NCBI GenBank assembly: GCA_965214095.1
Contig: OZ243938.1
Coordinates: forward strand, 4,704,001-4,768,000
Direction of reading: 5' to 3'
DNA from: Candidatus Poribacteria bacterium
GTDB taxonomy: Bacteria > Poribacteria > WGA-4E > WGA-3G
Length of the DNA stretch: 64,000 bases
The notes under the pieces were generated by a model. The model ran no database searches and was not told the DNA's origin. It saw only the letters and a program-made list of their open reading frames with translations. Of this stretch, positions 1 through 64,000 are shown piece by piece; within the stretch, counting starts at the first letter, position 1; every line of letters starts with the position of its first letter. The position numbers and the translations under genes are program-made.

Positions 1-414
1 TGCGTGTTCTGAAATAGTGACAATTGTCTGTCTGTTGCTTGTATCTATTTCAATGTCACCGTCAATATGATTTGTGGTCAATTTCCATAAAGTGTGTAGC
101 ACTTTCGGTTCTGGATCATAGAGGTCGTTTATAGGTTGCGGAACGGATTTAAATGTTTGTAGCAGGCGATATGCATTATCTGAACTCCATTCTGTACCGA
201 GATAGACAGAATACTGCTGCATCAGACGCAAAGCAGCACTGTCTGTTATCACCTTCATCGGTTCATCAAGAAACGTGACTTGTAGCGGTTCGACCGCTGT
301 AACCTGATCTGCCCCTCCAAGTTCGTCTGTATTTTCCCAACTGTATTCATAAGCTATTGAAACTTGAACATAAGAAATTAATATGCAATAGAGAGCAAGT
401 TTTATTACTTTCAT
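1..414 (-). CDS. Secreted protein of unknown function; N-terminal part only, runs off the window start
   Basis: Manual translation from ATG at 414: MKVIKLALYCILISYVQVSIAYEYSWENTDELGG..., open to position 1. It has a signal-peptide-like start and a GGGGAGA RBS. Confidence 0.8.
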   Translation of the reverse strand, partial: MKVIKLALYCILISYVQVSIAYEYSWENTDELGGADQVTAVEPLQVTFLDEPMKVITDSAALRLMQQYSVYLGTEWSSDNAYRLLQTFKSVPQPINDLYDPEPKVLHTLWKLTTNHIDGDIEIDTSNRQTIVTISEHA

Positions 415-673
415 TTTAATTCTCCCCTATTTAAGCTAAATAGTGTTCTTAGGATTACGATCTATACAGAGTATGTGTCGTATTGTTGTTATTTACATAT
501 ATTGATTTAAGATAACCTAAGTTGCTACCTATGTACCACAAACTCTTTGTTTCTGCATACGAGAACACAAACTGAAAATTACGCTACAATACTTTGTGAA
601 TAATCAGCGTTTCTCTATTAGATACGGTATATCACTGACAAATGTCTTGTCAGTACCAACTTAAATTAAAATA

Positions 674-702
674 ATTATAATAAATAGTCATATAAGAGTC
701 AA
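674..702 (-). promoter_or_regulatory. Sigma70 promoter TTGACT-N17-TATAAT (copy 1 of a conserved block, ~510-832)
   Basis: Near-consensus hexamers with a 17-bp spacer. The same motif occurs at 34129-34157 and 62172-62200. Confidence 0.8.
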
Positions 703-834
703 TATTTTTTGTATTATAATAACATTATATATTAGTTTAAAATGACTTTTGTTGTATTGTAAAATGAAATATATTGAATGTTCTTGTTGTGAACGTGTTC
801 GCCAGTTGGGGCAAACCTTCAATATCAGTAAGGT

Positions 835-973
835 TATACCATTTCTAAGAAAGAATAGTTCATTATAAAATTATGAATTCAAACTGAGATAGAGAATGTC
901 CGAGGACGCAATGAATTGCGTGACTACGAACACCTGTTTTGATAATGACAAGTTATCACTTAGAATTGGTATT
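835..973. repeat. MITE-like element family 2 (TACCATTTC...GAA(A/T)TGGTA ends) carrying a REP-like hairpin
   Basis: Terminal inverted repeats. An inverted copy lies at 21334-21434, a partial copy at 1393-1474 and a related shell at 63405-63518. Confidence 0.7.
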
Positions 974-1090
974 ATAATGTAACTGAGGGGTGTGCATAAA
1001 TAATCGGTGGATCAACATAGATGGTGACACACGTCACAAACTTCTTCATGTGGATAGGCACCATTCTTAGTGCAAAAAGGACAAGATTTT

Positions 1091-1173
1091 GTAGGTCGGG
1101 TAGAGTTTGCGAAACCCGACATGCAAGACTGGATACGATTGTGTCGGGTTTCACTGCGTTCTACCCGACCTAC
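1091..1173. repeat. Inverted GTAG-REP doublet (REPIN-like)
   Basis: GTAGGTCGGGTAGAG...GAAACCCGAC followed by the inverted copy GTCGGGTTTC...CTACCCGACCTAC. Confidence 0.7.
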
Positions 1174-1392
1174 GACATAAGCTTAGAATCGATTTTATTT
1201 ATGCCCACACCTAATGTAACTGGTTGTAGACGGGGGATGAAGGGAATTTTGGGGTTGGGAGAATGGATTTCAGGGTGGATTTATTGGGATTGCATTGGTT
1301 ATTGACGGTCAGTTAGCAGTTGTTGGCAGTCAACTATCATCATGTGGATCGCGGATTTTGGTTCTGAATCGCGGATTTGCGCGGATGACGCG

Positions 1393-1474
1393 GAGAATGT
1401 CCGAGGCGCAATGCATTGCACGACTACGAACACCTGTTTGATAATGATAGGTTGTTATTTAAAAATGGTATTAT
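1393..1474. repeat. Partial copy of MITE-like family 2
   Basis: GAGAATGTCCGAGG...GACTACGAACACCTGTTT...ATGGTATTATAA matches 892-977. Confidence 0.7.
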
Positions 1475-1522
1475 AAAGTAACTACAGAATCCACAGAGAT
1501 CAACAAGAAAAGTATAAAGCAA

Positions 1523-2530
1523 TTACGCTTTATAAAACTCTACTGTTGTGCCAGCCATGTCTGCAACTTTCTCTATTAGTTCTTCACGTTCTTTTTGCTG
1601 CATACCAGAGAACCGTTTAGCAATATCTATTTTTTCTTGTAATTGTTCAGCATTATCAGGTCCGGTGACAAGTGTGCTGACGGGAAATGCCCACACAAAA
1701 CGTATTGCTTCTTCAATACTTACCCGATTAGGCACAACTCTTGGCTTTGGTCCGTGTTTGCCATGTCTGGTTCCACCGAAAAATCCACCATTTGCTAAGG
1801 ACTTCATACCTATAACGCCAATGTTTCTTTCAACAAGCGATGGAATTACACCCTCAATAAAACTTTCATAACTGACATCGGCAATGTTTACCGGCAATTG
1901 ACACGCATCAAATATATCCGATTTATCTAATACGCGGGTGTGTGCGGATGGACTTGTATGTCCTGTGAATCCAATGTATCGAGCTTTTCCTGATTCTTTT
2001 GCCTCAGCCATGACATCAAAAACACCGTTCTCAATCCTTTCATTAACATCTTCAGGATTTCGAACAGCGTGTACCTGCCAAAGATCGACTTGATCTGTAT
2101 TGAGACGTTTGAGTGATCCTTCAAGGTGTTTTCGTGCAGTTTTTGCATCTCTTGCGTTTGTCTTTGTCATGAGAAATATATCGTCACGATATTTCGGAAT
2201 TAGCAGTTTGCCTAACCGTGTTTCACTTCCACCTTTCTGATAGGACTCGGCGGAGTCAAAAAATCTTACACCACCTTCCAATGCAACATCAAGCGTCTTT
2301 TGTGCTTCTTTTTCATCCATTTCACCGATATGCCATCCACCAAGTCCTAATATTGTGACTGATTCATCTGTCCTACCTAATTTCCGTAACGGCAAAAGTG
2401 TGCCTAAGCGGTCAGTAGAAGGTTTTACTTCCTGACCTTCTGAAACCCCTGAAGACAGGAGAATTCCTGTGGTTAATCCTGCCAATGACTTTAAAAATGC
2501 ACGTCGATCAATCATAGTTTTAACCTCCAC
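1523..2530 (-). CDS. Tat-exported aldo/keto reductase (likely start 2515)
   Basis: DRRAFLK twin-arginine motif. AKR motifs GLGG, FDSAESY, FLMTK and SLKRLNTDQVDLWQVH. Confidence 0.9.
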   Translation of the reverse strand: MEVKTMIDRRAFLKSLAGLTTGILLSSGVSEGQEVKPSTDRLGTLLPLRKLGRTDESVTILGLGGWHIGEMDEKEAQKTLDVALEGGVRFFDSAESYQKGGSETRLGKLLIPKYRDDIFLMTKTNARDAKTARKHLEGSLKRLNTDQVDLWQVHAVRNPEDVNERIENGVFDVMAEAKESGKARYIGFTGHTSPSAHTRVLDKSDIFDACQLPVNIADVSYESFIEGVIPSLVERNIGVIGMKSLANGGFFGGTRHGKHGPKPRVVPNRVSIEEAIRFVWAFPVSTLVTGPDNAEQLQEKIDIAKRFSGMQQKEREELIEKVADMAGTTVEFYKA

Positions 2531-2593
2531 CTCACATCATATAGTCAATCTGAATTTTTGTCAATATCAAAATTACAATCGTCAGCGTTATCC

Positions 2594-2655
2594 AATTGTC
2601 GCGAAACATTCTTGGAGGATGGGTTTCCAACCCTGATTTCTTACGCGACAGTTGA
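2594..2655. repeat. Palindromic intergenic element
   Basis: CAATTGTCGCG...CGCGACAGTTG arms enclose a GGGTTTCCAACCC hairpin. Confidence 0.5.
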
Positions 2656-2761
2656 ATTGCATTGATCTGACAATTGATTTCAATTGACCAACACAAGACC
2701 CTTATGTATAATAACGTAGTTTATTTGTTGATGTTGACAGATAAAATTTATAGGATACGTT

Positions 2762-3487
2762 ATGGAACATACTTTACAAAAACAGATTCCTGATAAAACT
2801 GTAGTCTTGACTTTTGACGATGGATGTAAGTCACAAGCAACCTTTGTAGCACCAATTCTCAAGCAATATGGTTTTGGTGCAACTTTTTACATCACAGAAG
2901 GACTTGGATTTCTCAAGAATAAAGAAGCCTATATGACATGGGAAGAAGTGAGAGAATTACATGAATCGGGATTTGAAATTGGAAACCATACCAGACATCA
3001 TCGGAATGTTACACAACAAAGTGATCAAGATTTAGAAAGCGACCTGCATTATATTGATATGCAATGTATGGAATATGGCATCGCAAAACCGACAACTTTC
3101 TGTTATCCTGGGTATAGTCATAATGAATCTGCAGTGAATGTTGTGAATTCACACGGATTTCAGTTCGCCCGTCGCGGGGTTGCCCCAGAGTTTCCATATA
3201 ATTCGGAGGGTGGAAGAGGTCCCGCTTATGACCCGAAAGTGCATCATCGACTTCTCATTCCAACCACTGGTGCGTCGGGACCGAATTGGGATTTTGATGA
3301 TTTTACGTGGGCACTTGAGCAGGCTAAAGATGGTAATATAACTGTGTTGACGTTTCACGGAGTACCGGATCTGGAACATCCGTGGGTTCACACAGAACCG
3401 GATGATTTTGAAATTTATATGGAATTTCTATCAGACAACGGTTTTACTGTCATTGCCCTACAGGATCTTTCCAACTATATATGGTAG
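2762..3487 (+). CDS. Polysaccharide deacetylase (CE4/NodB family)
   Basis: Motifs LTFDDG, ATFY, EIGNHTRHH, FCYPG and LTFH. Confidence 0.9.
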   Translation: MEHTLQKQIPDKTVVLTFDDGCKSQATFVAPILKQYGFGATFYITEGLGFLKNKEAYMTWEEVRELHESGFEIGNHTRHHRNVTQQSDQDLESDLHYIDMQCMEYGIAKPTTFCYPGYSHNESAVNVVNSHGFQFARRGVAPEFPYNSEGGRGPAYDPKVHHRLLIPTTGASGPNWDFDDFTWALEQAKDGNITVLTFHGVPDLEHPWVHTEPDDFEIYMEFLSDNGFTVIALQDLSNYIW

Positions 3488-3528
3488 GTTATAGAATCAA
3501 CTATGCATTTGTCAGAAGTGGTATTAGG

Positions 3529-5010
3529 TTATTGAGTCGCGCCTATTTGTGCGGCTTGCGGTGCGCGTGTTGGAAGTTTCTTCTCCGTTAACGCTTCTTG
3601 TGGCACATACCTTGAGTAATCCGAAATACCACCAGTTGTCAAAGCATATACAACAACATTCGTCATAAAACGATACACGTTCGGCGAATAATGCACACTG
3701 CGTGTCGGTATACTTATAGTTTCCATTGCACACATATAATCACGCCGTATCACAAGCACCGATAACTTCTCTCCGACAGAGATCCCTTCCAGATAGTTCC
3801 GTCTTGGCGGTCGTGTGCCCCACCAATAAATATCAAACCCCACAGGAGGTCCACCCATCCCATAGAAGTTGTGATAAATCTCGTGTGAATTTTTTACGCG
3901 TTCAACTGTGTATTCAGGCATCACATATCGCATTTGTGAGAAGAATAATCGCACCATTGCTTGTGCTGGTGCGTTGACACCGCAATCGTCAAAGATTAAA
4001 AACCCACCTTTTTCAACGAGGTATTTGCGGAGTCCTGCTGCTTCTGCTTCAGAAAAACGGTTGTCCATTTTACCACCGCCATATTGTCTACTGATCAGAT
4101 TTCGGGATCGCGTGAATGCTGGATCGTGTCCTGTCATAAAGACCAGTGGTGATTTCTGTAAGTTTGCATCTGTCAACTTGATAGACCCACCATCTACGTT
4201 CATATCTGTTTTGATTTTAGTTTTCTCGTTGAGCCATTTGGCAAGTGCGTTGAGTGCTGACGAATCTGCCCACCAATCTGAAAGGGTGTGTCGTACGCGT
4301 GCGAATCGGAACACACCGCGTATATCTCGACCTCTGCCGAAAACAACACCGCACGGGTCACCGTCAATTATTGATGGATTTTCAGCGGGGCCAAGTGGAA
4401 TTGCACGGACGACATTCGAAAGGGCACTTTCTGTCACACCGACATGTTCCGACATCGATAAACCGAGGGGACGTGTCCAATTAACCTTTACCTGAACGAC
4501 ACCAGCGAGTGGACGTCCGATATGAGCAGGACCCGCAGTAGACAAACTTGCTAAAGGACCCACAACTGGTAAAGCCTTGGGTGATATTGACACTGGTAAA
4601 TCCACAGGTGTTGTTATTTCCAATTTTGGGACATTGGGATTAACTATTCTCGGCACATTCGGATTGATAGGTGTTCTTACTTTAACATTCCGGTTAGATA
4701 TAGATACTTCCGATGCCATCTGAGGTTGAGGTTGTGTATGCTGTGCAACAGTTATTAGACGTGGTTGCGTTTCAACAGGATCGGCAACAAACATGTTTTC
4801 TACGATTGCAGTTGTCTTGTGGACAGGTTTAACAATTTGTTCACGGACTTGTGGTGGCTTGGGTGGTTCTGGTGTGTTTAGCACATCTACGCCGATGAAG
4901 GTTTTGAAGGTCTGTGTGTGCGTAACAAAGTAGAGTCCAGCAATCAGCACGATTAGACAGTGGATTGCAATTGAAGTCAACAGAGCACCAGATACTTTTT
5001 TGCTGTGCAT
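3529..5010 (-). CDS. Membrane-anchored DUF4159-domain protein with a Pro-rich linker
   Basis: N-terminal SIAIH TM anchor, Pro/Val-rich spacer, and C-terminal DWWAD...PLVFMTGH...LRKYLVEKGGFLIFDDC. Confidence 0.75.
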   Translation of the reverse strand: MHSKKVSGALLTSIAIHCLIVLIAGLYFVTHTQTFKTFIGVDVLNTPEPPKPPQVREQIVKPVHKTTAIVENMFVADPVETQPRLITVAQHTQPQPQMASEVSISNRNVKVRTPINPNVPRIVNPNVPKLEITTPVDLPVSISPKALPVVGPLASLSTAGPAHIGRPLAGVVQVKVNWTRPLGLSMSEHVGVTESALSNVVRAIPLGPAENPSIIDGDPCGVVFGRGRDIRGVFRFARVRHTLSDWWADSSALNALAKWLNEKTKIKTDMNVDGGSIKLTDANLQKSPLVFMTGHDPAFTRSRNLISRQYGGGKMDNRFSEAEAAGLRKYLVEKGGFLIFDDCGVNAPAQAMVRLFFSQMRYVMPEYTVERVKNSHEIYHNFYGMGGPPVGFDIYWWGTRPPRRNYLEGISVGEKLSVLVIRRDYMCAMETISIPTRSVHYSPNVYRFMTNVVVYALTTGGISDYSRYVPQEALTEKKLPTRAPQAAQIGATQ

Positions 5011-5048
5011 AACTCACCTCGTCAAAGGATGATATTACTGTAACATAC

Positions 5049-5064
5049 AGCAAGTTATATGCCA
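5049..5064 (-). promoter_or_regulatory. Sigma54 -24/-12 promoter
   Basis: TGGCATATAACTTGCT, about 40 bp upstream of the DUF4159 gene. Confidence 0.8.
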
Positions 5065-5110
5065 ATTAAATAGGTGGAATATGCGGTACATCCACACTTC
5101 TGACGATATT

Positions 5111-5160
5111 GCTGCACAAAAAAGGGCATTGAGATGTGAAGCTGCACAAAAAAGGGCATT
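5111..5160. promoter_or_regulatory. Paired enhancer (UAS) sites TGCAC-N6-GGGCA
   Basis: Exact 20-bp direct repeat GCTGCACAAAAAAGGGCATT, copies 30 bp apart, upstream of the sigma54 promoter. Confidence 0.7.
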
Positions 5161-5294
5161 TTCGGTATAGGATAGAATATCCGAAATAGATCATGACAAA
5201 TGTTATCAAAATCTATTAGAATGTGAGTTTGATTAGGCAGTGGAATTGGGAGGAGACATCTCAAGGAAAGTATAGTCAATAGAATGTCTCTGCA

Positions 5295-5663
5295 TTACTT
5301 ATGAAAGGCAGCTATGATTAAACATCCCCAACCTGCGATAAAGGCTAACCCACCAATCGGTGTAATTGCACCTAACCAACGTAGACCTGTTAGACTGAGA
5401 ATATATAAGCTTCCAGAAAAAATCAATATACCGATGATGAAGCACCACCCCGCAGCAGATATATAGTTGCTTTGCCATTGTGAAAATGCCCACGCAACGA
5501 CAATCAATCCAATTCCGTGATACATCTGATATCTCACCGCGACCTCAAATATATCTAACATCTCCTTTGAGAGTCTACCTTTAAGTGTATGTGCGCCAAA
5601 GGCACCTAACAGAACACTCAATAAGCTAAAAGCAGCACCGGCTGCAAAGTAAAAGTTTTTCAT
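5295..5663 (-). CDS. DUF423 (YgdD/TMEM256) family membrane protein
   Basis: Motifs GAFGAH, AVRYQMYH, FSGSLY and GAITPIGG. Confidence 0.92.
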   Translation of the reverse strand: MKNFYFAAGAAFSLLSVLLGAFGAHTLKGRLSKEMLDIFEVAVRYQMYHGIGLIVVAWAFSQWQSNYISAAGWCFIIGILIFSGSLYILSLTGLRWLGAITPIGGLAFIAGWGCLIIAAFHK

Positions 5664-5877
5664 AAATCTCCTTTATGGTTCATCTTCTTCTATGTATATT
5701 ATATACAATCTGAAACAAATGTGGAATTTATTTCTCAATCACCCATGCTAACTCTCATTTGCTATGACCTAAAGGTTTTTGTTGTAATAATATTGTCAAT
5801 TATGCTAAACTATACTATCTTATAACGGCATAGTTTGACCTATTCCGTATGGTTACAAAAGGAGAACTTACTACAAA

Positions 5878-7953
5878 ATGAGACAATACAGAACAGAAGA
5901 AATTCGGAATATCGGAATTATTGCTCATTCAGGGGCAGGTAAAACTTCCCTAATTGAAGCGATGCTTTATAACGGTGGTGCAATTGAACGAATGGGAGCC
6001 GTGGATGACGGAAACACGGTTGCTGACTATGCCTCTGATGAGATAGAACGCAAGACCTCACTCAATTGTTCCGTGTGTATTGCGGAATGGGCGGAAAATA
6101 AACTTAACCTTATTGATACTCCAGGAGCAGAAGATTTTTACGGAGACCTTCATGGTGTACTTCGAGTCGTGGATGCAGTTGTCGTAGTCGTTGACGCCAC
6201 AACAGGCGTTGAAGGGGGAACAGAAAAAGTCTGGGAGGTTGCCGACAAGTATAATCTTCCACGCATTCTCTTCATAAACAAAATGGATAAAGAGAACGCA
6301 AGTTTTGATAATGCACTTGCAAGTATTTCTGAAATCTTAGAAACACGAGCAGTTCCTATTCAAATCCCAATTGGTAAAGAAGATCAGTTTACTGGTGTGG
6401 TAGATGTAATTCAAGATAGTGCCTTTCTTGAACCAAATGGAAACGCACCTGTTGGGAAGTCAGATGTCCCAGACGATTTAGCTGGCACAGCAGAAGAATA
6501 TCGGGAAGCACTCGTTGAAGTTGCCGCTGAAAGCGATGATGAACTCATTGAAAAGTTTTTTGAAGGTGAGCTCTCTGAGGAAGAGATACAGAAAGGTCTG
6601 CAAACAGGGATCTCTGAAAATCAGTTTGTACCAGTACTATGCGGTTCATCGCTAAAGAATATAGGTGTTCAGCAGTTGATGGATATGGTAGTTAGTTGTT
6701 GTCCATCACCTGTTCAAGCAGGAGAAATCCAAGATGTAGAAGACGACTCTAAAACACGCGAACCTTCAACCGATGCACCTTTATCTGCTGTTGTTTTCAA
6801 AACAATCGCAGACCCATTTTCAGGTCAACTCAGTCTTTTCCGTGTGTATTCAGGTGCGTTAGCAGGAGATTCACAAGTAAACAACTCAAGCCGTGGAGAA
6901 GTTGAAAGAATCGGCAAACCCACTTTTATGAACGGTAAGCAAGCGATTAATACTGCTAATGTCCCGGCAGGAGATATCGGTGGAATAACGAAATTGGATA
7001 AAACACGTACCGGAGATACATTGTGTGATAGAGACGCAGCTATAAAGTTACCCGGAATTGAATTTCCTAATACAGTTATCTCTTATGCTATATCCCCAGT
7101 CCGTGAGGGTGACGATGAGAAACTCATTAACGCTCTTACAAGGATTGGTGAGGAAGACCCATCCTTCAAGATTGAACGAAACGACGTTACAAAGCAGTTA
7201 CTTGTTTCAGGTTTGGGTGAACTTCATATTACAGTTAATCGCGCAAGAATAGCAGAGAAATTTGGGGTTGAAACTGTGGTTGCACCGCCAAAAGTTGCAT
7301 ACCGAGAAACTGTACGCAAGAGCGTGCAGAATGTTCAAGAACGACACAAAAAACAATCTGGTGGTAAGGGGCAATTTGGTGATGTCACGATTAACCTCGC
7401 TCCATTACAGCGAGGCGAAGGTTTTGACTTTGTTGATAACATTAAAGGTGGGGCGATACCGAAGAACTATATCCCAGCAGTTCAAAAAGGTATACGCCAG
7501 AGAATGGAACGAGGGGTCCTGGCAGGTTTTCCTTTGGTTGATATCCAAATAGACTTACATGATGGAAAATACCATGATGTAGATTCATCGGATATGGCAT
7601 TCCAAATTGCAGGATCTATGGCTTTTGCTACTGCTGTACAACAAGCGAATCCATGTTTGCTTGAACCCATCATGAACGTTACAATCACTGTGCCTGATCA
7701 GTATATGGGGAGTATTATTGGAGATTTAAACGGACGTAGAGGACAGGTGATGGGTGTTGAACAGGCAGGGAAACGACAGATAATTCAGGCTATTGTCCCG
7801 CAGTCAGAAATGCTACGATATTCCATTGATTTGAAATCTATGACGAGTGCGCGTGGCAACTTCACCATGGAATTCTCAAACTATGAGATTGTCCCCGATG
7901 ATGTTGCACAGAAAGTCATCGCTGAATCCGCGACAGAAGAAGACGAATCCTAA
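5878..7953 (+). CDS. fusA: Elongation factor G-like protein (EF-G2 type)
   Basis: 691 aa with AHSGAGKT, DTPG, NKMD, KKQSGGKGQFG and HDVDSS. Not in an str operon. Confidence 0.88.
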   Translation: MRQYRTEEIRNIGIIAHSGAGKTSLIEAMLYNGGAIERMGAVDDGNTVADYASDEIERKTSLNCSVCIAEWAENKLNLIDTPGAEDFYGDLHGVLRVVDAVVVVVDATTGVEGGTEKVWEVADKYNLPRILFINKMDKENASFDNALASISEILETRAVPIQIPIGKEDQFTGVVDVIQDSAFLEPNGNAPVGKSDVPDDLAGTAEEYREALVEVAAESDDELIEKFFEGELSEEEIQKGLQTGISENQFVPVLCGSSLKNIGVQQLMDMVVSCCPSPVQAGEIQDVEDDSKTREPSTDAPLSAVVFKTIADPFSGQLSLFRVYSGALAGDSQVNNSSRGEVERIGKPTFMNGKQAINTANVPAGDIGGITKLDKTRTGDTLCDRDAAIKLPGIEFPNTVISYAISPVREGDDEKLINALTRIGEEDPSFKIERNDVTKQLLVSGLGELHITVNRARIAEKFGVETVVAPPKVAYRETVRKSVQNVQERHKKQSGGKGQFGDVTINLAPLQRGEGFDFVDNIKGGAIPKNYIPAVQKGIRQRMERGVLAGFPLVDIQIDLHDGKYHDVDSSDMAFQIAGSMAFATAVQQANPCLLEPIMNVTITVPDQYMGSIIGDLNGRRGQVMGVEQAGKRQIIQAIVPQSEMLRYSIDLKSMTSARGNFTMEFSNYEIVPDDVAQKVIAESATEEDES

Positions 7954-7996
7954 ATCAAAACTTGTTGTTGACTTTGATTTTGACCCAAGTACTTTT

Positions 7997-8035
7997 AAAA
8001 TAGGCACGTCCATTTATAAAAGACGCGCCTATTTT
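7997..8035 (+). terminator. Intrinsic terminator-like hairpin after EF-G2
   Basis: AAAATAGGCACGTC...GACGCGCCTATTTT. Confidence 0.6.
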
Positions 8036-8039
8036 GTAA

Positions 8040-9227
8040 TTGTCCACTGAGGAAACAGAAGTGAATATCATGATGCGTAGAATACTCAATACAATTACAA
8101 TTTTCATTGTACTCATTTCAGTGAACACATTTGCTGATACTTCTCCTGATGGACCTCACACAAATCTAATAGCACTAAAGTATCCTAAAGCACCTGCAAA
8201 ATTCAAGAATACAGTTAAACCCAAGTATCCCAAAGAAGCAAGAAACGCTGGAAAAGAAGGTAGAGCTGTTCTCCAAGTGACCATTGACATCAACGGTTTA
8301 CCAAAGGACATTGTAGCACTTACCAAGGTAGGTTTTGGTTTTGAGGAAGCATCAATTGAGGCATTAAAGCAGAGCACCTTTTATCCAGCTAAAAAAAATG
8401 GTAAACCTATTGAGGATAGAGTTAGAATACCTTATGAATTTAAGCTTGAGTCATCTGATTTTAAAATGGTATATATACCAAAAGGTGAATTCCAAATGGG
8501 AAGTAATAGTGGGGATTCAGATGAAGAACCGCTGCATTCTGTCTTTCTCAATGCATTTTATATAGACAAACATGAGGTGACAAACGCCCAATATAAAGAG
8601 TTTGTTGATGCAAACCCGCAGTGGCAGAAAGACAAAATTTTGCGGAAATACCATGATGGTTATTACTTAGCAGATTGGATTGGGAACTTTTTTCCATCTG
8701 GCAAAGACAACCACCCAGTTGTGTATGTGAGTTGGTATGCTGCGATGGCTTATGCAAAGTGGGGAAAAAAACGATTACCGACTGAAGCAGAATGGGAAAA
8801 AGCAGCTCGCGGTGGATTGGTAAGTAAGAAGTATCCATGGGGAGATACAATTGACTCAACCAATGCTAACTATTTTGACGGAACTGACAAGGAAATCACC
8901 CCGGTTGGTTCCTATCCAGCGAATGGATATGGATTATACGACATGGCAGGCAATGTACGCGAATGGTGTCTTGATACTTATGATGAGAACTTCTTTGGCA
9001 GTAGTCCACGTGAAAATCCATTTGCCGATGCAAAGAGTATTGATGATGTAATTGATGATTTCATTAACCTAAAAGGTAACCGTGTCTTGCGTGGTGGTTC
9101 ATGGCTAAATAGTGCACAATTAGTACGCATTTCAAATCGGTACTGGAGAGCACCTACTGCTACAAACCCAAATGAAGGGTTCCGATGTGCGAAGTCTGTG
9201 ACAGAGAAAAGAGAAAATCAGGAATAA
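8040..9227 (+). CDS. TonB C-terminal domain fused to an FGE-sulfatase (SUMF1) domain (likely start ~8070)
   Basis: Signal peptide; PKYPKEAR...EGRAVLQVTID...FYPAKKNGKP; then EVTNAQY, RLPTEAEWEKAARGG, LYDMAGNVREW, RGGSW and GFRC. Confidence 0.85.
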   Translation: MSTEETEVNIMMRRILNTITIFIVLISVNTFADTSPDGPHTNLIALKYPKAPAKFKNTVKPKYPKEARNAGKEGRAVLQVTIDINGLPKDIVALTKVGFGFEEASIEALKQSTFYPAKKNGKPIEDRVRIPYEFKLESSDFKMVYIPKGEFQMGSNSGDSDEEPLHSVFLNAFYIDKHEVTNAQYKEFVDANPQWQKDKILRKYHDGYYLADWIGNFFPSGKDNHPVVYVSWYAAMAYAKWGKKRLPTEAEWEKAARGGLVSKKYPWGDTIDSTNANYFDGTDKEITPVGSYPANGYGLYDMAGNVREWCLDTYDENFFGSSPRENPFADAKSIDDVIDDFINLKGNRVLRGGSWLNSAQLVRISNRYWRAPTATNPNEGFRCAKSVTEKRENQE

Positions 9228-9282
9228 TTGATGTAATTGAAATGAAGTTGTTTTTTGGTTTGATGTTACCTGTAGTTAACTG

Positions 9283-9313
9283 AAAAAAGGCACGCATCCG
9301 GAGCGTACCTTTT
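9283..9313. terminator. Bidirectional terminator-like hairpin between convergent genes
   Basis: AAAAAAGGCACGC-ATCCGGA-GCGTACCTTTT. Confidence 0.6.
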
Positions 9314-9337
9314 ATGTAATAGTTGAAAACAGTAAAC

Positions 9338-10756
9338 CTAACTATCTAAATGGAAGACTGCCATTTTAGTTTCAGTCATCTCTTCAATAGCGTATTTCGG
9401 TCCCTCTTTGCCCATTCCGCTTTCTTTCACACCACCATACGGCATCAGATCTGCACGCCATTGTGTACCCCAGTTCACCATTAGATTTCCTGATTCCACT
9501 TCTCTGACAAAACGCATTGCCCAATCAATATTCTGTGTGAAGATAGCAGCACTCAATCCGTAGTTCGTATCGTTAGCAAGCGCGATAGCTTCGTCAATGT
9601 CGTTGACACGGGTGACACCGACTGCTGGTCCGAATATCTCATCACAGGATATTTTCATCTCAGGTTTGACATTAGCGAGAATAGCAGGTGTTACAAACTG
9701 ATCTTGCTTTTCGCCACCTGTGAGGAGTTCAGCACCGTCCGAGACTGCTTCTTCTATCCATTCAGTGACACGCGTAGCGTCCGCTTCCCGAATCATTGGT
9801 CCCATACGCACACCAGATTCCAACGGATTGCCGATACCAATCTGGGATACTTCTGCTTGGAAAGCATCTAAAAAATCTCCATAGATCTTTTCATGAGCAA
9901 TTACTCTTTGCGTAGAGATACATACCTGTCCAGCATTGGAATAGCCGGAAGCTGCTGCTGCTTTTGCGACTTTTTCCGGGTCGGCATCAGGCATCACAAT
10001 GAGCGGGGAATTTGAACCGAGTTCCATCGTCACGCGTTTCAATCCTGCCACTTTACATATATGTTCACCTACGTCACGACTTCCTGTAAAGGTAATCTTT
10101 CTGACCCGACGATCCGCACAAAGAGTGTCGCCGATTTCACCACCCGGACCTGTCACACACTGAATAGCTTCAGGAGGTGTGCCTGCTTCTAAGAATAACT
10201 CTACCAATTTCAGTGCGGAAAGTGGTGTATCCGTTGCCGGTTTGATAATGATAGCGTTTCCACCTGCAATTGCTGGTCCAGCCTTGTGACAAACAAGATG
10301 TAGTGGGAAGTTGAAGGGACTAATTCCAGCGACAATACCACAAGGGACACGTACTGTAAACCCGAGTTTGTTTTTTACACCTGGTGCACCTTCAAGCGGA
10401 ATTGTTTCGCCAGTCATCCGTTTTGCTTCCTCTGCCGAGAGCGCAATGATTTCAGATGCGCGAGTGGATTCACCTGTTGCTTCCGCTAAGATTTTTCCTT
10501 CCTCACGGGTGATAACTTCAGCGAGTTCATCAGCCCGTTCAACCATTAAGTCTGCAACTTTCCTTAATATTTCATATCGTTCATATCCTGTCAAACCTGC
10601 CATGATTTTTGCGCCGCGTTCTGCGGTTTGAATAGCAGTTTCGACATCCGCTGCATCTCCTTTTGGTACAGTATCAACTACTGACCCATCAAAAGGACTT
10701 AGAACGTCTATTTTATTTGATTTATCAACCCATTTACCACCAACGTGCATTTGCAT
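9338..10756 (-). CDS. NAD(P)-dependent aldehyde dehydrogenase
   Basis: Motifs PFNFP, FTGS, MELG, GQVC, EIFGP and YGL. Confidence 0.95.
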   Translation of the reverse strand: MQMHVGGKWVDKSNKIDVLSPFDGSVVDTVPKGDAADVETAIQTAERGAKIMAGLTGYERYEILRKVADLMVERADELAEVITREEGKILAEATGESTRASEIIALSAEEAKRMTGETIPLEGAPGVKNKLGFTVRVPCGIVAGISPFNFPLHLVCHKAGPAIAGGNAIIIKPATDTPLSALKLVELFLEAGTPPEAIQCVTGPGGEIGDTLCADRRVRKITFTGSRDVGEHICKVAGLKRVTMELGSNSPLIVMPDADPEKVAKAAAASGYSNAGQVCISTQRVIAHEKIYGDFLDAFQAEVSQIGIGNPLESGVRMGPMIREADATRVTEWIEEAVSDGAELLTGGEKQDQFVTPAILANVKPEMKISCDEIFGPAVGVTRVNDIDEAIALANDTNYGLSAAIFTQNIDWAMRFVREVESGNLMVNWGTQWRADLMPYGGVKESGMGKEGPKYAIEEMTETKMAVFHLDS

Positions 10757-10800
10757 AATGCGTATTCTCCATTTCTATATTGTACGCGTGTTGCATACTT

Positions 10801-11574
10801 CTATTGTGATTTAGATTTCAATAATCCCCATGTTATGGTTGCTTTTCCAGTGGCTTCAACAGCAGCATAGTCTTCTAATCCTGTTTCCATTACATCGTTG
10901 ACTTGTGCTTCAGTGAGTGCTTTCGTAAAAAAGCCTACTTCATCAAAAAGACCTGTTGCAGCAACGTTGCCAGGTCGTGCTCCTATCCAGATAGGTGATT
11001 TACTGGTATCAAGTTTTCCACCACTCGCCATTTCAACTTCTAATTTACCATCAACAAACATCTGAACCTTGCTGCCATCATAGACTTTAGCGATATGATG
11101 CCATGTTCCATCTGCAACGATAGTTTTACCCGGCATACGCGACTCCTCCCCGTTGACGTGCCACATAAACACTGGATAGTCAGCATCATGGATCCATATA
11201 TCAAGATGACGTACAAGATTGGCCTCGGGCCAAACTTCCCCATTACGCCAAACGATGTACTGCCATGAAGCAGCATTCAGTTTTACCCAAGCAACAAATG
11301 TATATGGATCAGAGTTGAAAACGTTATCATGGTCAATTCGAACATAACTATCACCATTTCCTGGGAATTCCAGTGCTCCACTGAACTTGCCATTGTCAAC
11401 CCATTCCAGTGTGCCTTTGATGTTACCATCGTGTCCACTGACAATATCTTCAACAACTTTTCCTCTTCCTTCTTCAAATAACCATGCACTAACTAAACCC
11501 AGTTTTGCTGCATGTGCGGAAAAGGACATAACAAATATAAGTATTGTCAAACACAAAATAAGAGTTTTCATCAT
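10801..11574 (-). CDS. Secreted LamG/ConA-like lectin domain protein with a C-terminal TWxxLK tail
   Basis: GGAGGT RBS before MMKTLIL. Motifs WLFEEG, GALEF, WHHIA and GLFDEV; ends GKATITWGLLKSKSQ. Confidence 0.85.
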   Translation of the reverse strand: MMKTLILCLTILIFVMSFSAHAAKLGLVSAWLFEEGRGKVVEDIVSGHDGNIKGTLEWVDNGKFSGALEFPGNGDSYVRIDHDNVFNSDPYTFVAWVKLNAASWQYIVWRNGEVWPEANLVRHLDIWIHDADYPVFMWHVNGEESRMPGKTIVADGTWHHIAKVYDGSKVQMFVDGKLEVEMASGGKLDTSKSPIWIGARPGNVAATGLFDEVGFFTKALTEAQVNDVMETGLEDYAAVEATGKATITWGLLKSKSQ

Positions 11575-11602
11575 ATTACCTCCAAAAAGTTGTAAAACCA
11601 AT

Positions 11603-12607
11603 TTAGACGCGGCATTTATCCAGAGCGTCCTCATCCAATTCCACACCTAATCCTGGTTTGTCGGGTATCGTTGCGTATCCGTTATCAAGTGGGATTGTTG
11701 AGGGTGTAACGATGTCAAAAGCGCGTAAAGCATTCAATGTGATTGATGGCATCGTCGCGTTTCGCATCACAGCTGCGAGATGCATAACAAAAGTAGTTGT
11801 TATACCGAGTCCAACAATCTGTATCCATACCGGTAAATCTGCTGACTCTGATATGATTGCTTCTCGTTTAGCATTTGCAGCGCGTGAATCAGGATATGCA
11901 ATAATAAATGAATCGTTCATTCTTGCTCGGATGGCTTTAACAGGATCAGGATTACCGAAGTGAATTGTAATCGGCATGTCGGTGTGTCGTTTTATCTCTT
12001 GGTATCCTTCAATATCTGATTGAGGTATCGGCGTTTCAAATGACTCAATGTTGAAATCCTGAAGTTGTCGTGCGACCTCCAAGGTTTGTTCTGGTGTTTT
12101 AAACGAGTCATTAGCATCTACTCGGAGTTGAAAATCGTCTGGTACTACTTCAGCGATCGCGGCAACCTGTTCACGAACTTCAAACCAAGGACGTGCCTTG
12201 ATTTTATGTAGCCGATAACCGAGTGCATAAGCATGTTTTGCTTCTGCTGCCCATTCTTCAGGTGTCATGTCGATTGACCAATACCCGAATGAAGTCTTAT
12301 CGTTAACTTTTTCACCTAAGAGTTGGTGGACTGGCACACCGAGTGATTTTCCCATGATGTCATAAAAAGCCTGTTGTAAAGGTGTCGGTGCCCAACCACT
12401 CATAAACTCAAACGGGTTTCTATCGATGTATTTTTGAATCGATTCTTCCGATTGAAATGAACCATCCCCTATACCAGTGATTCCATCATCTGTATGGACT
12501 TTGTAAACATGATCAATCTGATAGAGATTACGACTTGTCATCAATTCATAGATGCCTTCATGATATGGCACTCTCACCTTGATAACTTCAATATCTGTGA
12601 TTTTCAT
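11603..12607 (-). CDS. Mandelate racemase/muconate lactonizing enzyme (enolase superfamily) protein
   Basis: Motifs DIMGKSLGVPVHQLLG, KIK, RVDAN, ETP and PGLGVELD. Confidence 0.88.
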   Translation of the reverse strand: MKITDIEVIKVRVPYHEGIYELMTSRNLYQIDHVYKVHTDDGITGIGDGSFQSEESIQKYIDRNPFEFMSGWAPTPLQQAFYDIMGKSLGVPVHQLLGEKVNDKTSFGYWSIDMTPEEWAAEAKHAYALGYRLHKIKARPWFEVREQVAAIAEVVPDDFQLRVDANDSFKTPEQTLEVARQLQDFNIESFETPIPQSDIEGYQEIKRHTDMPITIHFGNPDPVKAIRARMNDSFIIAYPDSRAANAKREAIISESADLPVWIQIVGLGITTTFVMHLAAVMRNATMPSITLNALRAFDIVTPSTIPLDNGYATIPDKPGLGVELDEDALDKCRV

Positions 12608-12680
12608 GATATTGATTCCTCCGTTTCAGGAATATATGATCCTATATAAAATTCAATAGCCTAATATACTGACAGGTATT

Positions 12681-13133
12681 CTATTCATCACGACGAATCC
12701 AACTGACCACATCTTCTGCTTCACCGGATCCACCTTCAACTCCGTCACTGCCAAAGGATATTAGGTCGTATCCATATTGGTCATGCACTCCTGGACGTAC
12801 GTAAATATAAGGATTTCCCCATGGATCTTCGGTAATCGGTATCTGAATGTATGGAACTAACCAGTATATTGGAATTGGCGGTTCTTCAGGATGTTCCCAA
12901 AGTGCTTTTAATCCTTGTTCCGTAGATGGATAGTCTCCATTGTCTTTGGCATACCTATCAAGAGCGATGCCAAGCGTTTCAATGTCTTCCGCAGCTTGTG
13001 TTTGTAATGCCCGTCCTGCTTGACCGAGTAATCGAGGTGCTAAGAGTACAGCTGCAATAACTGCAAGAATGACTATGACAATTAATAGTTGTACCAGCGT
13101 TATACCGGATTGTTGTTTGTAAAATGGTTTCAC
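12681..13133 (-). CDS. gspG: Type II secretion major pseudopilin GspG-like protein
   Basis: GTG start with a GGAGAGG RBS. Prepilin G|ITLVQLL; motifs YPSTEQGLKAL, DPWGNPYIY and SFGSDG. Confidence 0.8.
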   Translation of the reverse strand: MKPFYKQQSGITLVQLLIVIVILAVIAAVLLAPRLLGQAGRALQTQAAEDIETLGIALDRYAKDNGDYPSTEQGLKALWEHPEEPPIPIYWLVPYIQIPITEDPWGNPYIYVRPGVHDQYGYDLISFGSDGVEGGSGEAEDVVSWIRRDE

Positions 13134-13208
13134 GAATGCCTCTCCACATTTTTCTATTTTGAATGTGTTTACAAAGTTTAGCATATAATGTTGAATGAGT
13201 CAATACAA

Positions 13209-13847
13209 CTATTTTAAGTGAATCTGTGGATCATCCTCATAAGCGGAATCAATTTGCACCAAACGTTGTAAAGTGATACAGAATAGTCCAAATAGTGATT
13301 TCAGCAATGCTGTTTCTTTTATTACACCTACACAGGAAAAGTACAATTCATCAACACCTTCAGGAAAATCGGTGCCGAACCATCCTTCATCATCTTTTAT
13401 TGTAAAGTATATTCTCGGTTGTTGCTGACATAGTTCCTTTATCTTTGGTTCTGCAAGGAGTAACTTTATCTTTTCAGGATTATTACCTTTTATAATGAAC
13501 TTGTCATCAAAGAAAGGATCACCTATTTCAATATCCTGCATACCGAAGAATTTTCCGATTGAACTGAAAAATCCTTCTCGTGTAATTTTGAAATAGAGAC
13601 CATCCTTGTTAATGAAAGGTGCACGCATCCGAGTATATGTTGTTGTGGAAGTTGTTGTTCCAGTAGATGTTGTTTGGGTGTAAGTATCAAGTAGAATTTG
13701 CCATTCACCGTGTTTGTAGATGAGTACGTCCTTCTTCCAAAACCCACCATCAATATATTCACCACCGATGTCTGTTGCGATTTGTGACCAGATTTCGTCC
13801 TTTGATGGACCGAAAATGCCTCTGCGTTTTTTCATCTTTTTCTCCAT
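13209..13847 (-). CDS. Conserved hypothetical protein (DUF3137-like)
   Basis: 212 aa containing QDIEIGDPFFDDKFII. Confidence 0.6.
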   Translation of the reverse strand: MEKKMKKRRGIFGPSKDEIWSQIATDIGGEYIDGGFWKKDVLIYKHGEWQILLDTYTQTTSTGTTTSTTTYTRMRAPFINKDGLYFKITREGFFSSIGKFFGMQDIEIGDPFFDDKFIIKGNNPEKIKLLLAEPKIKELCQQQPRIYFTIKDDEGWFGTDFPEGVDELYFSCVGVIKETALLKSLFGLFCITLQRLVQIDSAYEDDPQIHLK

Positions 13848-13857
13848 ATCTATGTTA

Positions 13858-14097
13858 TTAATTTACTTCGGTATAGGTTCGCCATAAACCTTTTGGATTC
13901 TCAACCGATAGACCAACATTTCCACATTCACCACAAACTGTTGCTCGTAATGGTTCACGATGTAAGCCTTTGAAGATCTTTGCGTTAGGGTTGCCTTGAA
14001 GTGTAACCATCAAAGTACTTCCGAATGATTGTTCACTCAGTGCAAGATTCTGCATGATTTTATCAGATCCGCATTGAGCACATTTAATTTCAGACAT
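13858..14097 (-). CDS. Small zinc-ribbon protein
   Basis: CAQC...CGECG; AGGAG RBS. Confidence 0.75.
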   Translation of the reverse strand: MSEIKCAQCGSDKIMQNLALSEQSFGSTLMVTLQGNPNAKIFKGLHREPLRATVCGECGNVGLSVENPKGLWRTYTEVN

Positions 14098-14128
14098 TTA
14101 CATTACTCCTAATTTCAATTTTGTATGT

Positions 14129-14266
14129 TATAGTGAAATGCAAAAAATATGTGCACACTCTCCAGTAAATGAGGTTTCCTAACCACATCTATGAGACTGA
14201 ACAAACACCGGTTCGGTTAGGAAACCGAACCTACCGTCGTATGTAAATAATTTTGGTTTTTACTAA
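14129..14266. repeat. MITE-like family 1 (TATAGT(G/A)AAA ends) holding two GGTTTCCTAACC REP hairpins
   Basis: Inverted near-copies at 39271-39410 and 49628-49767; expanded copy at 24592-24906. Confidence 0.8.
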
Positions 14267-15391
14267 TTATATTTGGTCGCTTCGCCATCTTTCAAGCGGA
14301 TGATCACGCGGTGTTAGGGGCATATAAATGCGACGTTTCTGTCTATGTGATTCCCATGTGGTATGTATCATTTCAAGACAATCACGTCCGTCTCTGCCGC
14401 TTGCAAACGGGTCTCGGTTTTCTTCTATTGCCTCAATCAGATCACGTAACATAAGACGTTGTAGTAGCAGACGTATAGAACCTTTATCCCGCTGATTGCC
14501 TTTTTCATCAATATTTTCTTCAGGAAGATGCACTGGATCCCAAGGTTGATCTGGTGTTTTATGTTGCCCTTTATGAATAAACATTGTGGTTCCGACGCTC
14601 TCCCGGATAGCGATACGGCCTTCAGTGCCAATAATGTCTATACCATAAGCGTTATCATTGGTTTGGGGTTGTGCAAGGAATTGGACATCTGCATGGATAC
14701 CGTTCTTAAAGCGAAAGGAAGCATGACCACGTTCCCCCAGAACAAGTCCAGCATCTCGGTCATGAGGGTGTACCTCTTGTGTGAGTTTAATGTCGTCCAC
14801 GGTGGATTCGCGTCCATCCATTTGCATCAGATGTGCATGTGTCCATTCAACATCCCCACCGAAAAGCCGTAACCAATCATATAAGTGAGTTCCCATCTCC
14901 ATGAGTGAATTTCCTACCTTGCGTCCACCTTTATCTGTGGCTTTCATCAGCACAACATCACCGATTTCGCCTTTCTCAATTAGTGAAAGAACATGACGAT
15001 TGTATGGACTTGCACGTTTGATATGGTTGATTGCGAACTTTACATTATTCTGGTCACAGGTATCTACCATCTCATCTGCTTGGATAAGGTTGAGTGCGAT
15101 GGGTTTTTCACAGAAAACATGGATACCGCGCTTTGCAGCTGCAATCGTGGGAGGGTGGTGCATGGGTGCTTGCGTTGGGATGATAACGATGTCTGGTTTC
15201 TGTTCGTCAAGCATCTTTTCATAGTCGTCATAGATTGCTTTGACACTGAATCGCTCACCCCATGCTTTTGCACGGTCAGGATTGATTTCTGCTCCAGCAA
15301 TGAGTTCACAGTTTTCCTCTAACTTTGCTGCTTGTGCATGGCTGCCACCCATTCCTCCGAGTCCGATGATTGCTATTCGGTATTGTTTCAT
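14267..15391 (-). CDS. Gfo/Idh/MocA family oxidoreductase
   Basis: GLGGMG Rossmann motif, HVFCEKP and MGTHLYD. Confidence 0.92.
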   Translation of the reverse strand: MKQYRIAIIGLGGMGGSHAQAAKLEENCELIAGAEINPDRAKAWGERFSVKAIYDDYEKMLDEQKPDIVIIPTQAPMHHPPTIAAAKRGIHVFCEKPIALNLIQADEMVDTCDQNNVKFAINHIKRASPYNRHVLSLIEKGEIGDVVLMKATDKGGRKVGNSLMEMGTHLYDWLRLFGGDVEWTHAHLMQMDGRESTVDDIKLTQEVHPHDRDAGLVLGERGHASFRFKNGIHADVQFLAQPQTNDNAYGIDIIGTEGRIAIRESVGTTMFIHKGQHKTPDQPWDPVHLPEENIDEKGNQRDKGSIRLLLQRLMLRDLIEAIEENRDPFASGRDGRDCLEMIHTTWESHRQKRRIYMPLTPRDHPLERWRSDQI

Positions 15392-15516
15392 ATAATGCTC
15401 CGAAGTTGAATATTCAGGTTTTAAACTATATTACCAAGTATAGATTGAAAGTGCAATAAAAAACGGCACTGTAGTAGTACCGGATATGTATGAGTATTGG
15501 ATTATATATGGAGATT

Positions 15517-16503
15517 CTATTGTGTTTTTACATTTGCCCATGTTGTTGTTAGCTTATCTGTATTGGGAGTAACATTGTACACCCCCTCGGTATCTAAAGC
15601 GAGACCTATTACATAATTCAATCCTGTAAGTATATCGATGACATTTGTACCATCAAGATTGCCTCTTCGGATTTTACTCTTATTGATATTGTGATTTTTT
15701 TCAATCCAATATATCTTTTGAGAGTGAGCATCCAAAACAATTTCTGTAGGAGTGTTTAGATCGGCAAGTAAAGTTTCAACATTTTTTCCCTCAAGTGATG
15801 CTATTCTTATTTCACCACGAGTCATTTTTGTCCAATATATATTACTGTTAACCAAATCTAGGGCTATTCTGTCATGATGTATAACACCTCCACGTAGTAT
15901 TTCGTAATTTGATCCATCCATGTTCACCCGTGCGATATTATCCTCAAAAGAATCTTGGAAATAAATTTTACCTGCTTTTAGGTCAAGTTTAATGTCTTCA
16001 GCATCGACTCTAATATCAAAAATCCCTCCATTTACAGGTGGAATTCTTATATCTTCAATATTGCCACCATCCAAATCTGCACGTGACATTCTCCATGGTC
16101 CAGACACATTACCCCAATATATCTTATTTCCTATTGTATCTATTGCAATGCTGCATGGGGATGGCAGCGGTTTTCCTTGTTCTTCAAGCATTGTATCACG
16201 ATTGATGATAATTTCAATGTCAGAACCGTCAAGGTTTGCACGATATATTCTCTTATATCTTAAGGTAACCCAGTAGATCTTACGGTTGGTTAAGTCCAAT
16301 GCAATATCAAATGGTGAATCCAATTCCGTTATGACATTTTCAACATTGGTTCCATCAAGGTTAGCACGTCTTATTTTATCCGTTTCTGTCCAGTATATTT
16401 TTGGACTTCCCTGTGCGTAAGTAATGCCTTGAATAGCAGAAAACAATATAACTATGGAGAAAACTAACTGGAGACATTGGTTTGATAACAATATATTTTT
16501 CAT
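15517..16503 (-). CDS. Secreted YWTD (LDL-receptor class B) beta-propeller protein with a TTTWxxxK tail
   Basis: Repeated IALD...KIYWT...IRRANLDG units; ends DKLTTTWANVKTQ. Confidence 0.88.
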   Translation of the reverse strand: MKNILLSNQCLQLVFSIVILFSAIQGITYAQGSPKIYWTETDKIRRANLDGTNVENVITELDSPFDIALDLTNRKIYWVTLRYKRIYRANLDGSDIEIIINRDTMLEEQGKPLPSPCSIAIDTIGNKIYWGNVSGPWRMSRADLDGGNIEDIRIPPVNGGIFDIRVDAEDIKLDLKAGKIYFQDSFEDNIARVNMDGSNYEILRGGVIHHDRIALDLVNSNIYWTKMTRGEIRIASLEGKNVETLLADLNTPTEIVLDAHSQKIYWIEKNHNINKSKIRRGNLDGTNVIDILTGLNYVIGLALDTEGVYNVTPNTDKLTTTWANVKTQ

Positions 16504-16515
16504 GAGATGTATCCT

Positions 16516-17607
16516 TTACTTGGATTTCATATTTGCCCAAGTTGTAGTCAGTTGGTTTGAACTTGGTGAAACATCGTAAGGCCCTTCAGTGTCTATATCT
16601 AAACCTGATGGAGAATTTAAATTAGTGATTATATCCCTAACGTTTGTACCATCAAGGTTTGACTGTTGTATTTTTCCAATATCAGATTGCCAATCTAATT
16701 CTAACCAGTACATTTTTCCGGCACGTAGATCTAATGCAATGTCATAAGGAAAATTTAGTCCTGTAACAAGCGTTTCTGTCTTATCTCCGTTTAGGTTTGC
16801 CCGAAATATCTTTCCGGTAACAGTGTTCGACCAGTACATCATTTCATCGTGTAAATCTAATGCTAATGCATAAGCAGTACGCATATCAGTAATAATGTCT
16901 TCAGGGTCAGATCCATCAAGATTTGCGCGTTGGATTTTGCTAGCAAGTCCATCCGTCCAGTAAATTTTACTTGTATCACTGTCAATTTCAATATTAATTG
17001 GATGAAGCCACTGTTTCATTCTAATGTTAAATGGTACAATCAATTCTCTAATTTCAATATCTTCAATATTGATGCCGTCAAGATTTGAACTTTGAAAAAT
17101 ATCTAAATGATCGTTACCCCAGTAGATATTGTTTTTGTTTTCGTCAATAGCGATACAGATGGGAGCAATTAGTTTTTCATGTGGTAGTTTAACATGCTTT
17201 CCATCTTTTGGTGTTGCTATACCTTCACATTTCCCGTTTTGACACGTTATCCTCAATTTTCCTTCACCTGGTCCAAGATTGAATCCAGTTATGACATTTT
17301 CAATATTGGAACCGTCAAGGTTTGCAGATTGAATTATTGAAGCATAGTCTGTTATCCAATACATCTTACGGTTGCGTATATCCAAAGTGATGTCACCAGC
17401 AGCTTGTAAACCTGTAACTACATTCTCAATATTGGAGCCATTCAAATTTGCACGTATAATTTTGTCTTGCAATGTTTCTTCATCCCTTTCAATCCAGTAT
17501 AATTTCCCTTTCCCATAAGCATGATTGGTATCTAAATGATTACTAATCAACATAATGGCAATCAGAATTAGCAGCAGATGGGGTCGCTTCCAGTACTGAT
17601 AGTTCAT
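16516..17607 (-). CDS. Secreted YWTD beta-propeller protein with a TTTWxxxK tail
   Basis: AAGGAG RBS before MNYQYW; KMYW/KIYWTD repeats; ends NQLTTTWANMKSK. Confidence 0.88.
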   Translation of the reverse strand: MNYQYWKRPHLLLILIAIMLISNHLDTNHAYGKGKLYWIERDEETLQDKIIRANLNGSNIENVVTGLQAAGDITLDIRNRKMYWITDYASIIQSANLDGSNIENVITGFNLGPGEGKLRITCQNGKCEGIATPKDGKHVKLPHEKLIAPICIAIDENKNNIYWGNDHLDIFQSSNLDGINIEDIEIRELIVPFNIRMKQWLHPINIEIDSDTSKIYWTDGLASKIQRANLDGSDPEDIITDMRTAYALALDLHDEMMYWSNTVTGKIFRANLNGDKTETLVTGLNFPYDIALDLRAGKMYWLELDWQSDIGKIQQSNLDGTNVRDIITNLNSPSGLDIDTEGPYDVSPSSNQLTTTWANMKSK

Positions 17608-17629
17608 ATTATTTTCTCCTTTAATCACA

Positions 17630-17731
17630 AATAGTGAATTGTAAATATAAGTTGACACTTTCGTCCCATGGGAGGGGAGGTTTCCTAACCTCGCCGATGC
17701 AGAGTGTTCAAGTAATTTCAAAATCTACTAC
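17630..17731. repeat. Degenerate family-1-related element with a GAGGTTTCCTAACCTC hairpin
   Basis: TAGTGAA...CTACTA ends and the same REP core as family 1. Confidence 0.5.
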
Positions 17732-17742
17732 ATAAGTAATTC

Positions 17743-17777
17743 TATTGACGACTATGCTAAAGCAAGTGTCGTCAATA
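17743..17777 (-). terminator. Stem-loop downstream of the 1110-aa gene
   Basis: 10-bp stem TATTGACGAC/GTCGTCAATA; the U-tract is weak. Confidence 0.5.
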
Positions 17778-17796
17778 CACCTGTGTTAGTAATAGA

Positions 17797-20700
17797 TTAG
17801 AATCCTGCCATTGCTCTAACATACATTGTGTTCGTAACAGTATTCCTGAAGAGATTAGTCGTCCTACGGACACCTGCAAGAACGATAATAGTTGCCCCAA
17901 GCCATTGTCCTCTGTTGATGGTCTGGATTTCAAGAATTCGTGTTCTCAAATCAGGACGATAGATAGACGGAACAGGAGTGTCAACAGAATATTTCTGCAG
18001 ATATTTCTTAAAATTTTGATCTCTATTGACAAACTTCCTGTATTGGAATCCACCAAGCAACTTAATTTTTGGTGAGAAATGGTAATCAAGTCGTACGCCA
18101 AGTATGTCCTCACGACTTCTGCGATTAAATCGCAAATATTCAACGACTTCTAAATCAGTTGGTGCGAACAAGTCTGGATTGAGTGTTTTTGGTATTTCCT
18201 CTGCAGTTCGGTCAAATGCCCTATCCCAAACATACTTAGCCATCGGTGTTAGAACAAGATCAACACCAATTCTATTAAAATGTGGGAGATCACCGAGTGG
18301 TATTTCATACCTTCCCTTTAGAATAGTTAACTGATTCCGTATATTTCTATCTGGATACCGTCGTTTTTTCCAGTTCGTTTTGTCATAGATCAAACCTGTG
18401 TCATTTGGATCCAGCGCGTTTATCCCGTGATCAGGATAAAATGGAGATTCCCGCCGGTCACCTGAAGAGCGAATCTGGTTCTCAAGTACCATAAAATCAA
18501 CACGTTCATCTGCTTCAAAACTTTTTGTAATTGGGTCATATTCTACATCTGTGAACAGTGCGTTCGTTTCATCTTGTTTAAGTTGTTTTTGCATGACCAC
18601 TAAAGATTTCGCTTCAAGTGTTAAGTTAGGCACTGCAGAATAGATACATTGGAAAATTGTCGTATTTTTCCGAGCGTTATAATAATCAAGTTCATCATTG
18701 ATGGATACAGTATCTAATTCACCAACAGGTAAAGTGATTGTGTAATCTGGAATATCATCCTGAACTCTGACGAACCGATTTTGGAATGCTATGCTACCAA
18801 AATCTGGGATGTCACGATCATAAATGACATGTACATATTTTGAGTTGTTTTTGCGCCTACTTGATATTTCTCTTTCGTTCAACCACCCTATCTGTAGAGA
18901 GAGATTGTTTAGCAGATCATATTTTGCATTGATGTGATAACCTTGACGATCAATACCGTATTCATATTGTGGTTCAAGATTATCTTCAATTGTATCTATT
19001 GTTCCGTTATTATTCAGATCTATTATACCCTTGAATACAGGCGGATCTGCATCAAAAATGAGAAAATCCTCATGATAATCTAATACACCGTTTTGATCTC
19101 TGTCATCTGCTCGAGGAATTACACCGTCAAAATCAACATCATCGGGCCAACCATCTTGATCATCATCATCCTCAATCAGAATATAATTATTGACTTCCCA
19201 TGAGTCTATTTCTCCAGGTAGTCGATCTATATCTACATTCTTATCAAGAGTAAAAACTGAACCCCTGTTTGGATTTGGACCAAGATTCAAATATGTGGTT
19301 GTGTATCCTGGATCAATGTGATATAGGACACCTGCTAAGTGAAGTTTTTCAAATCGAGATTCAAGGTGTATGAACCACGCCTTTTCTCTACCGAGTTTGC
19401 CATCTGCATCAACATCTGTTCCATCTCCACCTAAGAATGCTTCAAAACGTTCACCTTCCGTTTCAGAATAGGTTGGAACACCGTTGGCATCAACATGAAG
19501 TCCCGTTCTTGGGTTAATAGTCACACCAGAAGGTTGATCTCCATCAGGTGTCTTGACGATTGTTTGCGTTCGACTATATCCTACTTTATCTTTTGGAAGT
19601 GTAGGATACTGTTTGTATTTGCCATTGACGGAGTAATGTGTTCTGATGAAGATATTGCCGATTCTTCCTTCAAGGTCGATTCCGTAAAGTGTGGCAGCAC
19701 GGGCAGCACCGTATCGGTAACTGACTTTACGAGGTCTACCTTCGCCGTTCCATAGGCTTGGATTGTCCTTCAGTTTATCTCTATCTTTTATGTATTCTGG
19801 AGATTGTCCATAATTACCGGGAGCTTGTATAACATCACGATATGGCATCTGTATGTGACCATCAGAAGTTTTGATCCATTCCTGGAGATCAGGATTTTCA
19901 CCTGCTTGATTTGCCTTACTCAATCCAATAACAGCAATGTTATAATCACCCGCAACAATCATTTCAAAAACAACAGATTTGACTGTTCGTGGGTCTATGT
20001 TTATATCAATATCGTAAAGGTTGAAGTCATATTTCATTTTATTGAAACCAGTCACTATTTTCCATTCACTGTCAACTGAATCGACGATATTTGATGTGCC
20101 AACAGGTACAAGTTGGTCTGCAGAAATATCAAACACGTGAGTTTCTTTCGGTAATGGATTAGGTTCAAGACCTTCATCAATCTCTTCAGGAGTTAATTCA
20201 GTAAGTGCCTGAGTAACGATTGTTATTCGCATACTTTTGAATGCTGCGCCTACACCTTCTTGGATATTGTCGCTATGTAAATCGGGGTCATATTCATAAA
20301 AATCTGTGAAGGCTCTTGTGTAATTATCTTCAGGTGAGTCATCTCGGAAGACAACAGAGATTGTCTCTGGGGGTATATTTGGGACTGTTCCCATGTAGCT
20401 GGAGATTATACGTTCAGGATGTTGTTTGTGCATATTAATATAGGTATAACCAACACGAAGATTTTCTGTTAAAAGCGTTTGTCCGCGAAAACCGATGAGT
20501 CGTGTATTTTCAATATTTCTGACACGTGAAAGCGGATTCCACCCGTTTCTCCGACCAAGATCCAATCCTATAGCTTCTGGATCCATTGCTGCTCTAACTA
20601 ACCTGATAGGATTAGAAATACGTGAGTGAAGAAAAGAAAATAGATGATGTTCTTGAACGAAAGAGATGTCCCAACGGAGTCCATCAAATTCTGTCTTTGA

Positions 20701-21129
20701 GATTATATATTGGTTATGGAACAGTGTATCTGGTTTTAGTCGTATATGATCACCGATAGCAATATCTGTATGTCTGCCGAGAAAAGTCTCTTCAACCAAG
20801 ATTGCCCTGTCCAATTGTGTTGTGAACCTCAGGCTGTCAAGTTGTCCACTCCATCCAATAACCAATTTCCCATTCTTATCAAATTCTTGCTGATCTGAGT
20901 ATCTACTGATTTCACTGCCTTCAACCACCTCTTGACCATAAAGATCGCGGAAGAATTGAGGTTCTTCTTCTAATCTGAATCTATCAGAGAATTTTGCCTC
21001 ACTTTCTATAGCAGGTAAGAGGGGTTCATAAGGTCCAAGTGGTTGCGCACCGCAACCGATGAAAATGAATGTAATAAAGATGTAAGTCAATGTAAGTAGA
21101 GAATACGTCACATGTCTTAATTTTTTCAT
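17797..21129 (-). CDS. Large lipoprotein / putative outer-membrane beta-barrel with an acidic Ca-binding loop region
   Basis: FIGC lipobox; DDDDQDGWPDD, DRDQNG and DLNNNG motifs; alternating beta-strand pattern; ends YVRAMAGF. Paralog of 39488-41467. Confidence 0.7.
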   Translation of the reverse strand: MKKLRHVTYSLLTLTYIFITFIFIGCGAQPLGPYEPLLPAIESEAKFSDRFRLEEEPQFFRDLYGQEVVEGSEISRYSDQQEFDKNGKLVIGWSGQLDSLRFTTQLDRAILVEETFLGRHTDIAIGDHIRLKPDTLFHNQYIISKTEFDGLRWDISFVQEHHLFSFLHSRISNPIRLVRAAMDPEAIGLDLGRRNGWNPLSRVRNIENTRLIGFRGQTLLTENLRVGYTYINMHKQHPERIISSYMGTVPNIPPETISVVFRDDSPEDNYTRAFTDFYEYDPDLHSDNIQEGVGAAFKSMRITIVTQALTELTPEEIDEGLEPNPLPKETHVFDISADQLVPVGTSNIVDSVDSEWKIVTGFNKMKYDFNLYDIDINIDPRTVKSVVFEMIVAGDYNIAVIGLSKANQAGENPDLQEWIKTSDGHIQMPYRDVIQAPGNYGQSPEYIKDRDKLKDNPSLWNGEGRPRKVSYRYGAARAATLYGIDLEGRIGNIFIRTHYSVNGKYKQYPTLPKDKVGYSRTQTIVKTPDGDQPSGVTINPRTGLHVDANGVPTYSETEGERFEAFLGGDGTDVDADGKLGREKAWFIHLESRFEKLHLAGVLYHIDPGYTTTYLNLGPNPNRGSVFTLDKNVDIDRLPGEIDSWEVNNYILIEDDDDQDGWPDDVDFDGVIPRADDRDQNGVLDYHEDFLIFDADPPVFKGIIDLNNNGTIDTIEDNLEPQYEYGIDRQGYHINAKYDLLNNLSLQIGWLNEREISSRRKNNSKYVHVIYDRDIPDFGSIAFQNRFVRVQDDIPDYTITLPVGELDTVSINDELDYYNARKNTTIFQCIYSAVPNLTLEAKSLVVMQKQLKQDETNALFTDVEYDPITKSFEADERVDFMVLENQIRSSGDRRESPFYPDHGINALDPNDTGLIYDKTNWKKRRYPDRNIRNQLTILKGRYEIPLGDLPHFNRIGVDLVLTPMAKYVWDRAFDRTAEEIPKTLNPDLFAPTDLEVVEYLRFNRRSREDILGVRLDYHFSPKIKLLGGFQYRKFVNRDQNFKKYLQKYSVDTPVPSIYRPDLRTRILEIQTINRGQWLGATIIVLAGVRRTTNLFRNTVTNTMYVRAMAGF

Positions 21130-21204
21130 TTAGTTAATTCTCCCTACTCAAATAGAAAGTTGGTCTTAACAGACAATCCTCAATGGTTAATTTTGAGATA
21201 TATA

Positions 21205-21220
21205 AGCAAGATATATGCCA
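21205..21220 (-). promoter_or_regulatory. Sigma54 -24/-12 promoter
   Basis: TGGCATATATCTTGCT, about 75 bp upstream of the start at 21129. Confidence 0.8.
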
Positions 21221-21281
21221 CAAGTTATGAACTGTAAAATCCCTAAGAATCAATATCAGTTGGTATGTGTAAGAAAAATGC

Positions 21282-21327
21282 TGCCCATGAATGTGCAATA
21301 CTTAATTTTGTTGCACATTCATGGGCA
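21282..21327. promoter_or_regulatory. Paired enhancer (UAS) sites TGCAC-N6-GGGCA
   Basis: TGCCCATGAATGTGCA and TGCACATTCATGGGCA are exact inverted copies, 30 bp apart. Confidence 0.7.
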
Positions 21328-21333
21328 TATACT

Positions 21334-21434
21334 TATACCATTTCCAAGAGATAACTTGTCATTATCAAAATAGGTGTTCGTAGTCGCGCGATTCACAATC
21401 TCATAATGAACTATTCTTTATTGGAAATGGTATT
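21334..21434. repeat. MITE-like family 2 copy
   Basis: TACCATTTCCAA...TTGGAAATGGTA ends; the interior is the reverse complement of 835-973 with a deletion. Confidence 0.75.
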
Positions 21435-21437
21435 ACC

Positions 21438-21827
21438 TCACTTTCTATCTACAATAGTGTAAAATTCAACCGTATCAATACGTCCACTACCAGTTGTTAT
21501 AGGTTTAATGATTTTAATTGCATCTGTCTCGGCATATAGGAAGATATCGTACGGGAAAGTGATCCCACCTTGGACTTTCTTTTTTAATTCCCAACGATTT
21601 GCCCTCTTACGGACTGAAATATCAAAGTTTTGGTACTTCCCAACACCAAGCAGTCTAACTTTTCGCACAATTGCTTTTTCTGGTATGGAGAAGATGACTC
21701 CATAAAATATTGGCTTTTCTGTCACTGGTTGATCAATCAGAACATATACCTGTTCTGTAAAGAGAACGGCACAACCGATCAATGATAAGTAGATTGGTAT
21801 TAAGAATAGAAATGTCAGTTTAGTCAT
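21438..21827 (-). CDS. Small lipoprotein of unknown function
   Basis: LIGC lipobox; GAGG RBS. Confidence 0.75.
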   Translation of the reverse strand: MTKLTFLFLIPIYLSLIGCAVLFTEQVYVLIDQPVTEKPIFYGVIFSIPEKAIVRKVRLLGVGKYQNFDISVRKRANRWELKKKVQGGITFPYDIFLYAETDAIKIIKPITTGSGRIDTVEFYTIVDRK

Positions 21828-21894
21828 ATAAATCCTCTACAATATATCAAATGTAAATAATAATGAATAACACCACAGTCCACATTATTCATAG

Positions 21895-21910
21895 AGCAAT
21901 TATTATGCCA
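21895..21910 (-). promoter_or_regulatory. Sigma54 -24/-12 promoter
   Basis: TGGCATAATAATTGCT, upstream of 21827. Confidence 0.7.
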
Positions 21911-22165
21911 AAGATCTTATTGATAGAAAACAGGTTTATATCAGGATTCTTACGGATTAGCGTTGAGAATTGCAAACTTGCTGTTCAATTTCTGGACAGA
22001 CTTGTTCAAAATGTATTCTACATTCAAGACTTATAGATGGATGCATAATCTATTGACACGACTCAAATATTTGAGTATACTTGAGCAATCTAAAAGAAAA
22101 TGTCTTCAAAAGAGAAACTTAATCATGTTATCGTTAACTCTTAGAAACTTAACAACTGGAATAGG

Positions 22166-24604
22166 ATGTTAAAACAAATTATTGCTTTCGTATTCCTAAT
22201 AGTAATCATCTTGGTTGGGGATACTGTCGCACAGATGAAACAAGACAAGGAGAAGTCTATGGTTGAACGTTGGGGATTATATGAAGTGACCTTGAATGGA
22301 CCCGATACAGGTAATCCTTTCACTGAGGTAGAATTGTCAGCAGAATTTAAACGAAGTGACGTAAAAGGTGGACGCACTTTTGAACCGCAAGGATTCTATG
22401 ATGGGAATGGTATATACAAAATCCGATTCATGCCAGACGAAGTTGGTGAATGGACATACACTACAAAAAGTAGCAGCACAGAATTGAACGGTAAAACCAG
22501 TCAATTTACATGTATTGAACCGACTGAAGGCAACAACGGTCCGGTTGAAGTCTATAAGGATTTCTACCTACAATACGCTGACGGTACGCCCTATCATCAG
22601 TTCGGAACGACATGCTATGCATGGACACATCAGGGAGAGGAGATGGAGGAACAGACACTCAAAACTCTCACGGAAGCACCTTTCAACAAGATGCGGATGT
22701 GTATCTTTCCTAAAGATTATTCCTATAATAAGAATGAACCCGTCTACTATCCATATCAGGGAAAACCGCTCAAAGATTGGGATTTCACAAGATTCAATCC
22801 AGAATTCTGGCAGCATTTTGAGCAGAGAGTACAAGACTTGTTGAAACTTGGTATTGAAGCAGATATAATCCTATTCCACACTTATGACCGATGGGATTTT
22901 GAGAATATGGATGCTGAAAGCGATGATCATTATATCCGTTACGCTGTTGCACGCTTGGCGGCATTCCGCAATGTATGGTGGTCTCTTGCGAATGAATATG
23001 ACATTATGCCAGCAAAAGAGGAATCTGATTGGGATCGGTTTTTTCAGATTATACGAGACCACGATCCATATCAACGGTTACGCGGGATACATAACTGCAG
23101 AGGTTGGTATGACCACAATAAACCTTGGGTGACACATACAAGTATTCAAACGTCAAATATGGCTGAAGGCATCCTTTACCGCACACGATATAATAAACCG
23201 GTTATCTATGATGAGTGTCGCTATGAAGGAGATATACCTCAAGGATGGGGAAACATCACCGCACGACAGATGGTGCAGAATTTTTGGGCAGGTACAGTTT
23301 CAGGATGTTATGTTGGACATGGAGAAACATACAAACATCCTGAAGACCTTTTGTGGTGGGCAAAGGGAGGCATACTCCGTGGTGAAAGTCCAGCACGTAT
23401 TGCATTTCTAAAGGACTTCATGATAGATGCACCAGCATTTGATACACTTGAACCGGTCGGAGATGATAAGGGACGATATGTCCTTGCTAAAGAGGGTGAA
23501 TACTATTTAGTTTATACAACTGAACCGCAAACAATAACAGTTAAACTGCATGGTGACCAACCTTATAAAATTGATGGTATTGATACTTGGAATATGAAAA
23601 TCCTACCTGTTGGGACTGCACAACCAGGCGAATATACATTTGCGTCTTCGCAAACTGATTTTGCATACCGTTTCACACCTTATGCACCGGGTGAGAAACT
23701 GCGTCCAGAAGCAAAAGCATCTGCAGATGTTCTTCAAGGCAGTGCACCGCTTACAGTCTCATTTTCTGCATCAGACGATTTGACGCAACAATGGGATTTC
23801 GGAGATGGCACAACATCTGATGAATCGAATCCGATACACGTTTATGACAATCTTGGACAATATACCGTAATGCTCACTGTTACAGATGCAGATGGTGCAT
23901 CGGCAATAACTGCACTTACCATTAATGTTATGCCTGCTGTTCCTGATGACATAGGCACTCACTCAGAATTTCCTGGATCACGCGACGGACTTGTGTTTGT
24001 TTGGAACGGTACACTTGAGGATACCAATGAAATCGAATCCCGAGATGAAGCAAAATTTGCTGAAGACGGACAAATGGATCTGGCTGGTGGTTCATTTATC
24101 ATACAAAATGTTAATGATTCACTACTTGCAGCATGCAAGAAAAGCAATCAATTAACAATTGAATGTCTCGTCAGCACAGACAATCTAAATCAGAGCGGTC
24201 CGGCGCGCATAATATCGTTTTCAAAGGATGTCACCCATCGCAACTTTACCTTGGGACAGGATGGAAAGCAGTTTGCCATGAGGATCCGAACACCGCGAAC
24301 AGGTACAAACGGTCAAGGAGGCGAGTTCTCATTCGGTGAAATTGAATCAGGAAAGGCAACACATGTTATCGTCAGTTATTTTTCTGGGAATGTCCATTGC
24401 TATGTTAATGGTGAGTTAGTCCAGACGAGTAATGGAATTCAAGGGGACTTCAGCAATTGGGAACTATATCCACTTATTTTCGGTGATGAAGCAAGTGGTG
24501 GAAGGAACTGGGAAGGTAAACTGAGTCATGTTGCAATATATAGTCGGTTTGTCGGTTTGGAAGAGGCTGTGCAGAAGTTCCAACTGATTCAAAGTGAAAT
24601 GTAA
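22166..24604 (+). CDS. Secreted DUF5060/DUF4038 (apiosidase-like glycoside hydrolase) protein with PKD and LamG-like domains
   Basis: GNPF...GFYDG...RFMP, GTTCYAW, WWSLANEYD and YDEC; PKD motif WDFGDG...NPIHVY; C-terminal WEGKLSHVAIYSR. Confidence 0.8.
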   Translation: MLKQIIAFVFLIVIILVGDTVAQMKQDKEKSMVERWGLYEVTLNGPDTGNPFTEVELSAEFKRSDVKGGRTFEPQGFYDGNGIYKIRFMPDEVGEWTYTTKSSSTELNGKTSQFTCIEPTEGNNGPVEVYKDFYLQYADGTPYHQFGTTCYAWTHQGEEMEEQTLKTLTEAPFNKMRMCIFPKDYSYNKNEPVYYPYQGKPLKDWDFTRFNPEFWQHFEQRVQDLLKLGIEADIILFHTYDRWDFENMDAESDDHYIRYAVARLAAFRNVWWSLANEYDIMPAKEESDWDRFFQIIRDHDPYQRLRGIHNCRGWYDHNKPWVTHTSIQTSNMAEGILYRTRYNKPVIYDECRYEGDIPQGWGNITARQMVQNFWAGTVSGCYVGHGETYKHPEDLLWWAKGGILRGESPARIAFLKDFMIDAPAFDTLEPVGDDKGRYVLAKEGEYYLVYTTEPQTITVKLHGDQPYKIDGIDTWNMKILPVGTAQPGEYTFASSQTDFAYRFTPYAPGEKLRPEAKASADVLQGSAPLTVSFSASDDLTQQWDFGDGTTSDESNPIHVYDNLGQYTVMLTVTDADGASAITALTINVMPAVPDDIGTHSEFPGSRDGLVFVWNGTLEDTNEIESRDEAKFAEDGQMDLAGGSFIIQNVNDSLLAACKKSNQLTIECLVSTDNLNQSGPARIISFSKDVTHRNFTLGQDGKQFAMRIRTPRTGTNGQGGEFSFGEIESGKATHVIVSYFSGNVHCYVNGELVQTSNGIQGDFSNWELYPLIFGDEASGGRNWEGKLSHVAIYSRFVGLEEAVQKFQLIQSEM

Positions 24605-24906
24605 AATATATGCACACTTCACGGTAGATGCGGTTTCCTAACCAATGCAGAATGCCATACGGGGAATGCCTAAAGAAGCATGCGCGTGTGGCATGCTCCA
24701 TGATTCATACCGTTGATTTGGCGCATTCTGCCTGACTATGAGCCTGAACAAATACCTTCATAGAGGTTCTCGCGTAGGATCCGGTTCGGTTAGGAAACCG
24801 AACCTACCGTCCTGGGGAAAACGCCTAATTTACACTAAATTGACCCCTGTGGTTCGGTTAGGAAACCGAACCTACCGTGGTGTGTACTAATTCTGGTTTT
24901 ACTATA
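24592..24906. repeat. Expanded family-1 element with nested inserts; overlaps the stop of the upstream gene
   Basis: AGTGAAATGTAAAA...GGTTTTACTATA ends; three GGTTTCCTAACC/GGTTAGGAAACC cores; a GCAGAATG...CATTCTGC insert. Confidence 0.7.
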
Positions 24907-24926
24907 GACACAATGGAAACATATAA

Positions 24927-26516
24927 ATGAATGACAAGGTATTTCATCTGCGCTTGTTAATAACAGTATTGCTGTTCTGTATCTTTTCAACGTTATGTCT
25001 GCAATACGGTATTGCTCAGAACTACACGCACAAGAGTCTCCCTGAAGGCACAAAAGCACGTCTTGGTAAAGGAATTATCAAAGATATTCTCTATTCTCCT
25101 GATGGAAAATTGTTTGCCGTTGTAAGTTCAATTGGTCTTTGGCTCTATGACACAAAGGATTATCAAGAAATCACCTTACTTCCAATTCCTAAGAGTGGGA
25201 ATAGACCGTTGGCACATAAAATTCAGGACACATACTTCAGTGTTGATGGACAGATGTTGATATGTGAAACTAAAGAGAAGCAAGCTATCATTTGGGATGT
25301 CTCCACGGAGGAAAGCAAAGAAATTAACCTTACAATCGGTGCATCCTTTCGTGCTGATAGAAAAACATTGACTATTGGTTCTGGGCAAGAACAGGTAGAA
25401 TTATGGCAAAGTAAAAAAGAAATAATAGTGAATCCGCAAAAACAGTCTGGTGAAATAGACAAAATAATTGCATACAGTCCTGACGAACAAACTTATGCAA
25501 CTACCGAAGACAAATATAACATTAGGATAAGAGACAAACGAAGTGGAAATAAAACGATAAAAACAATTAAATTCACTAAGTTTAACTACGGTCAAAGTAT
25601 TCGTCTTAGTCCAGATGAACAAACGCTTGCAACACTAAATGCGAAATCACCTATTCGTCTGTGGGATAGCAATACAGGTATATTAAAGAGAACACTTAGT
25701 GGACATCTTGTAAAAAACAATCCTATCCGAATTCAAACACGTTATAATCCTCCATCTCAACTTGATAGTATTGTATTCAGTCCAAATGGGAAAATTCTTG
25801 CAAATGGAAGTTTGAATGGTGAAATTCTTTTATGGAATACAAGCAGTGGAAAGTTGATTAGGAAATTTACAGATCAATTTGGATTCATTAAGAGTCTATC
25901 CTTTAGTCCAGATGGAAAGTTTCTGGCAAGTGGTAGTGATGGTGGAAGCATCCTTGTATGGAATGTTGAAACAGGAAAACATAAGCCATTTCTCGCTGAA
26001 CGGATGCGGGGTATCTCTTGTGTATCTTTCAGTCGTGATGGAAGTATACTTGTTGGCGGAAGTGTAAATGGAGACATTTTTTTCTTTGATGTAGAAACAG
26101 GAAATACACTAAAAACATTTACAGGTCATATTGCAGAAATTAGTCATTTAATGTTCAGTCCAGATGACTCCCAAATCGCAAGTGCAGGTTGGGATGGAAG
26201 TGTTCGTTTGTGGGATATAGAAACAAGGAAGCAGATAAAGACCCTCTCAGCACCAATCTCAGTACATTTCCGGGGTTATTGGCAGGAAATTTTGTTTACA
26301 GAGGATGAAAATCTATTTGCCATCAATATTGACTATAGCAATTTTATTCATTTATGGAATGTAAGCAGCGGGGAATACGTCAAAATGTTGGTGGGACATG
26401 CGTCTCGTTTACGCAGTTTTTCTGTCAGTACTGATACACAGACACTCGCAAGTTTCAGTGCTGACGGTACGATATTGTTATGGGACTTGTATTCCATAAT
26501 TAATGCGATACAATAA
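24927..26516 (+). CDS. Secreted WD40-repeat protein
   Basis: Signal peptide; LPEGTKARLGKG; repeated FSPDG...LASGS.DG.I.LW units. Confidence 0.9.
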   Translation: MNDKVFHLRLLITVLLFCIFSTLCLQYGIAQNYTHKSLPEGTKARLGKGIIKDILYSPDGKLFAVVSSIGLWLYDTKDYQEITLLPIPKSGNRPLAHKIQDTYFSVDGQMLICETKEKQAIIWDVSTEESKEINLTIGASFRADRKTLTIGSGQEQVELWQSKKEIIVNPQKQSGEIDKIIAYSPDEQTYATTEDKYNIRIRDKRSGNKTIKTIKFTKFNYGQSIRLSPDEQTLATLNAKSPIRLWDSNTGILKRTLSGHLVKNNPIRIQTRYNPPSQLDSIVFSPNGKILANGSLNGEILLWNTSSGKLIRKFTDQFGFIKSLSFSPDGKFLASGSDGGSILVWNVETGKHKPFLAERMRGISCVSFSRDGSILVGGSVNGDIFFFDVETGNTLKTFTGHIAEISHLMFSPDDSQIASAGWDGSVRLWDIETRKQIKTLSAPISVHFRGYWQEILFTEDENLFAINIDYSNFIHLWNVSSGEYVKMLVGHASRLRSFSVSTDTQTLASFSADGTILLWDLYSIINAIQ

Positions 26517-26540
26517 GTAATATCAAATTAACCTAAATCG

Positions 26541-26562
26541 TAGGGGCAGGGTTCCCCTGCCC
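26541..26562 (+). repeat. Single GTAG-REP hairpin
   Basis: GTAGGGGCAGGGTTCCCCTGCCC. Confidence 0.6.
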
Positions 26563-26646
26563 GGCCGTGTTCTCAGCATCAAAAACAGGACAAATCTCGT
26601 TAATTTGGTATATTATGAAATCAACATAACCAATAAGGTTAGAAAA

Positions 26647-28566
26647 ATGAAAAACAGAATGCTTTTAATTTTGCTGGCGATAGGTATAATTTCTGTTTCC
26701 ATAATATCCATAATCGTAACAACAAAGAAACCTCCAGATGATTTTATTCCAGAGACACCGCAGCGGGATTTACCAAACGGTGTGAAAGCACGTATTGGGA
26801 AAGGTAGGATATTAGATGTTGCGTACGTTCCAGAAAGCACACAATTTGCTGTTGGCAGTTCTACTGGAATATGGTTCTATGACGCAAATACCTTAGAAGA
26901 AGTTGGTGCTATTCAAGGAAATACTGGTAAAAAACTCAGAATGTCTTTCAGTCCGGATGGAAAAACATTTGCGACAGTAGATGGTAGTAAAACTCTCCGT
27001 TTATGGGACACAGAAACTCTTCAGCACAAAGCTACTTTCATTCGTGATGCTTATCATGCTCCGGCTTTCGTATTTGATTATGTATCGTTTATTGGTGATG
27101 GTCAAACTTTGGCAAGTAGATATCTCGGCAGTGTTGATTTTTGGGATACTACTACATTTGCACATCACTCTGAACTTAGCACTTATACACATGGAAATAT
27201 GGCCTTTTGTTCGGATGGAAGACTACTTGCTTATGAATGGAATGATGGTATCCAAATAGTGAATGTTGCAGAAGACAAGAAAATGAAAAGCTTAAAGGTA
27301 CCAAGAGACCATATTGAGAGTTTTGCATTTAGTCCGGATGGACAAATACTTGCAGGTGGAACTCGTGACAAATTAATCAATTTGTGGAATATTGATACAA
27401 GTGGACTGAAGAAGACAATTAAAGCACATAAACATAGTATAGAATCTATTGCATTTAGTCCAGATGGGAAAACACTTGCCAGTGGAAGTTTTGATCAAAC
27501 TGTCAAATTATGGGATGTTGCTAAAGGAAAACATAAGAAGACATTCAAAGAGCATTCCAATGAAATACATAAAGTACTATTCAGTCCAGATGGAAAAACA
27601 CTTTTAAGTTATTGTCGGGATAGCATCGTTCATCAATGGGATGTTGAAACGGGTAAACATAAGAATACACTCAATGATCATAGAAATTTTGCCACTAGCA
27701 TATCGTTGAGTCCGGATGGTTTGACAATAGCAAGTGGAGGTCTGGACAAAACCGTACGTTTGTGGGATGCAAACACTGGTGAACACAAAATGGTGATTAG
27801 AGGACATAAATCAGTTGTAACTTCCGTATCCTACAGTCCTGATGGATTAACCATAGCGAGTGGTAGTCGTGATAAGAATGTTCGGTTGTGGGATGTTGCA
27901 ACAGGACAACATAAGAAAACACTACGAGGACATATAAGAGAAATAAAAAATGTCCGATTCAGTCCAGATGGAAACCTACTTGCAAGTCAGAGTCATAGAA
28001 GTGTCAGGTTATGGGATGTTAATACAGGTCGTCAAAAATACAATTATGTTATTAAACCCTTTAGTTCCTTTGAATTAGGTTTATCGTTCAGTTCGGATGG
28101 GAAATACCTTGCAAGTACTGGTAATGATGCGAAGATTTTTATGTGGGAAGTTTCCACAGGTAAACTCATTCGGACATTCAAAGGAGCGAATGGGATATTA
28201 GAAGATTTAGCGTTCAGTCCGGATGGAAAAACAATAGTATCTGGAGGAATTAACACACCTATGTATCTATGGAATACAGATACTGGAGAGCGGATCAAAA
28301 CTGTTAAAAGACGAACAGGTTTCATAAGCTCATTAGTATATAGTCCGGATGGGAAATACCTTGTAAATGGTAGTTATCATTCTAATTTACACTTTTGGGA
28401 TACTGACACCGGTATAAAAAAGAAAACACTCAAAGATCATGGACTTGCAATCTTTGATATCTTATTTAGTCGGGATGGATCAACACTTGTAAGTCAGAGT
28501 ATAGATGGAACTGTGTTTGTGTGGGATTTTACTTCTATATTGAAAACAATCAATACTAAGAATTAA
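26647..28566 (+). CDS. Membrane-anchored or secreted WD40-repeat protein (~14 repeats)
   Basis: MKNRMLLILL TM segment; LPNGVKARIGKG; many GH...FSPDG...RLWD repeats. Confidence 0.9.
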   Translation: MKNRMLLILLAIGIISVSIISIIVTTKKPPDDFIPETPQRDLPNGVKARIGKGRILDVAYVPESTQFAVGSSTGIWFYDANTLEEVGAIQGNTGKKLRMSFSPDGKTFATVDGSKTLRLWDTETLQHKATFIRDAYHAPAFVFDYVSFIGDGQTLASRYLGSVDFWDTTTFAHHSELSTYTHGNMAFCSDGRLLAYEWNDGIQIVNVAEDKKMKSLKVPRDHIESFAFSPDGQILAGGTRDKLINLWNIDTSGLKKTIKAHKHSIESIAFSPDGKTLASGSFDQTVKLWDVAKGKHKKTFKEHSNEIHKVLFSPDGKTLLSYCRDSIVHQWDVETGKHKNTLNDHRNFATSISLSPDGLTIASGGLDKTVRLWDANTGEHKMVIRGHKSVVTSVSYSPDGLTIASGSRDKNVRLWDVATGQHKKTLRGHIREIKNVRFSPDGNLLASQSHRSVRLWDVNTGRQKYNYVIKPFSSFELGLSFSSDGKYLASTGNDAKIFMWEVSTGKLIRTFKGANGILEDLAFSPDGKTIVSGGINTPMYLWNTDTGERIKTVKRRTGFISSLVYSPDGKYLVNGSYHSNLHFWDTDTGIKKKTLKDHGLAIFDILFSRDGSTLVSQSIDGTVFVWDFTSILKTINTKN

Positions 28567-28573
28567 ACTATGT

Positions 28574-29002
28574 CTGACGGCTCCCAAACCTAAAGGATTG
28601 GGGTTCTTTTAGGTCATCTTCTCACTCCGAGAGTTTTTTGAAAATGTGGGCATCTTTTATAGGCTTATAGACTACTCACTTGGGTTCAAGCCAAGTTTAC
28701 CAGCACAGCAATTGTGGGGGTGCCCGCCAAGACACGACTAACAGGGACTACTTTATTACCCCAAAATCGTCCCAGATACTTTGTCTATTGTTCTGTTATT
28801 TCGCGGTTGTGGAGGGAACACCGCCACAATCTCATAAAGCGATTCCAGAACTCATCACAAACGACTGGCAAGGATCACAACTTGCAGCGTATACAACCGA
28901 ATGTGGTATCGTTGAGAGTATCAACATCAACTCTGTCCAAGCAAGTGGATTGGATAGGACATTGGCAAGGTTGTCAATGATTGCTTTCCTATCCAGTTGA
29001 CA
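28574..29002 (-). ncRNA. Putative ~430-nt structured non-coding RNA inside the IS200/IS605-like element
   Basis: Upstream promoter TTGATT-N17-TATATT with extended TG; multiple stems and a 5' pseudoknot; no credible ORF. Confidence 0.55.
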
Positions 29003-29007
29003 TATAG

Positions 29008-29036
29008 AATATACCACATTTCTTGAATAAAATCAA
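29008..29036 (-). promoter_or_regulatory. Sigma70 promoter inside the element's left end
   Basis: TTGATT-N17-TATATT with a TGn extension. Confidence 0.6.
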
Positions 29037-29144
29037 GGTTTGTGGCAGTGTTTCATCCCAAATCTAAAGAATTGGACTTTCACACCGCAACGTTAGGTAA
29101 AATGAGAATACTCATTTCTTTGGAGTGGAGATACAACATTTGAC

Positions 29145-30482
29145 ATGAAAAACTTACGATTTACATTTCTAACAGTTCTGTTTCTGTGCATTTTGTCGTT
29201 TCAAAATTCATCCTATGCCCAAAATCACTGGAATCAGTTCAGGGGTCCAAACGGAGACGGAACAACTATTGCAACGAATCTCCCAACAGAATTTAACGAG
29301 ACCAAGAATCTACGATGGAAAACACCTATTCATGATAAAGGGTATTCATCACCTATTGTCTGGGAAAATCAGATTTGGCTTACAACGGCTCGGACGGATG
29401 GTACTGAACTTTTTGCTATATGTGTGGATCTTGAAAGTGGTGACATCATACATGACATTAAGGTATTCGACGTTGAAAACCCTCAACTTGAACATCCCGA
29501 TATAAATAGCCACGCCTCACCTACACCTATTGTGGAAGCGGGACGAGTTTATGTCCACTATGGCACTTACGGCACAGCATGTTTGGATTCGGAAACAGGT
29601 GATATCCTATGGGAACGTAGAAATCTCAACTGCGATCACCGTGTGCGTCCGGCTTCTTCTCCGATTATTGATGGCGAGTCTATTTTTCTCACCTTTGATG
29701 GCGTAGATATGCAATTCATTGCAGCACTTGATAAAAATACAGGGGATACCATTTGGTTAGAACATCGGAATTTTGACTCCGATTTTGGGAAGGTCCTGAA
29801 AGAAAAGGGTGTGAAAGATATTGAAAAAGTAAAAAAAGAGAAAGCAAATGACAACCGAAAATCTTATGCAACACCTACAATTATCACATTTCAAGGAAAG
29901 AAGCAATTGATAAGTCCTGCTGCTGAAGTTACGTTTTCTTATGACCCTAAAACAGGTGATGAACTTTGGCGTGTTCGTCATGTTGGATGGGGTTGGAATG
30001 TTGCATGTCGACCAATTTTCGCAAATGATCTCGTCTATTTTACAACGGGTATAGAAAAACAGCTGTTAGCAGTTGATCCATCAGGTGCAGGAGATGTAAC
30101 CGATACGCACATCGTTTGGAGTCACCGTAAAGGTTCTCCTGAAATACCTTCGCCTCTTATCATTGATAATCTGCTGTATATGATTAATGAAGGAGGCGTT
30201 GTAACGTGTTTAGATGCAAAAAATGGTGAAACGGTATGGAAAGGTCGTGCGAGTGGCAATTATTGGGCATCACCATTATATGCGGATGGAAAAATTTACT
30301 TTTTTAACATGGATGGGAGTGTGCCGGTAATTTCTGTGGGTCGGACATTCAATTTATTGACAACCAACAGGTTTGACACAGAATTTGTAGCATCCGGAGC
30401 TGTCGCTGGAAACAAGTTAATTCTCCGATCACTTACGCATCTTTATTGTTTTGAGAAAATGCATGACACTGATGACCATTGA
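29145..30482 (+). CDS. PQQ-like beta-propeller (BamB-like repeat) secreted protein
   Basis: Motifs WNQFRGPNGDG, YSSPIV, HASPTP, SYATP and YWASP. Confidence 0.88.
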   Translation: MKNLRFTFLTVLFLCILSFQNSSYAQNHWNQFRGPNGDGTTIATNLPTEFNETKNLRWKTPIHDKGYSSPIVWENQIWLTTARTDGTELFAICVDLESGDIIHDIKVFDVENPQLEHPDINSHASPTPIVEAGRVYVHYGTYGTACLDSETGDILWERRNLNCDHRVRPASSPIIDGESIFLTFDGVDMQFIAALDKNTGDTIWLEHRNFDSDFGKVLKEKGVKDIEKVKKEKANDNRKSYATPTIITFQGKKQLISPAAEVTFSYDPKTGDELWRVRHVGWGWNVACRPIFANDLVYFTTGIEKQLLAVDPSGAGDVTDTHIVWSHRKGSPEIPSPLIIDNLLYMINEGGVVTCLDAKNGETVWKGRASGNYWASPLYADGKIYFFNMDGSVPVISVGRTFNLLTTNRFDTEFVASGAVAGNKLILRSLTHLYCFEKMHDTDDH

Positions 30483-30536
30483 TAATATTAAATAAAAGTA
30501 TGTAAAGTTTTTGGCACTCATTTCTTACCATCCATT

Positions 30537-30624
30537 GTAGGGCGAAGCCTACTACATTCAAACAATGGACGGGACACGGAGACCCGCAATACAATGTGTA
30601 ATCGTGGTTGGAAACCACTCCTAC
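30537..30624. repeat. Two GTAG-REP-like hairpins; the second contains the stop of the 30621 ORF
   Basis: GTAGGGCGAAGCCTAC and, on the minus strand, GTAGGAGTGGTTTCCAACCAC. Confidence 0.5.
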
Positions 30625-31043
30625 TTCCTGATTGTCATCTTGCGGGTGGCAGTGAAGCTACCGGCACGAAGGACATAGAAATATACACCACTTGCTACAG
30701 GTTCTCCATGTGCGTTGCGACCGTCCCAATACGCCGCACGGGAACGGTTCTGATAGATACCCGCAACCTGATGTCCCAAATTCAAACTACGCACAACACG
30801 TCCACGAATATCATAAATCGTTATCCCAACATCACTCGGTTTCGCCAGTTGATATGGAAACCACGTCTCTGGATTGAAGGGGTTCGGGAAGTTTGCTAAG
30901 AGTGCAGTTTCAATAGGTGTGAACAGTGCCAATAGTTGTTCTACCACGTCAATGCCACGCTGGTAGGTGCGAGAAGTGTTTCCTGATGCGCGTGCCTTAG
31001 TGAGAAATCCTTGTAGTTGTGCTTCCGCGAAATGTGATTGCAC
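30621..31043 (-). pseudogene. Orphan C-terminal FlgD-Ig / T9SS-CTD-like domain (gene fragment or stand-alone module)
   Basis: LLANFPNPFNPETWFPYQL...YWDGRN...ASGVYFY...TRKMTIRK matches the C-terminus of the 2622-aa protein. No signal peptide and no clear RBS. Confidence 0.65.
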
Positions 31044-31062
31044 CTGCGCGCGGGCAGTTTGT

Positions 31063-31464
31063 TTATTCAGGGGTTACCTTTCTGATCTCCCATGTGTCGC
31101 CTTCTATTCGTACAGCTATAAAGTCATGCAACTTGCCATTGATATTACCTTCTAAAAATATCCCTTCACCTACAGTAGCAAAGCCAAACTGCCCTCTGCC
31201 GTCAGCAAGTACAGAGAATGTGTTACCTGTGCCGGGGTCAATGCAGCTATCTCCCGGCATCAACAGATCACCGACTTTACAGAGGTCTTGTTCTGACGGT
31301 TCCTCTTCTACATCCATTTCAGTTAAAACATCAGCTTCAGTTTCCATGACAACAACTGATTCAACATCCATCTCATCATCTGTGTCCATGTCTTCCGAGC
31401 ATCCGATTGCTACGAAAACACAAAATACCATTAATATTCGCGTTAAACTTTTCATTATGAACAT
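31063..31464 (-). CDS. Small acidic lipoprotein
   Basis: VAIGC lipobox, D/E-rich linker, CKVGD...GDSC; AAGGAG RBS (start 31464 or 31455). Confidence 0.8.
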   Translation of the reverse strand: MFIMKSLTRILMVFCVFVAIGCSEDMDTDDEMDVESVVVMETEADVLTEMDVEEEPSEQDLCKVGDLLMPGDSCIDPGTGNTFSVLADGRGQFGFATVGEGIFLEGNINGKLHDFIAVRIEGDTWEIRKVTPE

Positions 31465-31891
31465 TTCTCCTTTTAGATTAAAACACATTATTCTGTCTTG
31501 ATAACGTGAGTTTGATAATTAAATACTTGTCAACAGAGACCCCTTAGTTATTGTGAAGTTTACCAAAAACTAACAAAGCTAAGGAGTTCTCTGATGGATA
31601 TCATTACAATGTCTGTGAAATAGACGATTTCTTCCCTGTATATGAACAATATCATGTGCAACATCAGTTGGAAATACTCAGGAAAAGCTACATCTGCAGT
31701 AGATTGGTGCCTTCATCCGAGCAAAGTCATGATGATATTTGTGCCTTTTCATCATAAGTGGTATAAGAATTTCAAAACCTATTATCAGTATTATGTCTAC
31801 TACCGCTGCGTTGGGTGTTTCCAAACCTTGTCAGTTATAATCGTTAGTTGTGGTGTTTGAATGTGACATTTATCAGATTAGAAAAGACATC

Positions 31892-33862
31892 TTACTGCAA
31901 CATTTTCAAATCCGCCCAAATCCTCGTAAGTTTTCCACTTGCGGAGATTAACCCTCGCAACCGCACCGTTGCTAACTGCTCGCGATCCCCCGCATGCGAC
32001 ACATCTTCTATCCGATAATAGTAGACAGTATTCGGTTTAGCGGTGGTATCTGTCCACGTATATTCGTTGCGTTCAGCTGTGGTGCCTGCACCTTGTATCA
32101 TGCTCGGATTGACAACTTTGAACTCACCGCCTTTTGTTTCACTGTGATATATGTAAAATCCTGCGTTATCTACTTCGGATTCTGTTGTCCATTTGATGAC
32201 AACACCAACATCGGTGAGTTCTGCATGGAAATGGGATAGAGTGACAGGTAGCACCTTGGTGCGACCATTTTTGTCGGAAAGATATATTTTTACATCCGGA
32301 TTCTTTTGCAAGAGTTCAAGGAGCGGTTTTCTGTTCTTAATTGGGTTTCCTACAAGGTTTAATTCATTAAGATTAGAAAGACCTGCGAGAGGAGTCACAT
32401 CACTAATTTGGTTATTTGAAAGATATAAATGTCTTAAATTCGTTAGTTCAGTGAGCAGATTGATGTTGCTGATTTGATTGTTCGTCAACTCTAATGATCT
32501 TAATAGATTCATTCCTTTGAGGGAAGAGATGTTGCTGATTTGATTGTTCGTAAAGTCTATGTACTTCAATTTTGTTAAAGTATTGAGTGGTGAGATATTT
32601 TGTACCAGATTTCCTCTAAGGAATAAAAATCTTAAATTCGCGGCATATTGAAGGCCTTCAAGGGACGTTATTTGTTGTTCGTTAGCCGATAGATTCCTCA
32701 ACCGAAGCATATCTATTTGTGTAAGGATAATGTTTGGTTGTAATTTGAGATTCTTTCGCACTTCCATTGCTAAATTGGTATCGGGTATTGATACAACTTC
32801 GGAGGAAGGTTGTAGTTCAATTTCAAACGTCCAAAGTTTAAAGTTACCGAGTGCATCTATGACCTTAAGATATACTTTATTGAGTCTTGCACTATCAGTA
32901 GCATTTGATGGTATCTCCTGTGATGATAACTCATTTGTAACAAATTCGACAGTATCTCTATTGTCATTTAAGGATTTACATTCCAGTAGTGCCTTACTTC
33001 CTCTACTATCACGTTCATCAAAATCGTTCTTAAGTAATTGTGCTTGATGGAGTCCATCAGGGTCTGTTATCTCGAATTGTAAACGGATAGTACCAGGTGG
33101 AGTGCCAAGATTTGGTTTCAGCATTTTAATGTCTGTGTTTTCGTTGCTTGTGCCGTCAACGTCATTGAAATAGATATGGGCATCTAACCATTCAGCAGCA
33201 CAAGCCGACAGTTTCTCCGTGATAGAGTCTGGTCCATAAGACATAATGTAGGAATCGTCTCGAAAATCATGGCTCAAGCCAAAAGCGTGTCCGAGTTCGT
33301 GTACCAAAACGTACCACAAACGAGAGAAATATGGATACGATAAATCCTCATTGTCAATGTTTGTCAATATGATTGATACTCCCCCACGAACTGTTTCCCC
33401 GTATCCTGAGCCTCCTACGCTCGGTCCAGTGTCAGGATTAGACTGGTCTATCCACCTCAGATAAATTAGTTTCTTAGATATGTCTAACTGTTCACTTATT
33501 TCTTGAGATGGATAGATATTTTTGTTAATTGGAGGGGTTAAAGCTTCATTATACTGTGCATTGGAGTACTTTCCTTTAATAATGCGTGGCGGTACTAAAT
33601 TTCCTGTTTCATCTGTTTCAAGCCTAAATGTTTTTCTCTCAAACCCGTGTGCTTTCATCTGGTCAGCGTAAAACTGTTGAACGTCCTTTATTAAAGTGTT
33701 TAATCTTGCGATCCTGTCTTCCTGCGGTTCAATGTCGCTCGGATGAAAGTATATTGTGCTAACGACATATTCTGCTGATGCACATTGTGGGAGATTGTTC
33801 AACACAATAACTATGGTTACAAAAGTGAGGAGAGTTAGTGTAAAACGCATTATTGGTTTCAT
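31892..33862 (-). CDS. Secreted metzincin-like zinc metallopeptidase with internalin-type LRRs and a conserved C-terminal module
   Basis: HELGHAFGLSHD plus Met-turn YIMSY; IPDTNL cap; LxxLxLxNNQI repeats; LPVTLSHF...GKLTRIWADLK tail. Confidence 0.88.
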   Translation of the reverse strand: MKPIMRFTLTLLTFVTIVIVLNNLPQCASAEYVVSTIYFHPSDIEPQEDRIARLNTLIKDVQQFYADQMKAHGFERKTFRLETDETGNLVPPRIIKGKYSNAQYNEALTPPINKNIYPSQEISEQLDISKKLIYLRWIDQSNPDTGPSVGGSGYGETVRGGVSIILTNIDNEDLSYPYFSRLWYVLVHELGHAFGLSHDFRDDSYIMSYGPDSITEKLSACAAEWLDAHIYFNDVDGTSNENTDIKMLKPNLGTPPGTIRLQFEITDPDGLHQAQLLKNDFDERDSRGSKALLECKSLNDNRDTVEFVTNELSSQEIPSNATDSARLNKVYLKVIDALGNFKLWTFEIELQPSSEVVSIPDTNLAMEVRKNLKLQPNIILTQIDMLRLRNLSANEQQITSLEGLQYAANLRFLFLRGNLVQNISPLNTLTKLKYIDFTNNQISNISSLKGMNLLRSLELTNNQISNINLLTELTNLRHLYLSNNQISDVTPLAGLSNLNELNLVGNPIKNRKPLLELLQKNPDVKIYLSDKNGRTKVLPVTLSHFHAELTDVGVVIKWTTESEVDNAGFYIYHSETKGGEFKVVNPSMIQGAGTTAERNEYTWTDTTAKPNTVYYYRIEDVSHAGDREQLATVRLRGLISASGKLTRIWADLKMLQ

Positions 33863-34128
33863 GTGTGGTTTTCCTTTGATATAGGATAGTGGTGGGAGGC
33901 ATACAACCGTATCAGTTACATCATCAAGTTTTGTGTTTATGTCTTCCGAGCATCCGAAAGCTAAAATAACCGGAGTTGCTACCTATGTGGCACAAACTTT
34001 TTGTCTGTGCATACAAGGACACAAACTGAAAGTTTGCGCTACAATACTTTGTGAATAATCAGCGTTTCTCTATTAGAAACGGTATATCCGTGCTAAATAT
34101 CTTGTAAGTAACAACTTGGATTAAGATT

Positions 34129-34157
34129 ATTATAATATATAGTCATATAAAAGTCAA
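34129..34157 (-). promoter_or_regulatory. Sigma70 promoter TTGACT-N17-TATAAT (copy 2; block ~33962-34290)
   Basis: The block aligns with 510-832 over about 320 bp. Confidence 0.8.
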
Positions 34158-34309
34158 TATAAAAATTAAGTGTTTTATCATAGTATATTGGTTTAATATG
34201 ACATTTATTGTATTGTAAAATGTGATATATTGAATGTGCTTGTTGTGAACATGTGCGTCAGTTAGGGAAACGCCTCAATATCAGTTCAGGGTTATTTAGT
34301 TTTAGAGTT

Positions 34310-34926
34310 CTTGTCTGGATCAGGATTTTCAGGATTATGAGTTTGGCTCTCTAAAGTTCCTATTCCCAGGTTGACGTTTATTTTCTGGATGGCACTTTGA
34401 TGTTTCAGACGCTTATCCCAGTGAATGCCATAGGCGCATTCATACCCGGGGAACGCCTAATGAAGATTAGGAAACAAATAGGGTAATTTGAGATCAAAGT
34501 CCAGCACTCTTACGTGGGGATTAATTTATTCTTTAGGTATTTTTATAGACTTTTTAGATGCGATTAGGAAAATGTCTTCTGCGTCACTTGAACCTGTGTT
34601 ATGGACGAAAAGGTGCTGGCATTTGAAGACAGCAGCACCAACGGTGCGAAAGGTGTATCCCTAATTCCATGTACAGACACCTGTCGCCCCTCTGGGGCTT
34701 GTGTGATGGATAGGTGTCGCCTTCCTATACACCTTTCGTCCCGCTGGGACTGAAATACACGCATGAAAATGAGTTGATCCTCTAGAATGATGGTTTTGGT
34801 GTGGTTAGGCAACCGGACCTGAGGGAATCGGGATTACCCAATTAATAAATTAATCTTCATAATTGCGCGACTACAAACGCGTTTTTCTAAATGTAAAGTG
34901 TATGTTAATTTCACATTTCATTATAA
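34310..34926. repeat. Intergenic cluster of short palindromic and degenerate repeat elements
   Basis: CAGGATTTTCAGGAT; GAATGCCATAGGCGCATTC; two ACACCT(G/T)TCG(C/T)CCC.CTGGG units; family-1 end CACATTTCATTATAA. Confidence 0.5.
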
Positions 34927-35037
34927 AGAACCCTGCTAAATAAACTTTTCTTGATTGGTAAACGTTTTTATGTCATAATTGTTGTCAATATTAAAACCAT
35001 AATTCAATGGTTGGCACATGATGGTTGAAGGATAAGC

Positions 35038-38000
35038 ATGTATTTCAATAATAATTCAGACGATACTGTCCCTCCCTCTAAATCCCACCAAGACAAACGG
35101 TTATTCCTTTCTACGATAATACCTGCCTTGCTACTAATGACGTTGTTCCAGACTGTCGGATGCGGACCATTAGGTATCACAGACCCGGAATCCGATACAC
35201 CATTCGGTACGTCTCGGAATGAATCCAAACCCAAAAAGAATTGGAAAATAAAACGCACACTGATTAGCAACGAAGTGAACTGTATTGCTGCAGATCCAGA
35301 TAATGTGTGGATTGCCACAGCAAAAGGAGTCTCTCGTTGGCAACACAGTGAGGATACGTGGTCACATTACACAATGGAGGATGGGTTAGCAAATGATATG
35401 GTAAACGCTGTCGCGATTGATGGAAAATGGGTTTGGTTCGCTACAGATGAAGGCGTTAGTCGTTATGATTCTGAGACTAATACATTTACAACCTATCGTA
35501 GCATTGATGGACTGGCAAGTGATGAGGTTTCTTCTGTCGCAGTAGACGGGAACTATGTCTGGTTTGGTACTTCAAACGGTCTAAACAGATATGATAAAAC
35601 GATTGACAGTTGGGCAGTACGGTCTCGTAAAGATGGCTTAGTAAGCAGAATCGTAACTACAATTGCTGTAGAACCAGAATATGTATGGGTTGGAACTGAT
35701 AGAGAGATTAATCCTGATCCACACGGATGGGATGAGGATCCGAGATTCAGCAAAGGCGGAGTGAGTCGCTATCATCGAGACACAGATTCTTGGAATAACT
35801 ATACAAAGTCGGACGGTTTGATTGACAATGAGATCGCTACGATCGCAGTAGATGACGGCAGCGTCTGGTTTGGCACACAACACAGAGGCGTGAGTCAATA
35901 CAATCAAGTTGATCAGACATTTGTCAAGACATATACCAAAACAGATTTATTAAAAAGCAATGTGATTAGTTGTATCCGATCCGACGGTTTTCAGGTGTGG
36001 TTTGGAACTGCTAATGCTGGTGTCCACCGTTTCATCAAACCTGTCAATACATGGGTGCATTATACCGTTGCAGATGGATTAGCGAGTAACAATGTAAGTT
36101 GGATTACAACGCAAGGGAATGATGTTTGGTTTGCAAGTAAAGAAGATGGAATTAGTCGTTTTGATAAGGTGACTGGTGAGTGGACGATTTATACACAAGC
36201 TGATTTCCTTGCTGATAACGATGTTCGTGACATCACGCAGGATGATACGGGGAAACTCTGGATTGCAACTGTATCTGGACTGTCAGTTTATTCTCCAGAT
36301 GAACGTACTTGGGAAGTAATCTCTAAAGAAGATGGTCTCCCAACCAACTATGTGATGTCGGTAAATGTCACCTCACCACCTTCAACGCTGAGTGCGAAAG
36401 AACTTGGTAATAAACAAGATAGACAACCGAATAGTGCTGCAATATGGATCGGTACGGCACGAGGACTCGGTTCATGCACACACCTTGGAGGGAAATGGCA
36501 CATTTTTCGTCCAACGCAAGGAGAGGCATTTGTAACTGTGGTAGCAACTGCAGAAATAGACCAAGACGTGCCATATAACCCAAAGCAGATTTGGCTAGGG
36601 ACAAATCTGGGTCCGGCGATGTATGACTTAGACATGAAAAAATGGACTCAACTTAAACTTCCAGACGAACCAGAAAACCCACTTATCACATCTGTTCTTA
36701 TTTGGAATGGAAATGTCTGGTTTGCTGGCGTGAAAGGTATTTGGCAATATTCAATAACTGAAAAACAAATGCAGAACAAGTCAGATGGACTCAAAAACAG
36801 ATCTATAAATACAATCCTTGTCAGTGGCAATACGCTGTGGGTTGGAACACAGGAGGGACTCGCAAGATTTGATAACGCTAAGCAACAATGGATTCCTATA
36901 TCTTATGAAAATACATCTGGAACTGAATTGGGATCATCAAGCATCACAGCACTTTCATCTCATGATGGTGTACTATGGGTTGGAACACCACAGGGTTTGG
37001 GAAAGTATACGATAGCAACTGAAAAGTGGGAGTCCTGCAAAATTACACACAATATTCGTGATATTATATGTGATAAGGGAGAGAAACTTTGGTTAGCGAC
37101 ATCAATCGGTCTTGTTGAATACGATATTGCAGATGGTAAAGAGGTATTTCACCAATCCCGTCCGGTGCGACAACCTTTGGTTGAAACACAAGTATCACAT
37201 ATAATGTTTGATGAAGATTACATTTGGTTTTCTAACTGGAAGTCCTCACGAAATGGCGGTATTTTACGTTACCACCGTCCGACACAAACTTGGCAACGTT
37301 ACACCCGTTTTGATATCTTTAAGTCTACTCTGAAGAAAACAATGACAGTGTTGCGTTGGACTTATGTTGATAAGGATGCAGTTTGGTTCACTTCAGATTA
37401 CGGTGTTTTAAGATACGATAAAGTGAAAGGTTTTTGGCAACACTTTACAATGAAAGATGGTCTTTCTGTAGATGATATGGACAAGATCGCAGTTAGTGAA
37501 AATAGTGTGTGGATTCTACCTATGGTGGGTATGGAGTTGAACCGATATGATAAAACGACTGGAACATGGGAAATAGTCAAACAACCGGATAGACATGAAG
37601 AACACGAAAGATTAAGAGCACTTGCCGTTGATGGACCTGAAGTTTGGTATGCATCCGGACATTCTGTCACCCGATATAATGAAAAAACAAAGGAATGGAA
37701 AGAATTCAAACCTACAGATGGTCTGGCAGGGAGAGGGGCAGAATGGATAACAATAGATAAAGACTTTATCTGGATCGCTCGTTCAGAATATGATAGAGGA
37801 AGTAATCGTCCGTTATCCCGATATGATAAAAAGACTAAAAAATGGTCTACCTTTTCCACCAATGATGTCCTTGCAGCGAAAACTATAAGAAGAGTGATTG
37901 CTACAGATACCGACGTATGGATTCTTTACAGACCTTGGGATAATGTAGTCACTCGTTATGACCGAATGAACAAAGAGTGGACGACAATATCGTCAGGAAG

Positions 38001-39267
38001 AGGCACACTTGAACTCGCTGCAGATGATGACTATCTTTGGTTAGCAGCACCGAATGAAGGTCTACGACGGTTTCACTTTGCATCTGGCACTTGGTCAACT
38101 TTTAGAAATATCAAAGGGTTGTTACATAACCACGTTGGTGAATATGGTTTAGCAGTAGATGAGCGATATGTTTGGGTTGGAACTATACGTGGTCTTTCTC
38201 GGTATGACAAACTGCGTGAATCTTGGACTCCTTTACCACAATTACCAACACTTTCTGGTAGAACCGTACGCACAGTGGATACTGATGAAAGGTTTGTGTG
38301 GGTGGGAACGGATAATGGTTTATCGCGATATGATAAAGAGTTCGGCACATGGAAAAATTATAGACAGACTGGTGGTTCTGAGGAAATAGCAACACATAAC
38401 GGACATTGGCACAGACATAGACCAAAATCACGGGGTATGCTATCAGATAATGCTGTTAGTTCAATAGTGGTTGATCAACAATATGTCTGGGTAGGCACCC
38501 GAGACGGTGCGAATAGGTTTGATAAGATCGCGCTTCGCTGGGACCAATACAAAACTGAACATGGGTTACCAGCCAATAATGTAACATCGGTAAGTACAGA
38601 TGGTAACAATATATGGGTTGGCACGAATTCTGGGATCGGAAAATATCCGAGAACTGCTGACGACCTTAACGCATGGATTGCATATACTTCTGGTACTGAA
38701 ATCCAACCATCTGCGGTGTCTAAGGAGTTTGCTGAGTCATTAGTCACTGATGAAATATGGTGCATCACTGCAAGTAGGAAACATGTATGGGTTGGTACAC
38801 GTAGGGGTATAAGTAAGTACGATATTGGTCGGGACATTTGGAAGACGATTACAGAAGCGGATGGACTTGCCAGTAACGAAATCAGTTGCATTGCAATAGA
38901 TGGAAATCGTGTATGGTTTGGTAGCGATCAAGGTGTGACAGTTTACAATGAACTAACAGAAGAGTGGAGAGTCTATACGACTGAAGACGGTCTTGCAAGC
39001 GATAAAATTACCACTATTGGTGTTGATGGGACTGATATGTGGGTTGGTACTTACAATGCTGGAATCTGTCGGTATGACCAATTGAATGACACTTGGACAA
39101 CCTACACGCGGACAGATGGTTTAGCACACAACGGGATATTATCTATGGCAATTGGAAATAAGTATGTATGGTTTGGCACATATCGCGGATTGAGTCGTTT
39201 TGATAAAAACACAGGAATCTGGACTACTTTTACAGAGGCTTATGGTCCGGAAGATATTATTAGATAA
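35038..39267 (+). CDS. Large lipoprotein made of two-component-regulator-type beta-propeller repeats
   Basis: TVGC lipobox; about 25 or more repeats of DGLASN.V..IAVDG..VWFGT..GLSRYD; no kinase or Y_Y_Y domain apparent. Confidence 0.85.
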   Translation: MYFNNNSDDTVPPSKSHQDKRLFLSTIIPALLLMTLFQTVGCGPLGITDPESDTPFGTSRNESKPKKNWKIKRTLISNEVNCIAADPDNVWIATAKGVSRWQHSEDTWSHYTMEDGLANDMVNAVAIDGKWVWFATDEGVSRYDSETNTFTTYRSIDGLASDEVSSVAVDGNYVWFGTSNGLNRYDKTIDSWAVRSRKDGLVSRIVTTIAVEPEYVWVGTDREINPDPHGWDEDPRFSKGGVSRYHRDTDSWNNYTKSDGLIDNEIATIAVDDGSVWFGTQHRGVSQYNQVDQTFVKTYTKTDLLKSNVISCIRSDGFQVWFGTANAGVHRFIKPVNTWVHYTVADGLASNNVSWITTQGNDVWFASKEDGISRFDKVTGEWTIYTQADFLADNDVRDITQDDTGKLWIATVSGLSVYSPDERTWEVISKEDGLPTNYVMSVNVTSPPSTLSAKELGNKQDRQPNSAAIWIGTARGLGSCTHLGGKWHIFRPTQGEAFVTVVATAEIDQDVPYNPKQIWLGTNLGPAMYDLDMKKWTQLKLPDEPENPLITSVLIWNGNVWFAGVKGIWQYSITEKQMQNKSDGLKNRSINTILVSGNTLWVGTQEGLARFDNAKQQWIPISYENTSGTELGSSSITALSSHDGVLWVGTPQGLGKYTIATEKWESCKITHNIRDIICDKGEKLWLATSIGLVEYDIADGKEVFHQSRPVRQPLVETQVSHIMFDEDYIWFSNWKSSRNGGILRYHRPTQTWQRYTRFDIFKSTLKKTMTVLRWTYVDKDAVWFTSDYGVLRYDKVKGFWQHFTMKDGLSVDDMDKIAVSENSVWILPMVGMELNRYDKTTGTWEIVKQPDRHEEHERLRALAVDGPEVWYASGHSVTRYNEKTKEWKEFKPTDGLAGRGAEWITIDKDFIWIARSEYDRGSNRPLSRYDKKTKKWSTFSTNDVLAAKTIRRVIATDTDVWILYRPWDNVVTRYDRMNKEWTTISSGRGTLELAADDDYLWLAAPNEGLRRFHFASGTWSTFRNIKGLLHNHVGEYGLAVDERYVWVGTIRGLSRYDKLRESWTPLPQLPTLSGRTVRTVDTDERFVWVGTDNGLSRYDKEFGTWKNYRQTGGSEEIATHNGHWHRHRPKSRGMLSDNAVSSIVVDQQYVWVGTRDGANRFDKIALRWDQYKTEHGLPANNVTSVSTDGNNIWVGTNSGIGKYPRTADDLNAWIAYTSGTEIQPSAVSKEFAESLVTDEIWCITASRKHVWVGTRRGISKYDIGRDIWKTITEADGLASNEISCIAIDGNRVWFGSDQGVTVYNELTEEWRVYTTEDGLASDKITTIGVDGTDMWVGTYNAGICRYDQLNDTWTTYTRTDGLAHNGILSMAIGNKYVWFGTYRGLSRFDKNTGIWTTFTEAYGPEDIIR

Positions 39268-39270
39268 TTA

Positions 39271-39410
39271 TTATAGTAAAAACCATAATTATTTACACAC
39301 TACGGTAGGTTTGGTTTCCTAACCGAACCGGTGTTTGTTCAGTGTTATAGATGCGGTTAGGAAACCGCATCTACTGTGGAATGTGCACATATTTTTACAT
39401 TTCACTATAA
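39271..39410. repeat. MITE-like family 1 copy
   Basis: TTATAGTAAAA...TTTCACTATAA ends with an inverted REP pair. Confidence 0.8.
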
Positions 39411-39487
39411 GAGTAGACAAAATAGCGATTATTGGATCAGACAATAAATGCTCACAATATCTTTCTGATCTATAAAGATGTATTCTT

Positions 39488-41467
39488 ATGGATATTAACA
39501 ACGACTGTAGAAAGCACCGAATTACAAATCATCTCGGTGTTAAAGGTTGCCTTCACCTCTTAATTATCCTCATTTGCTTTACTATTACACCACGGATACA
39601 TGCGGAGGATGTATATAGTCTTTTCGGTAAGTTATTCCTATCCGGACGCGTAGAATATGACTTTACAAATAGACGGAATTTCCTTGCTGATACTGAAGAG
39701 GAACGAGTCAGACAAGACAATTTTGATTTTGACAGACTCTTTCGTCGCGGATTCCATAGTGTGTTAGTGATTGAGGAGACCGCTGGTAGTGTCAAAAACA
39801 TTCTCAGTCTGGGTGAAGTTCCTACCACTTTTACAAAGTTCACATTTGATCAGATTGATCTCAACGGTGTCCGTTGGGAAGTCCGTTCCCCCTATACCGA
39901 TTGGACAATCTTAATGGTTCCTGGCACACTCAACAGACTAAACGGTCAAGAGGGAAATATTGATGGTTCTGGTATCGGTTTGCGAGAAGTGACGAAATTC
40001 GGCAGATCCCAAATTGGTTTCTCTTGGTATTTCAGGAAAGCACCAGTCTATGCGGTGGATATGGAGACAAATTTTACAAATTATGGGTTGAAGGCAGAGG
40101 TTGCAATAACACCTAAGAGTTCCTTACGGAAAGACTTGGGATCCCGTTTTGAAGCGACTACTACCGTATTTAAAGCATTCCGTACCGTTGGAGACACCCT
40201 TTTTCAAGCAGAAGCATTTCGTGTCGGTCCGCGTTTTGACGCATCGCGTTCTGTAGGTGACAACGATGACCAAGATAGATACTCAGACAATACATTTCCT
40301 GACCCTCCATCACTGATAATTCCCGGTGATTTGGACAAAAATAACAACGGTTCCTTTGACTATGAAGACGACATTTTACTCTTTGATGTTGATGAAGATT
40401 TCCTTGATGAAACCGATAGGAATAATAACGGGGTTCGTGACGAGGAGGAAAATGATAAAGACCCAAATTACGAATTTGACATAGGTCTACAAGGCATACG
40501 ATTGTTCATGAATCAACAAATAACTCAGCAAAAGAGCATCATTGATCTGGATATTGGGGTGCAATATGAGAAGAATCTTAGACACCGCAATCAACCCACT
40601 TCAAGAAAAGCGTATGCTAACATAATATATCAAAAAGAACTCGCGCACGCCTCTTCATTGATTATTGAGAATGAAATCAAAGTAGTAGAAGACAATATAC
40701 CTGATGAAACTTGGTATTATGCCGGCTTTTTAACTTCGCAAGATGAAAATCTCTATCGTAGACAACCCGAAGTGCAGGAGAAGTTGTCTGATGAAAGCAT
40801 AGAGTTTTTCTATATAGATGGTGGTTCAGAACTTGAAAAACGGAGAAAAGACCCTTTATTGATGCAGAATGATCTGATTAACACTGCAAAATTCACATGG
40901 GAATATAAAGGGATTGATCGAATGATTACCACTGCACGGGGAAAGCTGCAATATGATATCGATTTCGACGGTGATAATGAACATTATGAAGTAGGCATTT
41001 TTAAATCTCTGTATCGCTTCCGACCATCAAAATCACTTGAAATCAGTCCGATGTTTAAATATACGATCCGCAACGGCTTCCGTATGGCAGAAGACCGGCT
41101 TGAATATCTCAATCTTCAAGGAAGGATTGATGAGAGAGATGTAACACGAGAAATCAGATTACGTCAATTTGACCAGGCACATGTGCGTGATATGACTCCT
41201 GCCCTTATTCTCAAAGTCGTTTATCAGTTCACAAAGACGATCAAATTAACAGGTGGTGGTCAGATCTTGTTATTCAACGACATGTTGGAAGATGACAACG
41301 ATTATGTACGTCAGGCATTATTGGCTGAAATGGAGAAGAGTTTTTTTGCTTATCGTAAGCAGCTTTTTTTACATATCGGGGCGCGATACATAGACCAACG
41401 TGCGATTGGGGATGTAAACGATCAAAACTTCATGGAAATATTTGTGCGGGTTTTCGGAAAATTTTAA
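39488..41467 (+). CDS. Putative outer-membrane beta-barrel with an acidic Ca-binding loop region
   Basis: Signal peptide (IHA|E); DNDDQD, DKNNNG and DRNNNG motifs; ends FVRVFGKF; colinear with 17797-21129. Confidence 0.7.
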   Translation: MDINNDCRKHRITNHLGVKGCLHLLIILICFTITPRIHAEDVYSLFGKLFLSGRVEYDFTNRRNFLADTEEERVRQDNFDFDRLFRRGFHSVLVIEETAGSVKNILSLGEVPTTFTKFTFDQIDLNGVRWEVRSPYTDWTILMVPGTLNRLNGQEGNIDGSGIGLREVTKFGRSQIGFSWYFRKAPVYAVDMETNFTNYGLKAEVAITPKSSLRKDLGSRFEATTTVFKAFRTVGDTLFQAEAFRVGPRFDASRSVGDNDDQDRYSDNTFPDPPSLIIPGDLDKNNNGSFDYEDDILLFDVDEDFLDETDRNNNGVRDEEENDKDPNYEFDIGLQGIRLFMNQQITQQKSIIDLDIGVQYEKNLRHRNQPTSRKAYANIIYQKELAHASSLIIENEIKVVEDNIPDETWYYAGFLTSQDENLYRRQPEVQEKLSDESIEFFYIDGGSELEKRRKDPLLMQNDLINTAKFTWEYKGIDRMITTARGKLQYDIDFDGDNEHYEVGIFKSLYRFRPSKSLEISPMFKYTIRNGFRMAEDRLEYLNLQGRIDERDVTREIRLRQFDQAHVRDMTPALILKVVYQFTKTIKLTGGGQILLFNDMLEDDNDYVRQALLAEMEKSFFAYRKQLFLHIGARYIDQRAIGDVNDQNFMEIFVRVFGKF

Positions 41468-41510
41468 CTTAGAACATTTGCGTTGATGTTTTGTCATATT
41501 AGATATATAT

Positions 41511-44486
41511 TTGTTAATGAGGAAAAAACAGATGAATATGAATGAATTACTTAATTTAAAATATACGATACCAGTATTGTTTTCTCGAACCACTTCCACA
41601 ATTACCTATAATAATAGCCGAGTATTGCGATTGATGTCCTGTTTGATAATTTTGGCAGTGCTCCTAATTGTCTATTGTTTACCTCAGCATGCTCATGCTA
41701 AGTTGTCACCATTTATTTTTTTTCATGGGACTCTTTTCAGTCAAACACCAAAGGATTCTGAAATAGCAGATAAGAAAATTGCTGAACAGAAAAAATCCGC
41801 TAAAATGAAGGATGAGAAAGAATACAAGGAAAACAAATCTATAAAGGTTTTGGACCCATCAGCATTTTATGGATCACAGGAAAACCGTTTGTTCTCCGGA
41901 CCACAAACTGGTGAAATGCTCCCACCGTTCCAAGTTAAAGGAATTGATGGTAAGAGATTTGATATAGCTACCCACACAGATGGAAAACCTATCGTTTTAT
42001 TCCTGCAAGATGCCAATGGTGTCGGCATAAAAGGTCTTGCAAATGCGATCCGCATGTTACAATATATTGATAGAATTCATAAACGACAAGAGACAACTAA
42101 TGCGGAACAATCTAATCGAGGACTACAGATAGGTGTTGTCATCCTCGCAGATGATATAGATGAATTGCCTGAATGGGCGCGGAATATGTATAAAAATGAA
42201 ATTCCAAATTTCGTATTAAGAGGAATATCTCAAGATGGACGTGAAGGACCAGGAAGCTATGGATTGAACCGTAATGTAGCACAGACCGTCATTGTGGCAA
42301 AAGATGGAAAAGTCTTGCACAATTTGGCTTTCACACAACCGATGCTCTATACAGACCCATACCTCCTTGGTGCCATCGCACAAGCGATTGAAGTAGAACC
42401 CGTTACACTGGAGAAGTGGCTGAATGAAGCGTCAGCGAAACGGTATAAGGAAGACGATTTGGACAAGAAGACAATCGCTTCTAAGTTTGCCGAACTTCAA
42501 ATAGCCATCAGGAATGGAAAAATACCAAGATCGGAGGTGGCAGAACATCTCAAAAAACTGGGAATCACTTGGGAAGAAGGTGAACAACTTCTCAAGAAGG
42601 CAGAAGGTGATACTCAGATGATGCACGGAGAACGCCGATACGAAAATCGTCGTCAAGTAGAAGTTGCTGACCCAGCAGATTTTGGCACGTCAGATGAAAA
42701 ACAGATATTTTCTGGACCGCAACCCGGTGAGAAACTTCCACCATTGAAGGCAACTGGGATACGCGGTGCAGCAAAAGGTAAAACATTCGATTTTATTGCC
42801 AAAACTGATGGACAACCGCTTGTCCTCCTCTTGCAAGACGAGAGTGGCGTTGGGTTGCGTGGGTTGTATGATATTGCAGGTGTTGTTGATAAAATATCCA
42901 ACAAATCCGACAAAGACTTGCACATCAGCGTTGTATTTTTCAGCGATGATTCCGCTGCGTTGAAACAAATCACACAGCATGTGCCGAAGAACGTTTCATT
43001 AGTCGGTATTTCTCCTGATGGTCGTGAAGGACCGGGGAACTACGGATTGAACCGTAATGTGGCACAGACAGTTATCATCGCAAAGGATGGAAAAGTGCTT
43101 CATAACTTCGCTTTCACACAACCTTTGCTCTATGCTGACCCACATGTCATCGGTGCCATAGCGCAGACAATTGGAGCGGATCCGTCATCAGTAGAGAAAT
43201 GGTTGAATGAAGCATCTGCTGAAGATGCACGTCCGGAACGCGGCGGAGGACAAATGGAGGATAAAAGCAGCCGCACGGAAGAGATACGCAAAGAACTCAA
43301 TAGACTTCGTGAAAAGTTGCAGCGCACAAAAGAAAGCCTCTCCGCAGCAATGACGAAGAGTAAAAAGGATAGACTTGCTCAATTGGGAGAACTGAGCGGA
43401 CAGCTCAAAGCGGATATGAAAGTATTGCGGCATCTAATTGAAACCGTCTCCGCAGCAAAGCGGGAGGGTAAAAAGATTGAGGTTGATCATCACTTGGAAG
43501 AACTGGTCAAACAGGTTGACGAAATGGCCAGCGGAATATCGCGGCATCTAACTGAAACCTTCTCCGCAGCAGAGCGGGAGAGCAAAAACCGATATAGTAG
43601 AGGTAACGTTGAAGTTAAGAATCCCGCTGAGTTCAAGAAGGTACAAGGCGCAACGCTCTTCTCTGGTCCACAACCCAGTGAAAAACTGCCACAATTGATG
43701 GTTAAGGGGCTCAATGGTGACGTTAAGGACAAAACTTACGATGTCATCGCCAAGGCAGATGGAGAACCACTCGTTCTTTTCCTTCAAGACGAAAGTGGTC
43801 TCGGTTTGCGTGGGTTAGCTGGTGTTTCTCGTCTACTCGCTCAAATCAACGAGAAGTCTAAACAGAAAATGCATATCAGTGCTGTGTTCTTAGGGGACAC
43901 ACCCGATACCTTGGAGAATCAAGCCAGTAAGTTAGTCCCACATATTCCTAATGGTGTCTTACTTGGTATCTCTCAGGACGGTCGGGAAGGTCCAGGCAGC
44001 TACGGGTTAAATCGTAATGTAGCGCAAACGGTTATCATCGCCAAAGATGGAAAAGTGCTTTACAACTTTGCTTTCGCACAACCGATGCTCCGTCCCGACC
44101 CTTATGTGCTTGGTGCTATCGGAGAAGCAATTGATGTCAAACCTGCTATGCTTGAAAGATGGTTGAACGTAAAAAATCCAATTATCAAAATCAAAAATCC
44201 CGCAGAGGGTGAAGAAGCTGGTAAAATGCTCTTAACCGGAACTCTTGTATTAAACGGATCAGTTGTACACTTAGATGGAACCGTTGTACAGTTTGATGAA
44301 TTGATTACATTCCTCCGTAACTTACCTGAAAAACAAAAATCTATGCTTATTATTCAATCAGAACAAGATGTACTTCATGAACAGATTGTCAAAGTGATGG
44401 ATATAGCAAAAGAGGCGGGTATTAAAGAAATTGGATTCGGACTTAATAATGTTAACAATAAGCGTATGGAAAGCGGCAGTGAATAA
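41511..44486 (+). CDS. Secreted protein with three redoxin-like repeats, coiled-coil inserts and a C-terminal ExbD-like domain
   Basis: Three copies of FSGPQ.GE.LP...DGREGPG.YGLNRNVAQTVI.AKDGKVL; ends LIIQSEQDVLHEQIVKVMDIAKEAGIKEIGF. Confidence 0.75.
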   Translation: MLMRKKQMNMNELLNLKYTIPVLFSRTTSTITYNNSRVLRLMSCLIILAVLLIVYCLPQHAHAKLSPFIFFHGTLFSQTPKDSEIADKKIAEQKKSAKMKDEKEYKENKSIKVLDPSAFYGSQENRLFSGPQTGEMLPPFQVKGIDGKRFDIATHTDGKPIVLFLQDANGVGIKGLANAIRMLQYIDRIHKRQETTNAEQSNRGLQIGVVILADDIDELPEWARNMYKNEIPNFVLRGISQDGREGPGSYGLNRNVAQTVIVAKDGKVLHNLAFTQPMLYTDPYLLGAIAQAIEVEPVTLEKWLNEASAKRYKEDDLDKKTIASKFAELQIAIRNGKIPRSEVAEHLKKLGITWEEGEQLLKKAEGDTQMMHGERRYENRRQVEVADPADFGTSDEKQIFSGPQPGEKLPPLKATGIRGAAKGKTFDFIAKTDGQPLVLLLQDESGVGLRGLYDIAGVVDKISNKSDKDLHISVVFFSDDSAALKQITQHVPKNVSLVGISPDGREGPGNYGLNRNVAQTVIIAKDGKVLHNFAFTQPLLYADPHVIGAIAQTIGADPSSVEKWLNEASAEDARPERGGGQMEDKSSRTEEIRKELNRLREKLQRTKESLSAAMTKSKKDRLAQLGELSGQLKADMKVLRHLIETVSAAKREGKKIEVDHHLEELVKQVDEMASGISRHLTETFSAAERESKNRYSRGNVEVKNPAEFKKVQGATLFSGPQPSEKLPQLMVKGLNGDVKDKTYDVIAKADGEPLVLFLQDESGLGLRGLAGVSRLLAQINEKSKQKMHISAVFLGDTPDTLENQASKLVPHIPNGVLLGISQDGREGPGSYGLNRNVAQTVIIAKDGKVLYNFAFAQPMLRPDPYVLGAIGEAIDVKPAMLERWLNVKNPIIKIKNPAEGEEAGKMLLTGTLVLNGSVVHLDGTVVQFDELITFLRNLPEKQKSMLIIQSEQDVLHEQIVKVMDIAKEAGIKEIGFGLNNVNNKRMESGSE

Positions 44487-44500
44487 ATGCGCGATGCAAA

Positions 44501-44567
44501 GTAGTAGGCACACTCCGTGTGCCGTAATCATTTCGCTTGTGGACGACACGCGGAGTGTGCCTACTAC
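44501..44567. repeat. Inverted GTAG-REP doublet
   Basis: GTAGTAGGCACACTCCGTGTGCCG...CACGCGGAGTGTGCCTACTAC; single copy at 54111-54136. Confidence 0.7.
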
Positions 44568-44667
44568 CATGTCCAAATGATTCTCAAGGTTGAAAACCCG
44601 CCAAATTGCCAAAGCGCATTTGACGTTGATTCAAAAAACAAAGCAGGTGTGATATGAGGAGAAACAA

Positions 44668-46029
44668 ATGAACGCAGTAAAACGATGTGATGGAGTCAGT
44701 CGTCGAGACTTCTTACGGGTTGGTGGATTAGCAGCACTTGGTTTAGGATTAGGTGACTTTTTTCACTTACAACGCGTCTTTGCAGACAATAATATCATCA
44801 CAGCAAAGGCAAAATCCTGTATCCTAATATGGTTGGATGGAGGTCCCAGTCATCTGGAAACCTTTGATCCGAAACCTGATGCTCCACAAGAGGTTCGAGG
44901 ACCACTGAAAACCATTCCTACAAATGTTACGGGAATACAAATTAGTGAATGCCTGGAACAAACAGCGAGTATAATGGATAAATTCGCGATCATTCGTTCA
45001 ATGACATCACCGCTTGGTGAACACAACCTTGGCACCCAATACTTGATGACAGGCTACAAACCTACACCTGCGTTGGAGTATCCGACTTTTGGATCAACGA
45101 TCGCCTATATCAGATCACAAAATGCTCAGAAGTCTGATGGTGATGCATTATCTGCTTTACCACCTAACATCGCAGTTCCAAACTTCACTGGTGAATTATC
45201 AGGAAACGGATACCTACCAAGTGCAACTCGCCCGTTTTCTGTTGGTGGTGAGTCCAAAGACAGTGATTTTAAGGTGCGCGACCTTGACTTTTATGAAGGG
45301 ATTGATTTGACGCGTCTTTCACGCCGTAAACAGTTTGTCAATGCACTCAATGAATTTAGTAATGCAAAAGACGCAGATGGCACTACAAAAACGGATCCGG
45401 ATTTAGAACGTGCCTACAATCTGATTACATCTCCTGAAGCAAAAGCTGCTTTTTCACTCTCAGAAGAACCGCGGGATATACGTCAACGTTATGGACAAGG
45501 CGGCGTGAACGGTATCGGACATGCATGTCTACTTGCACGAAGGTTAGTGGAACGAGGAGTTCCATTTGTGACAGTCAATCATGCTGGATGGGACACACAT
45601 CAAGATATATTCACACTCAAGGAACGTTATCCAACAGACAGAAATGCCCATCTGCCATCTCTTGATCGCGCATTGAGCGCGCTGATTCAAGACCTTACGG
45701 ACAGGCGTATGTTGGATGAAACGCTCGTTGTTGTCATGGGTGAGTTCGGTCGCACACCAAAAATTAACTCGCAAGGTGGACGGGATCATTGGCCTAATGT
45801 GTTCAGTGTGATGTTGGCTGGCGGCGGTGTGCAGGGAGGACAGATTATAGGGAGCAGCGATGCACTCGGTGAATTTCCAAAAGAACGTCTCGTGACACCA
45901 TCGGATCTCTCAGCTACAATCTACACGCTACTCGGCATTGACCCGAGTCTTGAACTTCATACCAGCGACGGGAGACCCGTACGCGTTGCCCCGGACGGTG
46001 CTAAGGTCGTTTCCGAATTATTTGCGTAA
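44668..46029 (+). CDS. DUF1501 family Tat-signal protein
   Basis: Motifs SRRDFL, GGPSHLETFDPKP, GWDTH, GEFGRTP and GRDHWP. Confidence 0.92.
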   Translation: MNAVKRCDGVSRRDFLRVGGLAALGLGLGDFFHLQRVFADNNIITAKAKSCILIWLDGGPSHLETFDPKPDAPQEVRGPLKTIPTNVTGIQISECLEQTASIMDKFAIIRSMTSPLGEHNLGTQYLMTGYKPTPALEYPTFGSTIAYIRSQNAQKSDGDALSALPPNIAVPNFTGELSGNGYLPSATRPFSVGGESKDSDFKVRDLDFYEGIDLTRLSRRKQFVNALNEFSNAKDADGTTKTDPDLERAYNLITSPEAKAAFSLSEEPRDIRQRYGQGGVNGIGHACLLARRLVERGVPFVTVNHAGWDTHQDIFTLKERYPTDRNAHLPSLDRALSALIQDLTDRRMLDETLVVVMGEFGRTPKINSQGGRDHWPNVFSVMLAGGGVQGGQIIGSSDALGEFPKERLVTPSDLSATIYTLLGIDPSLELHTSDGRPVRVAPDGAKVVSELFA

Positions 46030-46043
46030 GTACGAGGTGAATA

Positions 46044-48260
46044 ATGAAGGTAATCAAGATAATCCTAATCACATCGGTACTAACTTTGTGTGGATATTTG
46101 GTTCAAACTGTAACGTATGCCAATGAATACCAAACACCTAATCAATCCTCAGTTACGAATGATTTTGTTGATTTCGAGAATGACTTGATACCGATCTTTA
46201 CAAAGTTTGGGTGTAATGCTGGAGCATGTCATGGCTCAGCCGCAGGTAGAGGTGAGTTCAAGTTATCGCTCTTTGGCGGCAATCCACAAGCGGACTATAA
46301 GTCAATTGTTCGACAACTCGCGGGCAGACGTATCAACCTAATGCATCCTGAGCAAAGCCTTGTCATTCTAAAACCGACAGCACAAATCAGCCATGGAGGC
46401 GGTCAGGTCTTGGACGAAAATGGAGAAGCTGCGCGAATACTCCGCAACTGGATCCAACAAGGTGCCTCCTACGAAACGTTACGTCAATTAGAACGTATTG
46501 AAATATCACCACAAAAACAAGTGATAACAAATCTTGAAAGTCCAATTCAACTGCAAGCAAAGGCATTTTTTTCTGATGCTACATCGGAAGATGTTACTCG
46601 ATGGACTGTTTTTACGCCAGAGGATACATCCGCAATTGAAATTGATGAATCAACTGCGATAGCAAAATTGAATCGTCCAGGTCGGCAAATCATTCTTGCT
46701 CGTTACCTAACGGAAGTTGTACCGATAGAACTTATTGCACCTCTAAACAATGCAAAAATACAGAACAATCAAAATACAGTAGAAGAATCCCAACCTACAA
46801 CATCAGCTGACACAATCATTGATAACGAAGTTCATAAATTACTTTCTATTTTGAAATTGCCTACTTCTGACACTATAGATGATGTAACCTTTTTGCGGAG
46901 GGTGACACTTGATCTCACTGGACGTATTCCCACTACGGATGCGGTCAAAGCATATACAGCAGATGCCAGTAGAAAGAAAAGAGAGAATTTGGTTGATAAA
47001 TTGCTTGAGTCAAACGAATTCAACGAGTATTGGACTCTGCAATTTGCTAAACTGCTACGGATTGGTGCTAAGGAAAGAAACACACAAGGTGCGGATGTCT
47101 ACCACCAATGGCTTTCAAATCAGATTAGAAAAGGTGTTGGATATGACAAGATTGCGCGTTCTGTAATTTTGGCTACGGGTGATTCACATGAGATTGGTCC
47201 AGCGAATTTTTACCGAACTGTGAATGGTCCGCGTGAACAAGCGGAATTTATGAGTGAACTCTTCATGGGTGTCCGGTTGCGGTGTGCAAATTGTCATAAT
47301 CACCCACTCGACAAGTGGACACAGGACGATTATCACGGATTAACTGCAATCTTCGCAAAAATTGAAGATGAACAAGTCGTCAAAGTAAAACCTTCTGCTG
47401 AAGTTATTCATCCAGCAACACGAGAAAAGGCAATTCCACGTATTCCCGGTGAAGAGTACTTACCTTTAGATATCTCTGATGGTCGGGGTGAATTAGTTGA
47501 ATGGCTTACAAATACAGATAATCCATATTTTGCAAAAGCCATTGTGAATCGACTATGGAAAGCAATGATGGGTCGAGGTTTAGTTGAACCTGTTGATGAT
47601 TTTCGTTCAACCAATCCCGCCACACATCCTGAATTATTGACTGCTTTAGCAGAGGACTTTGTAAAACATGGATATGAAATGAGGCGAACACTACGACTCA
47701 TTGCCCTAAGTGACGCTTATGCACGCAGTTCCTATGCCCTACCGGAAAACAGATCAGATGATCGCTTCTACTCTCATACAGTAAAGAAACCACTATCACC
47801 AGAGGTGTTAGCTGATGCAATTTCTGATGTTCTTGGCGTGCCAGATTCGTATGGCAACGAACCGATAGGCACACGCGCTATCTCACTTGTTAATCCAAAT
47901 ACAGAATCTGACGCACTTGACATACTCGGTAGATGTTCACGTGAAACTTCATGCGAGAATTCGGATGAAGCAATCGACGGTCTTCAACGAAAACTTCATC
48001 TATTCAACGGTGACCTTCTCAATGCGCGAATCGGTGTTAAAGACAGTAGATTGGATAAACTGCTTACTCAAAATAAATCCGCGAGGGATATTGTTACAGA
48101 TTTCTACATTGCTGCATTAAGTCGGTATCCAACGGATAGTGATATAGCATTCTGGGAACAACACATTGATTTCAATACGTCTGCAGAATCACAACAGGCA
48201 GTTCTTGAGGATATGGTGTGGAGTCTCCTGACATGCAATGAATTTGTGATGAATCATTAA
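46044..48260 (+). CDS. DUF1549/DUF1553 planctomycete-type cytochrome-like protein
   Basis: Motifs GCNAGACHG, FLRRVTLDLTGRIP, CANCHNHP, NRLWKAMMGRGLVEPVDD and HPELL. Confidence 0.9.
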   Translation: MKVIKIILITSVLTLCGYLVQTVTYANEYQTPNQSSVTNDFVDFENDLIPIFTKFGCNAGACHGSAAGRGEFKLSLFGGNPQADYKSIVRQLAGRRINLMHPEQSLVILKPTAQISHGGGQVLDENGEAARILRNWIQQGASYETLRQLERIEISPQKQVITNLESPIQLQAKAFFSDATSEDVTRWTVFTPEDTSAIEIDESTAIAKLNRPGRQIILARYLTEVVPIELIAPLNNAKIQNNQNTVEESQPTTSADTIIDNEVHKLLSILKLPTSDTIDDVTFLRRVTLDLTGRIPTTDAVKAYTADASRKKRENLVDKLLESNEFNEYWTLQFAKLLRIGAKERNTQGADVYHQWLSNQIRKGVGYDKIARSVILATGDSHEIGPANFYRTVNGPREQAEFMSELFMGVRLRCANCHNHPLDKWTQDDYHGLTAIFAKIEDEQVVKVKPSAEVIHPATREKAIPRIPGEEYLPLDISDGRGELVEWLTNTDNPYFAKAIVNRLWKAMMGRGLVEPVDDFRSTNPATHPELLTALAEDFVKHGYEMRRTLRLIALSDAYARSSYALPENRSDDRFYSHTVKKPLSPEVLADAISDVLGVPDSYGNEPIGTRAISLVNPNTESDALDILGRCSRETSCENSDEAIDGLQRKLHLFNGDLLNARIGVKDSRLDKLLTQNKSARDIVTDFYIAALSRYPTDSDIAFWEQHIDFNTSAESQQAVLEDMVWSLLTCNEFVMNH

Positions 48261-48277
48261 CAAACCAAGAAATAAGT

Positions 48278-49621
48278 ATGTACCATAAAGACATTCTGGC
48301 AATCATAACAATAATATCTCTTCTTCTTCTTTTCATACCTTCTACTTCAGACCTATCTGCTAACCCTCAAACTGAAGTGGATTTTGAAAAGTCAATCTTA
48401 CCTATCTTACAGAACCGATGTTTCAAATGCCATAGTGCATCTAATATAGATCCAAACGGTAACGTCACCAAACCGAAGGGTGGTGTTCAACTGGACAGTG
48501 TGATGGGTATTCGGGAGAGTCTGCATGGTAAAGTTATAGTCGCAGGTGAACCTGATGATAGCCTTCTTTATCATCGTATTACATTACCAGAAGGCGAAAC
48601 AGGTATTATGCCACCAACAGAAGATAGCACTCCACTAACAAAACAGGAAACGGATCAATTTGAAGAGTGGATTAAGCAAGGTGCAGACTTTGGTGACTGG
48701 GAAGGGAATCAATCACAACACAATCCATCAAAATCAAACATACATCAACCTACCGTCATGCCGCCAATTACCTCACTTGTGTTTTCTCCAGATGGTAAAT
48801 CTGTGATTGCATGTTCACAAGCGGGATTGCATATTTACGATTATCCATCACTTAACCAAACAAAGTTGATGGAAGTGAAAGCATACAATATCCATGATGT
48901 CGCATTTTCACCCAATGGTGACCGGTTAGCAGTAGGCGGCGGCAATCCAGCAACTGCGGGTATTATAGAGATATTCTCATGGAATGAGTTAAAGTCACTC
49001 CGCTTCCTTAAACAACATAAAGATTCTGTTATGGCTGTATCTTGGCAGGATAATAATACTCTCGCCTCAGCAAGTTTGGACAGAAGTATCATCTTGTGGG
49101 ACCTATCAACAGGAAAACCGATTAAGCAGTTTGAAGGACATTCGCGAGGTGTATCATCTCTCTGTTTTCTCAATGACAATCAACTTCTTGTGAGTACTGG
49201 AATAGACCAAAACATTCGAGTTTGGGACTTAAATTCCGGTGAGTTACTACGAAGTATGAACAATCACACGCTTCCTGTACACGATCTTGCCTTACGTCCA
49301 AATGATTCTGGCCTACCTATGCTCGTTTCTGTAGGTGATGACAAAACCGTTCGATTCTGGCAACCGACAATCGGTAGAATGGTAAAGTTTGCTCGTTTGA
49401 AGGGAACACCGTTGGACGTATCGTGGATGCAAAACGGCACTCAAGTCATAACTGCCTGTGATGATGGTATGATACGTATTGTTGATCCAGAATCAGTGGA
49501 AATTACTGCCGAGATTCAAGGAATATCAGGTTGGATTTATGCCCTTGCGGTACATCCTACCGATGGTAGTATCACAATCGGCGGTGTAAACGGTCAAGTG
49601 AAACGGGTTATACCGAAGTAA
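48278..49621 (+). CDS. Planctomycete-type cytochrome c domain plus WD40 repeats
   Basis: ILPILQNRCFKCH...MPP...WIKQGA, followed by WD40 repeats. Confidence 0.88.
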   Translation: MYHKDILAIITIISLLLLFIPSTSDLSANPQTEVDFEKSILPILQNRCFKCHSASNIDPNGNVTKPKGGVQLDSVMGIRESLHGKVIVAGEPDDSLLYHRITLPEGETGIMPPTEDSTPLTKQETDQFEEWIKQGADFGDWEGNQSQHNPSKSNIHQPTVMPPITSLVFSPDGKSVIACSQAGLHIYDYPSLNQTKLMEVKAYNIHDVAFSPNGDRLAVGGGNPATAGIIEIFSWNELKSLRFLKQHKDSVMAVSWQDNNTLASASLDRSIILWDLSTGKPIKQFEGHSRGVSSLCFLNDNQLLVSTGIDQNIRVWDLNSGELLRSMNNHTLPVHDLALRPNDSGLPMLVSVGDDKTVRFWQPTIGRMVKFARLKGTPLDVSWMQNGTQVITACDDGMIRIVDPESVEITAEIQGISGWIYALAVHPTDGSITIGGVNGQVKRVIPK

Positions 49622-49627
49622 CGTCTA

Positions 49628-49767
49628 TTATAGTAAAAACCATAATTATTTATACACTACGGTAGGTTCGGTTTCCTAACCGAACCGATGTTTGTTCAGT
49701 TTCATAGATGCGGTTAGGAAACCGCATCTACTGGGGAGTGTGCCCGTGTTTTTACATATCACTATAT
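49628..49767. repeat. MITE-like family 1 copy
   Basis: Near-identical to 39271-39410. Confidence 0.8.
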
Positions 49768-49828
49768 AATAAAGACGTAGTCAGAACTTCAATTTGTGGA
49801 ATTTATATTAAACTTAAGGAAATCATTA

Positions 49829-50653
49829 ATGCAGAAATACCATTGTTTAGCCGCGATATTCACTGTTTGTTGTATAGTGTCATTTGTGGGTTGTGCGAAA
49901 ATACAGGAAGAGCCAAATTCCGTTGAAACCAATGCATCAATGGAAGAACCCGCTGATAAACCAAAAGATGTTTTAATTTATATAGGAAGCACATCATGGA
50001 TTACTATTGAACTTGCAGCAGTTGAAGCAAACACGACAAAAAACCTATTGGAATCCAAAGGAATTCAAGCAGCGATTACAGAGAGTGTAGATACGGTAAG
50101 TGAATGGATGATTGAAACAACTGCAAACGGAAAAGCGAATGTATGTATACTCTACGGTGTGATACCTGCAACTATTTATGCTGCAGGAAATACACAGCCT
50201 GAGGGGTCTATTGCAGAAAACTGGATTGAATCTACGGATGGTGATACGTTGCTGAACCACGGTGATTATTTTGGTTACTACAGTTCAGATGAAACACCTA
50301 ACAGCAAAGCAACGCTACAAAATCTGATGGACCTTCCTCATCTTGATATTAATGTAGAGCATTTTGAAGAACTACAGATGCTAATCACTGATAGCGGAAG
50401 AACTTTAACCTCGAGTTTAGTTAGTTTTCAATCAGACAGACCTTTCCCATTGGAACAACTGGACGCTGAATGGTACGCAGAAAAGATATTTGCAAGTGAA
50501 TCTGGAGATGATGAACCAATAGGTGCAGATCCTATTATTCTAAGAGATGGTGATCGTGGTAGAATTGCGATGGTACATCAAACGCATCATGGGAAGAATC
50601 CGAAAGGGGCAGTTGCGGCAGAGATTATCATCAATTATTTAATAACTGAATAG
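49829..50653 (+). CDS. Lipoprotein of unknown function
   Basis: AAGGA RBS; FVGC lipobox; paralog at 63540 shares WIESTDGDTLLN. Confidence 0.8.
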   Translation: MQKYHCLAAIFTVCCIVSFVGCAKIQEEPNSVETNASMEEPADKPKDVLIYIGSTSWITIELAAVEANTTKNLLESKGIQAAITESVDTVSEWMIETTANGKANVCILYGVIPATIYAAGNTQPEGSIAENWIESTDGDTLLNHGDYFGYYSSDETPNSKATLQNLMDLPHLDINVEHFEELQMLITDSGRTLTSSLVSFQSDRPFPLEQLDAEWYAEKIFASESGDDEPIGADPIILRDGDRGRIAMVHQTHHGKNPKGAVAAEIIINYLITE

Positions 50654-51568
50654 GATTAAAAGTTACTCTCAACCAAATCGAACAATCTGTCCTAACAACT
50701 ACGACCTTCATTCAATACAATTCTAATGCTGTTGCCTTCCCAACAGTCCAAAACATCATATAAAAATGTACCATAGAAGATTGGAGCAGACCACTTACTG
50801 CGACAATTTCAAATCCGCCCACGAAGTGGTAAGTTTGCCGCTTGCCGATACAAGTCCTTTTATTCGAACGGTTGCTAACTGCTCTCGTTCTCCCGCGTAT
50901 GATACATCTTCAATCCGATAATAGTAGACAGTATTCGGTTTAGCAGTGTTGTCTGTCCAGGTGTATTCATTGCGTTCAGCTGTTGTGCCAGCACCTTGTA
51001 CCATAGTCGGGTTGACAACCTTGAATTCTCCATCTTTTGTTTGACTACGGTAGATGAAGAATCCCGCATTGTCTACCTCTGATTCGGTTGTCCATTTGAT
51101 AACAACACCTTCCGCAGTCTGTTCAGCTTGGAAACTGGACAGGGAAACAGGCAACACACCGCCAAGTGTATAGCCAGGGTTTCCTACGTCTGTCCGATCT
51201 CCGTAGTAGGTAGACTTACCAAGTTTCGCATCCGTTGCACTTCGCCAACTTGATATTTCAGTGCCTGCAAGAGGGTTACGTGTTTGATGATGATAACGTC
51301 GGAGCATAGAAGTGCGCGCACCATTCTCAGTGGTCCCAGAAGGCAATTCCCATAGTGGTGTATCCTGCGTGTCACTATCACCATCAAGATTGCCAACTGT
51401 GTCTATTATTGCACCATTTCGTGACGATAGTCGTACGAAGAAACCATCTGAAGCGAGAAAAGATTGTCCTCTTACAGAAACCTGAAAATCTCCAAAACGA
51501 AAAGCAAAAAGGTCATAGACACGTCTGTCTGGAATGTTTTGCTTTGATTCTAATGTTTCACTTACTAT

Positions 51569-52568
51569 GAACTCATATTGAGTAAAACATAATAATGCTA
51601 TATAATAGGGAAACACAAGAGTTTATTTATGTCCTATTCTTTCACTTCATATATCTATAACTTATTGAAAGGTGTTGTTATGGCAGACAAGGTTCAAGAG
51701 CCCCTCAGATACAATGGTATTCCGAAGCAGGTTTCACGTAAGGATTTTAATCGTTATATCAAACCTCATCTAAAGAAACGCATAAAAGGTCCCAAACCGA
51801 AACTGTCTTTCTATAAGATATTCAACTATATCCTCTATGTTTTACATACCGGTATTCAATGGGATCAACTCCGCACACGGCGTAATGAACTCCATTGGTC
51901 TAACGTCTATAAATGGCATAATCGTTGGTCAAAAGATGGTTCTTATGAGAAACTTTTTGAAGCATCTGTCATACATCTTCATGATAGTGATCAACTTGAC
52001 ACCTCTTGTTTACATGGTGATGGTTCAAACACTGTTGTAAAAAAAGGGGTGACACCATAGGGTATTCAGGTCATAAACATCAAAAAGGTGAAAAAGAGGT
52101 GGCTATCACCGACAATAAAGGTTTTATCATTGGTCCAATAACCCTCAAACCAGTGAACCAACATGATACAACGATTTTGCCCGAGGCATTGACCGAACTC
52201 ATCTCCTTCAGCAATCGGATTGGCATGGCACTTGATGGTTCCGCGCTAACGCTGGATTCTGGTTTTGATTCCAAGGTGAATCATAAGATTATTAAAGAAC
52301 AAGGACTGATCCCAGTGATCTACCCTAACAAACGAAACACTAAAGAACCTATCGCTATCGCTCGCAAGTTCCGGTGGTTTAGAAAAGATATATACAAAGA
52401 CCGGTATAAAGTAGAGCGAACTTTCGGGTGGCAAGATACTTACCGAAGACTCGTTCTAAGTTATGATAAACTCAAAGAAACACGTTTAGGTTTTCGTAAT
52501 TTAGCATATTCAATGATAAATTTTCGAGCAACTTTCAACGATGCTTAGATGTTACTCGCTATGAGTTC
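51569..52568 (+). mobile_element. IS5-family insertion sequence, 1000 bp
   Basis: 17-bp TIRs GAACTCATATTGAGTAA / GAACTCATAGCGAGTAA; 3-bp TSD TAT at 51566-51568 and 52569-52571. Confidence 0.92.
51680..52548 (+). CDS. IS5-family transposase, orfA/orfB joined by a -1 frameshift
   Basis: YVLHTGIQW...W..WSKDG; A7G4 tract at 52039-52049; LDSGFD and RYKVERTFGWQDTYRRL. Confidence 0.85.
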
Positions 52569-54110
52569 TATAACAACTGTCTGTTTCGGGAAAATAACTA
52601 AACTCTGAAGTTCTTTTTCATCGGATTTATTTTGTCTACCGTCTCGGTATTCATAAGCAAGTTTCCAGCCATTGAGATTGACTGCTTCTGTCCGTGAGTT
52701 GTTGTAGAGTTCAATCCACTGTGGTACATCTCGATTACCGATTTTGTTCGTGAACATGACCTCGCTAATGCTTATTTGTCCACGACGGAAATCTGTTGAT
52801 ATTGTACTGTTATGGTATCCCGGGGTGCCGGGGCTTGTGTCTTTCGGTGCAGTGGGTTGATATCCGATGCCACCTTGATATCTGCTTTCACCCCACGCCT
52901 CAATTGCATAGCCAACATGAGAGATAGCTGACCGTTCCCATGCAGTGTCTTGTGTCAAGGGTTGATCAGCGGTCAACTTGTCGTGGAAATACGTTCCTGC
53001 GACATCTTCAATGTCCTCCAGTGTGTCGTTGCTATTGCGTGCACTCCGCAGATACAGCAGATAGTGGGCGTTCGGCAATATTAGTTCTTCCGAGACGAGA
53101 TAGTGATGTTGCGCGCCTGTCCTGATATCTGGTGTTCTGATATTCAGTCCTCGCAGGAGTGTCGTCTCACTCGGATCGGTATTGGTAATCAGCAGAACAC
53201 CATCAGCAGGTAACGTGTAATCAGGAAATTCTACGATCTCGGTTTCCTCATTGTCAGTGCCATCTTCACGGGTGAGGATGCTAATCTCCCAATCGTTGAG
53301 AGGAATATCGTTCCCGCTGATGTTTCTGAGTTCTATCCAATCATTTTTATCATCAGCAGCGTTACGAATTTCATTGAAAAGCACATTTGTCTGGGCAACT
53401 TGGGATTCGTGAGGTACAGGTGAATCAAACTCAACATCTACTCCAGAAGTAATCAATTGATGGACTTGCGTAACATCTGCAATCGGATTATCCGATATGT
53501 CTAAAACTTCTAAGTTCGTCAATGCTGCGAGTTGATTAATATTTTCAATCCGATTTTCTCTGAGATATAATTCTTCCAGTTCTACCAAGTTCCGAAGCGG
53601 TGTTATGATCTTTATATCATTATATTCGAGGTGTAACTCCACGAGTTTCGTTAACTTGGAAAGTGGCACCAGCCTTTGGATATTATTCTCATTGAGCCTT
53701 AACGTTGTAAGGTTTGTTAGTCCTTCGAGTGGTTTGAGGTTGCTGATTTCGTTGGAATTGAGGGATAGACTTACTAATTTTGTTAAGCCTGCAAGCGGTA
53801 ATAGGTCGCTGATGTTGTTTGTGTTCAGACTCAATCTTGTCAGGTTCGTTGCGTGTTCTAAGCCTGTTAGGTCGGTGATTTCTGCTTCTCTGGCGTTCAG
53901 GGTTATTAATTCCTGCTGTAGTAGTTGTTGTGTGATGGTTGTTTCTTGTGGTATCTCAAGCGTCCTTCGAATTACCGATTCTAAATTGGTGTCGGTAAAT
54001 GCTACCTCTTGTGCGGTGGTAACTTGGTTTAAACTGATGAGAACAATGAGGACACAAAATATAGTGTGCATTCGTTTTATCATATTTTCTCCTTTTCATA
54101 TTGAATAGCG

Positions 54111-54136
54111 GACGGCACACGGAGTGTGCCTGCTAC
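54111..54136 (-). repeat. Single GTAG-REP
   Basis: GACGGCACACGGAGTGTGCCTGCTAC, same family as 44501-44567. Confidence 0.65.
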
Positions 54137-54142
54137 TGTCAC

Positions 54143-57100
54143 CTATTTCCTAATCAACATTTTCCTTGTTTTCGTATAATTACCTGCTTTGAATTTGACG
54201 AAATAGACACCTGTTGACACCTTCTCTCCGAGATTGTTTTTTCCATCCCAATGCGCAGCACGAGTTCGGGTATAATAGACTCCTGCTGCCCGATGTCCCA
54301 ATGCTAAGTCCCTGACGACGACACCTTGCACATTGTAGAAGGTTAGTATGATGTCTGAAGGTTTTGACAGCTGATACGGTATCCACGTTTCTGGGTTGAA
54401 GGGGTTAGGGTAGTTGGGGAGTAGGGATGTTTGAGTGGGATTTGAAATCGCAGGAGCAGCAGTAGGAATTCTAATGTCAAGAATTAAACGTGCACCATCA
54501 GCTTCTATTGCAGCGACGAGTGTGCGGAGAGGTCCGTAATCTGTGATTGAATTTCCTGAAAGAAATAAGTTTCTTAGTGATGTCAAATCTTCAAGAGCAG
54601 AGACATCGCTGATGGAATTGTTAGACAGATCGAGCCTTGTCAAGGAAGTCAACCCTGATACTGCTGATATATCGCTGATGGAATTGTCATACAGCCAGAG
54701 CCTTGTCAAGGAAGTCAACCCTGATACTGCTGATATATTGCTGATGGAATTGTCACCCAGATCGAGCACTGTCAGTGCAGTCAACCCAGAAAGTGCTGAT
54801 AGATCGCTGGCGGAATTGCCACTCAGATAGAGCTCTGTCAGTGCAGTCAACCCAGAAAGCACTGATATATCGCTGATGGAATTGTAATCCAGATAGAGCT
54901 TTGTCAGTGCAGTCAACCCAGAAACCGCTGATATATCGCTGATGGAATTCTCATCCAGACGGAGTTCTGTCAGTGAAGTCAATCCAGAAAGTACTGATAT
55001 ATCGCTGATCGAATTGCTACTCAGACGGAGTGATGTGAGAGCAGTGAGACCATCAAAATCACTAGATTTCAAGGAGGAAATTGACTTACCACTTAGATTA
55101 AGTGCCGTGATTGCCGCAAGGTGTGTCGCTGTTATGTCGTCTGCAGAATCTATACCATCAACAGTTGCCACAATAGCGTCCTGCACTTGTTGAGTGCGTT
55201 CATTGACTGGGGTTATGGTAACAGGAGGAATTTTAATGTCAAGATTTAAACTTCCACCATCAACTTCTATTGCAGCGACAAGTCGGCGGAGAGGTCCGTA
55301 ATCTGTGATTGAATTTCCTGAAAGAAATAAGTTTCTTAGTGATGTCAAATCTTCAAGAGCAGAGACATCGCTGATGGAATTGTTAGACAGATCGAGCCTT
55401 GTCAACGAAGTCAACCCAGAAAGCACTGATATATCGCTGATGGAATTGTCATACAGCCAGAGCCTTGTCAATGAAGTCAACCCTGATATTGTTGATATAT
55501 CGCTGATGGAATTGTCACCCAGATCGAGTATTGTCAACGTCGTCAACCCAGAAACCGCTGATATATCGCTGGCGGAATTGCCATTCAGATAGAGCGTTGT
55601 CAGTGCAGTCAACCCCGAAAGCACCGATATATCGCTGATGGAATTGTTATCCAGATAGAGCGTTGTCAGTGCAGTCAACCCAGAAAGCACTGATATATCG
55701 CTGATGGAATTGTCATCCAGACGGAGCGATGTCAGTGAAGTCAATCCAGAAAGTACTGATATATCGCTGAGCGAATTTTCACTCAGACGGAGTGATGTGA
55801 GAGCAGTGAGACCATCAAAATCACTAGATTTCAAGGAGGAAATTGACTTACCACTTAGATTAAGTGCCGTGATTGCCGCAAGGTGTGTCGCTGTTATATC
55901 GTCTGCAGAATCTATACCATCAACAGTTGCCACAATAGCGTCCTGTACTTGTTGAGTGCGTTCATTGACTAGGGTTATGGTAGGAGTTGCTGCTTCTACA
56001 GTCACAGAGATAGTCTGCGTTGCAGACAAACTCCCATCACTAGCGGTTACGGTGATAATTGCGCTTCCTACGCTCACAGGTGTAATGGTCACTATGGCAC
56101 CGGATGCACTTGCAGTTGCTACATTATTATTGTTAGAACTCGCAGTATAGGTCAATGTATCATTATCTGGGTCACTGAAGTTACTGGATACGTTCACAGT
56201 TGTTGCCGACTCGTCTACTGTTAGGGTTTGGGATGATATTGCTCCTGCAGTAAAGGGTGCGCGATTTGGAATCGGTGCAGCAGTGACAGTCACAGAAATG
56301 GTCTGTGTTGTAGTCAACTCCCCATCACTTGCTGTCACCGTAATGGTCGCACTCCCAGCACCTACTGGGGTAATCGTGATTTGAGAACCGGACACGGTTG
56401 CCGTTGCTACACTATCATTATTAGAATTTGCTGAATAGGTGAGGGTATCACCATCTGGGTCACTGAAGTTTGCAAACACATTTATGACAATAGCAGCATC
56501 CCTGACAGTCAGCGTCCGTGCAGAAATAGAGCCGATTGCCTCAGGTGAACGATTGCCAACCTGAGCAGCGATGACGGTAACAGAAACTGTTTGCGTTGCT
56601 GTCAAACTTCCATCACTTGCTGTCACCGTGATAGTCGCATTCCCAGCAGCGATAGGCGTAATCGTGATTTGAGAACCCAATGCGCTTGCGGTTGCTACAC
56701 CGTCATCATCTGAATTTGCTGAATAGGTGAGTGTATCACTATCCGGGTCTTGGAAGTTGCTGGAAACATCTATCTGAATAGCAGGCTCACCGACCGTCAG
56801 CGTCCGAGAAGATATTGCTCCGACGGTGATAGGTGCGCGGTTCGCAACGGAGGCAGCAGTCACCGTGACAGAGATAGTCTGCGTAGCAGTCAAATCATTA
56901 TCACTTGCTGTCACCGTGATAGTCGCACTCCCAGCAGCGACAGGCGTAATCGTGATTTGAGAACCGGACACGGTTGCCGTTGCTACATTCGTATTATTGG
57001 AGGTTGCTGTATAGGTGAGAGTATCACCATCTGGGTCACTGAAGTTGCTGGCAACATCGATTTGGATAGCAGAATCACCTATGGTTAGTGTTTGCGAGGA

Positions 57101-60100
57101 TATTGCTCCGACTGTAAATGGTGCGCTGTTCGCAACTGCAACAGCGGTGATGGTAACAGAAATGGTTTGTGTTGTAGTCAGCTCCCCATCACTTGCGGTA
57201 ACCGTGATGGTTGCACTTCCTGTCCCCACTGGCGTGATGGTGACCGTTGAACCTGATGTGCTTGTAGTTGCCACATTGTCGTCATTTGAGCTTGCTGAAT
57301 AGGTGAGCGTGTCATTATCTGGGTCACTGAAGTTGCTGGAGACATCGATTTGGATAGCAGAATCACCTATGGTTAGTGTTTGCGAGGATATTGCTCCGAC
57401 TGTAAATGGTGCGCTGTTCGCAACTGCAACAGCGGTGATGGTAACAGAAATGGTTTGTGTTGTAGTCAGCTCCCCATCACTTGCGGTAACCGTGATTGTC
57501 GCACTTCCTGTCCCTACTGGCGTGATGGTGACCGTTGAACCTGATGTGCTTGTAGTTGCCACATTGTCGTCATTTGAGCTTGCTGAATAGGTGAGCGTGT
57601 CATTATCTGGGTCACTGAAGTTGCTGGAGACATCGATTTGAATCGCAGAATCCCCGACGGTCAACGTCCTGTCAGAAATTGTGCCAACTGCCACCGGTGT
57701 CCGATTTGGATCCACAACGGATACAGAAATGGTTTGTGTAGCAAAAAGCTTCCCATCGCTTGCCGCTACCGAGATAGTTGCATTTCCTGCACTCACGGGG
57801 ATAATTGTTACTTGGGAATCAGACACGTTCGCAGTTGCAATACTTGTGTTGCTGGAACTTGCCGAATAGGTGAGCGTGTCATTATCCGGATCACTAAACT
57901 TGTCAGAGACATTTACCGATACTGACGATCCGCCACCTATCAGTGCCTGTGCGGAAATCGTGCCGACAGTGGTAGGCGCGCGATTCGCTGCTATCACAGA
58001 TACAGAGACAGTCTGTGTTGCTGTCAACTTTCCATCGGTTGCCGTTACTGTGATTGTTGCGTTTCCAACGCTTTTCGGTGTGATTGTCAGTTTGGCCTCT
58101 ATCATGGTTGCCGTTGCTACAATCGTGTTATTAGAGTTTGTGGTGTATTTGAGATTGTCATTGTCTGGATCACGAAATTTACTTGACACATCAATCTCTT
58201 CAGGTGCATCTCCGACGGTTAACGTCAACGCAGAAATCGTCCCGACTGCCAATGGTGCTTGATTTGGGTCTATTACAAAAACCGAGACAGTCTGTGTTAC
58301 TGTAAGGGTGCCATCGTTTGCGGTAACCGTAATGGTCGTGCTGCCTGCTTTTTTCGGTGTGAGTGTCACTTGGGATTCAACTACGGTAACCATTGCAATG
58401 TTGTCATCACTAGAACTTGCCTGATACGTTAATGTGTCGTGGTTATCATCAATGAAGTAATTAGACACTCCCAAAGACTTTGGTGCACCGATATTCAAGG
58501 TCTGTGTTGGAATTCGACCACGTCTACGAGGCGATACATTATTTATAGTTATCTGAATAGGTTCTGAGCTGTTGTTGTCTGTGTTTGTTTCATTAGAGAG
58601 ACCGTCTACATAGACAAAGCAGTAGAATTTACCGGATGTAAAAGGAGTGCGGATCTTTGAAAACTGTATAGTAGTTGACCTACTTGTATTTAGACTGCTT
58701 ATGTCGGCAATTTGAACTTCAGAATCATCATATTCCGAAAAGGTTTGATCTGCGGAGATATAAATCCGTGCCGTTGTTGACGCTGCACTGTCCGTCCCCT
58801 TATTTCTGAGGGTTGCATTCAATGTAAACTCACCTTTGGGATTGATACCAGTTGTTTGTCCTAATAAGTCGACTGATACCGATTCCACAACTAAGTCCGA
58901 CCCGCGCACATTGATTAAGATGCAGTTTGAGCAGTTATTACCCGTGTCATCTTCACCTGTAACGCTGTCAACACAGGCAAAGTAATAATATTGTCCGGGT
59001 TGACTTGGTGCTCGGACACCAAGTTCTTCTTTGTCTGAATCCCCTTGAGTGAGATGTCTCACAGAACCTGTCGCGAGTAATTGATCATTTGATGAAACTG
59101 TCGTATCCGAGGAGAGATAATACCGGACTGTTGTTGAATTTAATGTATCTGCTTTTCCTTGATTGTGGATATTCGCTGTCAAATTAATGTATTCATTTGG
59201 ATCAACCCAATTGCTGTTTGATGAAAGTGTAACAACCAAGTCTGGCGACACCGCAACTTCAACGGGTGTTATCACATTTCCCACAGTGATTGCGATTGCC
59301 CCAGAACAATTGTTGTCTCTATTACTCTCATTTCTTACATCCGACACACATGCCCCGTAATAATAGACACCCGGCTTAGAGGGTGCGATTAAACGAATGG
59401 ATTCATCACTAGTTTCATTTGCGCCTAATCTGGACACAGTTTCATCATCAAGCCATTTGTCACTTGTGGAAATACGTGCATCGGAAGAGCGGTAATAATC
59501 CAACGTGGCTGAGGATGAAGGTTCACCGAATCCGATATTACGGACAGTGGTTCTCAACGTAAACGAGTCGCCTGGGGCAAAAGTCGTTCTATTTCCAGAA
59601 AGCAAAATGGAGTCAACGATATAGTCGGGGGTTCCGACAACTCGGACGCGTTCCTCCTTCGCTAAGTTATTACGTATTGCATCTTCATCAAGATGATCCG
59701 TATTATCAGATGCGTGTATATTACTTGGTAGAAGTGCACCATAGTAATAAGAATCAATTGCTGTAGGAACATCTACTCTGTAGGTTAATGTTTCAGTTCT
59801 ACCTTCGCTAATAGATGGGACACTCAGTCTCCATCCACCACGCAAATCACTATCATCTGCTAAGTCCTCAAGGTCAGAATGTCGATTCTCTGAGTAATAA
59901 ATGTAGACATCTGTTTGCGCAGACGCACCGGGACCGTTGTTTTGTATTTCAATTTCTAATTCAATTTTCTCACCTGGAGCTACCTCATTATCACTTACAT
60001 TAAGGTTTCGGATTTCCAGATCTGGTGGACGACGAAATAGTAACTGATACCCACCGACAACTTCTGTGCTCCAACCATCCAATCCCTCAGTATTCCAGTC

Positions 60101-62011
60101 TATTTTCCACCAAGTAAAACCGTTAACATCGCGTGGACCATCTGTGATGAGTCCGTAGTCACCATTTGTGACATCTCCTATATCTTGATAGGTTGTTCCT
60201 GCACCATCTCTTACATTGAGAACATTTCCTGATGCCAGTCCATTGACAATCACAGAGGCACCTACCCGTAGTCCCTTAGCACCTAGGTTGCTGATGGCAA
60301 TAGGTCTCCATATCGGATCAGTGTTTGTGGGACGCGAAATCACTGCATCTGTTTGTTGAACTAAAACAGGTATCGTCTGTATCGCGGTTAAACTTGTGTT
60401 TAAGGCACCTCGTGCAGTGACTATCACTGTCGCAGAACCTGGTGATATAGGTATGATTGTGACTCGTGAACCAGAAATAGATGCGCTTACGATGTTACTG
60501 GGATTTATTTCTACTTCATAGGTCAGCCTGTTTTGGGCTAAAAAGTGTTGGGCAACGTCAACAGTGACAGGAAAACCGCCGAGTGTCAATGACTGTATAG
60601 GAATTGCATCTTGTGGTAGCAAAAGAATATCTTCACCCTCATCAATAATAAGTATAAATGCTTCTTTATAAATGTGATCCTCTATATCAGGGGGACCGTA
60701 CCCTGTGACTGTATACTTGGGGGATGCAATCTCATTTTGAGTGTCTTCGTCATTTGCTGCATTGATTCTCACAGTTTGATGTATATACCAATTATCGGGT
60801 GTGAAAGTTAGCAACTCTGGAGAAAAAGTAATGTCTGGATTATCATCACTTAAAGCCAACACTGCTGTGGACTCTGGTGCAGATTTCAGAACAATAGTGT
60901 AAGTAATACTTTCACCTTCATTTATTGAGCGAGGAAAAGTTGTAGATACGCTAGGGTAACAGAATCCGTGCAATTTTAAATCAAAATCAGCATCTTTATA
61001 AATCAGTTCTATATTCCGATAGAGGGTTCCATATATAGAACCATCTAATCGAGTATTAAGACGTTCTAAAGCAATTTCATCGGTCGTAAAATCAATAAAA
61101 TTCCCAATAGAACTCAAGAAAGAGCCAATTCCTAATACATCCGAAGCTATATCCGAGGCATCAGGATTTTCACCTAAGACCTTACCAATTTCGGCAGCCC
61201 TTGCTGCGTATTCTTGGTAAACTTGAGCTAAGAGTTGAAGATGCAATGGATCAAACAATCCTGTTTCATCAGAATAATCAGCTAATCTACCTTCTAGTCT
61301 AATAGGAAAATCCAGAACTTCACCAGCATTGATTGCATCCCATAATCGTGGGGCGTGGTGATTTGCTAATTTCTGTAAATGTTGTGCAATTGTTGCGTAT
61401 CTGGAAGCTAATGAATAAGCATAAAGCACACGTCTGAGTTTTATCTCAATTTCGCCAAAACTCGTAACAAGGGAGACAGATTTTATAAGGAATGATGGCG
61501 CACCCGTTAGGATAGAAACAACATTTAAATTTTCAAGGGCAGTATCCGTTATCAATAGATCAACAACGGCATCAATAGACTGATCAGCTATTGTATTAAC
61601 GCCCAAGTTTCTTACAGATTGCTCCAAGTCTGCGGCGAGTTCTGATGTATCAAGAATTGGAACATGTCGCTCCGTTTTTGCTATAGCACGGGCTGCAGTA
61701 TATAGTTCCCAAGTTATATTATCTTGGGTTGATGGACATAATTTCACCTGACCTGTTTCATCGTATACAGAAAAGTCGTCTATAAAGTCTCCTTTATCGT
61801 ATGTCAAATTTCCTATTTCGTAATTATTCTTCGGATCTATATTGCGAAATCGAATTTGATAGACAACTCCATCACTTGCTCGAATTAGAGCGGTTTGTTG
61901 TGCTTCAACCGTTCCTGTCAAAACAAGTATTAACAAGAGCAGGTTTAGCACTCCAAAAACGTTTTTTGTTTTTGACTTCCAAACTTGTGATAGAACAGAA
62001 CAAACATGCAT
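54143..62011 (-). CDS. Giant modular surface protein/adhesin (SH3b, CARDB x4, cadherin-like Ig repeats, two LRR blocks, FlgD-Ig CTD)
   Basis: Signal peptide; LNVRDGAG...WWKI; PDL...N.G...NN units; about 8 FSDPDNDTLTY repeats; 22-aa LRRs; LLPNYPNPFNPETWIPYQL...RKMLIRK. Confidence 0.88.
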   Translation of the reverse strand: MHVCSVLSQVWKSKTKNVFGVLNLLLLILVLTGTVEAQQTALIRASDGVVYQIRFRNIDPKNNYEIGNLTYDKGDFIDDFSVYDETGQVKLCPSTQDNITWELYTAARAIAKTERHVPILDTSELAADLEQSVRNLGVNTIADQSIDAVVDLLITDTALENLNVVSILTGAPSFLIKSVSLVTSFGEIEIKLRRVLYAYSLASRYATIAQHLQKLANHHAPRLWDAINAGEVLDFPIRLEGRLADYSDETGLFDPLHLQLLAQVYQEYAARAAEIGKVLGENPDASDIASDVLGIGSFLSSIGNFIDFTTDEIALERLNTRLDGSIYGTLYRNIELIYKDADFDLKLHGFCYPSVSTTFPRSINEGESITYTIVLKSAPESTAVLALSDDNPDITFSPELLTFTPDNWYIHQTVRINAANDEDTQNEIASPKYTVTGYGPPDIEDHIYKEAFILIIDEGEDILLLPQDAIPIQSLTLGGFPVTVDVAQHFLAQNRLTYEVEINPSNIVSASISGSRVTIIPISPGSATVIVTARGALNTSLTAIQTIPVLVQQTDAVISRPTNTDPIWRPIAISNLGAKGLRVGASVIVNGLASGNVLNVRDGAGTTYQDIGDVTNGDYGLITDGPRDVNGFTWWKIDWNTEGLDGWSTEVVGGYQLLFRRPPDLEIRNLNVSDNEVAPGEKIELEIEIQNNGPGASAQTDVYIYYSENRHSDLEDLADDSDLRGGWRLSVPSISEGRTETLTYRVDVPTAIDSYYYGALLPSNIHASDNTDHLDEDAIRNNLAKEERVRVVGTPDYIVDSILLSGNRTTFAPGDSFTLRTTVRNIGFGEPSSSATLDYYRSSDARISTSDKWLDDETVSRLGANETSDESIRLIAPSKPGVYYYGACVSDVRNESNRDNNCSGAIAITVGNVITPVEVAVSPDLVVTLSSNSNWVDPNEYINLTANIHNQGKADTLNSTTVRYYLSSDTTVSSNDQLLATGSVRHLTQGDSDKEELGVRAPSQPGQYYYFACVDSVTGEDDTGNNCSNCILINVRGSDLVVESVSVDLLGQTTGINPKGEFTLNATLRNKGTDSAASTTARIYISADQTFSEYDDSEVQIADISSLNTSRSTTIQFSKIRTPFTSGKFYCFVYVDGLSNETNTDNNSSEPIQITINNVSPRRRGRIPTQTLNIGAPKSLGVSNYFIDDNHDTLTYQASSSDDNIAMVTVVESQVTLTPKKAGSTTITVTANDGTLTVTQTVSVFVIDPNQAPLAVGTISALTLTVGDAPEEIDVSSKFRDPDNDNLKYTTNSNNTIVATATMIEAKLTITPKSVGNATITVTATDGKLTATQTVSVSVIAANRAPTTVGTISAQALIGGGSSVSVNVSDKFSDPDNDTLTYSASSSNTSIATANVSDSQVTIIPVSAGNATISVAASDGKLFATQTISVSVVDPNRTPVAVGTISDRTLTVGDSAIQIDVSSNFSDPDNDTLTYSASSNDDNVATTSTSGSTVTITPVGTGSATITVTASDGELTTTQTISVTITAVAVANSAPFTVGAISSQTLTIGDSAIQIDVSSNFSDPDNDTLTYSASSNDDNVATTSTSGSTVTITPVGTGSATITVTASDGELTTTQTISVTITAVAVANSAPFTVGAISSQTLTIGDSAIQIDVASNFSDPDGDTLTYTATSNNTNVATATVSGSQITITPVAAGSATITVTASDNDLTATQTISVTVTAASVANRAPITVGAISSRTLTVGEPAIQIDVSSNFQDPDSDTLTYSANSDDDGVATASALGSQITITPIAAGNATITVTASDGSLTATQTVSVTVIAAQVGNRSPEAIGSISARTLTVRDAAIVINVFANFSDPDGDTLTYSANSNNDSVATATVSGSQITITPVGAGSATITVTASDGELTTTQTISVTVTAAPIPNRAPFTAGAISSQTLTVDESATTVNVSSNFSDPDNDTLTYTASSNNNNVATASASGAIVTITPVSVGSAIITVTASDGSLSATQTISVTVEAATPTITLVNERTQQVQDAIVATVDGIDSADDITATHLAAITALNLSGKSISSLKSSDFDGLTALTSLRLSENSLSDISVLSGLTSLTSLRLDDNSISDISVLSGLTALTTLYLDNNSISDISVLSGLTALTTLYLNGNSASDISAVSGLTTLTILDLGDNSISDISTISGLTSLTRLWLYDNSISDISVLSGLTSLTRLDLSNNSISDVSALEDLTSLRNLFLSGNSITDYGPLRRLVAAIEVDGGSLNLDIKIPPVTITPVNERTQQVQDAIVATVDGIDSADDITATHLAAITALNLSGKSISSLKSSDFDGLTALTSLRLSSNSISDISVLSGLTSLTELRLDENSISDISAVSGLTALTKLYLDYNSISDISVLSGLTALTELYLSGNSASDLSALSGLTALTVLDLGDNSISNISAVSGLTSLTRLWLYDNSISDISAVSGLTSLTRLDLSNNSISDVSALEDLTSLRNLFLSGNSITDYGPLRTLVAAIEADGARLILDIRIPTAAPAISNPTQTSLLPNYPNPFNPETWIPYQLSKPSDIILTFYNVQGVVVRDLALGHRAAGVYYTRTRAAHWDGKNNLGEKVSTGVYFVKFKAGNYTKTRKMLIRK
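57015..57640. repeat. Near-identical 288-bp intragenic tandem repeats
   Basis: 57015-57302 and 57303-57590 differ at only a few bases. Confidence 0.85.
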
Positions 62012-62171
62012 AGAGAGATCTCCTTGAGCTTAGCGGTTCTTTGCCGTCAAGACAGCGTAGCTTTAACTAATTGATGTAGACGGCATTATTGTTTCTGTAT
62101 TGCATTAGCAGTACTACATAGTGTTAAGCATTACTACAGTTACCTATGTTTAGTCCGATTGGATTAAGATT

Positions 62172-62200
62172 ATTATAATATATAGTCATATAACAGTCAA
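62172..62200 (-). promoter_or_regulatory. Sigma70 promoter TTGACT-N17-TATAAT (copy 3; block ~62159-62279)
   Basis: Same core and upstream TTGTAAAATG...ATATATTGAATG motif as copies 1 and 2. Confidence 0.8.
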
Positions 62201-62296
62201 TATAAATTAATATTATATTATTATGTTATTATAACCTGACATGACTTATATAGCATTGTAAAATGGGATATATTGAATGGAGGGTTTTCGCTTTAA

Positions 62297-62448
62297 TAAT
62301 ATACAATCTGAGGGGTCAATCGCAGAAAATTGAATCTACGGATGGTGATAGGGGTAGAATTGCGATGGTACATCAAACGCATCATGGAAAGAATCCGAAA
62401 GGGGCAGTTGCGGCGGAGATTATCATCAATTATTTAATCACTGAATAG
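62297..62448 (+). pseudogene. Internally deleted 3' remnant of the 49829-50653 lipoprotein gene
   Basis: Last 36 codons encode the same protein sequence (DGDRGRIAMVHQ...NYLITE); the deletion joins two GATGGTGAT repeats. Confidence 0.85.
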
Positions 62449-62514
62449 GATTAAGCGACTCTCAACCAAACGAACAATCTGTCCTAACAACTACGACCTT
62501 CATTCAATGCTATG

Positions 62515-63249
62515 CTAATTCTGTTTAGCCTCCAAACAATCCAAAACATCATATAGATTTGTAATCAGATAGTCTGGTTGTCCATCTGCTATATTTGTAA
62601 TTGATAGATTCGATTTTCGGTCAATCAAAATGCTCGTCATTCCTGCTCGGTTTGCACCAACGATGTCATTTTGTATAGAATCTCCCACGAGTGCTGCCTC
62701 TTTCAACGGGACATTCGCTTTTTTGCAAGCCACTGCAAAAATATCAAATTTTGGTTTCCTCACACCGATTTCATCAGAAATTGTCAATGACTGAATGCGG
62801 TCGCTAAGTCCCAAATGTCTTACTTTAGAAAGTTGACTGTCTTTGTGTTCATCGTACGCACCGTTTGTAATGATACCGACATGATATTCGTTGAGTTCCT
62901 CAAGCACAGTGACATCTTCGTATAGACACAGACTTGTGACATATTGGTTACTGAGAAAATCGTTGAGTTCCTCTGCCATTTTACCTGATGTCAGATTTAG
63001 TTCTTTGAATAAAGCAGTGAAACGATGATCTCTTACTTCTGCCATCGAACATTTCCCAGCATCAAGTTGCTGAAATAGTTTCAAATGAACTTTCGTCCAC
63101 GTCTTTGTTAGCACTTCTATAGATACCTTTGGTTCATGCGAACATAATAGTTGAAATGTTTCCTCAACCGCTGAGTTCCAAGCAGTATCGGAGTCACAGA
63201 GGGTGTTATCAAGGTCGAAGAAAACTGCATTAATCATATTTTCTTGCAT
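62515..63249 (-). CDS. HAD-superfamily hydrolase (subfamily IA)
   Basis: Motifs FFDLDNTL, ITNG, RKP and VGDSIQNDIVGA. Confidence 0.92.
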   Translation of the reverse strand: MQENMINAVFFDLDNTLCDSDTAWNSAVEETFQLLCSHEPKVSIEVLTKTWTKVHLKLFQQLDAGKCSMAEVRDHRFTALFKELNLTSGKMAEELNDFLSNQYVTSLCLYEDVTVLEELNEYHVGIITNGAYDEHKDSQLSKVRHLGLSDRIQSLTISDEIGVRKPKFDIFAVACKKANVPLKEAALVGDSIQNDIVGANRAGMTSILIDRKSNLSITNIADGQPDYLITNLYDVLDCLEAKQN

Positions 63250-63404
63250 AATAATTCGTAATGATTTGTCAAAATAATCGTTTAAGTACTAAGTTCGTTA
63301 CTATATGACATGTAGATGTTACAAGGCAAACCGTACTTTTCTCAAATAGTCTTTACTATTGTCTGAAAGGCAGATTGTAATTATCTACCTATTAATGTTT
63401 AAGT

Positions 63405-63518
63405 TAAACCATTTCTATTAATTTTTGTCTCATTACTGGTATTTAGAAATGAAACGAAGGACAGCACAAACTTGCAGTTTGTGCTACAAAAATGAGATAA
63501 TATATTAGGAATGGTAAT
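63405..63518. repeat. Family-2-type shell carrying a different REP hairpin
   Basis: ACCATTTCTATTA...TATTAGGAATGGT ends enclose GCACAAACTTGCAGTTTGTGCTAC. Confidence 0.6.
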
Positions 63519-63539
63519 ACTATTCAAGGAAAGGTATTA

Positions 63540-64000
63540 ATGCGAAAAAACCAAGGATTAGTTAATTTTGTCTTTATTATATGCATCTTTTCATTACTCA
63601 GTTGCAATAAAACACAGCAAATGGAGGTAGCGGTTTCAGAGCCCATTGAAATAGTGGTGGATGAATCTCCTGTTGATGTATTGATTTATGTAGGTAAAAC
63701 CTTGTGGATACGGCCTGAAAATGCGAAAATTGAAGCAGAAATAACGAGAAACTTATTGGAACCGAAAGGAATACAAGTCGACATTACCGGAAGTGAGGAC
63801 TCACTTAGACACTGGATGCTTCAAACAACAGCCAACAGTTCCGTGAATGTCTGTATCCTTTACGGCACTTTACCTCACAGCATTTATCCCTCTGGAAATG
63901 CTCAACCCAATGATTCAGTTCTTGAAAAATGGATTGAATCAACGGATGGTGATACGCTTTTGAATCAGGCAGATTATTTTGGCTATAACAGTTCTGAAGG
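63540..64000 (+). CDS. Lipoprotein paralog of 49829-50653; partial, runs off the window end
   Basis: Manual translation MRKNQGLVNFVFIICIFSLLSC...DVLIYVG...WIESTDGDTLLNQADYFGY. Confidence 0.85.
   Translation, partial: MRKNQGLVNFVFIICIFSLLSCNKTQQMEVAVSEPIEIVVDESPVDVLIYVGKTLWIRPENAKIEAEITRNLLEPKGIQVDITGSEDSLRHWMLQTTANSSVNVCILYGTLPHSIYPSGNAQPNDSVLEKWIESTDGDTLLNQADYFGYNSSE

What the first reader, a model, noticed from the sequence alone, without database searches (positions are those of the whole stretch)
28574..29100. Transposase-free IS200/IS605-ended element that appears to carry its own large structured RNA gene
Seen (minus strand): TTAC at 29100-29097, then AAAG at +17..+20 before the hairpin TCCAATTCTTTAGATTTGGGA. 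At the far end, GAAC precedes a similar hairpin CCCAATCCTTTAGGTTTGGG, followed by TCAG. Established: IS608 uses guide AAAG with target TTAC at the left end and guide GAAT with TCAA at the right end. Here the right-end pair is GAAC/TCAG, a compensatory change. Seen: the interior has no tnpA/tnpB remnant I can recognise. It has a TTGATT-17-TATATT promoter followed by ~430 nt rich in stems: a 9-bp TGGATAGGA/TCCTATCCA stem (28995-28987/28959-28951) crossing TGTCAA/TTGACA (29002-28997/28977-28972), giving a 5' pseudoknot; ACTTGC/GCAAGT; TTGTGG/CCACAA; GGGAC/GTCCC; CTTGG/CCAAG. Inference: a mobile RNA-only cargo element mobilised in trans by a Y1 transposase, which may be an undescribed large ornate RNA class.
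Basis: partly seen in the sequence, partly recalled or inferred. Interest (0 to 1): 0.85.

Follow-up and report, generated by a model that had tools for sequence, protein, structure and literature searches.

The report
Protein-less transposon carrying a guide RNA
A 523-base jumping-DNA element with no protein gene carries its own promoter and a long folded RNA whose rear half matches the guide-RNA scaffold of TnpB nucleases; this is a known kind of hitch-hiker, here with an extra, unexplained front domain.

Summary
Window 29096..28574 (minus strand) is a 523-nt IS200/IS605-type element inserted 3' of TTAC. It has 3 copies in this genome. Two related species have precise empty sites (TTAC|flank, no duplication) for one sister copy. 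Its guide and cleavage tetranucleotides covary as in IS608.

It has no conserved ORF and no tnpB remnant at protein level. A conserved extended -10 promoter precedes a ~430-nt RNA. Its fold is strongly supported: 113 pairs, 89% paired against 78% in shuffles, and 71 pairs with compensatory changes.

It is not a new ornate RNA class. The 3' ~209 nt are homologous to the omega-RNA scaffold at the 3' end of a tnpB family (11 of 11 loci), including the guide-adjacent pseudoknot. One member of that family sits in this genome with the same left end and TTAC. The first ~97 nt fold as the same pseudoknotted leader that precedes those tnpB genes. About 120 nt in between are unexplained.

Best reading: a standalone omega-RNA transposon (PATE) that borrows TnpA and TnpB in trans. 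This kind is described in print. The leader pseudoknot and middle domain match no Rfam family and have no known function. The family was seen almost only in Candidatus Poribacteria.

The parts
29097..29100 (-). TTAC. This is the insertion target 5' of the left end. It is not part of the element. It is the expected TAM for TnpB.
   Evidence: It is shared by all 3 own-genome copies. It is retained at the empty sites in G027 and G016.
28574..29096 (-). The whole 523-nt non-autonomous IS200/IS605-type element (a PATE).
   Evidence: Boundaries come from the 3-copy alignment and from the empty-site alignment of the sister copy.
29077..29080 (-). Left-end DNA guide AAAG, directly 5' of the LE hairpin.
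   Evidence: Across homologs, AAAG goes with TTAC (10 copies) and AAAA goes with TTAT (5 copies).
29056..29076 (-). Left-end subterminal hairpin.
29008..29036 (-). Promoter: -35 TTGATT, a 17-nt spacer, TG, then -10 TATATT.
   Evidence: It is conserved in the 13-copy alignment and in the tnpB elements. No transcription start was measured.
28906..29002 (-). 5' leader domain: helices P1-P5 plus pseudoknot PK1. It starts about 7 nt after the -10.
   Evidence: The R1 model match, at own-genome C1:4732906-4733002, equals these window coordinates. 96.1% of cells are paired against 85.3% in shuffles, and 22 of 36 pairs show compensatory change. The tnpB leaders have the same topology.
28783..28905 (-). 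Middle domain: helices P6-P10 and the conserved single strands AUACCACAU and UCGUUUGUGAUGAG. Its origin is unknown.
   Evidence: Helices 7-12 are 86-99% paired and each has compensatory changes. There is no significant profile match in tnpB loci except the last ~55 profile positions in 3 loci.
28574..28782 (-). TnpB-type omega-RNA scaffold. It runs AAAGUAUC, P11, GUUAGUCG, P12, P13-P17, RE hairpin.
   Evidence: R2 matches the 3' end of tnpB in 11 of 11 loci. A sequence profile matches in 11 of 12 loci.
28724..28729 (-). 5' strand of pseudoknot PK2 (UGGCGG, in the loop of hairpin P12).
   Evidence: It pairs with 28580-28575. All 6 pairs are 100% paired in 23 sequences. One pair covaries (G-C 18, U-A 5).
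28575..28580 (-). 3' strand of PK2 (CCGUCA). These are the nucleotides next to the transposon end and the guide.
   Evidence: The analogue in the ISDra2 omega RNA is described in passages of PMC10097598.
28583..28606 (-). Right-end DNA guide GAAC (28606-28603) and the RE hairpin (28602-28583).
28574..28577 (-). TCAG, the right-end cleavage tetranucleotide and the last bases of the element.
28554..28573 (-). Predicted guide segment. It would be read from the flank if transcription runs through the right end. This is inferred.
   Evidence: Position only. RNA-library contigs of run X1 run on beyond 28574 into unlike sequence (3 contigs), but contigs cannot show a transcript.

Best explanation
The feature is a non-autonomous IS200/IS605-family element (a PATE) whose only cargo is a promoter and a ~430-nt non-coding RNA. 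The RNA is a standalone TnpB-type omega (guide) RNA.

**How it most likely works.**
1. A Y1 TnpA encoded elsewhere in the genome binds the two subterminal hairpins. It cuts after TTAC at the left end and after TCAG at the right end, sites set by the internal guide tetranucleotides AAAG and GAAC. It then moves the top strand to a new TTAC.
   - Shown: the ends, the empty sites and the guide/cleavage covariation.
   - Inferred: which TnpA does this.
2. The internal extended -10 promoter fires about 7 nt before helix P1. Transcription runs through the scaffold and out of the right end. The RNA therefore ends in a flank-derived guide. This step is inferred.
3. The 3' ~209 nt fold as the omega scaffold. 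Its guide-adjacent CCGUCA pairs with an upstream loop. A TnpB made by a tnpB-carrying relative loads this RNA. One such relative is at own-genome C1:2247176-2248563, with the same left end and the same TTAC.
   - Shown: homology and fold.
   - Inferred: binding.
4. The complex cuts the TTAC + flank 'donor joint' left after excision. Repair from the sister chromosome restores the element. This follows the mechanism published for TnpB and was not tested here.

The 5' pseudoknotted leader is inherited from the tnpB mRNA leader. It is kept although there is nothing left to translate. My best guess is that it protects or organises the 5' end of the RNA (odds about 0.3). The middle ~120 nt are unexplained.
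For: **It is mobile.**
- The own genome holds 3 copies in different flanks.
- The site of own copy 2 is empty in G027 and G016. It reads ...TTAC|TACGCAAG..., with exactly 523 nt missing and no target duplication.
- Right-end guide and cleavage bases are complementary in 33 of 36 copies.
- At the left end, AAAG goes with TTAC (10 copies) and AAAA with TTAT (5 copies).
- The same right-end rule holds in 10 of 10 tnpB-element right ends that were found.

**There is no protein inside.**
- tblastn of 15 TnpB-like frames against 23 elements gave a best E-value of 0.13.
- The longest open frames are 59-112 codons. They lie on varying strands and at varying places.

**Partner genes are present.**
- The genome has 4 full Y1_Tnp frames plus 1 partial one.

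**The RNA fold is real.**
- In 23 non-redundant RNAs, 113 pairs are 89.1% paired against 77.7 +/- 0.5 in shuffles.
- 71 pairs show compensatory change, against at most 31 when the partners are slid. None of 500 shuffles did as well.
- Invariant or frequent G-U pairs fix the strand.

**The 3' part is an omega-RNA scaffold.**
- Model R2, built from this family's columns AAAGUAUC..P13, hits the last ~90 nt of the tnpB ORF in 11 of 11 loci of the tnpB family (19-42 bits).
- Among the own-genome TnpB-like loci searched, the only tnpB gene it hits at E <= 0.05 is that family's (19 bits, E 0.02). The one other hit at that level is the distant RNA-only relative beside a tnpA-tnpB IS copy.
- A sequence-only profile hits the tnpB 3' end through the right end in 11 of 12 loci (E 3e-11 to 6e-5).
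- PK2 mirrors the ISDra2 pseudoknot between nucleotides -6..-2 and the 5' part of the scaffold (passages of PMC10097598).

**The leader is shared with tnpB.**
- 12 tnpB leaders fold as P1-P4 plus a pseudoknot. They are 93.5% paired against 81.4% in shuffles, and all 5 pseudoknot pairs show compensatory change.

**PATE and TnpB co-occur.**
- Of the 20 genomes whose best R1 hit is at least 70 bits, 14 have this tnpB family at E <= 1e-160.
- Of the other 131 genomes, 21 do. Related genomes are not independent, so this overstates the link.

**RNA library.**
- In sponge metatranscriptome run X1, contigs cover only 28558-29151.
- Summed depth there is in the thousands, up to about 1.2e5.
- Depth is zero in the bins 28450-28557 and 29179-29250.

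**In print.**
- Standalone mobilised omega RNAs that work in trans are described in PMC10691335 (introduction passage).
- PATEs that 'often encode omega RNAs' are described in PMC10055086 (discussion passage).
Against: - **No measured transcript ends.** There is no direct start, end or strand of a transcript. Run X1 is held as contigs only. DNA can sit in an RNA library. Flank depth is zero simply if that organism is absent from the sample. One X1 contig also covers the left end upstream of the predicted start (28933-29101, depth about 2000).
- **Weak own-genome match.** The R2 match to the own-genome tnpB is weak (19 bits, E 0.02).
- **Thin support for PK2.** PK2 rests on one covarying column and five invariant ones.
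- **Imperfect co-occurrence.** Six of the 20 genomes with strong R1 hits lack the cognate tnpB at E <= 1e-160. G020 has 11 R1 hits and no match at 1e-40, though it is a draft of 170 contigs.
- **Unusual nuclease.** The partner TnpB has Gly where the canonical RuvC-II Glu sits (IVIGDL). The passages I read say such clades are predicted active, not shown to be.
- **Unexplained half.** About half of the RNA, the leader and the middle, has no assigned role.
- **Some end mismatches.** Three of 36 copies break the right-end complementarity rule.
Confidence: 0.67

Rival explanations
1. It is a new, self-standing large structured RNA class whose job has nothing to do with TnpB, riding in IS200/IS605 ends.
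For: - No Rfam family matches at the gathering score over the whole window.
- No relevant Rfam family matches at E <= 10 over 28300-29400.
- The 5' ~220 nt are strongly structured and conserved.
- The middle domain has no counterpart in tnpB elements.
- The leader also occurs apart from any omega scaffold: 15 of 30 best-per-genome loci had no R2 match at E <= 0.01, and a sixteenth lies at a contig end.
Against: - The 3' 209 nt are homologous to tnpB 3' ends and omega scaffolds in 11 of 11 loci and 11 of 12 loci.
- The first 97 nt share the fold of the tnpB leaders.
- The promoter and left end are shared with a tnpB element of the same genome.
Confidence: 0.07
2. It is a deletion relic. A tnpB element lost its ORF and still transposes, but the RNA does nothing. 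The folds persist only by recent descent, or because they help transposition.
For: - All parts except the middle domain can be derived from a tnpB element.
- Copies within a genome are often near-identical: 36 copies collapse to 23 at 97% identity.
- Some genomes carry many copies without a detectable cognate tnpB (G020).
Against: - Copies 70-83% identical in many species keep 89% of pairs through 283 compensated cells.
- They also keep the promoter hexamers and the spacing from -10 to P1.
- That pattern fits selection on a transcribed RNA rather than drift.
Confidence: 0.1
3. The conserved pairings act in single-stranded DNA of the transposing top strand, for example to shape the excised circle, and not in RNA.
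For: - IS200/IS605 elements move as top-strand single-stranded DNA (established knowledge, recalled).
- The covarying strand is the top strand.
- G-T wobbles are tolerated in DNA hairpins such as the two ends themselves.
Against: - A conserved extended -10 promoter sits at a fixed ~7 nt before P1.
- The leader fold also stands in front of host genes without IS ends.
- The 3' part is homologous to an RNA with a known role.
- The family reaches very high summed depth in an RNA library.
Confidence: 0.06
4. It is a regulator rather than a homing aid. Either the outward-reading promoter and leader drive or antisense-silence the neighbouring gene, or the guide steers a non-cutting TnpB to repress transcription, as TldR proteins do.
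For: - The promoter plus leader stands upstream of host ORFs in other genomes. One locus is kept in three species (L089, L094, L095).
- In the window, read-through would be antisense to the 3' end of the WD40 gene that stops at 28566.
- The partner TnpB lacks the canonical RuvC-II Glu.
Against: - The Gly-for-Glu change is described as a rearranged site that is probably active (passage of PMC10691335).
- The three own copies sit next to unrelated genes.
- Guides are simply whatever flank the element landed in.
Confidence: 0.1

Closest known systems
Standalone mobilised omega RNAs, and omega-RNA-bearing PATEs. They are cited in the introduction of PMC10691335 and the discussion of PMC10055086. 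I read passages only and did not open the original 2021 report.
   Same: - No effector or transposase gene inside.
- IS200/IS605 ends.
- Several copies in a genome that also holds effector-carrying elements.
- A guide-RNA scaffold that abuts the transposon end.
- Presumed use of TnpB and TnpA in trans.
   Different: - This RNA is ~430 nt with its own conserved promoter.
- A ~97-nt pseudoknotted leader and a ~120-nt middle domain lie upstream of the ~209-nt scaffold.
- I could not see the figures or supplements that show the anatomy of published PATEs, so the extra 5' half may or may not be new.
IS608 / ISDra2 (IS200/IS605 family, Y1 TnpA)
   Same: - Insertion 3' of a TTAC-type tetranucleotide without target duplication.
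- Subterminal hairpins.
- Cleavage sites read by internal guide tetranucleotides.

The IS608 pairs AAAG/TTAC and GAAT/TCAA are recalled, and are as given in the finding.
   Different: - No tnpA and no tnpB inside.
- The right-end pair is GAAC/TCAG here, with GAAA/TCAT and GAAG/TCAC in relatives.
ISDra2 TnpB omega RNA (PMC10097598, passages)
   Same: - The scaffold ends at the right end.
- The nucleotides just 5' of the guide pair with a 5'-proximal segment to form a pseudoknot.
- There are several stems.
   Different: - There is no detectable sequence likeness to any Rfam model.
- The scaffold is about 209 nt against 116 nt.
- The partner TnpB family has Gly at the RuvC-II Glu position.
IStrons and their ORF-less PATE derivatives (bioRxiv 10.1101/2023.11.20.567912, passages)
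   Same: - IS605-type ends around a large structured RNA.
- Protein-less derivatives exist.
   Different: - No group I intron match in Rfam even at E <= 10.
- This element has its own promoter and sits antisense between genes, so splicing is not the logic.
HEARO / IscB omega RNA (Rfam RF02033), ROOL and GOLLD
   Same: - Large structured RNAs.
- HEARO is also often found without its ORF (recalled).
   Different: - No match at any threshold tried.
- The IscB guide lies 5' of the scaffold and outside the left end, which does not fit an internal promoter.

Membership tests
IS200/IS605-family non-autonomous element (PATE) | Imperfect subterminal hairpins at both ends instead of inverted terminal repeats. 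| tested here: met
   The LE hairpin is at 29076-29056 and the RE hairpin at 28602-28583. They are direct copies, 90% alike.
IS200/IS605-family non-autonomous element (PATE) | Insertion 3' of a fixed tetranucleotide, with no target-site duplication. | tested here: met
   Empty sites in G027 and G016 read TTAC|flank, with exactly 523 nt absent. This was shown for the sister copy. No empty site was found for the window copy.
IS200/IS605-family non-autonomous element (PATE) | Cleavage sites are specified by internal guide tetranucleotides 5' of each hairpin. | tested here: met
   At the right end, 33 of 36 copies are complementary at the fourth base. At the left end, AAAG goes with TTAC (10 copies) and AAAA with TTAT (5 copies).
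IS200/IS605-family non-autonomous element (PATE) | No transposase gene inside, and a Y1 (HUH) transposase elsewhere in the genome. | tested here: met
   There is no conserved ORF. The genome has 4 full PF01797 frames and 1 partial.
IS200/IS605-family non-autonomous element (PATE) | Strand-specific single-stranded 'peel and paste' movement by TnpA. | not testable with these tools
   This needs an excision or integration assay.
TnpB omega RNA (standalone) | Homology to the RNA encoded at the 3' end of tnpB and the right end. | tested here: met
   R2 matches in 11 of 11 tnpB loci. nhmmer matches in 11 of 12. The own-genome tnpB gives 19 bits.
TnpB omega RNA (standalone) | The scaffold ends exactly at the transposon's right end, so that the guide is read from the flank. 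| tested here: inconclusive
   The position is met: PK2 and the RE hairpin fill the last 30 nt. Read-through is only hinted at by 3 RNA-library contigs that run on past 28574.
TnpB omega RNA (standalone) | A pseudoknot between guide-adjacent nucleotides and an upstream segment. | tested here: met
   UGGCGG pairs with CCGUCA, 100% paired in 23 sequences, with one covarying pair (G-C 18, U-A 5). The own-genome tnpB element shows AUGGCAU opposite AUGUCAU at the same places (read by eye).
TnpB omega RNA (standalone) | A compatible TnpB with the same TAM in the same genome. | tested here: met
   A 391-aa TnpB (PF07282 and PF01385) lies in an element with the same left end and TTAC.
TnpB omega RNA (standalone) | It is bound and used by TnpB for DNA targeting. 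| not testable with these tools
This needs biochemistry.
Known Rfam RNA families (ROOL, GOLLD, HEARO, group I intron, IS605-orfB motifs and all others) | A match to the family's covariance model. | tested here: not met
   There were 0 matches at gathering score in the window. Only 4 chance-level hits (E 5-9) to unrelated small-RNA models appeared in 28300-29400. Related tnpB and leader loci gave 0 matches at E <= 1.

The most novel reading that the evidence does not exclude
The pseudoknotted leader, with or without the middle domain, is an undescribed functional RNA module. It could be a sensor, a processing signal or a TnpB-loading domain that makes guide-RNA output conditional.

It would travel through Candidatus Poribacteria genomes as a portable promoter-leader cassette. 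It is fused to at least three different 3' modules: this omega scaffold, other PATE interiors, and tnpB ORFs. It has also been taken up in front of host genes.
Probability: 0.22. Interest if true: 0.7.

Novelty: new variant of a known kind. Interest (0 to 1): 0.45.

Why it matters
- **A clean natural example.** This is a guide RNA that has shed its nuclease and its transposase, yet still spreads. It reaches at least 17 leader matches in one genome, and leader matches appear in 51 of 151 genomes of the order sample. This bears on how modular and parasitic the OMEGA (TnpB) systems are.
- **A ready test set.** It gives natural TnpB / omega-RNA / TAM triples from a RuvC-II-rearranged TnpB family that, as far as I read, has not been tested.
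- **A new motif to explain.** The leader pseudoknot is kept on an RNA with nothing to translate. It is also found before tnpB genes and host genes. It is a well-supported RNA motif absent from Rfam 15. Its function could explain how these elements control guide-RNA supply.

Tried and rejected
**Readings tested and rejected**
- **Decayed tnpB ORF inside the element.** tblastn of 15 TnpB-like frames against 23 elements found nothing below E 0.13.
- **A conserved small protein.** Two window ORFs were translated, 106 aa on the plus strand and 61 aa on the minus strand. Open frames are not conserved among homologs.
- **Known RNA families.**
They score no better than shuffles.

**Steps that led nowhere or were weak**
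- **Empty site for the window copy itself.** Relatives match only the downstream gene, and synteny is broken. An empty site was found only for own copy 2.
- **Own copy 3.** No clean empty site was seen.
- **A loose regex for the scaffold in the whole genome.** It gave 126 mostly chance hits and was dropped.
- **R1 search of the own genome by the genome search.** It found only the 3 close copies and missed the distant relative at C1:80282-79745, which a filter-free search then found.
- **Run X6.** Nothing could be laid on the stretch. This is no proof of absence.
- **The single motif match outside Candidatus Poribacteria (L170).** It is not a real instance: R1 gives at most 10.7 bits at that place.
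- **Literature.** Searches turned up no paper on a tnpB leader pseudoknot or on these elements in Poribacteria. A review, PMC13565253, held nothing relevant in the passages shown. I do not claim it is not in print. Subscription papers, figures and supplements were not visible. In particular, I could not see the extended-data figure that PMC10055086 cites for its PATE-like elements.

**Not used**
- Complex prediction, structure prediction and the large protein searches were not used, because the question was about RNA and DNA.
Full report
**What is there**

In order these are:
- TTAC;
- 16 nt, then AAAG;
- a 21-nt hairpin;
- TTGATT-17-TATATT with a TG extension;
- about 430 nt of interior;
- GAAC;
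- a second hairpin, 90% identical to the first as a direct repeat;
- ...GCCGTCAG.

**It is a mobile element with exact ends**

The own genome is 5.25 Mb in 4 contigs. It holds three full copies at 100, 98 and 93% identity over exactly the same 527 nt. It also holds four partial left-end matches. An alignment with flanks shows that likeness starts right after TTAC and stops at ...GTCAG.

For own copy 2, the orthologous place in two other species of the genus (G027, G016) reads ...TATTCTTAC|TACGCAAGTAATC... There, exactly 523 nt are absent and nothing is duplicated. That is the IS200/IS605 signature. I found no empty site for the window copy itself or for copy 3.

Across 36 copies from many genomes, the fourth base of the tetranucleotide in front of the right hairpin is complementary to the last base of the element in 33 (GAAA/TCAT 20, GAAC/TCAG 8, GAAG/TCAC 5). 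The other 3 are exceptions. At the left end, 10 copies with AAAG have TTAC and 5 copies with AAAA have TTAT. The IS608-like reading of the ends stands. The IS608 rule itself is recalled, not taken from a call.

**No protein, and partners elsewhere**

No open frame is conserved. The longest frames in 23 non-redundant copies are 59-112 codons, on varying strands and at varying positions. tblastn with 15 TnpB-like frames finds nothing better than E 0.13.

The genome has four full-length Y1 transposase frames plus one partial. They lie in tnpA-tnpB elements whose left hairpin (CCCAAGTCTTTAGACTTGGG) differs at 1 of 20 bases from that of own copies 2 and 3. The genome also has 12 TnpB-like matches.

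One of these is a 391-aa TnpB (Pfam PF07282 and PF01385) in an element at C1:2247176-2248563. That element has the same TTAC, an 85%-identical first 91 nt, and the homologous promoter.

**The RNA fold**

BLAST and model searches gave many relatives at 70-83% identity. I located 36 copies and kept 23 below 97% identity.

A hand-drawn structure of 21 helices (113 pairs, two of the helices being pseudoknots) gave these figures:

| Measure | This structure | Control |
|---|---|---|
| Cells paired | 89.1% | 77.7 +/- 0.5% in shuffles |
| Pairs with a change on both sides | 71 | 43.6 in shuffles; at most 31 with partners slid |
| Shuffles that do as well | 0 of 500 | |

The alignment came from MAFFT and was not fitted to the structure. 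The structure was derived from these same sequences, so the slid controls flatter it somewhat. Invariant or frequent G-U pairs show that the fold belongs to this strand.

The other two, and with them the pseudoknot as drawn, are no better than chance.

**The 3' half is a TnpB omega-RNA scaffold**

From AAAGUAUC (28782) to the end, the RNA has the same layout as the 3' end of the own-genome tnpB element (by eye):
- AAAGUAUC;
- a hairpin;
- GUAGUCG;
- a hairpin whose loop pairs with the last nucleotides before the element's end.

Model R2, built from the first ~90 nt of this part, matches the last ~90 nt of the tnpB ORF in 11 of 11 loci of that tnpB family (19-42 bits). Among the own-genome TnpB-like loci, the only tnpB gene it matches at E <= 0.05 is that family's. 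The one other match at that level is the distant RNA-only relative.

A sequence-only profile of the whole RNA matches the tnpB 3' end through the right end in 11 of 12 loci, at profile positions ~167/223 to ~430. It matches nothing of the first ~165 positions there.

The long-range pairing UGGCGG (28729-28724) with CCGUCA (28580-28575) is 100% kept and has one covarying pair. It corresponds to the pseudoknot of the ISDra2 omega RNA, where nucleotides -6..-2 pair with the 5' part of the scaffold (passages of PMC10097598).

**The 5' end is the tnpB leader fold**

The first ~97 nt form P1, which encloses P2 and P3 as well as P4. The internal loop of P2/P3 pairs with the P4 loop, and P5 follows. 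This domain is 96.1% paired against 85.3% in shuffles, and 22 of 36 pairs show compensatory change.

Twelve leaders of the tnpB family, between the promoter and the ATG, have the same topology. They are 93.5% paired against 81.4%. All five pseudoknot pairs covary, for example UUCUG/CAGAA, UGCCA/UGGCA, GACUA/UAGUC and UACGA/UCGUA.

In the alignment, P1 begins about 7 nt after the -10 hexamer in nearly all 23 sequences. The RNA's 5' end should therefore be nearly flush with a stem.

Model R1 finds this domain in 51 of 151 genomes sampled from the order:
- family f1: 43 of 103;
- family f3: 7 of 29;
- family f2: 0 of 11;
- family f4: 0 of 7.

One genome has up to 17 matches, although only 27 candidates per genome were scored.

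Of the 30 best-per-genome loci:
- 14 have R2 at a fixed distance of about 122 nt, which is the architecture of this finding;
- 1 lies at a contig end;
- 15 have other contexts.

Those I inspected include:
- a tnpB gene with TTAC ends (L103);
- other protein-less elements with different interiors (L090, L091, L101);
- promoter plus leader, without visible IS ends, in front of host genes. One such locus is kept in three species (L089, L094, L095).

**What remains unexplained**

The middle ~120 nt (28905-28783; P6-P10 and two highly conserved single strands) are structured. They have no counterpart I could find. Because the element has no ORF, the leader cannot be there for translation control.

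**Expression**

Only contig-level data were available. In one sponge metatranscriptome (X1), contigs 80-100% alike cover 28558-29151. Summed depths are in the thousands, up to about 1.2e5. The bins 28450-28557 and 29179-29250 have depth zero. Three contigs run on past 28574 into unlike sequence, and one covers the left end.

This fits an abundant RNA family. It shows neither strand, nor start, nor end. The zero flanks may only mean that this strain is absent from the sample.

**Host and spread**

A strict motif scan of one genome per species gave 58 stretches. Of these, 57 are in assemblies labelled Candidatus Poribacteria. The last is a chance match.

Genomes with strong leader hits more often carry the cognate tnpB: 14 of 20, against 21 of the remaining 131. 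The link is not strict, and related genomes are not independent.

**Comparison with what is known, and verdict**

Standalone, mobilised omega RNAs that work in trans are already described (PMC10691335). So are PATEs that 'often encode omega RNAs' (PMC10055086). I read passages only.

The partner TnpB family has Gly at the canonical RuvC-II Glu position. This resembles the rearranged clades that PMC10691335 predicts to be active.

This is therefore a new variant of a known kind. It is a TnpB-less, TnpA-less guide-RNA transposon with its own promoter. It is unusual in keeping a pseudoknotted leader and an extra middle domain.

Noticed in passing
own genome C1:1527897-1527941 (locus L007:1501-1545): A 45-nt mini element. 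It consists of TTAC, the left-end arm, a single hairpin, and then directly the right-end tail AGCCGTCAG. It looks as if the whole interior was lost between the two hairpins.
   Followed up: partly
own genome C1:80282-79745 (minus strand; L021:1074-1177 for the leader): A distant RNA-only relative, about 540 nt long, sits about 60 nt behind the right end of a tnpA-tnpB IS copy. It has a leader (R1 30 bits, with a covarying pseudoknot UUACAA/UUGUAG) and an omega-like part (R2 19 bits).
   Followed up: partly
own genome C1:781048-781425, 959183-959560, 3279143-3279520, 5082181-5082557: A second protein-less family of about 380 nt with IS200/IS605-type hairpins at both ends. One copy, searched with four other loci, had no Rfam match at E <= 0.1.
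   Followed up: partly
own genome C1:2836828 and C1:414658 (minus strand), and C1:3857611 and C1:1616992: Two further protein-less families with related left ends. One is ~520-550 nt and its interior begins GTGCGGGG. The other has the same kind of promoter but a different RNA. No Rfam match at E <= 0.1.
   Followed up: partly
L025:1440-1500 (G029): A 100%-identical copy of the 3' 260 nt of the element is cut at element position 267/268 by the right end of another IS200/IS605 element. This is a nested insertion.
   Followed up: no
L089, L094, L095 (three species); also L102, L100, L092, L099: The same promoter plus leader pseudoknot stands, without visible IS ends, in the 5' leader of ordinary genes. 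One case is a TPR-like 384-aa protein conserved in three species. This is possible domestication as an expression cassette.
   Followed up: partly
own genome C1:2247208-2248380 (L005:233-1408, minus strand): The cognate TnpB family has Gly in place of the canonical RuvC-II glutamate (IVIGDL). The exact IVIGDL motif is present in 7 of 9 full-length orthologous frames recovered.
   Followed up: partly
window 28821-28826: UGGCGG occurs a second time, inside helix P10. It could compete for the 3' CCGUCA strand in this copy. Most homologs have UGUAGG there, so it is probably not conserved.
   Followed up: no
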